40,621 nt of DNA, taken from a virus. Taxonomy: Duplodnaviria > Caudoviricetes. Of the stretch, positions 1 through 40,621 are shown piece by piece (the stretch's first letter is position 1; each line of letters opens with the position of its first letter). A program made the position numbers and the translations under genes. Location: positions 1-40,621 of IMG/VR virus record IMGVR_UViG_3300017658_000006. One strand, written 5' to 3'. The notes beneath the pieces were generated by a model, which was not told the DNA's origin, ran no database searches, and worked only from the letters and a program-made list of their open reading frames with translations.

Positions 1-5
1 CACTG

Positions 6-14
6 TGCCATAAT
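6..14 (+). promoter_or_regulatory. Extended -10 element (TGcCATAAT) of the host tRNA promoter
   Basis: TGn+CATAAT ending 23 nt upstream of the tRNA 5' end; the -35 lies outside the window. Confidence 0.45.
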
Positions 15-37
15 TTTCGGCTCCTCTCCCAACCCGT

Positions 38-122
38 GCCCGGGTGGTGAAATTGGTAGACGCAGGGGACTCAAAATCCCCCGCCGCAAGGCGTGCCGGT
101 TCGATTCCGGCCCCGGGCACCA
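38..122 (+). tRNA. tRNA-Leu(CAA), 85 nt, prophage integration target
   Basis: Acceptor GCCCGGG/CCCGGGC+ACCA; anticodon arm GGGGA-CTCAAAA-TCCCC; long variable arm; T-loop TTCGATT. Confidence 0.97.
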
Positions 123-123
123 G
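67..123 (+). repeat. att core, left copy (57 bp)
   Basis: GGACTCAAAATCCCCC...CCCGGGCACCAG, identical to 40499-40555. Confidence 0.97.
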
Positions 124-149
124 CAGTCTTTGCTACAAAAACAGTAGCT

Positions 150-181
150 GTTCAACATCCGTTCAACAGCGCGTTCCGCAA
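150..181 (+). promoter_or_regulatory. Putative integrase arm-type sites, left
   Basis: GTTCAACA at 150 and 161, GTTCCGCA at 173; CGCGTTCCGCAA (170-181) recurs at 40404-40415. Confidence 0.55.
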
Positions 182-198
182 ACGCACTGGCTCAATCG

Positions 199-501
199 GT
201 GTACTGCCTCCTCTACGTCCTGCGCTTCGAGGGCCGCAAGCTGCCCAAGGAGCGGGTGCGGGAGATGGGCCGCCCCGGCTGGCTCTACATGGGCCAGAGC
301 CGCACCAAGATCCATCCCCAGGTGGACGCCGTGTTCACCCCGGACGAGGCCGGGGCTGAGCCCGTGGTCCTCCAGCACGCCCACGTCAAGCTGATCGACA
401 AGGGCGGAATCATGATCTACGGCTCGGACGCGCCAGGCTACAACCCGTCCTATCAGCGGCAGACTTGGTGGGTGGTGCCACGAGTAGGGCCGAGCACCTA
501 A
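199..501 (+). CDS. Hypothetical protein (100 aa) next to the left att site
   Basis: GTG start, GC3-rich coding-like codon usage. Confidence 0.7.
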   Translation: MYCLLYVLRFEGRKLPKERVREMGRPGWLYMGQSRTKIHPQVDAVFTPDEAGAEPVVLQHAHVKLIDKGGIMIYGSDAPGYNPSYQRQTWWVVPRVGPST

Positions 502-509
502 AAATGTTC

Positions 510-546
510 TTGCCCTGATCCGGGCGGTGTCCTACCATTCGGACAC
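510..546 (+). promoter_or_regulatory. Sigma70 promoter with overlapping palindromic operator
   Basis: TTGCCC-17nt-TACCAT; GTGTCC-N8-GGACAC straddles the -10. Confidence 0.6.
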
Positions 547-591
547 GGCAGGGCAATCAGGCCCGCCGAAGCTGGCATAGGAGGCCACATC

Positions 592-804
592 ATGACCAAG
601 CAATTCGCCCTCATCCGCGCTGACCTCAATAGCTCGGAGTCCGAGGTCATCAGCACCCACAAGACGAGCGATCTGGCCTACAAGGCTGCCGCCAAGTTTG
701 ACGGCACGACCGGCGCCATCGGTCTCTATGTCGCCGCCCGCAAGGCTGACGGCCAGTGGGAGTCTCGGCTGGAGGCTCGGGACCGGCTGGAGGCGGTCGC
801 TTGA
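592..804 (+). CDS. Small hypothetical protein (70 aa), first gene of the moron
   Basis: Strong RBS AGGAGG; stop overlaps the TTG of the next gene. Confidence 0.8.
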   Translation: MTKQFALIRADLNSSESEVISTHKTSDLAYKAAAKFDGTTGAIGLYVAARKADGQWESRLEARDRLEAVA

Positions 805-1019
805 GCCGGCTGCTGGTGGAGGCCGGAGAGGCCCTGTACGGGCCTCAGTGGCAGTCCGCCCTCGCCCGTGACTTGGGCGTGTCCGACCGCACGGTGAGGC
901 GCTGGGTGGCTGGCACAACGGAACTGCCGCAAGGGGTCTACGTCGATCTGCTGAGGCTCACGCAGGAGCGCGCTCAGGTGCTTGAGGATCTAGCCGCCAG
1001 ACTGCGCGAGCTGGGGTAA
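801..1019 (+). CDS. XRE/Cro-type helix-turn-helix protein
   Basis: QSALARDLGVSDRTVRRWVAG HTH signature; TTGA overlap with the upstream gene. Confidence 0.8.
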   Translation: MSRLLVEAGEALYGPQWQSALARDLGVSDRTVRRWVAGTTELPQGVYVDLLRLTQERAQVLEDLAARLRELG

Positions 1020-1052
1020 GTGCTGGGCTGCGGGCATTGCCGCAGCAGGGGC

Positions 1053-1550
1053 CTACTTCGTGAGTGCGTCGTAGCTGGCCTCACACGCCTGCCCGGCAAT
1101 CCTCAGTCGGTCAGCGTACTCGCCGACTGCGACAAGCTCTTGGCTATGCCGATGGAGCACGTCAACCAGCAGATCGAGGGGGTCGGCACTAGGCTGACCC
1201 TGGCCTGTGCTGGCAGCGGGGGCACTCGGGCAGGCTCGACGGGCTGCACTGGCAGCGGCTGAGCGCAGGCCGTCAGCAGCAGCGCGAGAAGCGGCCAGAT
1301 CAGCCGCCAGAGCGTCGATTTGAGCTTGGGCATGGGCAGCAACCTCCTGCACGTCTCGCGTGCGCTGTGCCTCGATTTCGCGCTGCCGGCGCTCGGCCCG
1401 GGCAACCTGCTCGGCGGCCTGCTGGCGGACCTGGGCCAGCTCGGTGCGCGCCGACGCCCCACCCTGCCGGTACGCCTGCCAGTGGGTCCAGGCCAGCAGC
1501 ACCGCCACCCCAGCAGCAGCCCACAGGCGCCAGTTCAGGAGGGCGGTCAT
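1053..1550 (-). CDS. Rz: Rz-like i-spanin
   Basis: N-terminal TM, Ala/Gln/Arg coiled-coil, C-terminal ACEASYD, end of lysis cassette. Confidence 0.85.
   Translation of the reverse strand: MTALLNWRLWAAAGVAVLLAWTHWQAYRQGGASARTELAQVRQQAAEQVARAERRQREIEAQRTRDVQEVAAHAQAQIDALAADLAASRAAADGLRSAAASAARRACPSAPAASTGQGQPSADPLDLLVDVLHRHSQELVAVGEYADRLRIAGQACEASYDALTK
1103..1333 (-). CDS. Rz1: Rz1-like o-spanin lipoprotein nested in Rz
   Basis: MPKLK...LLALLLTAC lipobox then a Pro-rich tract, in an alternative frame inside Rz. Confidence 0.85.
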   Translation of the reverse strand: MPKLKSTLWRLIWPLLALLLTACAQPLPVQPVEPARVPPLPAQARVSLVPTPSICWLTCSIGIAKSLSQSASTLTD

Positions 1551-1567
1551 GTCAGCAGATCCTCCTT

Positions 1568-1963
1568 GTAGAGGCGTGCGCTCGTGGATAAACTTGCGGC
1601 ACCTGCACAGGCATGGAGGCGCATCCGCTGGCTCGGTAAGGCCACGGGAACGTCACCAGCTACCAACGCTGTCTCACTAGCGTTGGCCGCTTTCAGTAGG
1701 TATGCGCCTACGTCATGAAGGCGGGGACTAGCCGCCCAGAAGGGTGGCCTGCCACGGCCCTTGTAGTTCGACTTCCTCAAGATATCGGAACTACAAGGGC
1801 CTTTCCTTTTTCCTCGGCGCGGCAGCAAATCACGTGCAGCAGGGTAGTCATGTCGCTGGCCTATGCACGTCGCAGGGACGTGTACGCATTTCATCGTTTT
1901 GCATACATGTCGGCAGCGGATCGTCCGAATCGATGTCGATGAGACGCGGGCCGGCGTAGAGGC
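1568..1963. other. Hairpin-rich insert flanked by 8-bp direct repeats (GTAGAGGC); possible ncRNA or non-autonomous element
   Basis: Repeats at 1568-1575 and 1956-1963; several inverted repeats including a perfect 14-bp GGCCCTTGTAGTTC/GAACTACAAGGGCC. Confidence 0.4.
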
Positions 1964-2060
1964 CGGCAGACCATGCTGACCAGCAGTACCGCACCTGGGG
2001 GCCGGGCCAAGGGCACTTGCTCACCGTGTGGTCAGGCGATCCGCAGCGGGCGCAGGGCAT
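1848..2060 (-). CDS. Small CCHC zinc-knuckle protein (3' end possibly altered by the insert)
   Basis: CARCGSPDHTVSKC = C-X2-C-X4-H-X4-C; TGATG coupling to the upstream gene. Confidence 0.55.
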   Translation of the reverse strand: MPCARCGSPDHTVSKCPWPGPQVRYCWSAWSAGLYAGPRLIDIDSDDPLPTCMQNDEMRTRPCDVHRPAT

Positions 2061-2251
2061 CACGGTTCCTTCGCGGTAGCTTTCTGCACGACATTGGCGC
2101 CCAGATAGCCGCCGAGCGCGAACATGCTCAAGGTGACATAGCCGCCTTGGTCCAGCAGCCCAGCGATCCGCAGGCCGGTGAACACGAGGAAAGCCAGGAC
2201 CGACAGCACGAATTTCCGGCTCAGCAGCCGTTCGAGCATTTCTTCGGTCAT
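2060..2251 (-). CDS. Small two-TM membrane protein (holin/antiholin-like)
   Basis: 63 aa, two hydrophobic segments, ATGA overlap with the endolysin stop. Confidence 0.7.
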   Translation of the reverse strand: MTEEMLERLLSRKFVLSVLAFLVFTGLRIAGLLDQGGYVTLSMFALGGYLGANVVQKATAKEP

Positions 2252-2712
2252 GACGTGCACAGGCGGTACTCCGCCTCCCTGCGCTTGACCAGGCCAGGGA
2301 GGACGCGGCCACCTGCCAGGGTCCAGCGCTTCAGCTCGCTGCACCACTCGACGGATGGATATCCTGCATTCGCCTTCCGGGCCATCGTGGACTTGCACAC
2401 TGCCCCGGCCCCCACATTGAACGCGAAAGACACGATGGCCGCCTTCTGGCCGTCCGTCAGCGGGCGTTTGAAGCAATCCAGTGCAGCTGCGTGCTTGACG
2501 AGGTCATCGGCCAGCAGCGTCTCGCATTGCTCGCGGGTGTATCTCTCGCCCAGGCGCAGCATCTGGTCGTCGTGGCCGTAGCAGACCGCCATCCGGCCAA
2601 TCGGATCGGCGTAGACCACGGGGACGTAGCCCTCGAAGTAGGCCACTGTAGAAACAGCAAGGGCCGCCGCAGCAGCCCCGATCATGGAGACGAGTTTGGC
2701 CTTACTCATCAT
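2248..2712 (-). CDS. SAR endolysin, GH24 lysozyme
   Basis: Ala-rich N-terminal anchor; FEG..YADPIG..VCYGH; SFAFNVG; GLVKRREAE. Confidence 0.93.
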   Translation of the reverse strand: MMSKAKLVSMIGAAAAALAVSTVAYFEGYVPVVYADPIGRMAVCYGHDDQMLRLGERYTREQCETLLADDLVKHAAALDCFKRPLTDGQKAAIVSFAFNVGAGAVCKSTMARKANAGYPSVEWCSELKRWTLAGGRVLPGLVKRREAEYRLCTS

Positions 2713-2938
2713 CCAGCCCCATCGGCCGCGAGAACCCATGTCGCTCGGCCCAAGCCTTGATCTTCACCCCCCAGTCGGTTTCCTCGCGCCACCACTTCCT
2801 GATGTAGTAGCCGATCTGCACCAACAGCAGCACGCCAGTCAGCGTCATGATGATGGCCTGCCCCGTCGTCAAGTAGCCGGCCACTCCTGGGACTTGGTTG
2901 GCGGCTGCAACGGCGATGTCGCGTGCTTCTGTTTTCAT
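2702..2938 (-). CDS. Putative holin
   Basis: 78 aa, hydrophobic segment followed by a charged C-terminus, directly upstream of the endolysin. Confidence 0.7.
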   Translation of the reverse strand: MKTEARDIAVAAANQVPGVAGYLTTGQAIIMTLTGVLLLVQIGYYIRKWWREETDWGVKIKAWAERHGFSRPMGLDDE

Positions 2939-3267
2939 CCTCGATGCACTCCTTCGGGGTCGATGCTGTCCAGAAGCTGCACACGCAGGACCAGGGCAAG
3001 ACGCTGCCGCCATCCAGTGCCGGTCGTGCTCAGCCGCCACAGGCGCTCGGACAAGGTCCATTCGCGCGGCCACTCCATGAACAGCAGCGTGCCGAAGACG
3101 ACATGGACCACGAGATCGAGCGCGAGCCCCACGGCCAGCGTGGGGTAGCCCAGCACCTTCTGCGCGAGCGTGAGCGCGCCGGAATCGCGCACTTGCTTCA
3201 ACCGCATGACCGCGACGAAGAACACCCACAGGAGCCACACGGTGGCAAGGGTGTAGACGGCGATCAT
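2935..3267 (-). CDS. Phage membrane protein (110 aa)
   Basis: Two TM segments, EWTLSERLWR...LDSIDP; coupled to both neighbours. Confidence 0.75.
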   Translation of the reverse strand: MIAVYTLATVWLLWVFFVAVMRLKQVRDSGALTLAQKVLGYPTLAVGLALDLVVHVVFGTLLFMEWPREWTLSERLWRLSTTGTGWRQRLALVLRVQLLDSIDPEGVHRG

Positions 3268-3659
3268 TGCGGCAACTCCAGAACCGGCATCATGGCGATG
3301 GCCTCCTCGGCCGTGGGCATGGGCGCCTGCCCGGCCTGCACCAGCGCGAGGTGGGCATAAGCCTGGGTCCACACGGCAGAGCGCCAGGCGAAGAACGCCT
3401 CCGCCTCGGCGGCGAACTTGGGATTGGAGTCGCCTCGATATGTGATGGCCGTCTTGATGTCGTCATAGCCAATCGAGCGCGCGGCAGCATCCAGGGCCTC
3501 CTGCACAGCGTCGGTGAGCCCCCTCACCATGGCCGCCTGCAGGTCAAACTCAGGATCGATCTCTTGCAGGTATGCGACGTAGCGCGGATCGCGCAGGTCC
3601 GCAGGCACCAGCGTGTCGCCGATCAGCACGCCGTCAGGGACGATGAAGTACGTCGTCAT
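3264..3659 (-). CDS. Tail fibre assembly/chaperone-like protein
   Basis: Follows the tail fibre; LDAAARSIGYDDI...EAEAFFAWRSAVW motif. Confidence 0.65.
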   Translation of the reverse strand: MTTYFIVPDGVLIGDTLVPADLRDPRYVAYLQEIDPEFDLQAAMVRGLTDAVQEALDAAARSIGYDDIKTAITYRGDSNPKFAAEAEAFFAWRSAVWTQAYAHLALVQAGQAPMPTAEEAIAMMPVLELPQ

Positions 3660-4564
3660 GCGACCTCCACGACGCCGTTGAGCGCAATGCGGTAGCCCGT
3701 GCCGCCCGGGTAGCTGTTGTCGTATTTGAAGATGTTAAGCTGGTTGGTGTTGATCGTGCCCGTGCAAGCGTTGCCTGTGGCCTGCGATTCGCGGCCTGCG
3801 ATGGTGGACTCGGCCGCAACGCTGAAGGGCAACGGCACGATGATGCGACCCGACGCAGTGCCATTGGTCAGGATAGTGACGACAACATTCAAATAGGCAG
3901 TCTTGGCAACCACCGAATACTTGAGGACGTACTGTGCTGATGTGAACGTCCCGGTAGATGCAGTTGGGCTCCCCAGAACCTGAATCCAAGGCCCTTGCAG
4001 AGACGACGATTGCGCTGAAATCAGCCCATAGGCCACCTGCGACAGCCCCGAGTCCAGCACTCCAGAGTCGTTCACTACGGTTATCGTTGTGATTCCGGTT
4101 GAATAGACAGCATTGGTGATCGTGCTGTATATCGTGCCGCCAGTGTTCTGTGTCTTGATGCGGCGTCCGACCTGGAAAGTTGGGGTTTGATCTCCAACCA
4201 GCGAAAACGATACAGAAGACACATACGACGGGGGCGCCTGGAACACAACCCATTGATCGATATTCACGGCGGCGTCGTTGATGCCGCTGATGTTGTCGAT
4301 GGTGCGTTGCACAACTCCGGCGGCGTCTTTAATGACGTACTTGTATGCAATGCCACCCGTGATCCAAACAGCCCCCTGGCTATTGACGCCAAGTGTGTTC
4401 AGGACGATGGGCCATGTGTTGGGGGCCAAGCCGCCCTGATCGCTGTACGTCGTGGCGGCAGTGGATGTGCCAGCAAAATAGACCTCAACAGTTCCACCGG
4501 AAAGTGGGTCTCCGTTGGCGTCTACCTGCTGGTCGTTGAGGATGGGCGCGAGAAAGTTAGCCAT
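3656..4564 (-). CDS. Tail fibre/tailspike with N-terminal head-binding-like domain
   Basis: DANGDPLSGGTVEVYFAGTST N-terminus; T/S/G-rich beta composition; position equivalent to P22 gene 9. Confidence 0.8.
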   Translation of the reverse strand: MANFLAPILNDQQVDANGDPLSGGTVEVYFAGTSTAATTYSDQGGLAPNTWPIVLNTLGVNSQGAVWITGGIAYKYVIKDAAGVVQRTIDNISGINDAAVNIDQWVVFQAPPSYVSSVSFSLVGDQTPTFQVGRRIKTQNTGGTIYSTITNAVYSTGITTITVVNDSGVLDSGLSQVAYGLISAQSSSLQGPWIQVLGSPTASTGTFTSAQYVLKYSVVAKTAYLNVVVTILTNGTASGRIIVPLPFSVAAESTIAGRESQATGNACTGTINTNQLNIFKYDNSYPGGTGYRIALNGVVEVA

Positions 4565-4574
4565 GTTTCAGACG

Positions 4575-4598
4575 AAAAAATGGCCGCGCTAGGCGGCC
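4575..4598 (-). terminator. Intrinsic terminator
   Basis: GGCCGC-CTAGC-GCGGCC then ATTTTTT on the minus strand. Confidence 0.6.
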
Positions 4599-4617
4599 TG
4601 GGTGGCAAAATCAAGAC

Positions 4618-4764
4618 GTGGACTACTTGACGTTCAAACTCTGGAAGCTGCTGATCGTGCTCGCGGCCGTCTTCGTCTGGCAGTTCTGGCGCGGCCTCAA
4701 CGGTCTGCCTGCAGAACAGGAGCAGCCCGATAGAACATCTGAGCCAGGTCGGGATCGCCAATGA
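4618..4764 (+). CDS. Small single-TM protein (48 aa) antisense to the late operon
   Basis: GTG-start MDYLTFKLWKLLIVLAAVFVWQFWRGLNG...; TGnCAAAAT 6 nt upstream; absent from the ORF track. Confidence 0.6.
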   Translation: MDYLTFKLWKLLIVLAAVFVWQFWRGLNGLPAEQEQPDRTSEPGRDRQ

Positions 4765-6874
4765 GCTGACCTGACGGCCCATTGAGGAGCCGGCCCTTCA
4801 CGGCGTTACTGTTCAGGAGCATGTTGACAGTGCGTCCCGTGCCAACCCCCGCTGCCAGCCCAGCAGGACCACTCAATCCAAGGGCCAGTGCCCCGGCCCC
4901 CACCCGCTGAGCCGCACCGTGAGCGCCTTCTCGGCTCTTGAGGAACTGAGCCGCGATGTCCGCCAGTTCCTGAAGTTCAGGGTTGTTGATGTTCTTCATG
5001 TTCGCCAGACGGCCGATGGAGATACCACCTTCGGCTCCGTTCTGAGCGATGTTTTCCAGCGCCAGCATGTTGCCGTACTGCTTGCGTACAGCGGCGAATT
5101 CAGCCGCCTGCTTTGGCCCGAGCGAGCGATCCAGTGCCGCCATCAGCTTTGCCTTCAGGTCGCGTGCGTAGAAGGCTTCGGGCGTGCTGCGATTGCTGAT
5201 CCGGTCCAGCGTGCGTTTGATGTTGTACGCCGCCTGTCCGTCGATCTCTCCCGTAGGCGCCTTAGCCAAAATCTCGTCCACCTGCCTAGAGATGATCCCC
5301 GCCCCGTCCGAACCCAATTCGCGGCTCGCCATATTCGCGGCGTCCGCCAAATCCTGCATGAACTGCTGGTCCACCTTGACGGTGTTACTGCGGAGCACGT
5401 CATCGAACTTCGAACCCAATTCCGTCTGCGCCTTTCGCAGTGCCTGCGTCACGTTGTCGCTGTTCTGCCCGAAGGTCTTGGAAAGCGCCGTGTTTAACTG
5501 CGATTCCATCTTGCCCATCGTCGAGGCACGACCACTGAAGGGCACATAGTCCAAGCTTGCCGCCAAGGCATTCAGTGGCTTGCTGTTGACCAGGCGGTCG
5601 GCAGGAATGTCGATCCCGAGTTCCTTTGCCCGGACCGCGAGTTCCTTGACCTCCGGCGCCATCTGGCCTCCAGAGAGGGTGCGCCCAAGCGCGTTCCCCG
5701 CGGCCCCAATTGCCTTCGTGGCAACAGGCATCGCACCCCCGATTGCGGCCCCCATCGCCGCGTCCTCCGGATTCACCAGCCCGGCGGCGGCTCCGCCCGT
5801 CACCGCGCCCCCGGCCGAGCGCAGAAGAAGATTCTTGGCACCTTGCAGCGCCGTGCTGGCCTTGGGGCCACCCAGGGTCATGCCCCCGGTCGAAAGCGAG
5901 TTCACAACGGCAGGGCTTGCCCCTGCGGCCTTCGCACCGACGCCAAGAGCAGGCCCGGCCCCAGCTGTGCCCGCGATCTCGCCCGTCAGCTTGCCGCCCT
6001 GATAAGCCAGAGAGTTCGGATCAGCGCCGACGAGCGTCTGAAGGCCCTCGTCGATACCGCGCCTGCGCTCGCGGTTCGATTCCAGCGACAGGCCCTTTCC
6101 GTTGATGGCGTCCTTGGCGATGTCGTAGGGCGCGATGAGCGTCGAACCGATGGACCCGGCCCCACGAACGAGGCCGGCCATCGCGTTCTTGGAGAAATCG
6201 CCGTCCGTCATCGCGTCCGCAATGACATTGATCGGGCTCAGCGCACCAGCAGCAGCGCTCAGGACGCGGCTGCCAACGCTGCGCTCCTTTTTCGGCTCCG
6301 ACTTGGCGAACGGGTCGAAGTCCACCGCCTCCAACTGAGGAGCAGAGGCAGGTTCCAGCGTGGCGGCCTGGGCCGAAGGGATGACCGCATCTGCGACACG
6401 CTCCAGCGTCTGCGTGACCGGCCCCTTCCGGTTTGATGCCATGCGGGTTGCTTGGGCCACCTTGTCGGCATAGCGCGGGTCTTCAGCGTAGCCCTTCAGG
6501 CCCGAGGTGAACTTCGATGGATCGGCGCCAGCACCAACAGCGCCAGGGTACTTGCGCTGGATGAGAGAAACGAAATCGTCAGCGAAGGCGTCCGGCGACT
6601 CGTACTGGCGGTACTTGTCCCGGCTGCCGGTCATGTTGTCCGTGGCGGCCACTCCTGAGCCGGAGAAGTCCTTGATGTTGCCGAGATTGTTGGTCCCAGG
6701 AATGACCGACCGACCCCAACCCGTCTCAAGGCCCCACTGTCCGAGCAGGATGGCCGGATCAATGCCCAAGGCTTTGCCGGCCTTCTCTGCCGCCGGGCCG
6801 TAGCGCGCTGCGAAGTCCTCCGGAGTGGCCTTGGCCTTGAACGGGTCGAAGCCGACTTCTTCGAGCTGGGGCAT
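4697..6874 (-). CDS. Large DNA-ejection protein (gp16-position) with N-terminal GH73/FlgJ-like peptidoglycan hydrolase
   Basis: LGQWGLETGWG..NNLGNIK..YAEDPRYADKV motifs followed by a Gly/Ala-rich body. Confidence 0.85.
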   Translation of the reverse strand: MPQLEEVGFDPFKAKATPEDFAARYGPAAEKAGKALGIDPAILLGQWGLETGWGRSVIPGTNNLGNIKDFSGSGVAATDNMTGSRDKYRQYESPDAFADDFVSLIQRKYPGAVGAGADPSKFTSGLKGYAEDPRYADKVAQATRMASNRKGPVTQTLERVADAVIPSAQAATLEPASAPQLEAVDFDPFAKSEPKKERSVGSRVLSAAAGALSPINVIADAMTDGDFSKNAMAGLVRGAGSIGSTLIAPYDIAKDAINGKGLSLESNRERRRGIDEGLQTLVGADPNSLAYQGGKLTGEIAGTAGAGPALGVGAKAAGASPAVVNSLSTGGMTLGGPKASTALQGAKNLLLRSAGGAVTGGAAAGLVNPEDAAMGAAIGGAMPVATKAIGAAGNALGRTLSGGQMAPEVKELAVRAKELGIDIPADRLVNSKPLNALAASLDYVPFSGRASTMGKMESQLNTALSKTFGQNSDNVTQALRKAQTELGSKFDDVLRSNTVKVDQQFMQDLADAANMASRELGSDGAGIISRQVDEILAKAPTGEIDGQAAYNIKRTLDRISNRSTPEAFYARDLKAKLMAALDRSLGPKQAAEFAAVRKQYGNMLALENIAQNGAEGGISIGRLANMKNINNPELQELADIAAQFLKSREGAHGAAQRVGAGALALGLSGPAGLAAGVGTGRTVNMLLNSNAVKGRLLNGPSGQLIGDPDLAQMFYRAAPVLQADR

Positions 6875-6876
6875 CG

Positions 6877-8154
6877 CTACTCCTTCACCCGGAACCACTT
6901 GCCGTTCTGCTGGACGTAGTAGTTCCCGTCCGGGGCAAGTTCAGCCATCATGTCCTTGCCGCCGATGTTCATGCTCTTGGTCTTCGGCCTCGGTCCATCC
7001 TTCGCGGGAGGCGTTGCCGATGCAGGCATGCCCCCACTGACCCGCGCTCGCGCCGCCTCCATGTCCCGCATGATGCGGTCGATGGATTCCCGGAATGCCT
7101 TCTCCCCCATGTTGGGGTCCAGGGCGCCGACAGCAGCAGTGAGCTTTCGCCCCTCAGCGTCGGAAAGAGCGCCCATCCCCTTGAGCTGAGCCACCATCGG
7201 GACGAATGCCTGCGACTTGAACGTTTCCAGTTCAGCCTGGAAGTTGGCCGAATCGCTCCCCGGCATTGTGGGCAACTTGCTCATCACCCCAACCGAGCGC
7301 TTCAGGCCGGGATGCTTCGCCAGCCGGTCCAGCGTGCCCAGCATGGTGTCGAAGCTGGCGATCTGCCCACCTTTGGCGAGGTCTGCCGCGCGCTGCTTTT
7401 CCTCGCGCTTCAGGTTGTTCTCTTCGACCTTCGTCGCGTTGAACTCGCGCGCCCGCTCATCGACCATCCGGGCATTCGCAGCCGAATTGGCAATGGTCGC
7501 AGCGTTGTTCGCCCGGGAGGTCTCGGCCGACAGCAGCGCTTCAGGACTGGCCGTCTTCTGCATGGACGCGCCAACAGTCACCTCCCCCGTCAGAGGGTTG
7601 GTGCGCTGGGTCTGCTTCGTGCCGCCGAGGTCCACCGTTTCAAACTTGCCAAGCACCTTCTCGGCGTCCGCACCCCAGCCCATCGCCAGTTGCCGCAGGG
7701 CATTGGGATCATTGCGAGCGGCGTACACCTTGGCCTTCGCGTCATCGACCATCTGTTGCGGCAGCCCGTACTGCTTCGCTGCGGTCTCGATGGTGCCGAT
7801 GGCGTTCGCCTCAGTCGGGTTCGCCATGATCATTGCGGCGCCCTGCTTCATGCCTTCGGCGACGAGCTTGCCCTGTTCGGCTTTGGCCTTCTGCTGTTCG
7901 GCCTGGAATTTCTGCGCCTCCATCGCCTGCTTTCCCAGCCCACGCGTGCGCAATCCCGTCACAAGGTCGTCGCCAGTCGCACCCGAACGGAGAACTTCCC
8001 GATAAGCTTGGTCGTCAGCAATCCCTTGCTGTGCTTGCTGCAACTGCAGCATCCGCATCTGGCGGACAGCCTGTTCCTCGGCGATCTCGTCGGGCGTCTT
8101 GAGGGGCGTGACGCCCTTGCCTGCCTGGAGAATGATTGAAGGATCGAGTGCCAT
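6877..8154 (-). CDS. DNA-ejection protein (gp20-position)
   Basis: MALDPSI start, Q/A-rich helical composition, GALSDAEG motif, synteny. Confidence 0.75.
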   Translation of the reverse strand: MALDPSIILQAGKGVTPLKTPDEIAEEQAVRQMRMLQLQQAQQGIADDQAYREVLRSGATGDDLVTGLRTRGLGKQAMEAQKFQAEQQKAKAEQGKLVAEGMKQGAAMIMANPTEANAIGTIETAAKQYGLPQQMVDDAKAKVYAARNDPNALRQLAMGWGADAEKVLGKFETVDLGGTKQTQRTNPLTGEVTVGASMQKTASPEALLSAETSRANNAATIANSAANARMVDERAREFNATKVEENNLKREEKQRAADLAKGGQIASFDTMLGTLDRLAKHPGLKRSVGVMSKLPTMPGSDSANFQAELETFKSQAFVPMVAQLKGMGALSDAEGRKLTAAVGALDPNMGEKAFRESIDRIMRDMEAARARVSGGMPASATPPAKDGPRPKTKSMNIGGKDMMAELAPDGNYYVQQNGKWFRVKE

Positions 8155-9371
8155 CAGCCGGTCCATCCCATTTGCGAGTTGAGGCTTCCAATCGGGTCAC
8201 TGCTACCGTTTGCCAGAAGCAGGTTCCAGCCGCCAACCGATTGAGTTCCTCGGTTCAAGGAGCCGCCTAGCGCATTGGCCGCCGTGTTCAGACCGTTCTG
8301 CCAAGCATTCCCCGAAGCGATGGACGCGGCGGCGTTTGCGTTCCCGGTTGCCAGCATGTTGTTGGACACATTGTTCGCAACCTGCTGGTTGTTGCTTCCG
8401 ACCTGTGCCGCCGAGTTCTGGCCCATCTGGGATGTTCCGCTCAGGAAGTTGTAGATCCGGTTGCGGTTGTCGTTGTAGGCCCCGAGGTTGGTGTTCCACT
8501 CGTTCAGCCGGTTCGTCAGGTTCGTCTGGTAGGTGTTGAACGAACGGTTGTATGCGTCGTTGAACTTCGTTCCAGCGTAGTCCTCATTGAACCGGGTCAA
8601 CTCCTTCATGGCAGCACCAGACAGGAAGTTGCCCCGAGCCGCTTGAGCACGTTCTATGCCCTGAGTCCCCTGGTTCAGGCCGAACTGGTAGCCGGGCTCG
8701 TTCTGCAGGTCCTCGCCCGTGAAACTAAACGGGTCGCCAACCTCGAATTCAGCGCCGTCGCGATATGGTCTCAGCAGGGAGCCATACAGAGGGTCCTTCG
8801 CCGCGGCGGCTTGTAGCGCCTCCTGCTCGGCGTAGTATTGCTGGATGGCGGCGTTCAGGCCCTCCTCGTCGATCACATCGCGAGTCGTGGGCTGAGCTTG
8901 TCCATAGACGGGAGTACGGTACTCATCGATCCCTGATCCATGCGAGGTGTAGCCGATGATCCCAGGCTGGACGTATTGCTCGCCGGGCTTGGAGCCCATC
9001 CCCGTCAGCGTGGCGCTGTACCGCCCGGAACCACGCGCAGTCCCGTCCTGCGGATTGAGTGTTTCCGTGGACGTGTACCGAGACAGAAGTTGCTGGCGAA
9101 CCTGATCCGGCGTCAGGCCGGTCTGCAGGCCCATGCTGGTCACACCAGACGAACCGATGCCCAAACCGAGGTAGCGCGACAGCAGGTCCTGCGCCCCGGC
9201 CCCAGCCTCCGTCCACGGCTTCAGGTCTTCGCGCATCTGCGCCTGGGCCATCATCTGCGCCATCGTGGCCATGTCGGAGGCGCCGCTTTGCGCCGCCGCC
9301 GCATTGCTCGCCGAATTGGCGTTGATCGCGGCGCCCGCAACACCAGCGACCGCACCGATTGCTGCAACCAT
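8154..9371 (-). CDS. DNA-ejection/pilot protein (gp7-like)
   Basis: Hydrophobic Ala/Gly N-terminus; PGYQFGLNQG..SGAAMKEL motif. Confidence 0.8.
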   Translation of the reverse strand: MVAAIGAVAGVAGAAINANSASNAAAAQSGASDMATMAQMMAQAQMREDLKPWTEAGAGAQDLLSRYLGLGIGSSGVTSMGLQTGLTPDQVRQQLLSRYTSTETLNPQDGTARGSGRYSATLTGMGSKPGEQYVQPGIIGYTSHGSGIDEYRTPVYGQAQPTTRDVIDEEGLNAAIQQYYAEQEALQAAAAKDPLYGSLLRPYRDGAEFEVGDPFSFTGEDLQNEPGYQFGLNQGTQGIERAQAARGNFLSGAAMKELTRFNEDYAGTKFNDAYNRSFNTYQTNLTNRLNEWNTNLGAYNDNRNRIYNFLSGTSQMGQNSAAQVGSNNQQVANNVSNNMLATGNANAAASIASGNAWQNGLNTAANALGGSLNRGTQSVGGWNLLLANGSSDPIGSLNSQMGWTG

Positions 9372-9372
9372 G

Positions 9373-9828
9373 CTACCCCCCAATCACCTTCGTGTAGAGC
9401 ATTTCCGTAGGCGTCCAGCCCATGAATTCAAACAGCGGACCAGCGTCAAGCGACAGCTTCGTTCCCGTGAACATTTTTTGCACACCCCTTGCCTTCAGAG
9501 TCTTCTCGACGAACTGGAAAAGCCGCAGAGGTGTTCGCCCCGTTCGGTGTTCAGGCGCTATGTAGTAGATGTCCGTGAACGCGCTGAGACTGTCCCGATA
9601 GTGCAAATGCGGGCGAACCACAGAGAAGTGATAGCCCACGACCGCCCCTTGCTTTCGGGCAACAACAATGTGGAGCATGCCGCTGCGGGCATAGCTGTCG
9701 TAAGTCTCGAAGTCCGGAGCCAGCTTGATCACATCCTTGTTGAGGGCGACTTCCTCCCAATGCGCAGGCCACAGATGGGCCATCTGCGCACGGACAGCAA
9801 ACCAATCCTCGACAGCGAAGGTGATCAT
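9373..9828 (-). CDS. GNAT-family acetyltransferase
   Basis: VVGY..DIYYIAPEHRTG..LF..G acyl-CoA binding pattern. Confidence 0.8.
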   Translation of the reverse strand: MITFAVEDWFAVRAQMAHLWPAHWEEVALNKDVIKLAPDFETYDSYARSGMLHIVVARKQGAVVGYHFSVVRPHLHYRDSLSAFTDIYYIAPEHRTGRTPLRLFQFVEKTLKARGVQKMFTGTKLSLDAGPLFEFMGWTPTEMLYTKVIGG

Positions 9829-10415
9829 GCGCAGCGAATGTCAATGACCATGTGGATTCGCTCCACAGGGCTGTTGTTGATGACCTCGTGCTCCGGGCGC
9901 CCCTCCTCTTGGTCGCCCTTGCCGTTGTTGAACCACCAGATGTCCCCGGGCGCCATCCATACCTGCTCATCCCCCGCGGAGAACACCACCCCGGGCGCGC
10001 TTTGCAGGCAGATGTGATGGCGCTCCCAGTAGTTGGCGTGGGCCAGGGTATCAGCGTGCTTGAAGATGCGACCTCCCGGCTGCACGCGGTTGATGATTAC
10101 CCGGCCCAGGCGGGTCCCCCTCACGTACGCCATGAGATTCATCACCAGATCGCGGGCCTCGGGCAGCTTGTCGTAGACCGCCAGATCAACGCATTCATGC
10201 TGATCGATCTCACGAAGGTAGCGCTCCCGCTCCTCTTCCGTCTTCGGCACGTGGCGAGGCGGGAATCGCAGAATGATGCTGTCCGTCTCCCCGAACGGGC
10301 CTTGCGGGAAGGTGCGCAGATACGTGTCTTCATGCCACCACCCGGGGTTTCGTGCCAGCTTCGCCATCAGCGGACCGACGTTCACGCCGGAAGCGATCTT
10401 GTGGAAGTTCTTCAT
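9825..10415 (-). CDS. Aspartyl/asparaginyl beta-hydroxylase-family 2OG-Fe(II) oxygenase
   Basis: PGGRIFKHAD (HxD), GDIWWFNN, HEVINNSPVERIHMVID (distal His, Arg). Confidence 0.9.
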   Translation of the reverse strand: MKNFHKIASGVNVGPLMAKLARNPGWWHEDTYLRTFPQGPFGETDSIILRFPPRHVPKTEEERERYLREIDQHECVDLAVYDKLPEARDLVMNLMAYVRGTRLGRVIINRVQPGGRIFKHADTLAHANYWERHHICLQSAPGVVFSAGDEQVWMAPGDIWWFNNGKGDQEEGRPEHEVINNSPVERIHMVIDIRCA

Positions 10416-10669
10416 ACGGGAGCGCCGGTGGCATCGCACCACACAACGGTAGGTTTGACTTGCTGGACCCAAATGGGGATTCCCAGGTCCGTGTCGAAGT
10501 AGTAGCGCCCGATCCACAGGAGGGTGGCGGGCCGCTGCGCGCTAGGGCCGCTGTCCTGCAGCGTCCTGGCGAGGTTGTGGATGCGCTGAATCCATTGCCC
10601 CCAGGGAATCGTGAGCCTACCGTCCTCGGTGACGATGGGCGTATCCGTTGGGTAGTCGAAGTTCGCCAT
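10412..10669 (-). CDS. Small tail-associated protein
   Basis: RP...GRYYFDTDLGIPIW...WCDATG motif; gp26 position after gp10. Confidence 0.65.
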   Translation of the reverse strand: MANFDYPTDTPIVTEDGRLTIPWGQWIQRIHNLARTLQDSGPSAQRPATLLWIGRYYFDTDLGIPIWVQQVKPTVVWCDATGAPV

Positions 10670-10670
10670 G

Positions 10671-12077
10671 TCAGCGGCCCATGCGACCCCATGCAGCCAC
10701 GAAGACAGGCTTCACGGGGTCAGTAATACGGAACTTGAAGAGCCAGTCCCTCGATCGGCCGAGGCGCCTCCAGACGGCCCTGCGCTTGTACTCGCCCTGC
10801 TTGCCCATCGGCACCCAATACTCATTTCCCCAGGTATGGCCTCCGTCCTTGGAGACCTGCATCATTGCCATTGGATTTGCCCCCTGGCCCGTCAGCGTGC
10901 CAACCCCCGCCTCAAACTCCAGCCACACCTCATCGAAGCTGGTGAACTCGCCCAGTGCCTGATGTCGGGTTATCAGTTCCCTGGCGATCTGCGCTCCGTC
11001 ATCGGTGTAGAGCCCATCCTGAAAGTAGTACAGCTTCCCGTTCTCGTGGTCCGCCACGTAGGACCTATCGAGGAAGTTGATCTGCATGTCGGCCCGGTGT
11101 CGCCCACCAGAGGACTCGACCTTGCTCCATGCCTTGGTGAGCCCGTCGTACAGCCACGATTCATCGGCAGATGGAAAGTTGATCTGGTACAGCGGATGGC
11201 CCGAGACCATGTACGAAAACGCCGTAGCGTTCTCCACCGCAGGGTACTTGGAGAAGATGTAGTCCATCTCCGGATTCGAGACCGGAGTCGCGGTGTACCC
11301 GGACAGCGTGCATACCTGTACTGCCCCAAGCCTGTTGCGCCGCAGAAAGATCAACGAATCCATGAACTTCGCCAGAGTCCACCGAGCAGCCAGGCCCCAC
11401 TCGATGGCCGATGCGCCAACTCTGGCGAAGGGGAAGTCCAGTGCCCCTGAATCCCCCCAGAACTCCGTCGTCTCCGGGCCGAACAGGCAGAGCTGTCCGT
11501 TGTCAGCCATGACCCGGATCAGGTTGTCCGGGTTGGACTCGGCGGTGGCGAAATCCAGCGCCGCCCAGGTCGTCCCGTCGTACAGTGCCGAGCAGTAGAA
11601 CCGGCCTGAATCCGGCTGAGTCACCACGAAGTAGCCGTTCAGAAAGGTGACAGTATCCGCCCCGGGCCAGTTGGGACTCGTGATCTGGCTGAAGGTTGAA
11701 GTGCCTGTGTCGTAGATATAGCCGTTCGGGCCATCAACCACGATGATCTGCGTCCCGTTGTCGCTGATATCCACGCGGCCCGCGGACGTCAGAAGGGTGC
11801 CCAAGTCCGTCAACGATCCATCGTTCGCCACTCGCCAGAGCGTGAAGCGGTTGACGACATAGAGCGCATCCCCCTTGCGGTAGATGCCTCGGCATGGATA
11901 GGCACCGAAGTTGACGAAAGTCAGTAGTCCAGGCGTCGGGTACAGCGTCAGGTTGCCCTTCTCAGCGTCATGCTGCACCTCGACATAGAGGTTCGTGCGC
12001 TTCTGGGCATCGACATTGACCGATTTGCCGACATTCCCGAGCCCGAAGAGCGGAACAGGACCGAGCCTAGTAGCCAT
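10671..12077 (-). CDS. P22 gp10-like tail hub / packaged DNA stabilisation protein
   Basis: ATAESNPD, SKDGGHTWGN, WRRLGRSR..FRITDPV; 468 aa. Confidence 0.9.
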   Translation of the reverse strand: MATRLGPVPLFGLGNVGKSVNVDAQKRTNLYVEVQHDAEKGNLTLYPTPGLLTFVNFGAYPCRGIYRKGDALYVVNRFTLWRVANDGSLTDLGTLLTSAGRVDISDNGTQIIVVDGPNGYIYDTGTSTFSQITSPNWPGADTVTFLNGYFVVTQPDSGRFYCSALYDGTTWAALDFATAESNPDNLIRVMADNGQLCLFGPETTEFWGDSGALDFPFARVGASAIEWGLAARWTLAKFMDSLIFLRRNRLGAVQVCTLSGYTATPVSNPEMDYIFSKYPAVENATAFSYMVSGHPLYQINFPSADESWLYDGLTKAWSKVESSGGRHRADMQINFLDRSYVADHENGKLYYFQDGLYTDDGAQIARELITRHQALGEFTSFDEVWLEFEAGVGTLTGQGANPMAMMQVSKDGGHTWGNEYWVPMGKQGEYKRRAVWRRLGRSRDWLFKFRITDPVKPVFVAAWGRMGR

Positions 12078-12780
12078 CGCTCAGGATGTTGTAGGAGCCC
12101 ATCTTGAACCGGGACGCCAAGAAGGAGGCGTCAACATGCCGGGTCTGAGCTTGGGCGTTGAACCGCTTCAGTCGTGCAATGGCGTTGGAGGCCGACTGCA
12201 CCACCAGCGGCGAGATATCGGTGTTGAAGGCTTGCGCCAACTCAACCGCCAGCGAATCGACCATCGCCTTCCGATATCCCATCGGAAGATCGATCTGCGT
12301 CGTGAGAGAGGGGAACTGTTGCAAAGGCGTTGTGAACCGCAGCACGACATTGGCAGCCCCCACGGGCCAGAAGTGCAGCGTCCCCAATGGGTAGGTGCGC
12401 TCGTACCAAACAGCCTGCGGCCAGGGGGTCGCAAGACCCTTCATTTGGATGTTGTCGTACTGCTGCCCGTTATCCAGAATCTGAATGGGGTAGCTCACCG
12501 CATCCACTTGGGCGTAGGCCGACACCAGCGCATTCGGCCGGATGGGCATGTTGAACACCCCACCAGGCCCCACGGTGTACGACAGGGCGCCCGTCGTCGC
12601 GAAGGAATGCGCTTCCTCGACGAACACGAACAGACGATCCAGGGACCACGAATCGAGCATGAGGTTCAGCGTGTCCAGGGACATCTGAGCATCCTCATCG
12701 GACAGGATGTCACCCGTGCCAAGGACCCGCGCCTTTGCAAGCGCAGCCTTGATGAGGTCGATTGCCGTCGTCGTCGCCAT
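12067..12780 (-). CDS. P22 gp4-like head-tail connector
   Basis: TAIDLIKAAL..LDTLNLMLDSW..LAVELA; directly upstream of gp10. Confidence 0.75.
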   Translation of the reverse strand: MATTTAIDLIKAALAKARVLGTGDILSDEDAQMSLDTLNLMLDSWSLDRLFVFVEEAHSFATTGALSYTVGPGGVFNMPIRPNALVSAYAQVDAVSYPIQILDNGQQYDNIQMKGLATPWPQAVWYERTYPLGTLHFWPVGAANVVLRFTTPLQQFPSLTTQIDLPMGYRKAMVDSLAVELAQAFNTDISPLVVQSASNAIARLKRFNAQAQTRHVDASFLASRFKMGSYNILSDGY

Positions 12781-12783
12781 GCT

Positions 12784-13008
12784 CTATTCCTTTGGACGCA
12801 AGCAGTACTCACAACGGCAATTCGCTCTCGACAAGGGCGCTCCGCAACCGTCACACGCGACTTGTCTTGAAGGGAGATTCGCTAGGCCCCAACCAGCGCC
12901 AGTCTGACTGTAGGCGCCAATCTGTCCGTAGAACGGCGCGGGTTTCGAGTGTGCATTCACGTTTTGAGCCAGCACTGATCCCATCGCCGCTACTACCGCC
13001 GACCACAT
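12784..13008 (-). CDS. Small protein with C-terminal zinc ribbon
   Basis: CDGCGAP..CRCEYC; fills the gap between neighbours. Confidence 0.55.
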   Translation of the reverse strand: MWSAVVAAMGSVLAQNVNAHSKPAPFYGQIGAYSQTGAGWGLANLPSRQVACDGCGAPLSRANCRCEYCLRPKE

Positions 13009-13010
13009 GG

Positions 13011-13250
13011 CTACGCCACCTTCTTCGGACGCCCGGGCTTGCGCTTGGCGACTTCTTCGGCGATCTGCTCGACATCGACTGCCTTGGGCACGAAGGCCAC
13101 GTTCCGATAGGTCGGCGCCTTCACCGGGTCAAACCCTTCGGGCACCTTGTCGGACCATCCCGAATCAAGCATCGAGTCCTCTTCCGGAGACAGGATCACC
13201 ACGCTGGAGCCGTCCTGATGGAAGCGAAATGCGGGGTAGTTATGCTTCAT
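13011..13250 (-). CDS. Small head-region protein with basic tail
   Basis: KRKPGRPKK C-terminus, GGAGG RBS. Confidence 0.7.
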   Translation of the reverse strand: MKHNYPAFRFHQDGSSVVILSPEEDSMLDSGWSDKVPEGFDPVKAPTYRNVAFVPKAVDVEQIAEEVAKRKPGRPKKVA

Positions 13251-13545
13251 CTGCCACCTCCACAGCACCGACCCACTCCGTCTTTACCGGAGCCTCCTCG
13301 ACGAACATCACGTCATCCTCTCGGATGAGAACCCCGTCTTCGCACGGCTTGCCGCACGAGTCGGAGAAGTGGACGATCTCACCCAGGGCGACGGCATCAA
13401 CCTCCGGCCCAATGGCGAGAACAGTCCCCTTGGTCGCCAGCAGCCCATTACCCCACCGCGACATCACTTCAGGCGTCCAGATGACATCCGAGCGGGTATC
13501 GATGATGGGAGAAATGAGGATTCGGTTTCCAAGGGGTCTGATCAC
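13240..13545 (-). CDS. groES: GroES/Cpn10-like co-chaperonin
   Basis: MIRPLGNRILI..KGTVLAIGP..VALGEIVHF..LIREDDV matches the Cpn10 pattern. Confidence 0.8.
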   Translation of the reverse strand: MIRPLGNRILISPIIDTRSDVIWTPEVMSRWGNGLLATKGTVLAIGPEVDAVALGEIVHFSDSCGKPCEDGVLIREDDVMFVEEAPVKTEWVGAVEVADEA

Positions 13546-13868
13546 GACATCACCTTGTTCGAAGGGCCATCCCGGCGAACGATGGCGAAGGTGTAGGTCT
13601 GCGATGCGGTCGGCGTGATGGCGCCGCTCGTGGCATTGATGAACACCACAGACACCTGATCTGCGGCGGACACCCGGGCGCCACCGAGCGCCAGGCCGGC
13701 CTGCGCGGTCGGCTTGGTCACACTGAGCACGAAGTCCGTGCCGAGTTGCACGCCGGGCACCGTGAAGGCGCGCTCAGCGGTCGTATTGGCTGCCACCTGG
13801 GCGGGGCTGGCGACCACATCCACAAGCACCAGCTTGTTGACGTTGCCGCGGGGGATCATGGAACTCAT
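13542..13868 (-). CDS. Putative capsid decoration/virion protein
   Basis: 108 aa, beta-rich, directly after the coat gene. Confidence 0.6.
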   Translation of the reverse strand: MSSMIPRGNVNKLVLVDVVASPAQVAANTTAERAFTVPGVQLGTDFVLSVTKPTAQAGLALGGARVSAADQVSVVFINATSGAITPTASQTYTFAIVRRDGPSNKVMS

Positions 13869-13885
13869 GGATGGTCCTTTCAGGC

Positions 13886-13910
13886 AAGAAAAAAGGCCCC
13901 GAAGGGCCTT
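13886..13910 (-). terminator. Intrinsic terminator after the coat gene
   Basis: AAGGCCC-TTCG-GGGCCTT followed by a T tract on the minus strand. Confidence 0.8.
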
Positions 13911-13930
13911 GATTCATCTGCTGGAGCGGA

Positions 13931-15196
13931 TTACTCCGTCACCCGGCACGACAGCTGCGGGTACAGCGGGGCGACACCCCACAGCACGTCCGTGCGCGTC
14001 GGCAGGTCATCGCTGCCGATACGGTACTGGCGCACCGCGCGGATCGAGATGCCCTTGTGCTGCACGCGCGCCTTCCAGTCCACACCGTCAGGCATGATCA
14101 GGTCGGCAGTGCCCAGCATGAACGCGTCCTTGTGCAGGACGAAGTTCTGCCGGTAGCCAGTCGCAGCAGTACCCACCACCGTCAGCGGCGTGTTCGTCGG
14201 GATGTCGTTGGTCACGGACGTGACGTTCTGGAACGGCCCCGAGAAGATCGGCCGCGGCAGGATCTGAACCTCTCCTTCACCGGACGCATCCGACGAGAAG
14301 TTGGCCGTCACCACGAACTGCTGCAGTTGCCCGGTGGACTGCTTGCTCATCGGGTTCACCGCATACACGGTGGCCAGAGTGAACACGTCGCCCACATTCA
14401 GGCGAGCCGCAGCGGCAGCGGTCCAGCCGGTCGTAGCCAAGCCGAACGGCGTCAGCAGGTTGGCACCCGCGGCACCAGTCACGCCCGAGGGAGTCGGAGA
14501 GGCGCTTTGAGCGCCGTCCGTCACCGGCGAGCCACCCAGCGGACCGACCACATGCGTCGGGACGTTCTGGTCCATCGAGAACTTCATCCCGAAGGCTCGG
14601 CCCATGTTGCCGGATCGGTACTGGTTGGCGATGGCATCGGCTTGCTGGAACAGGCCCTTCTGAGCGTCCACGATGGTGGCTTCGGCCATGGGCGACAGGA
14701 TCGCGGCGATCTCGTCATCCACCGGCACCGCCTGGTCCTTGAGCTTCACGCCGGCCTGCAGGTAGGTCAGGCCCGAGTTCGGGATGGAGCCCGGGGTGCC
14801 GACCTGATTCCAGGTGAAGTTCTTCATCGCCTGCAGGACGGTCATGTCCACGCTGTTGGCGATCTTTGCCAGCGCGGGGCGCAGGAAGCGCTCCGAGAAG
14901 TCATCGATGCTCAGCGTCATGTCCGCCGTGGTGAACGCGATATCCACGCCTTCCTGGGTCGTGAGCGTCAGCGGGCGGAAGGTTTCCACCGCATCCTCCA
15001 CCGCCAGGGCGACGGTCTTGCGGCCGACGTACTGAGGCGGAATCCGCACGTTGATCGTCGCGCCGATCTTGGCGCCACGCTGCGCAAACTCGTCGGAATA
15101 CTGACGGTTGATGTTCTTGGCCGCGACCAAGTTGTTCTCCAGGATCCGCGCAGCCTCGCGCGTGATCATGATCGGAGTGAGAAGGTTGTTGGGCAT
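13931..15196 (-). CDS. P22-type major capsid protein
   Basis: MPNNLLT..ITREA..LENNL, RTDVLWG; 421 aa. Confidence 0.92.
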   Translation of the reverse strand: MPNNLLTPIMITREAARILENNLVAAKNINRQYSDEFAQRGAKIGATINVRIPPQYVGRKTVALAVEDAVETFRPLTLTTQEGVDIAFTTADMTLSIDDFSERFLRPALAKIANSVDMTVLQAMKNFTWNQVGTPGSIPNSGLTYLQAGVKLKDQAVPVDDEIAAILSPMAEATIVDAQKGLFQQADAIANQYRSGNMGRAFGMKFSMDQNVPTHVVGPLGGSPVTDGAQSASPTPSGVTGAAGANLLTPFGLATTGWTAAAAARLNVGDVFTLATVYAVNPMSKQSTGQLQQFVVTANFSSDASGEGEVQILPRPIFSGPFQNVTSVTNDIPTNTPLTVVGTAATGYRQNFVLHKDAFMLGTADLIMPDGVDWKARVQHKGISIRAVRQYRIGSDDLPTRTDVLWGVAPLYPQLSCRVTE

Positions 15197-15197
15197 T

Positions 15198-16010
15198 TCA
15201 GGTTCCTCGTGCTTCCCGGACCTGCTTCTCCCGCGCCTTCATCCAGGCTTCGGTGGACATGTTGTCCTGCAGGCCGCTGTTGACGTTCCCCCGCGAATTG
15301 ATGGGTTCCATCGTCTCGCGGGGCTTCTGTTTCGCCGACAACCTGTCTTCGAGCTTGCCGATCTCGGCCACCTGACGGTAGGCAGAGAGTCCGGCGATGC
15401 GCTTGGCCTCAGCCGGGTTCTTCGCGAGCCAGTAGGCGATCTCGTGCCCCATGTCGGAGTCGATCAGGCCGTGGTACATCGGGGAATCGATGGCGATCAC
15501 CCCATCCTCCACAGCCTCGTTGATCACCGCATCGAAGTCGGCGAACTTCTCGTTCCCCTTCTCGATCACGGCCTCAACCTTCGCCCGGAAAGCCTTGCCG
15601 GATTCCTCCTGCTTGGCCTTCTTCGTCTCGGTATCGCGAGCCTCGCGCTCAGCCTGAAGACGCCTCTCCGCGGCCTGTTCAGCCTTGAAGATCGCCCGGG
15701 CCTCAACATAGTCCTCGTATGAGGAGAACTCGCTGCGCTGCGGCTCTTTGCTCGGTTGCTGGTTGTCGGCAGGCTTCGGACTGGTCTTCAGCGCCTCGAT
15801 CTGCTCTCGAAGCTCCTGAATCTGTGCCTGGGCCCTGCGTTCTACCTTCGCAACACGGCGTTGGACCTTCTCATCCAACTCTTGTTGGGTGAAAGTCTTC
15901 TGCTCTTGCTGCGTTTCCTGGCCTTCCGCGCCAGTGGCGGGTTGCTGCGTCGTGTCAGCGGGCAAGTCTTGCCCCTCGGGAAGAAGCCCCGATGCGTTTT
16001 CAGTGGTCAT
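15198..16010 (-). CDS. Scaffolding protein
   Basis: Charged coiled-coil protein between portal and coat. Confidence 0.8.
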   Translation of the reverse strand: MTTENASGLLPEGQDLPADTTQQPATGAEGQETQQEQKTFTQQELDEKVQRRVAKVERRAQAQIQELREQIEALKTSPKPADNQQPSKEPQRSEFSSYEDYVEARAIFKAEQAAERRLQAEREARDTETKKAKQEESGKAFRAKVEAVIEKGNEKFADFDAVINEAVEDGVIAIDSPMYHGLIDSDMGHEIAYWLAKNPAEAKRIAGLSAYRQVAEIGKLEDRLSAKQKPRETMEPINSRGNVNSGLQDNMSTEAWMKAREKQVREARGT

Positions 16011-16051
16011 GATTTCCCGTGAAGGAAGGCCCGGTGAACCCACCGGTAGGT

Positions 16052-18256
16052 CTATCCGCCTGCTGGCGGTGTTTCAGGGGCAGGCGGCTGCATCGCCATC
16101 TGCTGGTTGAACTGCTGGTCCTGATCGGTCCTATCGGCGTTGCGCAGGTCCATCTCGCGCTGGTGCTCTGCCTGCACGTCGGCCGACTGCGCCTGGCTCA
16201 TCTGCAGCAGCGTGTCGATCACGTACTGCTGGCGCTGCATCTGAGCCGCCATCTGCTGAGCGAACTGCTGCAGCCCAGCGATGGCGGCCTTGGTCTCGTT
16301 GTTCATCGAGGCGACGGCCAACTGCGTGCGCGATTGCAGTTGCGCCTTCTGCAGGTCAGCATCGGTCTTGTACAGGTTGACCTTGATCTCGCCGTCCTTG
16401 GCCTGGACCTGCTGCTTCAGTTGCTCGTTCTCGGACAGCAACTCAGTCACGATGCTGCGGCCTTCCTGCACCTGGGCCTGAAGCTGCTGTATCTGCGCAG
16501 TCACTTCAGGCGGAAGCGCCTGCTCGCCGTCGTCATCAGCCTGCGCCGCCTCACGCGGGAGCATCGCCTTCAGCCGACGAGCCATCTTCTCGGCGCCCGG
16601 CATGTCCTGGCTGGCAATGAAGATGTCACCCAGCACCTGAAACGCCTGCGGGAACGCCTGGAACAGGTCCCGCATCGTCTCGACCATCTCAAGCCGCTTC
16701 GTGGAGTAACTCGGCCCCACCGCAGCCACTACGTCGTAGCGGCCTACCCCGAGGTTGTAGATCGTGCGAATGCCCTGCCCGCTGGGGTCGGGAATCTTGC
16801 GCACTGCCTGCTGCTGCCCAGGATCGATGAACGCCGTATCGACCTCATCATCTTCCCCGAGGATGCGTGTGACAGTCTGCTCGCTGTACGTCTTGGGAAT
16901 CCACTGGACCAGAACGCGCCCGCAATGCCGCAGGGCCTTGGCCGCGTTGTCGTGGTAGTGGAACGATCCAACATCACCCTCGCGCTGACGCGCCAGGATG
17001 GCCTTCCCCGAAGTCTCGTTGCCCTTCTGCCCAAGGGACGCAGCCCCCATGCCAGAGGTGTCCTTCAGGGCGTCCTTGGCGAGCACCAGCCCCTGGATCA
17101 ACCCCTGAGCAGCAAGCGGAGGCTGGGATCGCTGGGGAGGCGGCGCGGCCTGCCCATTCACGTCCACCGTGTTGTATTCGAGGTACGCCAGGTTCTCGGA
17201 GTTGGCAGATGCCCAGTCCTGTTCGAAGCCGTCGAACTGCCCAGCAGCACCAACGAAGGGCGCCTTGGGCTGCAAGGCGACAGCCTCCACGTAGGAGGAG
17301 AAGTTGTAGCTCACCATCCGCGCCGCATCGCGCGAATCCCGCACCAGCCCCTTGTAGACCTTCCGGCCATCGAGGACGTACGCCTCTCCGACCATTCGGA
17401 AGACCGGGATGTAGCTGATCGGAAGCTCGACCGTCTTTAGGACCTTGTTGCCGATGAGTTTGCGCCACACGCACACCTTCTTGCGGTCAATGCGCGTTCC
17501 TCGGACTTCCCCCTTCTGCCCCGACTCCTTTGCCGCAGCCCAATACTCGTCCTCCGACACCTCGCCTTCAGGCGTCTGGATCCTGTTGGATGACTGGTCC
17601 TCGATGCGAAACCACTCGGCAATCCGCACCGAGTCATCGGACACCCAAAGGTCGTCCTCACCCTCCTCCCACGGCTGCAGCTCGACTCCGGGATAGTCCT
17701 TGACGAACTGCGCACGAGGCACCTGTACCGTGATGAAGGCATACCGCGCATCCGAGCCCACAGGGCAGACCGCGAACGGGTCCATCACAACCGTATTCGG
17801 GTCGTCGATGGCCTTGATGCACAGTTCGGGCTTGCCCTCGTACAACTCCTCGATCAGCCGGAAGTAACCGACACCCGCCACGACTTGGTAGAAGTTGGCC
17901 GTCTCGTAGGCGATGTCCGCCATCGAGTTCTGCTCGACGTGCCGAATGACGCCGTTGAACACCTCGGCGGTGTCCTTGTCGGCCTTGTCATCGACCGGGC
18001 GCACCTTGATCCCCGGACGGTTCTGGCGGAAGTCGTTGGTGATCTGATGGACGCGCGACGGCAGGTCAGAAACGACCAGGCACGGGCGAGCGCCTTTCGG
18101 GTCGCCCTCTCGCGCCATGCGAAGGCGCTCCGGCCAGATGCCCGAGCCGTCATAGATGCGCAGGTCCTCCTGGGACTCGTTGCGCTGCGTGCTTTCGGCG
18201 TCGTAGCCTTCAGCGAACTGCGTGCGCGCCAGCCCAAGGAGTTCTTTTTCGTTCAT
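16052..18256 (-). CDS. P22-like portal protein
   Basis: 734 aa; SGKAILARQREG, GRYDVVAAVGPSYSTKR; Gln-rich C-terminal helix. Confidence 0.92.
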   Translation of the reverse strand: MNEKELLGLARTQFAEGYDAESTQRNESQEDLRIYDGSGIWPERLRMAREGDPKGARPCLVVSDLPSRVHQITNDFRQNRPGIKVRPVDDKADKDTAEVFNGVIRHVEQNSMADIAYETANFYQVVAGVGYFRLIEELYEGKPELCIKAIDDPNTVVMDPFAVCPVGSDARYAFITVQVPRAQFVKDYPGVELQPWEEGEDDLWVSDDSVRIAEWFRIEDQSSNRIQTPEGEVSEDEYWAAAKESGQKGEVRGTRIDRKKVCVWRKLIGNKVLKTVELPISYIPVFRMVGEAYVLDGRKVYKGLVRDSRDAARMVSYNFSSYVEAVALQPKAPFVGAAGQFDGFEQDWASANSENLAYLEYNTVDVNGQAAPPPQRSQPPLAAQGLIQGLVLAKDALKDTSGMGAASLGQKGNETSGKAILARQREGDVGSFHYHDNAAKALRHCGRVLVQWIPKTYSEQTVTRILGEDDEVDTAFIDPGQQQAVRKIPDPSGQGIRTIYNLGVGRYDVVAAVGPSYSTKRLEMVETMRDLFQAFPQAFQVLGDIFIASQDMPGAEKMARRLKAMLPREAAQADDDGEQALPPEVTAQIQQLQAQVQEGRSIVTELLSENEQLKQQVQAKDGEIKVNLYKTDADLQKAQLQSRTQLAVASMNNETKAAIAGLQQFAQQMAAQMQRQQYVIDTLLQMSQAQSADVQAEHQREMDLRNADRTDQDQQFNQQMAMQPPAPETPPAGG

Positions 18257-19488
18257 CAGTTCATCCAGGCGCCACTGCGGACAGCCACGCGATTCCGATT
18301 GATCTGCGGCTTCGGCGCACGCACCACGGCCCGCCTTGCGCCCTCGCAGGCATATCGCAACGCATCAATCACGTGGTTGTCCTTGTCTTCCAGAATGGGC
18401 ATGACCTGCCCTGTCAGCGGATCGGTCTTGTACGAGTACAGCGTCAACTCGTCGATCAGGTGTTTGCACCGCGGATGAACAACGATGTCAAAGCTCTTCA
18501 GGAACTCGACGCCTTCTTCCAGGCTTTTCGCGCCCTTGACCGCCGCGACGATCTTGGGGAAGCCATGCTTTTGCATGTAGCTGATCGTCTCCGGCCTGGC
18601 GGAGTCCGCCGTGATGATCCAGCGCTCAGCGTCCGGCACCGACCTGAATAGATCCGGCGTGTTCACGATCTCACAGCCGACCATGTACGCCTCGTAGTCA
18701 ACGTACAGCTTCCGGCCATCGATCCAGCACCTCACCAAAACGGTCGGATCGATGCTGAAGCCCCAGTCTGCCCCCAGCCTGAAGTGCGATCCGGCTGGGC
18801 TTTCGAACTCCTCGACGGTCCAGTTCTTGAAGACCCGCGCCTCGCTGTTGCGCTGATACTCACCGAGCCAGACGTGCGCGTACTTGTCCGGATCGCGCCG
18901 CTTGTCGTACTCCATCTCCTCCAGCAACTCGGCCGGGAGCCACGGGTTGTCCATGTAGTTCGCACGGACGACGATGCTGTTGGGCGGCGGCTCATCGCCA
19001 CGAAGCAGTACATCCACCGGGTCAGTCGCGAACTGCGGGTTCCACCCGAACCAGAGTTGCGATCCAGGCTTGCGGATGGTCGGCCGCAGCAAAGTCAAAC
19101 TCTTGTCGCTGGCGTTCTGGGCTTCCTCGAACCACGCCCGGTCAAACCCTTCCAGCGACTTGATCGAGTCAGCCGTGTGGTTCTGCATGCCCTCGAAGAT
19201 CGTCACCCCGCCCTGCCTCGAAAGGATGCGACGGTCCTGAACCTCGAAGTACGCCCCAGCGTTGAAGCGCTCGATCTTTGCCTCAAGCAGCTTCTTGACC
19301 GAGAACTCCAAGCTCTTGAGCGTTTCCCGGACGCACACAACGTCAAGCTTCTCGGCGATGTTCTCTTCCAGCCACAGTTCGCCGAAGAAATGCGACTTGC
19401 CCGAGCCCCGGCCACCATATGCCCCCTTGTAGCGGGCAGGCTGCAGCAGAGGCTCGAAGACCTCCGGGGTCTCAATGGTCAGCTTCAC
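18256..19488 (-). CDS. terL: Terminase large subunit (PBSX family)
   Basis: Walker A GGRGSGKS, WFEEA Walker B, DWGF..DP and NHVIDALRY nuclease motifs. Confidence 0.95.
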   Translation of the reverse strand: MKLTIETPEVFEPLLQPARYKGAYGGRGSGKSHFFGELWLEENIAEKLDVVCVRETLKSLEFSVKKLLEAKIERFNAGAYFEVQDRRILSRQGGVTIFEGMQNHTADSIKSLEGFDRAWFEEAQNASDKSLTLLRPTIRKPGSQLWFGWNPQFATDPVDVLLRGDEPPPNSIVVRANYMDNPWLPAELLEEMEYDKRRDPDKYAHVWLGEYQRNSEARVFKNWTVEEFESPAGSHFRLGADWGFSIDPTVLVRCWIDGRKLYVDYEAYMVGCEIVNTPDLFRSVPDAERWIITADSARPETISYMQKHGFPKIVAAVKGAKSLEEGVEFLKSFDIVVHPRCKHLIDELTLYSYKTDPLTGQVMPILEDKDNHVIDALRYACEGARRAVVRAPKPQINRNRVAVRSGAWMN

Positions 19489-19730
19489 TTCTTGACGATG
19501 ACCCGCTCGATGCGCTCGATCTGAATCGCGCCGCCGTCTTCGCCAGTCACTTCCGTTCGCCCAAGATCCGGCACGAGCTTCTTCAGGAGAATGTCTGCGG
19601 CCTTGATCTGCGTGGGCGTCATCTCGTTCCTCCCCTGCAAGTGCTCATACAGGCGCAGGCCGATGACGGACACCTTGATCTTCTCTTTCCAGGTGTCGGT
19701 AAGCTCGACCTTTCGCTTACGGGCTGCCAT
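19485..19730 (-). CDS. Putative terminase small subunit
   Basis: Coupled upstream of terL; ILLKKLVPDL..EVTGEDGGAI. Confidence 0.7.
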   Translation of the reverse strand: MAARKRKVELTDTWKEKIKVSVIGLRLYEHLQGRNEMTPTQIKAADILLKKLVPDLGRTEVTGEDGGAIQIERIERVIVKK

Positions 19731-20319
19731 ACCGAAGTTCCACGCCATGCTCTCGCAGATGCGGCGCAATCTTGTCCAGCGCCTCGCGGCTGCTTCGGAT
19801 CAGCTCCCATGCGCTCGGGAAGAGCGACTTGAATCCGCCTTCTAGAACTGCGAGCGCGAACTTGTTGCCAGTCAGCCCATGGTTCTTTCCACCAGTCTTC
19901 AACCAGAAGGCGAACCAGTACAGCGCGTTGCCGCTCTTGCTCGAAACGAGTTGGGCGACAGCATCCATCGCACCCCAAGGCTTGGCTACCGGCTCCCGAC
20001 GAATGAAGGCCCCGCGAGGCGCACCGCCACCCGGGACGATGTTTGTCAGTGCCTCAAGGCCGTACTCGGCTACGCGGCTGTCTTCAAAATCGTAAGCGGC
20101 TTGCTCATCCCAGAAGAATGCAATGAACCGCCTTTCGACTTCCAGGCCTGCCGCCCATATGTCTTTGATTTTGTTTATCTTTTCTGAACATACCCCCACA
20201 TCCTTTTGAGCTTCGCGCTCATGGGCATGGATGCGGTTGCCGCACCCCTTCCCTACGTAGAAGGCGAGACCATCGCGAGGGTCGATCAGTTCGTAGACAT
20301 ACCAGCGCGCATTGCGCAT
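19717..20319 (-). CDS. GIY-YIG nuclease-domain protein (200 aa)
   Basis: YVYELIDPRDG..FYVGKGCGNR..H, E, LTN motifs; AAGGAG RBS before the ATG at 20319. Confidence 0.85.
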   Translation of the reverse strand: MRNARWYVYELIDPRDGLAFYVGKGCGNRIHAHEREAQKDVGVCSEKINKIKDIWAAGLEVERRFIAFFWDEQAAYDFEDSRVAEYGLEALTNIVPGGGAPRGAFIRREPVAKPWGAMDAVAQLVSSKSGNALYWFAFWLKTGGKNHGLTGNKFALAVLEGGFKSLFPSAWELIRSSREALDKIAPHLREHGVELRYGSP

Positions 20320-20375
20320 AGCTGCTCCTTGGAGCCCCTGGACTCGCCCAGGTGCGGGTGTTGAAACGGGTGAGG

Positions 20376-20441
20376 TCAGTACATCCCACCATCCAGCGGA
20401 GGGATGTAGATGCCGTAAAGGAGATTCCAGCCGTAGTACAT
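20376..20441 (-). CDS. Putative 21-aa micro-peptide MYYGWNLLYGIYIPPLDGGMY
   Basis: GGAGGT RBS just upstream of the ATG. Confidence 0.4.
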   Translation of the reverse strand: MYYGWNLLYGIYIPPLDGGMY

Positions 20442-20454
20442 GTGACCTCCAGAA

Positions 20455-20488
20455 TGAAAGAAGCCCGCCAATCCGAAGACTGGCAGGC
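20455..20488 (-). terminator. Intrinsic terminator in the late leader
   Basis: GCCTGCCAGTC-TTCG-GATTGGCGGGC followed by TTCTTT. Confidence 0.7.
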
Positions 20489-20731
20489 AAGGCGCCCTGC
20501 AAAGAAGCGGGCGAGGAGACAAGATCGAGGGCGGTCGGGAAGTCCCAACCCTGCACAGGTTGACGTGCTTGACCCTCACGACTGCGGACTGCTTCTTTAG
20601 GCTGGCTCTCTCGGCTCAACACCCGTAGTGCCTGCACCCGGCGAAATCCCCGGGGCAATCCGCATGCGTGAAGGTGCCGGTTTTGTTTGGGCGCCGTCAT
20701 CGCGCCCGTCCAGCCTCCCGGCAACTGGTTC

Positions 20732-20803
20732 TGGTGGACCGCGTCGGTATCGAACCGACCAGGGATGGCTTGCAGGGCCTTCCTGCGCCCCTGCGCGCAG
20801 CCC
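20732..20803 (-). tRNA. Non-canonical tRNA-Ala(TGC)-like RNA, 72 nt
   Basis: Acceptor GGGCTGC/GCGGTCC+ACCA with G3:U70 and A73; T-arm GTCGG-TTCGATA-CCGAC; loop CCTGCAA; miniature D-arm. Confidence 0.7.
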
Positions 20804-20919
20804 GAAAAGGTTGCCGGGCTTCCACCGGCTGCGGGAAGAGCTGGTTAGGCCCGGCACAGCCATCCAGTGTTATCACTGGCGTCTGCGGTCCCTCTTGGCC
20901 CCACCACAGGGCCAGACTC

Positions 20920-20995
20920 TGGAGCATCCCGGGGAAATCGAATCCCACTCAGCGCGGCTTGGAAGGCCGGCGACACGTCCCGCGTGCTGGAATGC
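20920..20995 (-). tRNA. Non-canonical tRNA-Gly(TCC)-like RNA, 76 nt
   Basis: Acceptor GCATTCC/GGGATGC+TCCA (U73); anticodon loop CTTCCAA; T-loop TTCGATT. Confidence 0.7.
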
Positions 20996-21061
20996 CTGAT
21001 GGGTGGCCGGGGCTCAGTCCAGTGCGGAGAAGCAGAGGATTGGGTGACTGGCCCCAGGCCG

Positions 21062-21107
21062 GAAACAGAAAAGCCCTGATTTCGGAGAAAGCTCCGCCAT
21101 CAAGGGC
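21062..21107 (-). terminator. tR'-like terminator
   Basis: GCCCTTGAT...ATCAGGGC followed by TTTTCTGTTT, about 50 nt after the late promoter. Confidence 0.6.
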
Positions 21108-21147
21108 CGGGGTGCGCAATTTTGGTCTGGTTCAGCGACTCACCGAA

Positions 21148-21192
21148 CTTATACGCAGCGGGATCGTAACATACGGAAAGGGGCTTGCGCAA
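21148..21192 (-). promoter_or_regulatory. Late promoter (pR'-like) with -10-like pause element
   Basis: TTGCGC-18nt-TACGAT with TGn, directly after Q; TATAAG in the initial transcribed region. Confidence 0.65.
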
Positions 21193-21199
21193 GGCGCCC

Positions 21200-21721
21200 T
21201 CAAAGGTCCAGGGAAGGCGCGATCTTTGCCATCGCGGCTCCTCCCGCTCTGCACAGGTGGCGCTCCATCACGGCGACCAACCACCCGGCCAGTTCGCGCT
21301 TCTCGGCATGAAACGCTCGCTCAAACGGACGCTTCCCGGTTCCCCTGCACTCCCTGCATTCCTGATGGCCCAGGGTCTTCGTCCCAGGGATGACCAACTT
21401 CCCGTGGCCGCCGCAGGGCCGGCACGCACTGTCCCGATGCCACGCAAGGCAGGATTTCGCCATGTCCACCGACTGAACCTCTGACATCCTGAGGCGCATC
21501 CCGTTGGCCTTCTGACGGACGAGTTCAGCCAGGATGGCAACCACCGCCTCTGCCGCCCCGTTGTCGCCCAGGAACAGACGTTGCAAGGCCACCGCCAGCG
21601 GATGCTCCCTGCCCGCCAGTCCGAACGCCCCCAGCACGTCCGTATCGCTGTACGTCGTCCTCTCGTCCGTCTGGAGATTGCTCGACCTGATGGCGCTGGC
21701 GTAGCGGTCCTGAATCAGCAT
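21200..21721 (-). CDS. Q: Late antiterminator Q-like protein
   Basis: CRPCGGHG..CRECRGTG zinc finger; last early gene before the late promoter. Confidence 0.75.
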   Translation of the reverse strand: MLIQDRYASAIRSSNLQTDERTTYSDTDVLGAFGLAGREHPLAVALQRLFLGDNGAAEAVVAILAELVRQKANGMRLRMSEVQSVDMAKSCLAWHRDSACRPCGGHGKLVIPGTKTLGHQECRECRGTGKRPFERAFHAEKRELAGWLVAVMERHLCRAGGAAMAKIAPSLDL

Positions 21722-21731
21722 GCGTCCTCCC

Positions 21732-21947
21732 TCAAAAGTCCAACCTGAGCTTCACTTCCACGAACTCCGGCACCGAAAGCGCAGGGTCGTCCTCTATGCA
21801 TAGCGGACCATCCCCGTAGATGACCACGGACTCGATGCCGACGCCCGCCTCATCCCTGAACTGCTTCAGGAGCGGCACGACAGCCTCGTACAGGTGACGC
21901 TCAAGCTCTCGCTTGGCGGATTTCAACTCTTGGACCGTGACTGTCAT
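21732..21947 (-). CDS. Hypothetical protein
   Basis: AGGAG RBS, tight packing. Confidence 0.65.
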   Translation of the reverse strand: MTVTVQELKSAKRELERHLYEAVVPLLKQFRDEAGVGIESVVIYGDGPLCIEDDPALSVPEFVEVKLRLDF

Positions 21948-21949
21948 CC

Positions 21950-22201
21950 CTACTCCTTCTCTTCCCGAATGCGACGAACCGCCGCGAGATCGCTCTGCAC
22001 CTTCTCGGTCTTGAGCGCGTCCGCAGCGTTCATGGATACCCGGCCCTTGTCGGACACCCGGTAGCGCACGATCTGCCCGCATACCTGGCGCACCACGAAC
22101 CGCGCATCCGGCCTGCTGGCGAACCAGCGGCTGAGCTTCTTGCAGTCGTCTTGTAGGAGGCCGGGAGGCCAGCCGGTGCGGCTATCGGGGCCTGCATTCA
22201 T
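21950..22201 (-). CDS. Hypothetical protein
   Basis: GWPPGLLQDDCKKLSRWFA; operon packing. Confidence 0.65.
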   Translation of the reverse strand: MNAGPDSRTGWPPGLLQDDCKKLSRWFASRPDARFVVRQVCGQIVRYRVSDKGRVSMNAADALKTEKVQSDLAAVRRIREEKE

Positions 22202-22337
22202 AGACCTTGCCTTCCACTACGTGCGCTCCAAGCCTGTCGCAATCACGCGTCCAAACGGCGTCGGCCGTGCTCATACCCAGAAGCACCAAGGCCCAGAACA
22301 ACACGACGCCCAACACTGCTGATGCGGCGTACCTCAT
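22182..22337 (-). CDS. Small membrane/secreted protein (51 aa)
   Basis: MRYAASAVLGVVLFWALVLLG..; ATGA overlap; absent from the ORF track. Confidence 0.55.
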   Translation of the reverse strand: MRYAASAVLGVVLFWALVLLGMSTADAVWTRDCDRLGAHVVEGKVYECRPR

Positions 22338-22618
22338 CCCCGCTCCTTGTCTCTGGCGCGGATGGCGGCGACGAGATCATCGATAGCCGAGATAGCGCCC
22401 ATCCTTGCGCTGGAATCCTCAGGCAGCCAGTCGTTGCAGTGCTCCAGCGCCTCCAGGGCCTGCTTGAGTAGCGCGGTGTCTGCCCTCTGCCCTGCAGCGT
22501 AGGCGGCTTGCCATGCGAGTTCAGCGACACCATCCCAACCGCGCTTTCCACCGGCAGCCGCGAATGCTCGGCACTCCCGTCTCTTCCACGCCTCGAACTC
22601 CTCGCGCATCGTGCTCAC
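22334..22618 (-). CDS. Hypothetical nin-region protein
   Basis: REEFEAW..AWQAA, LLKQALEALE; coupled to neighbours. Confidence 0.7.
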   Translation of the reverse strand: MSTMREEFEAWKRRECRAFAAAGGKRGWDGVAELAWQAAYAAGQRADTALLKQALEALEHCNDWLPEDSSARMGAISAIDDLVAAIRARDKERG

Positions 22619-22929
22619 TGCCCACCTCCCACCGCCCCAAGGGCGAAGACGCTGTTGGGCTGGGTGCGGATTGCCTCAGCCACAGAACCTCTCGTGAGAA
22701 TCCCCCGGTCCAGCTCGATGTGCATGCCCGCTGCCTGCACTCGGCCCAGCGTCGTCAGGGCAAAGACCTTGGGCTGAGTCCGCTGCACCTGGCGCACGAA
22801 CCCCATGTCGCACAAGTCGTGCACGCACCTTCGCGCAGCGTCCACACGACAGTCGATGGCATGGGCCAGCTCGAATGCATTCATCGCCGTATCAAAGAGC
22901 GCCATGAGGGCCATCTGGTTCCGGGTCAT
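22615..22929 (-). CDS. Winged-helix-like hypothetical protein
   Basis: AFELAHAI..ARRCVHDLCDMGFV..FALTTLG. Confidence 0.65.
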   Translation of the reverse strand: MTRNQMALMALFDTAMNAFELAHAIDCRVDAARRCVHDLCDMGFVRQVQRTQPKVFALTTLGRVQAAGMHIELDRGILTRGSVAEAIRTQPNSVFALGAVGGGQ

Positions 22930-23078
22930 GCAACATGCTCCCGAACAACAAGCGCCCGCATCCCAAGGAAGTGACGCACATACCTTGCGTGAGCATTCGC
23001 CTGCGCTGACGATGCGAACGACTTCCCTCGGTGCCAGAATCCCTCAGACGGACTCATGGCCTTGACGACCCACTTCAT
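22926..23078 (-). CDS. Hypothetical protein (50 aa)
   Basis: ATGA overlaps at both ends. Confidence 0.55.
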   Translation of the reverse strand: MKWVVKAMSPSEGFWHRGKSFASSAQANAHARYVRHFLGMRALVVREHVA

Positions 23079-23635
23079 GCTCGTTCCTTCCTCAGTTCCC
23101 GGGCCTTGGCCCGATATGTGTCGCGGATCTGGATCAACTCCTCGCGGGTCCACTTGTGCGGCTCGTTGCTCGCCTCCAACGCCTCGACACGCTCCAAACC
23201 GATCCGCGCGATCAGCCCGATGCGATAGTCCGCAGCATTGCCAGCCAACCACCGGTTCTCCTGCTTCGCTTGGGCGTGGCAGTTGTCCTCGTTGAACCGG
23301 AGATGGGGGGCGGCCCCAACGGAGCGGTAGTGGCCGGCGTCTACGCCGTTCCCTGACCAATCCAGAGGCTGCCCGCTGCTGATGCAAGGGTGGCCGGCCA
23401 ACTGGTCCCGTAGGCGGATGAAGGTGTTGAATTCCCGCTGCGCCTCTGCCTTGAGTTGGGGCAGCGTCTTCATAGCCTGCCGGCGCGTCTTGACCTTCGC
23501 CCGCTCCTCGGCCTTGTCCTGCTTGACCTTCCTGGCGGCGCACCGGGGCGAACACACGGCCTGCATGGGCCTCACCGGCACGAAGGCGGTGCCACAGTGG
23601 GCGCAGGGCCGGGGCTTGGGCTCAAACGGTCGCAT
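23075..23635 (-). CDS. ninG: NinG/Rap recombination endonuclease
   Basis: FNTFIRLRD..PCISSG..DAGHYRSVGAAPHLRFNEDNCHAQ. Confidence 0.92.
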   Translation of the reverse strand: MRPFEPKPRPCAHCGTAFVPVRPMQAVCSPRCAARKVKQDKAEERAKVKTRRQAMKTLPQLKAEAQREFNTFIRLRDQLAGHPCISSGQPLDWSGNGVDAGHYRSVGAAPHLRFNEDNCHAQAKQENRWLAGNAADYRIGLIARIGLERVEALEASNEPHKWTREELIQIRDTYRAKARELRKERA

Positions 23636-24029
23636 GCTCTGCCTGCCACGCCTGCACAAAGGTGATCAACTCGGCGCATTCCGCCTTGGACAGCTTGGAG
23701 GTGTGCCGGAAGACGACATCCACGCCATGCCCGTCCAGCGCCGGCAGGATCTCGACCGACTCACCGCGCGCCCGCATCCACGCCGCGGTCATCAGGCGTT
23801 TCCAGGTATCGATGTCACGCTTGCGGCCGGCCCATTCCTGGGTTCGGGCGATCTCGGCCAGGGTGGCGTGCAGCAAGGCGTTCTGCTCGTTGTTGCGCGT
23901 CTCCGGGCGCAGTTCCAGCACCATGCGATGCCCAGCCATCAGCGCTGACTTGGCGACCATCCAGGCGTTCTCGAAGGGCGCCCGAGCTTGCTGGGCGTTG
24001 ATCAGGTGGGCTTTCAGCGTCTCGCTCAC
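23622..24029 (-). CDS. ninB: NinB/Orf recombination protein
   Basis: RNNEQNALLHATLAEIA..WK..TSKLSKAECAELI. Confidence 0.9.
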   Translation of the reverse strand: MSETLKAHLINAQQARAPFENAWMVAKSALMAGHRMVLELRPETRNNEQNALLHATLAEIARTQEWAGRKRDIDTWKRLMTAAWMRARGESVEILPALDGHGVDVVFRHTSKLSKAECAELITFVQAWQAEHATV

Positions 24030-24319
24030 GCCGGCGCTCCAGACACGACCAACCCCAACTCCCGCGCGATGCCATGCTCCATCCGCGCTCCACGCGACCC
24101 CTGCCAGCCCCGCAGCATGTGGATTTCGTCGCACGTAACGAGCTGAGCGATCGCCAGCCGCATGTAGCCCTCCCACGAGCCACAGCGAGGCGCAGGGTTC
24201 TCCGCCGGGTTCTCGACGTGGTAGCCCAGCTCCCGAAGCTGGCCGGCCACGCGATGGAACTCGGGATAGTTCAGGTCGGGCATGTTCGACATCGGCCCGG
24301 CGATGTAGACACGGTTCAT
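24026..24319 (-). CDS. DUF4406-like (nucleoside deoxyribosyltransferase-fold) protein
   Basis: VYIAGPMS..NYPEF..NPAE..CDEIHMLRGWQGSRGARME. Confidence 0.85.
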   Translation of the reverse strand: MNRVYIAGPMSNMPDLNYPEFHRVAGQLRELGYHVENPAENPAPRCGSWEGYMRLAIAQLVTCDEIHMLRGWQGSRGARMEHGIARELGLVVSGAPA

Positions 24320-24522
24320 GCCGGAACCCACTCCAGCACAGGAGCCCCGCCGAACTGCGCCTTCGCATCCTCCATGCTCAGCGCCGTCCCGAGACGCTGC
24401 CATGCCGTCGCGTACCACTCACGCTTGACCATCTGGCCGGTCTTGGCGTCGATGGTCGTGAAGTAGGTTCCGGTGCCCGTGTGGATCGGGCGCAGGACGT
24501 TGTAGTAGCCTTGTTCACGCAT
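24316..24522 (-). CDS. Hypothetical protein
   Basis: Coupled small ORF. Confidence 0.6.
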   Translation of the reverse strand: MREQGYYNVLRPIHTGTGTYFTTIDAKTGQMVKREWYATAWQRLGTALSMEDAKAQFGGAPVLEWVPA

Positions 24523-24757
24523 TGGGGGTCTCCTTGCACTTCCTGTCACCGCGGCATTCCTGGCAAACCCAGTCAGGCATGGGATCGCCTTTGTGAACAG
24601 CAACACGGGACACCGCATCACCACGCCGGATGCAACGCGACACGAACTTCGCCGTGTCCTTCTCGTACCCGGGGTCATCCCATGCCATCGCGGATACCCT
24701 GCCGCAGGGGCGCCGAGCGATGTACTGGTAGCCAACGAGTTCAGCCTGCTCACTCAT
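24515..24757 (-). CDS. Hypothetical Cys-containing protein
   Basis: Tight packing; PCG...CQEC. Confidence 0.6.
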   Translation of the reverse strand: MSEQAELVGYQYIARRPCGRVSAMAWDDPGYEKDTAKFVSRCIRRGDAVSRVAVHKGDPMPDWVCQECRGDRKCKETPNA

Positions 24758-24964
24758 TCACTTCTCCTTGTCGATATCCAAGCCCATCGCCTTCAGCCAC
24801 TTGACACGAGGCGCAATCACCTCGGCATGGGCTGGCTTGTGGCGGTCGCATGTCTTCAATGGGCCGGTAGATCGCCATTCCGGGCCAAGCTCGCACCGCC
24901 CGAAGCCGTGCTTCGCAAGCGGGGCACCTTTCAGCTTCCACCGGGCGCAGGTCGTGCAGTTCAT
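24758..24964 (-). CDS. Small Cys-rich protein
   Basis: MNCTTCARW..GRC..C; ATGA overlap with the helicase stop. Confidence 0.6.
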   Translation of the reverse strand: MNCTTCARWKLKGAPLAKHGFGRCELGPEWRSTGPLKTCDRHKPAHAEVIAPRVKWLKAMGLDIDKEK

Positions 24965-26793
24965 GCATAGCCGCCCTCGTACTCCGGCTCGCCCCCGAAC
25001 TTGACGTAGTTCAAGGTGCGCAGCGCGCGCTTCTGCGCTCGGTACTGCATCGAGCCCTTGTTGAACCAGAGGCTCAGGCTGTAGTTCTGGGTGTCGCCGT
25101 TGCGCTGCTTCTTCAGTTCCAGCCGGGCATCGGGCTTTTCCTGCGCCTCGACCCACTTGGCATGTGCCTCTACATCGGAAGGACTCGGCTCGGCTTCGTC
25201 CTTCTGCGCCCGCCACACCGTGAACACGTTGTCAGCGCCGTCCGTGATCTTGGAAGACCCAGCAACGTCCATCTTCCCGGGGCCGCTCGACTCGTCCTTG
25301 CCCTTGCGCGGGTGAGCGACGAGGTGAACATGCGCGCCGGTCTTCTTTGCGAAGTCACACATCGCCCGGATGGCTTCCTTCTGGGCAGTGATGGCGCCAG
25401 CGCCGTCCTCGGGCACGTCGGTCATCATCAAAGAGTCGATGACGAAGTGGCGCACGCCATAGCGCTTGACCGCATAGGCGAACACTTCCAGCAGTCTCTT
25501 GACGGTGGCGCTACCGACTTGGTTGAACACCCAGAAGCGTTCGTCGAGCCAGTCGAACACCGCGTCGATGTATTGCTGCGTCGGACGGTCATGGCCGGTG
25601 GCCTGCTTCACCATGCGCTTGAGCAGGTATTCCGGCGTCATCTCTCCCGAGAACACCATGAACCGCTCGCCCTGGGCCATCAGGCCGAGTTGCACCTGAG
25701 ACAGCAGCAGGCTCTTGCCGTGGCCGTTGTATCCCGTCCAGACGGTCAGCTCCCCGGGCCGGAACTCGAACCATTCGAGGTCATGATCCAGCCGAAGAAC
25801 GGGGTCATGGTGCTCCCCGTGTGCGGGATAGAACATCGACTTGACCCGGTTCAGAAAGTCTCCAGCGGACTTCATTTCCTCGGGGTCCATGCTCTTCGCG
25901 GTGTTTGCCGCGGCCTTGAAGTCTTCCGGGGTAGCGCCGTTCGTCAACCACTCGTTGGCATCCTTGGCCTTCATCTGCATGCGCTTGCAGCGCTCCAGAC
26001 CGAGCCGCTTCATGACTTCCACCGCGCCTTTGTCGCCGGCTTCGTCATGGTCGAACGCGATGATGATTTCGCTGAACCGCTCCAGTCGGTCCCAATCGCT
26101 TTCGATCCACTGGTGATTGCCTGCCCCAGCATTGACCGACACAGCGGGAAGGCCCGCCTGCCACAGCGTCATGGCGTCAATCTCGCCCTCGGCAATGACA
26201 ATCCGGCGCTCGTTCGGCTGGATCAGGTGCCAGCCGAATAGGCACGGCTCGGCGTCCTTTTCCTGGCCCATGCCCTTTTTGTCGGCCGGGTCGCGGTACT
26301 TGGCATTGATGTACTCGCCGTCGCGCAGGTACGGGAACAATGCCCACGCCCTGCCCTGGCGCTGCACCTCGCGGACCTTGAAAGCCTCGATGGTCATGTC
26401 ATCGATGCCACGGCCGTTCAGCCACTCCCGAACAGGGCCAACCGGGGTCACGGTCTTGGTCGGCTTCGCCGGCCGGGTGTAGTGCTTCGGCGCGCGCTCG
26501 GGCATCGTGTCGCGGATGCCGAGATACGCCTTGGCCTCTGTCATGGCTTCCGGCAGGCTTACGCCCCGAACGGCCATCCACAGATCCAGCAAGTCGCCGC
26601 CGGCACCGCTGGCGAAGTCCTTCCAGACCCCAGCCTTGGCGCCAGTCAGCCGGATTGACAAGGACTGTCCGGCGTCACCCGACACGTTGCCAGCCTTCCA
26701 CTCGCCGGCCGACTTTTTTCCCTTCGGCAGAAGGTGCGATGCAATGTCAGCGGCATGCTCTGCCATGCGTTCGCTCAATTCGTGGGCGTTCAT
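24961..26793 (-). CDS. TOPRIM primase-SF4 helicase fusion (T7 gp4/Twinkle-like)
   Basis: EGEID, FDHDEAG, KDANE TOPRIM motifs; GYNGHGKS Walker A; VIDSL; LVAHPRK. Confidence 0.93.
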   Translation of the reverse strand: MNAHELSERMAEHAADIASHLLPKGKKSAGEWKAGNVSGDAGQSLSIRLTGAKAGVWKDFASGAGGDLLDLWMAVRGVSLPEAMTEAKAYLGIRDTMPERAPKHYTRPAKPTKTVTPVGPVREWLNGRGIDDMTIEAFKVREVQRQGRAWALFPYLRDGEYINAKYRDPADKKGMGQEKDAEPCLFGWHLIQPNERRIVIAEGEIDAMTLWQAGLPAVSVNAGAGNHQWIESDWDRLERFSEIIIAFDHDEAGDKGAVEVMKRLGLERCKRMQMKAKDANEWLTNGATPEDFKAAANTAKSMDPEEMKSAGDFLNRVKSMFYPAHGEHHDPVLRLDHDLEWFEFRPGELTVWTGYNGHGKSLLLSQVQLGLMAQGERFMVFSGEMTPEYLLKRMVKQATGHDRPTQQYIDAVFDWLDERFWVFNQVGSATVKRLLEVFAYAVKRYGVRHFVIDSLMMTDVPEDGAGAITAQKEAIRAMCDFAKKTGAHVHLVAHPRKGKDESSGPGKMDVAGSSKITDGADNVFTVWRAQKDEAEPSPSDVEAHAKWVEAQEKPDARLELKKQRNGDTQNYSLSLWFNKGSMQYRAQKRALRTLNYVKFGGEPEYEGGYA

Positions 26794-27740
26794 GCCGGCA
26801 CCTCTGCGATCCTGCGGCCGTCACGGAACTGGCTAGCCGTGCTGGGCGTGCAACCGAAATTGCGGGCTTCGTCCTCGTTGTCGAAGCCGGTTCCGGCGAG
26901 CCATCCTGAATCCGAACGGCGAGCGCTGACGCCGACCTCATCCTCCCAACGCTTCGCGTTCAGCCAGGACGCGGCGTGCGGGATGAACTGCCCACCATCC
27001 TTGAGCCAGTTCGCCGAGCGTGACTGCACCTTCACCGCCTCGAAGATCGCCCCATGCAACGACACCGGCACCTTGACCCAAGCCTTCATGGCATTGGCCT
27101 TCGCGGTGTGTCGCGGGTACAGAGCCCAGAAGTCGTCGAACCCGGCCGGAGCCCCCCCTTGGGGGGGTTGGGGGGTATTACTCTCTTCTCTTCTCTTCTC
27201 TTCTCTGCGGTCACGCGTTACGTCACTTTTTACGTCACGCGTTACGTCACGCGTTACGTCACTTTCAAGTGACTTTTTCCGGTCCCGATACTCCCTCTGG
27301 CGCTGCGCCGCAGACTTGGCTCCAGCGGACCTTTCCCTCCCGGAAGTGTTGTATTCATTGAAGTTTGGCAGCTCCAGGCCATCTCGTTCGGCGTCGTGCC
27401 GGACCCACCCAATCTCCTCCAGGGCGGCTCCGAACCCCGGCACTTGAACCACGTCATCGATGTCTCGGACACACAAGGAACCGATGAATTCGTCACGCGC
27501 GTGCTCGTTCGCATAACCCCAAAACCGCAACAGTGCGCACACCGTTACGTAACGCGTTACGCGTAACGATGATTGAAAGTCACGCTCGGAATCTGCGTCA
27601 CTCCCACCGATTGCGGGACTGAAACCTGCCATCGTTGACCAGTCCTGATACTCGCCATTGCGCGCCAGGGACTGAGCAATCGCGAGAACCTTGGGGTGCG
27701 TCACCAGATTGACGCGCATCTTGATCCACTCGCCAGCCAT
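26790..27740 (-). CDS. Replication initiator (lambda O-like)
   Basis: MAGEWIKM N-terminus; FDDFWALYPR..FIPHAASWLNAKRWED; internal iterons. Confidence 0.88.
   Translation of the reverse strand: MAGEWIKMRVNLVTHPKVLAIAQSLARNGEYQDWSTMAGFSPAIGGSDADSERDFQSSLRVTRYVTVCALLRFWGYANEHARDEFIGSLCVRDIDDVVQVPGFGAALEEIGWVRHDAERDGLELPNFNEYNTSGRERSAGAKSAAQRQREYRDRKKSLESDVTRDVTRDVKSDVTRDRREEKRREESNTPQPPQGGAPAGFDDFWALYPRHTAKANAMKAWVKVPVSLHGAIFEAVKVQSRSANWLKDGGQFIPHAASWLNAKRWEDEVGVSARRSDSGWLAGTGFDNEDEARNFGCTPSTASQFRDGRRIAEVPA
27181..27273. repeat. Origin iterons and adjacent (CTCTT)n tract
   Basis: 12-bp GTCACGCGTTAC units in tandem from 27210 (3 perfect, 1 variant, 1 partial). Confidence 0.85.
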
Positions 27741-27847
27741 TACATGGACCTCAGCCGAAAAATCTTGAAAGCCATAGTCACGACCCATGCAGGCATCCAC
27801 CCGGCGCAGTACGCGCCCATGACGAATTGCTTGAGGGCCGTGCGCAT
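27740..27847 (-). CDS. Small hypothetical protein (35 aa)
   Basis: MRTALKQFVMGAYCAGW..; TGATG and TAATG coupling. Confidence 0.55.
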   Translation of the reverse strand: MRTALKQFVMGAYCAGWMPAWVVTMAFKIFRLRSM

Positions 27848-28149
27848 CAGATGCCCCGCTCCGCTTGGAGCTTCTGCCCGTACCAATCGGGCCGGGAAGC
27901 CACCAAATCCGCCACCTGACGGGCTTTCGCGCGAGCACGGTCCCGGTAGTACGTCGCCATGTCCGCGTGGTTCTTGGACGCCTCGTGGTCGGCCTCGATC
28001 TCGGCGTTCAGGCGCTTGATGGCAGATTCGCGCTCGGCCTCGGCCTGGCTGTAGACGTGAAACTTCTTGGGCTCCAGCGACTTCACCTTCGCCGGTGGTC
28101 GCATGGATGCCAGAACGATGCTCGGGCCGGTGGTGTTCCAGGGGTTCAT
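27847..28149 (-). CDS. Hypothetical protein
   Basis: Coupled to neighbours, GGAGG-like RBS. Confidence 0.7.
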   Translation of the reverse strand: MNPWNTTGPSIVLASMRPPAKVKSLEPKKFHVYSQAEAERESAIKRLNAEIEADHEASKNHADMATYYRDRARAKARQVADLVASRPDWYGQKLQAERGI

Positions 28150-28526
28150 GCCGCCAACCTCAGAAGATCAATCTGCTGCTGCAACTCACGAATCTGAGCG
28201 TCTTTGCTCTTGTCCACGAGATCGCAGTTCAATCGCCACGCCTCGTACTGCACGGGCGCCCGGTTGCCGCACAGTTCCATGAGGGCAACACGCTTGTTGG
28301 CGGGGAAGTTGCCACGGCCCTTACGGAGCCGAGAGAAGTGCCCTTTGTCGATGCCCAAGGTGTCGCGGATGCACTCATCGCTCAGGTTCGATAGGTTCAT
28401 GCACAGGTTCAGCGCGGCCAGCTCGTCCTTGCATGCCTTGACGAACTCCATCGGAACGTCCGCCGGCTTGCGCATTTCCGCCAGCACCGGAAGTTCACGT
28501 TGCGAATGGTTGAGAAAGGTTGACAT
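28146..28526 (-). CDS. HTH regulator (CII-position)
   Basis: IRDTLGIDKGHFSRLRKG HTH. Confidence 0.75.
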   Translation of the reverse strand: MSTFLNHSQRELPVLAEMRKPADVPMEFVKACKDELAALNLCMNLSNLSDECIRDTLGIDKGHFSRLRKGRGNFPANKRVALMELCGNRAPVQYEAWRLNCDLVDKSKDAQIRELQQQIDLLRLAA

Positions 28527-28585
28527 CGGTTGACTTCGGATTTGTCGAAATAAAAAAGACCATTGGTCCCATGCAGACCGCTTAC

Positions 28586-28780
28586 TCAGCCGCCCTCAGC
28601 GCCCTCGCCCCACTGCTCACGCATGCCCGCGAACGCCTCGTAAGCGAAGCCGTACAGAGCACCAGCGAACGTCACAGCCAGGCCAGCCATGAACACGTCC
28701 TCACCAATCCAGGCGAGGCAGCCGAAGACACCAGCACCGAAGGCGCAGATGAAGCCAGCGAGGGAATCGGCGGGGTCCAT
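28586..28780 (-). CDS. Small two-TM protein
   Basis: Two hydrophobic segments. Confidence 0.6.
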   Translation of the reverse strand: MDPADSLAGFICAFGAGVFGCLAWIGEDVFMAGLAVTFAGALYGFAYEAFAGMREQWGEGAEGG

Positions 28781-29002
28781 TCAGGCTCCTTGGATGACGG
28801 CATCGAGCACGTCGCGCGGCATGGCGGACGTGATCCAGAAGCCGGCAGCGTTGACGCTCATGCCCTTGGCCAGCATTTCGGCTTCGGTCAGGCAGCGACG
28901 GTCCTTGCCGTGCTCGCCAGTGCGATGCTTCTCGAAAGCGAACGTGCTGTTGAAGAACTGCTTGCAGCCCTGGCACTGGTTGCGGTCGCCGGTCAGTCGC
29001 AT
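28781..29002 (-). CDS. Small zinc-binding protein
   Basis: CQGC..F.STFAFEKHRTG..RRC. Confidence 0.75.
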   Translation of the reverse strand: MRLTGDRNQCQGCKQFFNSTFAFEKHRTGEHGKDRRCLTEAEMLAKGMSVNAAGFWITSAMPRDVLDAVIQGA

Positions 29003-29270
29003 GCCTCACCCCTCCACCACAGAGAAAGATGTGTTGACCCGCTCCCTCTGGAAAGGGCACTTGGGGCAGGAGTAGTTGCCGCAGACGTACCGGGGACGGT
29101 TCCATGTCCCGGTGTTGCGGATCGCACTGCCGCAGTCGTCGCAGTGCTGCAGTACTTCGCTTTGGCGGCTGCCGGCGTAGATGCCGGTGCTGGGGGTCAG
29201 GAGGTGGGGTGCCCGCCCCTCCCGGGGCAGAATGGCGCCACCACAGCAACCATCCCCAGGAGGGGCAGAC

Positions 29271-29501
29271 ATGACAAGATTGACGGCCGGAATGAGCGTG
29301 CAGGTCGAGGACATCGCCCATTGGCGAGTGACCTGCAACGAGGTGGTTTCGGGGGCGGAGACAGTGAGCTTCACAGTGGTCATCCGCCGAAAAGAGAACG
29401 CCACAGTGGGCGACGTACAGGTCTTTGCGATGCGCCGAGCGATGGAGCTTCTGGAAGCGACGATTCAGTCGGCCAGTCCTCCCGGAACACATCCAGCTTG
29501 A
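29271..29501 (+). CDS. Hypothetical protein antisense to the PR operon (76 aa)
   Basis: AGGAGG RBS, globular-protein-like sequence. Confidence 0.55.
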   Translation: MTRLTAGMSVQVEDIAHWRVTCNEVVSGAETVSFTVVIRRKENATVGDVQVFAMRRAMELLEATIQSASPPGTHPA

Positions 29502-29664
29502 CGGGCACGGGCGAGTTCAGCGGGAAGCACCACACGTCCTGTCGCGACTCCCGATTCGTGAATCGGCGGCACATCGCCAGCCTCTCGCTGGTGGTAGAGC
29601 GCATCCACTCACGGCGCACGGTGGTCGTGGTGGTTTCCCAGCGGATGGGGGAGGCGTACTCCAT
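29380..29664 (-). CDS. Hypothetical protein after cro
   Basis: GGAGG RBS; starts 1 nt after the cro stop. Confidence 0.45.
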   Translation of the reverse strand: MEYASPIRWETTTTTVRREWMRSTTSERLAMCRRFTNRESRQDVWCFPLNSPVPVKLDVFREDWPTESSLPEAPSLGASQRPVRRPLWRSLFGG

Positions 29665-29665
29665 C

Positions 29666-29908
29666 TCACACCTCCCTCTCGGCCAGCTCTGCGGGGGTGG
29701 GGGTGGCGAGTTCAGGCCAGATCAGGTGCCAGTCGTCGGGGCGGAGGTCCTGCAGCAGCGCATGCGGGTCGGCCGTATGGATCTGCTTCGCCAGTGCAGG
29801 GCTGGCGCGCTTGAGGCCGCGCATGATCTGGTAGAGGTATTGCTCCTCGACTTCGACTTGCTGCGCGATTTCCCGGCGCCGCTCGGGTGTGTAGACGGGA
29901 AGTGCCAT
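29666..29908 (-). CDS. cro: Cro/YdaS-like repressor
   Basis: YLYQIMRG..ASPALA..DLRPDDWHLIWPELA; divergent from cI. Confidence 0.85.
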   Translation of the reverse strand: MALPVYTPERRREIAQQVEVEEQYLYQIMRGLKRASPALAKQIHTADPHALLQDLRPDDWHLIWPELATPTPAELAEREV

Positions 29909-29916
29909 GACGCGTA

Positions 29917-29980
29917 AGTCTAGCCGTCGGCTAGCTTTTGTCAAGCGTGTGGCTAGGTTTTTGGTCTAGCCGTTTGCTTG
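29917..29980. promoter_or_regulatory. PR promoter and three OR operators
   Basis: Minus-strand TTGACA-16-TAGACT; CTAGC-N5-GCTAG-like sites at 29920, 29942 and 29966. Confidence 0.85.
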
Positions 29981-29989
29981 AATCAGCGC

Positions 29990-30679
29990 ATGGCAGCAGA
30001 AGAAAACAGACTCGCCCACTTGCGGGCTCTAGTCGAGGCCGAGGCCCAAGCGGCCGGCGGGAACTTGCGCGCCGGCTACCGCGCCATCGCAACAGCGACA
30101 GGCCTGAAAGAGGAGTACATCTACCAGCTCTACAAGGGCATCAAACCGACCGTTGGCAAGGGTGCCGCCGTCGCCATCAGCAGGGCGTATGCCAATGGAC
30201 GAGATGATGGGTGGATGGACCTTCCTCCTGGCGGCGCAGTCGCTCTGGAGGGCGATGTGCGACTCCCCTACTACGAAGCCGGCGGGTCAATGGGGAAAGG
30301 CCTGATCCTCCAAGGCGATCAGCCGGGCATCATTCGTAACATGTCCGTTACAAGAGAGTGGGCGCAGAAGAACCTCAAAAGCCACTCCGGCCTTGCAAAC
30401 CTCTGCCTTGTGACCGGGTTCGGGGACTCAATGAAGCCCATGTTCAACCCCGGCGATCCGCTCATCGTGGATGTTGGCGTCAAGTCCTGCGAGGTCGATG
30501 CGGTCTACTTTTTCAGGGTTGACAATGATGGCTTCATCAAGCGACTGCAGCGCGTCCCCGGTGAAGGCATCTGGGCCATCTCTGCCAACAAGGACTACAA
30601 GGACTGGCTGATCAAGAAGGATGCCGACTTCGAGGTTTTCGGCCGCGTCATCAAGGCCTGGAAAGGCGACGATCTGTAG
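29990..30679 (+). CDS. cI: CI-like repressor with S24 peptidase domain
   Basis: N-terminal HTH; AG cleavage site; GDSMKP..PGD; FIKRLQ. Confidence 0.93.
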   Translation: MAAEENRLAHLRALVEAEAQAAGGNLRAGYRAIATATGLKEEYIYQLYKGIKPTVGKGAAVAISRAYANGRDDGWMDLPPGGAVALEGDVRLPYYEAGGSMGKGLILQGDQPGIIRNMSVTREWAQKNLKSHSGLANLCLVTGFGDSMKPMFNPGDPLIVDVGVKSCEVDAVYFFRVDNDGFIKRLQRVPGEGIWAISANKDYKDWLIKKDADFEVFGRVIKAWKGDDL

Positions 30680-30688
30680 GAGAGAGCA

Positions 30689-30964
30689 ATGAGAACGTTG
30701 CTGCTTATGGCTGGAGTGCTTCTGTTGCAAGGCTGCGTCGAGATGCGCCAAGCCAACTACCGCGCCCCAAGGGCCGATGAGCTTCCTCCTGGCGCCACTG
30801 TTCCGGCAGATCCGCCGCCGCGGGCCTACGTTCCACTGCCCACCGGGGAACAGCTGCGCGCTCAACAGCCGCAGCCGTACATGATGCCAGTGCAGCCAAA
30901 CCAGCGACCCCTCCAGACGACCTGCCATCGCTCCGGCAACCAAGTCAACTGCACCACCTATTGA
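30689..30964 (+). CDS. Pro-rich lipoprotein co-transcribed with cI
   Basis: Lipobox LLLQGC; TTCHRSGNQVNCTTY end. Confidence 0.8.
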   Translation: MRTLLLMAGVLLLQGCVEMRQANYRAPRADELPPGATVPADPPPRAYVPLPTGEQLRAQQPQPYMMPVQPNQRPLQTTCHRSGNQVNCTTY

Positions 30965-31113
30965 CGCCCTCGGCGGCTGGCCCGAGGCCGAAGTCCTGTT
31001 TAGGTGTGAGTGAGGTTCGTTGGGGGGAGTCAAATCCCCCGGATTCGGGGGAATTGGCAACTGGTGGAATCCCACCAGATTAAAACTGTCGAAATCGACA
31101 GAATTGGCGCCAG

Positions 31114-31515
31114 CTAGGGCTTCACCACCCCGTCAACGATCTTGTCCAGCCATGCCATGACTTTTGTGCCGATCGCAGCATGCAGGGAGTCAGCCTCCGG
31201 GTCCTTCGTGCTTTTGCTGGTGCTCCGCAACACCGCCAAAACCAAGACGGTCGGGACGGTGAATAGCGCGGCAAGCGTGGCGGCGACAACATGCCAGCTC
31301 GGCACTGATAGCCCGAGCGGCGCAGGCTGAGAAAAGGCGATGGCAAGGCAGACGCCAACGCCGTAGAGGATTGTGGCGACGGCAATGGCTCCGTATCCGG
31401 CAATCCGACGCAGATTCAGATCAAGAGCGAGCCCCGCACCAAATAGATCCACAGCCTCCTTCTTCGAGGCCTTGTCTGGCTCAAGCGGCTCAGGCTCAGG
31501 AAGCTCGTCTGACAA
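31114..31515 (-). CDS. Two-TM membrane protein, candidate Panacea-associated toxin (start uncertain)
   Basis: Overlaps the Panacea stop; two hydrophobic segments. Confidence 0.65.
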   Translation of the reverse strand: MSDELPEPEPLEPDKASKKEAVDLFGAGLALDLNLRRIAGYGAIAVATILYGVGVCLAIAFSQPAPLGLSVPSWHVVAATLAALFTVPTVLVLAVLRSTSKSTKDPEADSLHAAIGTKVMAWLDKIVDGVVKP

Positions 31516-31978
31516 GCTGGGGACGGTAGAAATCGGCAATTGACTGGTTCGAGATGTAGTCCATCCCGTCCTTCCTGGCCTGCGACCAAGGCCCGCCGTC
31601 CACATGCGACATGGTGGATAGCTGCGTTGCAGTGAAGCGGCTGTATCGGTCCCAAACTTGATCGACCAACGACCAGAACTGTGTGTCGTCCGGGCTGGGG
31701 GCCAGCGCCACTTCGCGGCCGGTCTTCGGATCAATCTCCTTGATGTAGCCCTCAATCGGGCGCGAACCGTTGGACTTCAGTTCGCTGTAGAGCGTGCTGA
31801 ACACGGGGCCATATGGCCACGCTTCCGGCTGTTCGGACACCAACGGCTTGTCATGCAGCGCCAGGTTCCAGGCGTGCAGGAAGAACACCAGCTTCTGCAG
31901 TTTGAGATGGGTGAGCTTCGCCCCGCTGCTGTTGGCTTTCTTCAGCAGCGCGTTTGCGACGACGCGAGGGCGGTACAT
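31496..31978 (-). CDS. Panacea (DUF4065/SocA-like) antitoxin
   Basis: VANALL..LTHLKLQKLVFF..EAWPYGPV..LSTMSH..GPW. Confidence 0.9.
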   Translation of the reverse strand: MYRPRVVANALLKKANSSGAKLTHLKLQKLVFFLHAWNLALHDKPLVSEQPEAWPYGPVFSTLYSELKSNGSRPIEGYIKEIDPKTGREVALAPSPDDTQFWSLVDQVWDRYSRFTATQLSTMSHVDGGPWSQARKDGMDYISNQSIADFYRPQLVRRAS

Positions 31979-32170
31979 AGGGTCAATTATGGGGGAACAA
32001 CTGCCAATTTCCAGGCGAGACCCCACGGAAGGTTCAGTCCTCCCCTGCCGCCCCCAGGCGGCTTTTCCACGCCCACCGTGCACTAGTACCACCCGGCGCT
32101 CCCGCGCCGCCATAGACTACATCCCGGCAGTCCCATCCTCGCGATGCTCCCATCCCTAGGACTGCCCTTC

Positions 32171-32198
32171 AGCCCACCCGTGCGGTGGGCTTTCTTTT
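32171..32198 (+). terminator. Intrinsic terminator
   Basis: AGCCCACC-CGTGC-GGTGGGCT followed by TTCTTTT. Confidence 0.75.
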
Positions 32199-32310
32199 GC
32201 CCGGTCAGTCCGTATCGAGGTCGTACTCCAGCTGCGTCTGCTTGATCACCCGGGCTACGTCTAGGCGGTAGTCGTCGCGCTGGGCTACTGACCGGCGGGT
32301 CATATATTTT

Positions 32311-32361
32311 CTAGCCTCCCTCTAGCTTAACGCTTGACTTTCGCTAGCTTATGGCTAGACT
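32311..32361 (+). promoter_or_regulatory. PL promoter and OL operators
   Basis: TTGACT-16-TAGACT; CTAGC-N5-GCTAG-like sites at 32311, 32322 and 32344. Confidence 0.85.
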
Positions 32362-32394
32362 CCACCCATCGCCCACCCCAAGGAGAGATGGCAG

Positions 32395-32595
32395 ATGGAC
32401 AAGGAACAGCACACGCCCGAGCAGCTTCGGCACTTCGAGCGATACGAGCGCGTCAGGCAAGGCGGTCGCTTCAACATGTTCGACCCGCGCGCCAGACAAC
32501 TGACGGGCCTCGACCGCGAGGAATATCTGTACGTGCTGGAGAACTACTCCTCGCTCAAGGCTGCGGTTGAGCACAAGGCCGGGGAGACCCTGTGA
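32395..32595 (+). CDS. Hypothetical protein, first PL gene
   Basis: AAGGAG RBS; VRQGGRFNMFD. Confidence 0.75.
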   Translation: MDKEQHTPEQLRHFERYERVRQGGRFNMFDPRARQLTGLDREEYLYVLENYSSLKAAVEHKAGETL

Positions 32596-32708
32596 TGGAC
32601 AAGCACCTCACCGCGCTGGACCGCGAGATCGCGCTGCTCAAGCGCGCCCAGAAGGACCACACGTTCGGGTGGCCTGTGATCACCCACCCCCAGGAGCCCC
32701 AGCGATGA
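32595..32708 (+). CDS. Small hypothetical protein (37 aa)
   Basis: TGATG and ATGA coupling. Confidence 0.55.
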   Translation: MDKHLTALDREIALLKRAQKDHTFGWPVITHPQEPQR

Positions 32709-32941
32709 AAACCTCCTACTTGGTCGCGGCCATGGGTGCAAAGCGCGGCGCACTCGTGCAGTGCTATGCGCGCTCTGCACCGCAAGCCGAGCGTGCCGTG
32801 CGGTCCATTGCGTTGGACGTGTTTCGGGAGGATGTCGAATGCCGCTGCATCGACACGGGAGCGCCTGCGGGCCTCTGGCTGGACGGTGATCCGTCGTACA
32901 TCCAGGCCGTTCTCGCCCACCCCCAGGAGGCGCGGTCGTGA
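32705..32941 (+). CDS. Hypothetical protein
   Basis: AGGAG RBS, coupling. Confidence 0.6.
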   Translation: MKTSYLVAAMGAKRGALVQCYARSAPQAERAVRSIALDVFREDVECRCIDTGAPAGLWLDGDPSYIQAVLAHPQEARS

Positions 32942-33384
32942 GCGCGGCGAACTGGGACCACAAGGACGTGTGGCACCGCAGAGGCACGGACTTCCTCATC
33001 GAGGTCAAGCGCCACAGCGAGCCGCAGTCGCAGGCCGATCGAGACATGGGCGTGTACTGCGAAGGCCCGCACCGCTGGTGCGTCTACGCCTACATCTACC
33101 CGAACCACCCGCACTTCGCGGCCTTCGAGGGTCCGCACATGTGGCAGGACGCGGCAACGCAGTTGCACCTCCACGGTGGCCCGTCGCTGCTGGAGTACCC
33201 GATGTACGACGGCAAGGTGACGTGCGTCAAGGTCGGCGCCGACTACCACCATCTGCACGATGAGCGGTTCACGCGATACGCCTCGCGGGAGGATGCATAC
33301 GAAGTGTTCGTCGATGCCGATGAGCTGTGGACGCAACTGCAGACCCGTGCCGACGAGGCCAAGGCTCAAGGGGCCTCCCGATGA
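32938..33384 (+). CDS. Hypothetical protein
   Basis: WCVYAYI..HP..HGG..VGADYHH; AGGAGG RBS. Confidence 0.75.
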   Translation: MSAANWDHKDVWHRRGTDFLIEVKRHSEPQSQADRDMGVYCEGPHRWCVYAYIYPNHPHFAAFEGPHMWQDAATQLHLHGGPSLLEYPMYDGKVTCVKVGADYHHLHDERFTRYASREDAYEVFVDADELWTQLQTRADEAKAQGASR

Positions 33385-33680
33385 GCGAGATGAGCGACAT
33401 CTACCAAGCGCTCATGGACGGGAAGCGCGCAGCCGAGTCCCTTGCCTCATGGGTTCAGAGAGTCGAGGCGCGGGACACCGTACGGGGCATGGAGCGATCC
33501 ATCCGGCAAGGCATCCAGGCCTACGAGCGCCTGTCGACACAACTGCGCGACGGCCGCAAGCACGTCGAAATGCCCGACGACTTCCAGCCCACGGGGTGCA
33601 TGTGCTCCTGGCCGAACGCGAGCCCGCCGTGCAGTTGGTGCACCGATCCGGCCAACTACGAAGAAGAGGCCTCTCAATGA
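33381..33680 (+). CDS. Hypothetical protein with Cys motif
   Basis: CMCS..SPPCSWC; coupled. Confidence 0.65.
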   Translation: MSEMSDIYQALMDGKRAAESLASWVQRVEARDTVRGMERSIRQGIQAYERLSTQLRDGRKHVEMPDDFQPTGCMCSWPNASPPCSWCTDPANYEEEASQ

Positions 33681-33928
33681 GCGCCCTCGCACCAGTCCGC
33701 CAGCTGGCGAACGCCCAGCGCCTGTACGACGCGATGGAGCCGGACGACAGCGAAGACCCGACCGCGGACGCCGCGTCCAGCCTGCGCAAGGCCCTGGACC
33801 AGTGGCAGCGCGAGTACGCGAACGAGCCGCGCAACAAACAACTTGTCTACGAGCTGGCCGCGCAGATGCGGGCCGACGCCGAGCAGATCGAGGAAGCCTG
33901 CGAATCCGACTGGAGGGCCGAGCCGTGA
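33677..33928 (+). CDS. Hypothetical protein
   Basis: AQRLYDAMEP; coupled. Confidence 0.65.
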   Translation: MSALAPVRQLANAQRLYDAMEPDDSEDPTADAASSLRKALDQWQREYANEPRNKQLVYELAAQMRADAEQIEEACESDWRAEP

Positions 33929-34110
33929 ACTACTCCCGCACCGCCTCTCGCATGTACGAGACCTATCGCAGGGGCGCCACCTACGGCTGCTCAATCCAGC
34001 ACTGGCAGACGTCCAAGGAGCGCAACTGGCAGCGAGCCCAGCGCGTGCTGTACGTCGTGTCCGTCATCGGCATCCTCGCTGCGCTGTGCTTCAACGGGCT
34101 GGGGGCGTGA
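33925..34110 (+). CDS. Small protein with C-terminal TM
   Basis: GTGA overlap; hydrophobic C-terminus. Confidence 0.6.
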   Translation: MNYSRTASRMYETYRRGATYGCSIQHWQTSKERNWQRAQRVLYVVSVIGILAALCFNGLGA

Positions 34111-34382
34111 TGGCAGACCAACACACGCCCGGAAAACTGGTGGTCTGCACCTTGGGCTATCCGCACGCGGACGTGAAATCCGAAGGGCCGGATAGCTACA
34201 ACGTGGCGTTGACCTGGGGTCTGCGCAAGGTGAATAAGAGCCCCGCCAACAACGCCAAGAAGCAAGCGGAGGCCCGCGCCAACGCTCGGCGCATCGTCGC
34301 TTGCTGGAACTACTGCATCGGCCTGCCCACCGAGGAGCTGGAGGCAAGCGTGGCGCGAGGTGATGAATGGGAGCCCGCTTGA
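34110..34382 (+). CDS. Hypothetical protein
   Basis: HTPG..ANARRIVACWN. Confidence 0.7.
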   Translation: MADQHTPGKLVVCTLGYPHADVKSEGPDSYNVALTWGLRKVNKSPANNAKKQAEARANARRIVACWNYCIGLPTEELEASVARGDEWEPA

Positions 34383-34600
34383 TGGACACCTACGACACCG
34401 ACCGCGCCGGCCTGGTGAGCACCGCCCAGCTCGCCCTGGAGCAGTCCAAGCACGAGGGGCATGCGAGGCGCCAGGAGGAGATGTACGTGCCGTGGCCTCG
34501 CCTGATCTTGGCCCTGGCCGTGATCCTGGCGCTGACGTTCGCCCTCGTCGTCGCTGTCGCGGGGATGCCGCCTGTGGATTTCAACCCGTGGGTGCGGTGA
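34382..34600 (+). CDS. Small TM protein
   Basis: Long hydrophobic stretch; TGATG coupling. Confidence 0.6.
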   Translation: MDTYDTDRAGLVSTAQLALEQSKHEGHARRQEEMYVPWPRLILALAVILALTFALVVAVAGMPPVDFNPWVR

Positions 34601-34670
34601 TGCCCGCCCTACTCCTCCCCCTCCCCGCGCTGCTGGTCTGCCTGGTGGTGCATTTGATTGCGAGGAACCT

Positions 34671-35435
34671 GTGACTACTCAAGCCGAAGAAATGACGCTG
34701 CTGGACGTGGCGGAGCCGATCCAGCATCCGGCGCCTGCTGTGCAGCAGGCTGGCGCACTGGCGGCGAATTCGCCCGCCGCCATGATGATGTCCGCTCTGT
34801 CCCAAGGCGTCAGCCCGGAGCAGATCGGGCAGATGATGGATCTGCAGGATCGTTGGGAACGCCGCGAGGCCGAGAAGGCATACAACGCCGCGTTCTCTGC
34901 GTTTAAGGCCGAGGCGGTCCGGATCGTCAAGGGTAAGAAGGTCGAGGACGGGCCGCTCAAGGGCAAGAGTTATGCCGAGCTTCATGGCGTGGTCGATGCC
35001 GTCACGCCGGCTTTGTCCCGCCACGGCCTCAGCGCTTCGTGGAAGCTGACCCGCGACGACAAGGACTGGATTGAGGTGACGTGCACGCTCAAGCACGTCG
35101 GCGGCCATTCCGAGTCGGTGAGCATGGGAGGCCCCCCGGACGCTGGTGGCGCGAAGAATGCGATTCAAGCTCGCGCCAGCGCCATCTCCTACCTTTCGCG
35201 GTACACGCTCAAAGCCATCTGTGGCGTGGCCGAGGGCGGCGACGATACGGACGGAAATACGCCAGCGCCCGATGAACTGATGCAACCCGCCAGGGATGCC
35301 GCAATGGGCGGCAGCGAAGCTCTGCGGGCCTACTGGAAGACGCTCTCCGAGGGCGCCCGCGCCGCACTCAAAGCGGAACTGCCGGCGCTCAAAGAAGCCG
35401 CCAAGGCTGCCGATGCGGAAGGAGCCAAGGCATGA
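34671..35435 (+). CDS. erf: ERF-family single-strand annealing protein
   Basis: SYAEL..V.PALSRHGLS..QARASAISYLSRYTL..G..DDTDG. Confidence 0.9.
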   Translation: MTTQAEEMTLLDVAEPIQHPAPAVQQAGALAANSPAAMMMSALSQGVSPEQIGQMMDLQDRWERREAEKAYNAAFSAFKAEAVRIVKGKKVEDGPLKGKSYAELHGVVDAVTPALSRHGLSASWKLTRDDKDWIEVTCTLKHVGGHSESVSMGGPPDAGGAKNAIQARASAISYLSRYTLKAICGVAEGGDDTDGNTPAPDELMQPARDAAMGGSEALRAYWKTLSEGARAALKAELPALKEAAKAADAEGAKA

Positions 35436-36082
35436 CCATCCTGCACCACAACTACGAGCAGGGCAGCGAGCAGTGGCTGCAAGTCCGCCGCGGCGCCATC
35501 ACCGGCTCGCGCTTCAAGGACTGCCGGGACAAGCTGCGCGATGGCCGCCCGTCCAAGGCGTGCCTGGACTACGCCCGGGATCTGGCCCGTGAACGCTGCG
35601 GCGGCACCGCCCCGGCGAAGTTCCAGAACGCCGCGATGCGCACCGGCAACGAACAGGAGCCGCTGGCCCGCGCCGCCTACGAGGCCCGCACCGGCAATCT
35701 GGTCGAGGAAGTCGGCTTCTTCACGACCGAGGACATGCGTTTCGGCCTCAGCCCGGACGGCTTCATCGACGAAGACGGCGTGCTGGAGATCAAGACGATG
35801 GTGTCGAGTGACACCCTGTTTACTGCCGTCGCTGAACGCGATCTGAGCGCCTACATGGACCAGTGCACGGGCTATCTCTGGCTGCTGGGCCGGCAATGGG
35901 TCGATCTCGTCCTGTGGGCTCCTGATCTGGGCCACATGGAAATCCATCGCATCACCCGCGATGAGGACGCCATCGAGAAGTTGGAGACGGACCTGATGGA
36001 GTTCGCCCGTCTCGTGGACAAGTACGAAGCCGCCCTGCGCAAGGCGCTGGGCACCCCTGAACAAGCACAACAAGCAGCCTGA
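35432..36082 (+). CDS. YqaJ/lambda-type exonuclease
   Basis: QGSEQWLQVRRG.ITGS, G.EQEP.AR..YE, SPDG, LEIK. Confidence 0.92.
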   Translation: MTILHHNYEQGSEQWLQVRRGAITGSRFKDCRDKLRDGRPSKACLDYARDLARERCGGTAPAKFQNAAMRTGNEQEPLARAAYEARTGNLVEEVGFFTTEDMRFGLSPDGFIDEDGVLEIKTMVSSDTLFTAVAERDLSAYMDQCTGYLWLLGRQWVDLVLWAPDLGHMEIHRITRDEDAIEKLETDLMEFARLVDKYEAALRKALGTPEQAQQAA

Positions 36083-36084
36083 CC

Positions 36085-36522
36085 ATGACCATTCTCACCG
36101 GACTCTTCACCCTTGGCCGAGATGCTGAACTGCGGACCACCAGCGACGGCCAAAAGGTCGCAACGCTCTCCCTTGGGTACAACTACGGCCGCAAGGGCCA
36201 GGACGGCAAGCAACCCACGCAATGGGTCCGCGCCGCCCTTTGGGGAAAGCTGGCCGAGGCCATTTCGCCATACCTGACGAAGGGCAAGCAGGTAGACGCA
36301 GTGCTGGAGGACGTGCACATCCGCGCGTACAGCAAGCAGGACGGCAACCAGGGCGTGAATCTCGAAGGCAAGGTGCTGAAGATCGAGATGGCGCGTGGTC
36401 AACGCCAGGAGGCGAGCGCGCCTCCCCCGCCGCCGCCGCCTCGCCAGCCGTCCGGCGGCGACGATTTCGACGAAATTCCTTTCGCCCCCCTGGCCTCTGG
36501 CCGCTCCTTCCTGGCGGTGTGA
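36085..36522 (+). CDS. ssb: Single-stranded DNA-binding protein
   Basis: LGRDAELR..WGKLAE..YLTKGKQV; DDFDEIPF near the C-terminus. Confidence 0.93.
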   Translation: MTILTGLFTLGRDAELRTTSDGQKVATLSLGYNYGRKGQDGKQPTQWVRAALWGKLAEAISPYLTKGKQVDAVLEDVHIRAYSKQDGNQGVNLEGKVLKIEMARGQRQEASAPPPPPPPRQPSGGDDFDEIPFAPLASGRSFLAV

Positions 36523-36524
36523 CC

Positions 36525-36827
36525 ATGAAACACCTGAACCTCATCCTCTGCGCCCTGCTGAGCCTTGGCGCCCAAGCCGAGGTGATCGCGACCTCGCCCA
36601 CCAAGGAGGGCGGCGAGATTCGCCTGACCGACGAGCCGTGCGACCGCAAGCCGGGCACGCGGTTCATGTACATCCGCACACCTGGTGGCAGGCCCTACGC
36701 CGGCTGCTGGCAACTGGCGGATGGCGATGTGCTGGTGCAGTTTTACGACGGGGACGTGTACGTGTACGACGCAAACAATTTCGTCGTTCGCAAGCCTGCG
36801 CGTGCTCGCCGTGGGGAGGCGCTGTGA
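36525..36827 (+). CDS. Putative secreted protein
   Basis: Signal peptide MKHL..LSLGAQA; GCW motif. Confidence 0.7.
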   Translation: MKHLNLILCALLSLGAQAEVIATSPTKEGGEIRLTDEPCDRKPGTRFMYIRTPGGRPYAGCWQLADGDVLVQFYDGDVYVYDANNFVVRKPARARRGEAL

Positions 36828-38246
36828 ACACACCCCAGCAAAGAGGCGGGCAGGCTGAAGCTCTGTCCATCTTCGACGCCGCCAGGGTCGAGGCGGACAG
36901 GTCGATGCTCAGGGAAGCGCGAGACGCCATCCAGGCATTGCGCATGGCGAACGAGCGGTGGGGGCTGACTCAGGCCCGTCGAGATGCAGTGAACAAGGCC
37001 ATTGCCGCTGTCGGCCGAATCGACGCCGCCCTGGCCGCCGAGAGGAAGGAGCAGGCATGAGCATCCGCATCATCGACGAGAAGCCGGACATCTACCTCAC
37101 GCAAAGCGAGCACGACCGCTTGATGCGCGAATGGCGACAGGCATGCATGTTCATGGTCAACCCGCCGAATTTCGAGGAGTACGTGCGCTCGCATCGGAAG
37201 CCTGTCGGCATCCGCCCCGCTGGAGGTGAGCAAGAATGATCCGACTCACTTCTCCCCTCCATGGAGCCGCTACTACGCAGTACGTGTCTCCACAAGCTAT
37301 CGATTTTGTCATCGCTGCGGGACCGTCGTCTCAATGGCACGGCATCCGCTGCTACGTGCATTTGTTCGACGGCGGCACTATCGAGGTTGCGGAGACCGCA
37401 GATGATGTTTTGCGGCTCATCACTGCGGCTGGGGGTAATCATGCCCAGTGAACTGAAGAAGCCGGAGCCGGTGGCGTGGATCTGGAAGTACGCGAACGGC
37501 GAAGAAGAAGTCGTCTTCGTTGACCTGTCCAAACACCAGTTGGACCCTGCTGAGGTCGATGTCCCATCCGGGGTGACACCCCTCCACACCGCCGCCCAGC
37601 TTGAGCAGTACGCCGCTGATCGGGTGCGGGAGGCGGAGGAAGCCATCGCCGACGAGTACGCTTCGCGGCTGCAATCCGATCTGGAGCACGGTGTGCGCTC
37701 GATCAATGAGCGATACGCGCGGAACTTCAACCAGTCCTATCCACTGCTGGCCGGCTTCATGGGCTGGCTGAACGACCGCACCCTCAAGGAGCAGACTAAG
37801 TGAGCGAGAAGAACAGCACATTGCCCGTCGTGGCATACCTAGTTGAGGGCGGCGAAACCTACCGAGATCGCGCATTCACGACTCGCCCAGGTGCCGATCA
37901 GTCCGTCGCAGACAGAAGCGACAACGCGGCCGTATCGGATCTGGTACGACTCTCCGACGCCCTGGCCCGCATCGCCGAACTCCAGGCCCAGGTCGAGGAG
38001 CTAAGAACCGAGGCCAAGGTGGCAAGCGACCGCATCCAGGAACTAGGGCGGTTTACGAAGGCGCAGCGAGGCGAGATCGAGGGGCTGAGGGCGGCCGTTG
38101 CGGAATCGCTCAATGTGCTCGGCACTGGCCCGTGCGAGGTGAACACGTGCGAAGGCTGCCGATACGAGCACGCCGAGGCAGTGAGCATTTTGTCTGCCGC
38201 CATCGACTCTGCACGCGCCGGCAGGGAGGATGGCAATGGACGATAG
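36824..38246 (+). CDS. Run of five small coupled hypothetical genes (36824-37060, 37057-37239, 37236-37451, 37441-37803, 37800-38246)
   Basis: Overlapping start/stop codons with GGAG RBSs; EPVAW and PVVAYL motifs typical of phage early genes. Confidence 0.65.
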
Positions 38247-38616
38247 GCAACTGCTGGAGGCTGCGGCGAGGGCCTTCTGGGGCGACGAGATCGACGACGT
38301 GTGTTCCATCTGCTGGTCCGACGCGGACGGCATCTTGTACACCCATGCCGACAACCAAGACCACAACGGCCGGGACGTCGAGTACCGCTGGAATCCGCTC
38401 GAAGAGAGCCACGACGCATTTGAGCTTGCGGTGAAGCTGAACCTCACCGTTCGCCACTACATGGGCAACACGTGTGCCCAAACCGTCACTCCGGGCGGCC
38501 CGTCGGTCTACGTCGAAGAGACGGATTTGGACGATCCGCTCACAGCAGCCCGCCGTGCCATCGTAAAAGCTGCCGCGGCCATTGGCGCCGCCGCAAGCAG
38601 GGCGAAGGGGGTGTGA
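38236..38616 (+). CDS. WNPL-motif phage protein (possibly ABA-sandwich-like), paralogue 1
   Basis: LLEAAARA..WNPLEESHDAFELAVKL..AARRAIVKAAA. Confidence 0.75.
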   Translation: MDDRQLLEAAARAFWGDEIDDVCSICWSDADGILYTHADNQDHNGRDVEYRWNPLEESHDAFELAVKLNLTVRHYMGNTCAQTVTPGGPSVYVEETDLDDPLTAARRAIVKAAAAIGAAASRAKGV

Positions 38617-38617
38617 G

Positions 38618-38806
38618 GTGACGCCCGCTGACCGAAGCCACGCCATCAGTGCGGCACGCACGCTACTCGAAGGCTGCGCCATGGAGTACGGCCAGGCCAT
38701 CGACACCAACCGGCTCGACGCCTGGGCCACGATGGCTCACGCGATCATCGACCTGCTCGCCAGCAAAGGGGGCGACGCCCCAGCCCGCGAGGAAACGGGG
38801 GGTTGA
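38618..38806 (+). CDS. Hypothetical protein
   Basis: GTG start, fills the gap. Confidence 0.5.
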   Translation: MTPADRSHAISAARTLLEGCAMEYGQAIDTNRLDAWATMAHAIIDLLASKGGDAPAREETGG

Positions 38807-38807
38807 G

Positions 38808-39035
38808 GTGGGTGCTCGGCAACCGCTCACGGACGAGCTGCTGTCGCCCAGCGAGGTCCACTCGCTGACCGGCACTGCCGATCCTGACCAGCAGGAGAAG
38901 GTGCTGTCTCAGGACGGCATCCCCTACCGGCGCCGCGGCCGGCGCATACTCGTCAGCCGATTCCACACCCGCGAATGGCTGGCCGGCCGCCCGGTCGCAC
39001 CGTCTCGCGGCGTCAACCTCGCCCTCGTGAAATGA
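38808..39035 (+). CDS. Excisionase-like protein (DUF4224-like)
   Basis: LLSPSEVHSLTG..Q..L...GIPY; overlaps the int start. Confidence 0.75.
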   Translation: MGARQPLTDELLSPSEVHSLTGTADPDQQEKVLSQDGIPYRRRGRRILVSRFHTREWLAGRPVAPSRGVNLALVK

Positions 39036-40063
39036 CCGGCCAGTACCCGCAACTGCGTACCCGCATCCGCAAGCGCCAGAGTGGGCGCGTCGTCGTCTAC
39101 TACTTCTATGACCAGCGCAAGGCTGGAAAGCCTGACATCCCACTTGGGACCAACTACGACGAGGCCATCAAGAAGTGGGACGAGATCCACAACCGGCTGC
39201 CGCGCATCGCCGGCACCCTTGAGGAGGCTTTTTCGGCTTGGGAAGTGGACGCGGAGCGGGGATTGCTGCACTACAGCAACCCGGAGACGCGGCGAAGCTA
39301 CGCGAAGCAGCTGCGCGCTCTGAGGCCAGCATTCCAGGCGGCCACGTGGGATCAGGTCGACCTACCGTCCATCGTGGGTTACCTGCGCAAGCGGACGGCC
39401 AAGACGCAGGGCAACCGTGAAATGGCCGTCCTGTCGATCATCTGGAACTGGGCGCGCACAGAGGGCTACACCACTCTCCCGTGGCCCGCCGCAGGCATGG
39501 AGAAGTCCAAGTGGAAGAACCCGGAGAAGCCGCGCAAGATCAAGGTTGCTGATGAGGTCTGGGAGGCGATCAGGCACGAGGGCAGCCAGGTGCTCCGGGA
39601 TTGCATGGACCTCGGCGCCGCCACCGGGATGCGCCTGAAGGACTGCATCAGCGTCTTGCTGCCAAGGGGCGACATGCTCCATCTGGAGGCCTCCAAGACC
39701 GGGAAGGAGGCCGAGTGGGACCTGAGCCTGTCGGAAGTCCTGCCTGGCCTCCTGGCGCGCCGCAGGGGCATTGCCGCCGATCATCTGATGCTGCTGTCCA
39801 CGCTCAACGGGCGCCCCGTGACGCTGCGCATGCTCCGGGACCACTGGGACCGCGCCAGGGCACGCGCTGCCGTCAAGGCAGGCATCCACGGCGAGGAGGA
39901 TGCTGTGCGCGCCATCCGGGCGATGTACCTGCGCGATGCACGCAAACGCGCTGCCCAGAAGTCCGAGGACCTGCGCGCTGCAGCGGACCTCCTGCAGCAC
40001 TCGGATCTGCGGCTGACGGAGCGCCACTACGGCGGGGTGCGTCGGCTGAAACCCGTAGGATGA
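39032..40063 (+). CDS. int: Tyrosine recombinase integrase
   Basis: TGMR, SKTG, RDAR (HxxR variant), LLQH, RHY catalytic motifs. Confidence 0.92.
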   Translation: MTGQYPQLRTRIRKRQSGRVVVYYFYDQRKAGKPDIPLGTNYDEAIKKWDEIHNRLPRIAGTLEEAFSAWEVDAERGLLHYSNPETRRSYAKQLRALRPAFQAATWDQVDLPSIVGYLRKRTAKTQGNREMAVLSIIWNWARTEGYTTLPWPAAGMEKSKWKNPEKPRKIKVADEVWEAIRHEGSQVLRDCMDLGAATGMRLKDCISVLLPRGDMLHLEASKTGKEAEWDLSLSEVLPGLLARRRGIAADHLMLLSTLNGRPVTLRMLRDHWDRARARAAVKAGIHGEEDAVRAIRAMYLRDARKRAAQKSEDLRAAADLLQHSDLRLTERHYGGVRRLKPVG

Positions 40064-40067
40064 GCAC

Positions 40068-40424
40068 ATGACAGAGCGAAATCTCTTGGAAGATGCGGCG
40101 AAGGCTGCAGGCATGCGCATTCGGATCTACGAGGGAATGCAGGTGTTTCCGGGCACCGATCTCGTAGTCACGGACGCTGCGAGTGGATTTCGTTGGAATC
40201 CGCTCATAGACGACGGCGATGCCTTGCGACTGGCTGTGAGGTTGGACTTGGGAATCGAGGTCCATTGCTCACTGGCCGTCGTCCATGTTGGAAACGGAGA
40301 ACAAGAGCGCGAGAGCGTTCACTGGAACCTCCGTGATGTGCCAGACGCCTACACCGCCACCCGCCTCGCCATCGTCCGCGCTGCGGCGAAACTGGCTCGC
40401 CGACGCGTTCCGCAAGTCCCCTAG
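40068..40424 (+). CDS. WNPL-motif phage protein, paralogue 2
   Basis: LLEDAAKAA..WNPLIDDGDALRLAVRL..ATRLAIVRAAA. Confidence 0.75.
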   Translation: MTERNLLEDAAKAAGMRIRIYEGMQVFPGTDLVVTDAASGFRWNPLIDDGDALRLAVRLDLGIEVHCSLAVVHVGNGEQERESVHWNLRDVPDAYTATRLAIVRAAAKLARRRVPQVP

Positions 40425-40498
40425 TCCATTGGGACAGCGCAGAGGCCAAACGCGGAACGTTTCGGCCTGTAGCCCGCATGGATGCTGGATTCGTGGCA

Positions 40499-40555
40499 GG
40501 ACTCAAAATCCCCCGCCGCAAGGCGTGCCGGTTCGATTCCGGCCCCGGGCACCAG
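40499..40555 (+). repeat. att core, right copy (3' part of tRNA-Leu)
   Basis: Identical to 67-123. Confidence 0.97.
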
Positions 40556-40564
40556 ATGCTGCTC

Positions 40565-40592
40565 AGCCCGCCTCATGGCGGGTTCATCGTTT
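40565..40592 (+). terminator. Probable host tRNA-Leu terminator, displaced by integration
   Basis: AGCCCGCC-TCAT-GGCGGGTT hairpin just after the att copy; weak T tract. Confidence 0.55.
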
Positions 40593-40621
40593 CCAGGCCC
40601 CGCTCAGCGGCCCTGGGCCAG

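Follow-up and report, generated by a model that had tools for sequence, protein, structure and literature searches.

Two conserved families of compact-core tRNAs with glycine and alanine identity, represented in a temperate phage

The Phage and its RNA Cassette

The window (the whole stretch of DNA that was analysed, 40,621 nucleotides) is an entire temperate phage of P22-like build, with attachment sites marked by a tRNA-Leu(CAA) gene and the duplicated 3' part of that gene. In a family scan of the window's ORFs, the terminase, portal, major head, ejection and endolysin genes were found on the minus strand, where a cassette runs from the last early, Q-like gene through two small RNAs and a GIY-YIG nuclease gene to terS and terL (Table 1).

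Table 1. Features of the minus-strand RNA cassette and other elements referred to in the text.
Feature	Position	Strand	Basis or remark
tRNA-Leu(CAA)	38..122		marks attachment site
Duplicated 3' part of tRNA-Leu(CAA)	~40472..40554		marks attachment site
Q-like late antiterminator candidate	21200..21721	-	last early gene after ninB/ninG; two CxxC pairs; identity putative
Candidate late promoter	21148..21192	-	TTGCGC, 18 nt, extended -10 TGnTACGAT; by eye
-10-like TATAAG	within 21148..21192, downstream of candidate late promoter	-	by eye
Terminator-like hairpin with T-rich tail	21063..21107	-	between candidate promoter and tRNA genes; fold
tRNA-Gly(UCC), compact-core, T5 tRNA-Gly type	20920..20995	-	76 nt; ARAGORN, homologues, covariation
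5-bp hairpin with T-loop-like 7-nt loop	20813..20829	-	just upstream of Ala gene; kept in close relatives
tRNA-Ala(UGC), compact-core	20732..20803	-	72 nt; ARAGORN, homologues, covariation
GC-closed stem	20676..20722	-	just after Ala gene; kept in close relatives
Long closing stem with variable insert	20573..20674	-	downstream of tRNA genes; separate conserved element
Intrinsic-terminator-like hairpin	20463..20488	-	end of RNA cassette; scanner and fold
LEM-3-like GIY-YIG nuclease gene	19717..20259	-	Pfam PF22945; between RNA cassette and terS/terL
Panacea (SocA-like) antitoxin gene, then small gene with two hydrophobic stretches	31114..31978	-	immunity region
Related 76-nt Ala(UGC) class	loci L056, L060, L067, L076, L082, L084, L085, L087, L090, L099, L103, L104, L118, L119, L121, L123, L130		loci of the 3'-half Ala pattern

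Gene order and sequence motifs lead us to place the two RNAs in the late leader, downstream of Q, and to infer their expression from the antiterminated late transcript. The TATAAG motif presumably occupies the place where lambdoid late promoters carry a pause element, by analogy to lambda pR'. The scanner called neither the candidate promoter nor the hairpin that follows it, and the single terminator that it found, at the end of the cassette, does not by itself exceed chance (shuffle mean 1.1). The Q-like protein matched no named family and no known structure, and its predicted structure was too poor for use (mean pLDDT 44.6). Its named homologues are mostly Variovorax proteins, and the phage host is therefore probably a member of the Comamonadaceae. 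The initial annotation had proposed a collection of homologues of the RNAs downstream of Q in related prophages. The four loci reached via the Q-like protein have no such tRNAs there, and the cassette is thus independent of this Q lineage.

Several neighbouring elements deserve separate mention. The long closing stem, which contains two internal loops and an insert that varies freely, covaries among seven loci (the window, L048 and L602-L606) and has no Rfam match; one copy, in L605, encloses a three-hairpin tRNA-like insert, and the stem may serve in processing, as a bracket around small-RNA cargo. The small hairpin upstream of the Ala gene gave a twister-sister match (E 3.1), which, like the tRNA-Sec (E 5.3) and CRISPR-DR35 (E 1.2) matches from Rfam, is weak and was put down to chance or partial likeness. 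The GIY-YIG nuclease gave a weak match to PD-T4-3, a defence protein, that covers 80 of 256 positions, and the nuclease gene is absent from that place in the relative L048. In the immunity region, the Panacea gene and the small gene after it are likely a toxin-antitoxin pair.

Structure and Detection of the Two RNAs

The Gly RNA has a 7-bp acceptor stem with G1-C72, C2-G71, U73 and an encoded CCA. A 1-nt linker (A) leads to a 5-bp D stem with the 5-nt loop CGGGA, followed by 1 nt, and the 6-bp anticodon stem, with one C bulged on its 3' side, carries the loop CUUCCAA. After a 3-nt variable loop (UGA), the T stem is formed by G49-C65, a bulged U and four further pairs ending at A53-U61, and is closed by the loop UUCGAUU. 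The Ala RNA likewise has a 7-bp acceptor stem, with G3.U70, A73 and an encoded CCA. It has no linker, and its 4-bp D stem with the 4-nt loop AGGG is followed by 1 nt, by a 7-bp anticodon stem that contains one A-A mismatch and bears the loop CCUGCAA (hence C33), by the variable loop CUG and by a perfect 5-bp T stem. Both RNAs keep the GG of the D loop, a feature that the initial annotation did not mention, nor did it mention the bulge in the Gly T stem. Thus, the 7/5 acceptor-T branch, the 7-nt anticodon and T loops and the CCA of bacterial tRNAs are present in both, with one bulge in the Gly T stem, whereas the 2-nt linker with U8, the 5-bp anticodon stem and the 4-5-nt variable loop are absent from both.

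The minimum-energy fold of the single sequence reproduces the Gly cloverleaf exactly. For Ala it is a different fold, so that the Ala cloverleaf rests on covariation. ARAGORN missed both genes at its default setting and found both at the 95% threshold, flagging each as a possible pseudogene. The Rfam tRNA model RF00005 matches neither gene, and Rfam gives the Ala gene no more than a 15-bit tRNA-Sec match; in a whole-genome search of T5, RF00005 also missed the T5 tRNA-Gly. For one homologue, the tRNAscan-SE score given by the depositor is 30.1. When the 800-nt leader was shuffled 1000 times with dinucleotides preserved, ARAGORN at 95% reported one tRNA in four shuffles and two tRNAs in none. 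The claim that two tRNA-like RNAs with the same deviations lie here is thus borne out by ARAGORN at 95% and by the homologues.

Bacterial identity sets, as given in passages of PMC9976931, comprise G3.U70 and A73 for Ala, and G1-C72, C2-G71, U73, C35 and C36 for Gly. The identity elements of both window RNAs match these sets, in agreement with what had been read from the sequence at the outset.

The Gly Family

In a blastn search of 50,697 phage records, the Gly gene matched tRNAG1 of phage T5 (AY692264: 29180-29255) with 81% identity over 69 nt. The T5 gene has the same unusual 76-nt layout, and the differences in the stems keep the pairing; by layout and sequence, the window gene is a homologue of the T5 tRNA-Gly and belongs to the tRNAG1 family. 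The settings differ, since tRNAG1 lies in the large array of a lytic phage and the window gene in the putative late leader of a temperate one. As a query alone, the Gly gene matched 337 records, 206 of them over at least 80% of its length, including Demerecviridae, Vequintavirinae and Vibrio phages, in which the gene is often unannotated. A partial match in Vibrio phage 5P1c proved on checking to be a canonical-type gene.

Patterns restricted to one half of the gene extended the family. The 3'-half pattern gave 119 IMG/VR loci with 82 distinct sequences, of which 81 have the short 5' half. Conversely, all 120 loci of the 5'-half pattern read as tRNAs with a fitting 3' half, and each of their 97 distinct sequences pairs at 6 or 7 of the 7 acceptor positions; 77 of these variants have the length of the bulged T stem and 17 lack the extra base. 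A first pattern was too narrow: among its 43 loci, the tRNAs were the T5-like ones together with L042 and L048, and the rest were matches in coding sequence. A genome-collection scan used the 74-nt Gly type (six loci) and does not bear on the 76-nt type or on Ala.

The pooled Gly set holds 144 distinct sequences, the window included, with a D-arm criterion that ignores the anticodon extension. The length class with the bulge beside pair 49-65 accounts for 122 of the 144, again with the window. Two other readings of the structure were rejected. With a 5'-side bulge in the anticodon stem, 114 and 109 of the 144 members pair at the two extension positions, compared with 140 and 141 for a 3'-side bulge. 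A U49-C65 mismatch was discarded because 49-65 pairs in 122/122 if the next base is bulged, two members having U-A, and because unbulged members exist. The GG and the UUC are kept in homologues, as is a pair at 51-63 that is either G-C or C-G.

In other temperate phages, compact Gly genes also lie before holin, terS or HNH genes. In one close relative (L319:990-1150), a short basic ORF cleanly replaces the Gly gene between the same flanks.

The Ala Family

Neither among cultured phages nor among plasmids did blastn find a full-length relative of the compact Ala gene. A pattern for the 3' half matched 95 loci, of which nine have the exact 72-nt layout and most others are canonical, and a pattern for the 5' half yielded 19 tRNAs among 38 loci, the other 19 being dropped as chance matches. 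A combined pattern gave 120 metagenome loci with 82 distinct sequences. The pooled set comprises 88 distinct sequences in a gap-free alignment, from which the length variants L155 and L187 were excluded; one metagenome locus is the window's own record and was left out of the counts in the pooled analyses.

Both C33 and the anticodon-stem mismatch, to which attention had been drawn at the outset, are present in the window gene, but neither defines the family, since C33 is a minor allele (13/88) and the anticodon stem, mismatched in 67/88, is a perfect 7 bp in 21/88. The encoded CCA is missing in 48/88 members and many metagenome members lie in arrays of 10-30 tRNAs; because of these two features, some Ala members may come from plasmid or chromosomal mobile arrays and not from phages. 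Cultured carriers are Myxococcus phage Mx1, in which the gene is unannotated, and Caulobacter phage CcrPW, which has a variant with a 3-nt D loop in tandem with a canonical Ala(UGC) (L437:1409-1559).

Two further kinds of tRNA were met in these loci. A related 76-nt Ala(UGC) class, found in 17 of the 95 loci of the 3'-half pattern (Table 1), scores 63-67 bits with the compact model and has a 4-bp D stem, a 4-nt GG loop, a short variable loop and a 4-nt linker without U8. At L061:1200-1266 (minus strand), a tRNA with alanine identity (G3.U70, A73), a short D arm and a CCU (arginine) anticodon shares an array with a compact Ala(UGC), and is a candidate mistranslating tRNA.

Covariation in Both Families

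Both families share a 0-1-nt linker, a small D loop with GG, a 6-7-bp anticodon stem and a 3-nt variable loop, and the proposed pairs are kept through change. In the Ala family (n = 88), 94.7% of cells are paired and 17 of the 23 pairs show two-sided change, with slid controls at 36-47%; in the 76-nt Gly class (n = 42), the corresponding values are 99.0%, 16 of 23 and 36-50%. The extra pairs of the anticodon stem are formed in 87/88 and 86/88 Ala members and, with the 3'-side bulge, in 140/144 and 141/144 Gly members. On trees built without the tested columns, these extension pairs underwent 8 and 26 joint changes in Ala and 7 and 9 in Gly, with 0-2 unpaired leaves; with the inner D pairs included, joint changes range over 8-26 (Ala) and 7-12 (Gly). 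Four of five controls made of mismatched column pairs gave 0-5 joint changes, and the fifth, two neighbouring Gly extension columns, gave 7 and was never paired. In the Ala family, the top 14 pairs by corrected mutual information are all predicted pairs. The anticodon loops of both families are 7 nt long with a purine at position 37, and pairing beside the loop is nearly perfect.

These results have to be read with regard to the search patterns. In the Ala searches, the patterns prescribed G3.U70, the anticodon, the outer D pair and the GG of the D loop, and these columns carry no evidential weight; the inner D pairs and both extension pairs were left open or constrained in part. Among the identity elements, G3.U70 and U73 were fixed by most patterns.

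Taken together, the comparative sequence evidence indicates that both RNAs are conserved compact-core tRNA families, neither products of decay nor chance folds. The proposal of the initial annotation that they form a selected class is thus upheld by 144 Gly and 88 Ala distinct sequences with repeated compensatory changes; the homologues are themselves compact and not canonical tRNAs in random decay.

Distribution and Place in tRNA Arrays

Compact genes usually stand where an ordinary one would be expected. Among loci of 0.3-3 kb per side, which are partly redundant, a canonical Ala(UGC) accompanies the compact one in 0/146 and a canonical Gly(UCC) the compact one in 1/277. In the whole records of T5 and KB57, the single Gly(UCC) is the compact one, and the same holds for the single Ala(UGC) in five whole records, one of them 73% complete; CcrPW, which keeps a canonical Ala(UGC) beside the compact variant, is a counter-example. 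The word 'mimics', used at first for these RNAs, therefore sits poorly with genes that in most cases take the Gly(UCC) or Ala(UGC) position within ordinary arrays, whereas the option of a 'substitute', raised with it, fits. Among co-resident tRNAs with other anticodons, 10 of 1733 distinct sequences are compact (Arg, Gln, Met); the loci having been selected for Ala and Gly, this count means that the carriers' other tRNAs are ordinary and does not show a restriction to two isotypes. The ten compact-parsing tRNAs, with Arg, Gln and CAU anticodons, come from L155, L513, L145, L316, L317, L331 and L500.

The two families mostly occur separately and are not a linked pair. Where a compact Ala has a Gly(UCC) beside it, the latter is of the canonical kind at 24 loci and of the compact kind at eight (five distinct Ala sequences, that of the window included), and of 71 compact-Gly loci with at least eight tRNAs, 33 hold a canonical Ala(UGC) and none a compact one. 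In 401 genomes of the betaproteobacterial order of Methyloversatilis, the Ala pattern had no match and the Gly pattern one true match, in the centre genome; neither compact form is a housekeeping gene in those genomes. Three cultured carriers have, besides, a Gly(UCC) of normal length of their own. The compact genes are unannotated in KB57, AhSzw-1, VCPH and Mx1.

The 88 ORFs nearest to the compact genes in 47 tRNA-poor loci encode holins, small terminases, HNH nucleases and unknowns. In three of these loci (L169, L358, L444), a gene for an RNA-binding protein of phrog_850 (420-465 aa), which we take to be Ro60-like, lies directly upstream of the compact tRNAs. A Y RNA reading prompted by this neighbour was set aside, the anticodon arm being intact.

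Processing of the T5 Homologue

The T5 region is present in 14 RNA runs of four studies, and seven different runs were examined as assembled contigs, whose depths were not taken as expression levels. In RIP-seq run X13, one contig passes into Illumina adapter precisely at G1, the first base of T5 tRNA-Gly, and G1 is also where a contig of X11, from the same study, begins. Of the nine adapter places listed, six coincide with annotated 5' ends (Met, Gly, Gln1, Ser1, RNAI, RNAIII), one lies 3 nt from RNA1 and two are without assignment, and 13 further loose ends exist; contigs of other runs read through the 5' site of T5 tRNA-Gly. Although an assembled contig is no proof of a transcript end, these contigs, from one study and for T5 alone, give a hint that T5 tRNA-Gly is cut at G1 like its canonical neighbours. 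Separately, adapter junctions in three T5 runs (L012:3943) mark a 5' end that precedes the RNA1 start of AY692264 by 3 nt.

Relation to Known tRNA Types

According to passages of a review of non-canonical tRNAs (PMC7609411), mammalian mitochondrial tRNA-Ser(UCN) of type I has a 1-nt linker, a small D loop, a 6-bp anticodon stem and a 3-nt variable loop, and keeps GG and T-psi-C. The Gly family has all of these features, as a likeness of design and not of descent, and the Ala family, with a 0-nt linker and a 7-bp anticodon stem, goes one step beyond it. The elbow residues are conserved in both compact families. The mitochondrial tRNA differs in being organellar and serine-specific, whereas the phage RNAs have bacterial Gly or Ala identity and the Gly RNA has its bulge.

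The initial annotation had described the two RNAs as tRNA-Pyl-like. Their geometry does resemble tRNA-Pyl in the 3-nt variable loop and the lengthened anticodon stem (6 bp and a bulge in Gly, 7 bp in Ala), and passages of the same review give Methanomethylophilus alvus tRNA-Pyl no linker, a 4-nt D loop that recalls the Ala family and a 6-bp anticodon stem, bulged on its 3' side, that recalls the Gly family (PMC7609411). However, this is not the closest design. Unlike tRNA-Pyl of the M. barkeri type, the window RNAs and their homologues keep the D-loop GG and the T-loop UUC, as mitochondrial tRNA-Ser(UCN) does; they have UCC and UGC in place of CUA, and U73 (Gly) and A73 (Ala) in place of the G73 that accompanies G1-C72 in the passages of PMC7609411. 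Their identity elements point to host AlaRS and GlyRS and not to PylRS, and no PylRS was found among the window ORFs scanned (16 and 31 in two scans). Judged by architecture and identity, both RNAs are not tRNA-Pyl, and mitochondrial tRNA-Ser(UCN) is the nearer design.

Other unusual tRNAs differ more. Allo-tRNAs, found in bacteria and phages and in some cases active in translation, have an 8/4 or 9/3 acceptor branch (PMC5389517); they alter the acceptor/T branch, whereas the compact RNAs keep 7/5 and alter the D/anticodon half. The T5 tRNAs that rescue translation from PARIS (passages of PMC12409363), with tRNA-Lys, tRNA-Thr and tRNA-Asn as the counteracting species, and a phage tRNA-Tyr that counters retron Eco7 (passages of PMC12409363, PMC10264068 and PMC11555353) are, like the compact genes, phage isoacceptors that differ from those of the host in effector-read regions. 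They are canonical cloverleaves with point changes or high expression, whereas in the compact genes the whole core is rebuilt.

A full-text literature search, with supplements and older papers on T5 tRNAs outside it, found no description of the compact design in phage tRNAs, nor was one found in the passages of PMC4810235, PMC10644984 and PMC13423816 that were consulted. The terms 'phage' and 'tRNAGly' do not occur in the review PMC7609411, and 'tRNAGly' and 'tRNAAla' do not occur in the allo-tRNA paper PMC5389517. T5 tRNAG1 is annotated in GenBank, and the searched papers held no account of its structure and no charging test. The compact class is thus apparently undescribed.

Proposed Function and Alternatives

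We propose, as a reading that we would put at even odds, that the two genes encode phage tRNAs that are transcribed late, charged by the host and used in decoding, and that they are likely to work when the isoacceptors of the host are destroyed or blocked. That they are working tRNAs in one way or another we regard as quite probable, and working tRNAs are favoured over decoys because the compact genes are usually the sole Gly(UCC) or Ala(UGC) of otherwise ordinary arrays. In the proposed scheme, both RNAs would be made from the late transcript and excised by host RNase P, host GlyRS and AlaRS would charge the Gly and the Ala RNA, respectively, and the charged RNAs would read GGA/GGG and GCA-type codons. 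The shorter linker and variable loop might be offset by the longer anticodon stem to give an L-shape, by analogy with mitochondrial tRNA-Ser(UCN) and tRNA-Pyl, both of which fold into an L-shape according to passages of PMC7609411. Against a working Ala tRNA stand the C33 and the alternative lowest-energy fold of the window gene. In the Gly family, the T-stem bulge beside pair 49-65, found in 122/144 members with that of the window, lies in a contact region of EF-Tu and could weaken delivery. CcrPW, with a canonical Ala(UGC) beside its compact variant, fits a non-redundant role as well.

What the rebuilt core would be for is more tentative. The altered D arm, variable loop and upper anticodon stem might allow escape from host enzymes that hit tRNA-Gly(UCC) or tRNA-Ala(UGC); this is our best guess, because the changes lie on surfaces that such enzymes read and the compact forms are genes of mobile elements. 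No effector known to us acts on Gly(UCC) or Ala(UGC) by way of the D arm or the variable loop. Family and defence scans of this prophage recognised no tRNA-targeting effector or toxin, and a link through self-immunity to a prophage tRNA toxin was rejected, none being recognised and the partner of the Panacea antitoxin resembling a membrane protein. Elsewhere, the PARIS nuclease AriB cuts the anticodon stem at 40/41 and contacts the D loop (passages of PMC12409363), and Septu is reported to cut a variable loop (PMC13096335). The toxin FaRel2 has four determinants, including G4-C69 and purine5-pyrimidine68 (passages of PMC11559606), and the window Gly RNA is without these two. Escape from FaRel2 is nevertheless not the reason for the Gly family, since most of its members keep the determinants (G4-C69 in 107/144, a purine-pyrimidine pair 5 in 97/144).

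Alternatively, the RNAs might be working tRNAs whose core has nothing to do with defence, having drifted freely to a self-stabilising form in genes that top up the tRNA pool, which we consider unlikely, though it is the strongest of the alternatives. Its premise is that recognition by AlaRS and GlyRS depends mainly on the acceptor end (and the anticodon), and a compact core, with no U8 and hardly any D loop, may also need fewer host modifications. The structural and slot-filling evidence fits this reading equally well, the identity sets fall outside the core (passages of PMC9976931), and the families are independent, a close relative having a short ORF in place of the Gly gene. In line with a top-up, the late genes use GCA, CGA and GGA more than any other A-ending codon in the eight four-codon boxes (12-13% vs 2-8%). 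However, late genes are not enriched over rightward early genes (GGA 11.6 vs 12.6%, GCA 12.9 vs 12.6%), and a tolerated core might be expected in some chromosomal genes, whereas the 401 genomes held no housekeeping copy.

It is improbable, in our estimate, that the RNAs are decoys, processed and perhaps charged but non-decoding, that soak up tRNA-binding toxins, nucleases or synthetases. Such a role could explain the T-stem bulge in most Gly members, the anticodon-stem mismatch in 67/88 and C33 in 13/88 Ala members, and the canonical and compact Ala carried together by CcrPW. A sponge role has been proposed for array tRNAs in Anabaena, where the tRNAs of the trn array were shown to be charged (passages of PMC8421152). 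The Ala and Gly tRNAs of that array, taken from the accession that we presume to be its own, are canonical, and the array lends no support to the charging of a compact member. On the other side, the 7-nt anticodon loops with purine 37 and the near-perfect pairing beside the loop speak for decoding, 17/97 Gly variants lack the bulge and 21/88 Ala members lack the mismatch, the compact forms replace the canonical gene instead of accompanying it, and a decoy should resemble the host target and not differ from it.

Less probable still is a role as aminoacyl donors outside elongation, which the initial annotation had also offered, with Gly and Ala supplied to cell-wall, lipid or ribosome-rescue enzymes. 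Gly and Ala are amino acids used by candidate enzymes of this kind (Fem/MurM, aminoacyl-phosphatidylglycerol synthases, RqcH). The Gly T-stem bulge could also lower EF-Tu binding, which would suit a donor. Yet no sign of such a function appeared among neighbouring genes: no such transferase was recognised among the 88 nearest ORFs of the 47 tRNA-poor loci, many of these ORFs being without a match. Staphylococcal non-proteinogenic tRNA-Gly has lost GG and T-psi-C, has weak T-stem pairs and has a Fem-type partner, whereas the compact RNAs keep GG, UUC and a strong G-C or C-G pair at 51-63 and have no Fem-type neighbour that we could see. T5, moreover, is among the carriers, and its host is not known to have a Gly or Ala peptidoglycan bridge. 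Finally, decayed pseudogenes or a chance fold, to which the ARAGORN flags, the RF00005 misses and the score of 30.1 for a homologue might point, are refuted by the dozens of compensatory changes in both families and by the fitting 3' half at all 120 loci of the 5'-half Gly pattern, and we give them practically no weight.

Implications

More broadly, it is conceivable, though we would not yet bet on it, that in phages and mobile tRNA arrays a compact tRNA chassis of the mitochondrial/pyrrolysine type has evolved for ordinary amino acids, at least twice, for Gly and for Ala, and sporadically for Arg, Gln and Met, in a form that bacterial synthetases and ribosomes accept and that a putative class of tRNA-targeting immune effectors of the host cannot read. 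If true, this would be immune escape by rebuilding of the core and not by point changes, and it would have gone unnoticed in the model phage T5. Outside mitochondria, reviews describe such a core geometry for tRNA-Pyl, which has its own synthetase (passages of PMC7609411), and the compact families, if confirmed, would widen the structural range of tRNAs handled by the bacterial ribosome. The tRNA sets of phages are also undercounted, as compact genes escape annotation. With T5 and the cultured Klebsiella, Caulobacter and Myxococcus carriers, the question of why phages keep tRNAs becomes directly testable, and the compact genes are potential bait for new tRNA-targeting defences or scaffolds for engineered tRNAs.
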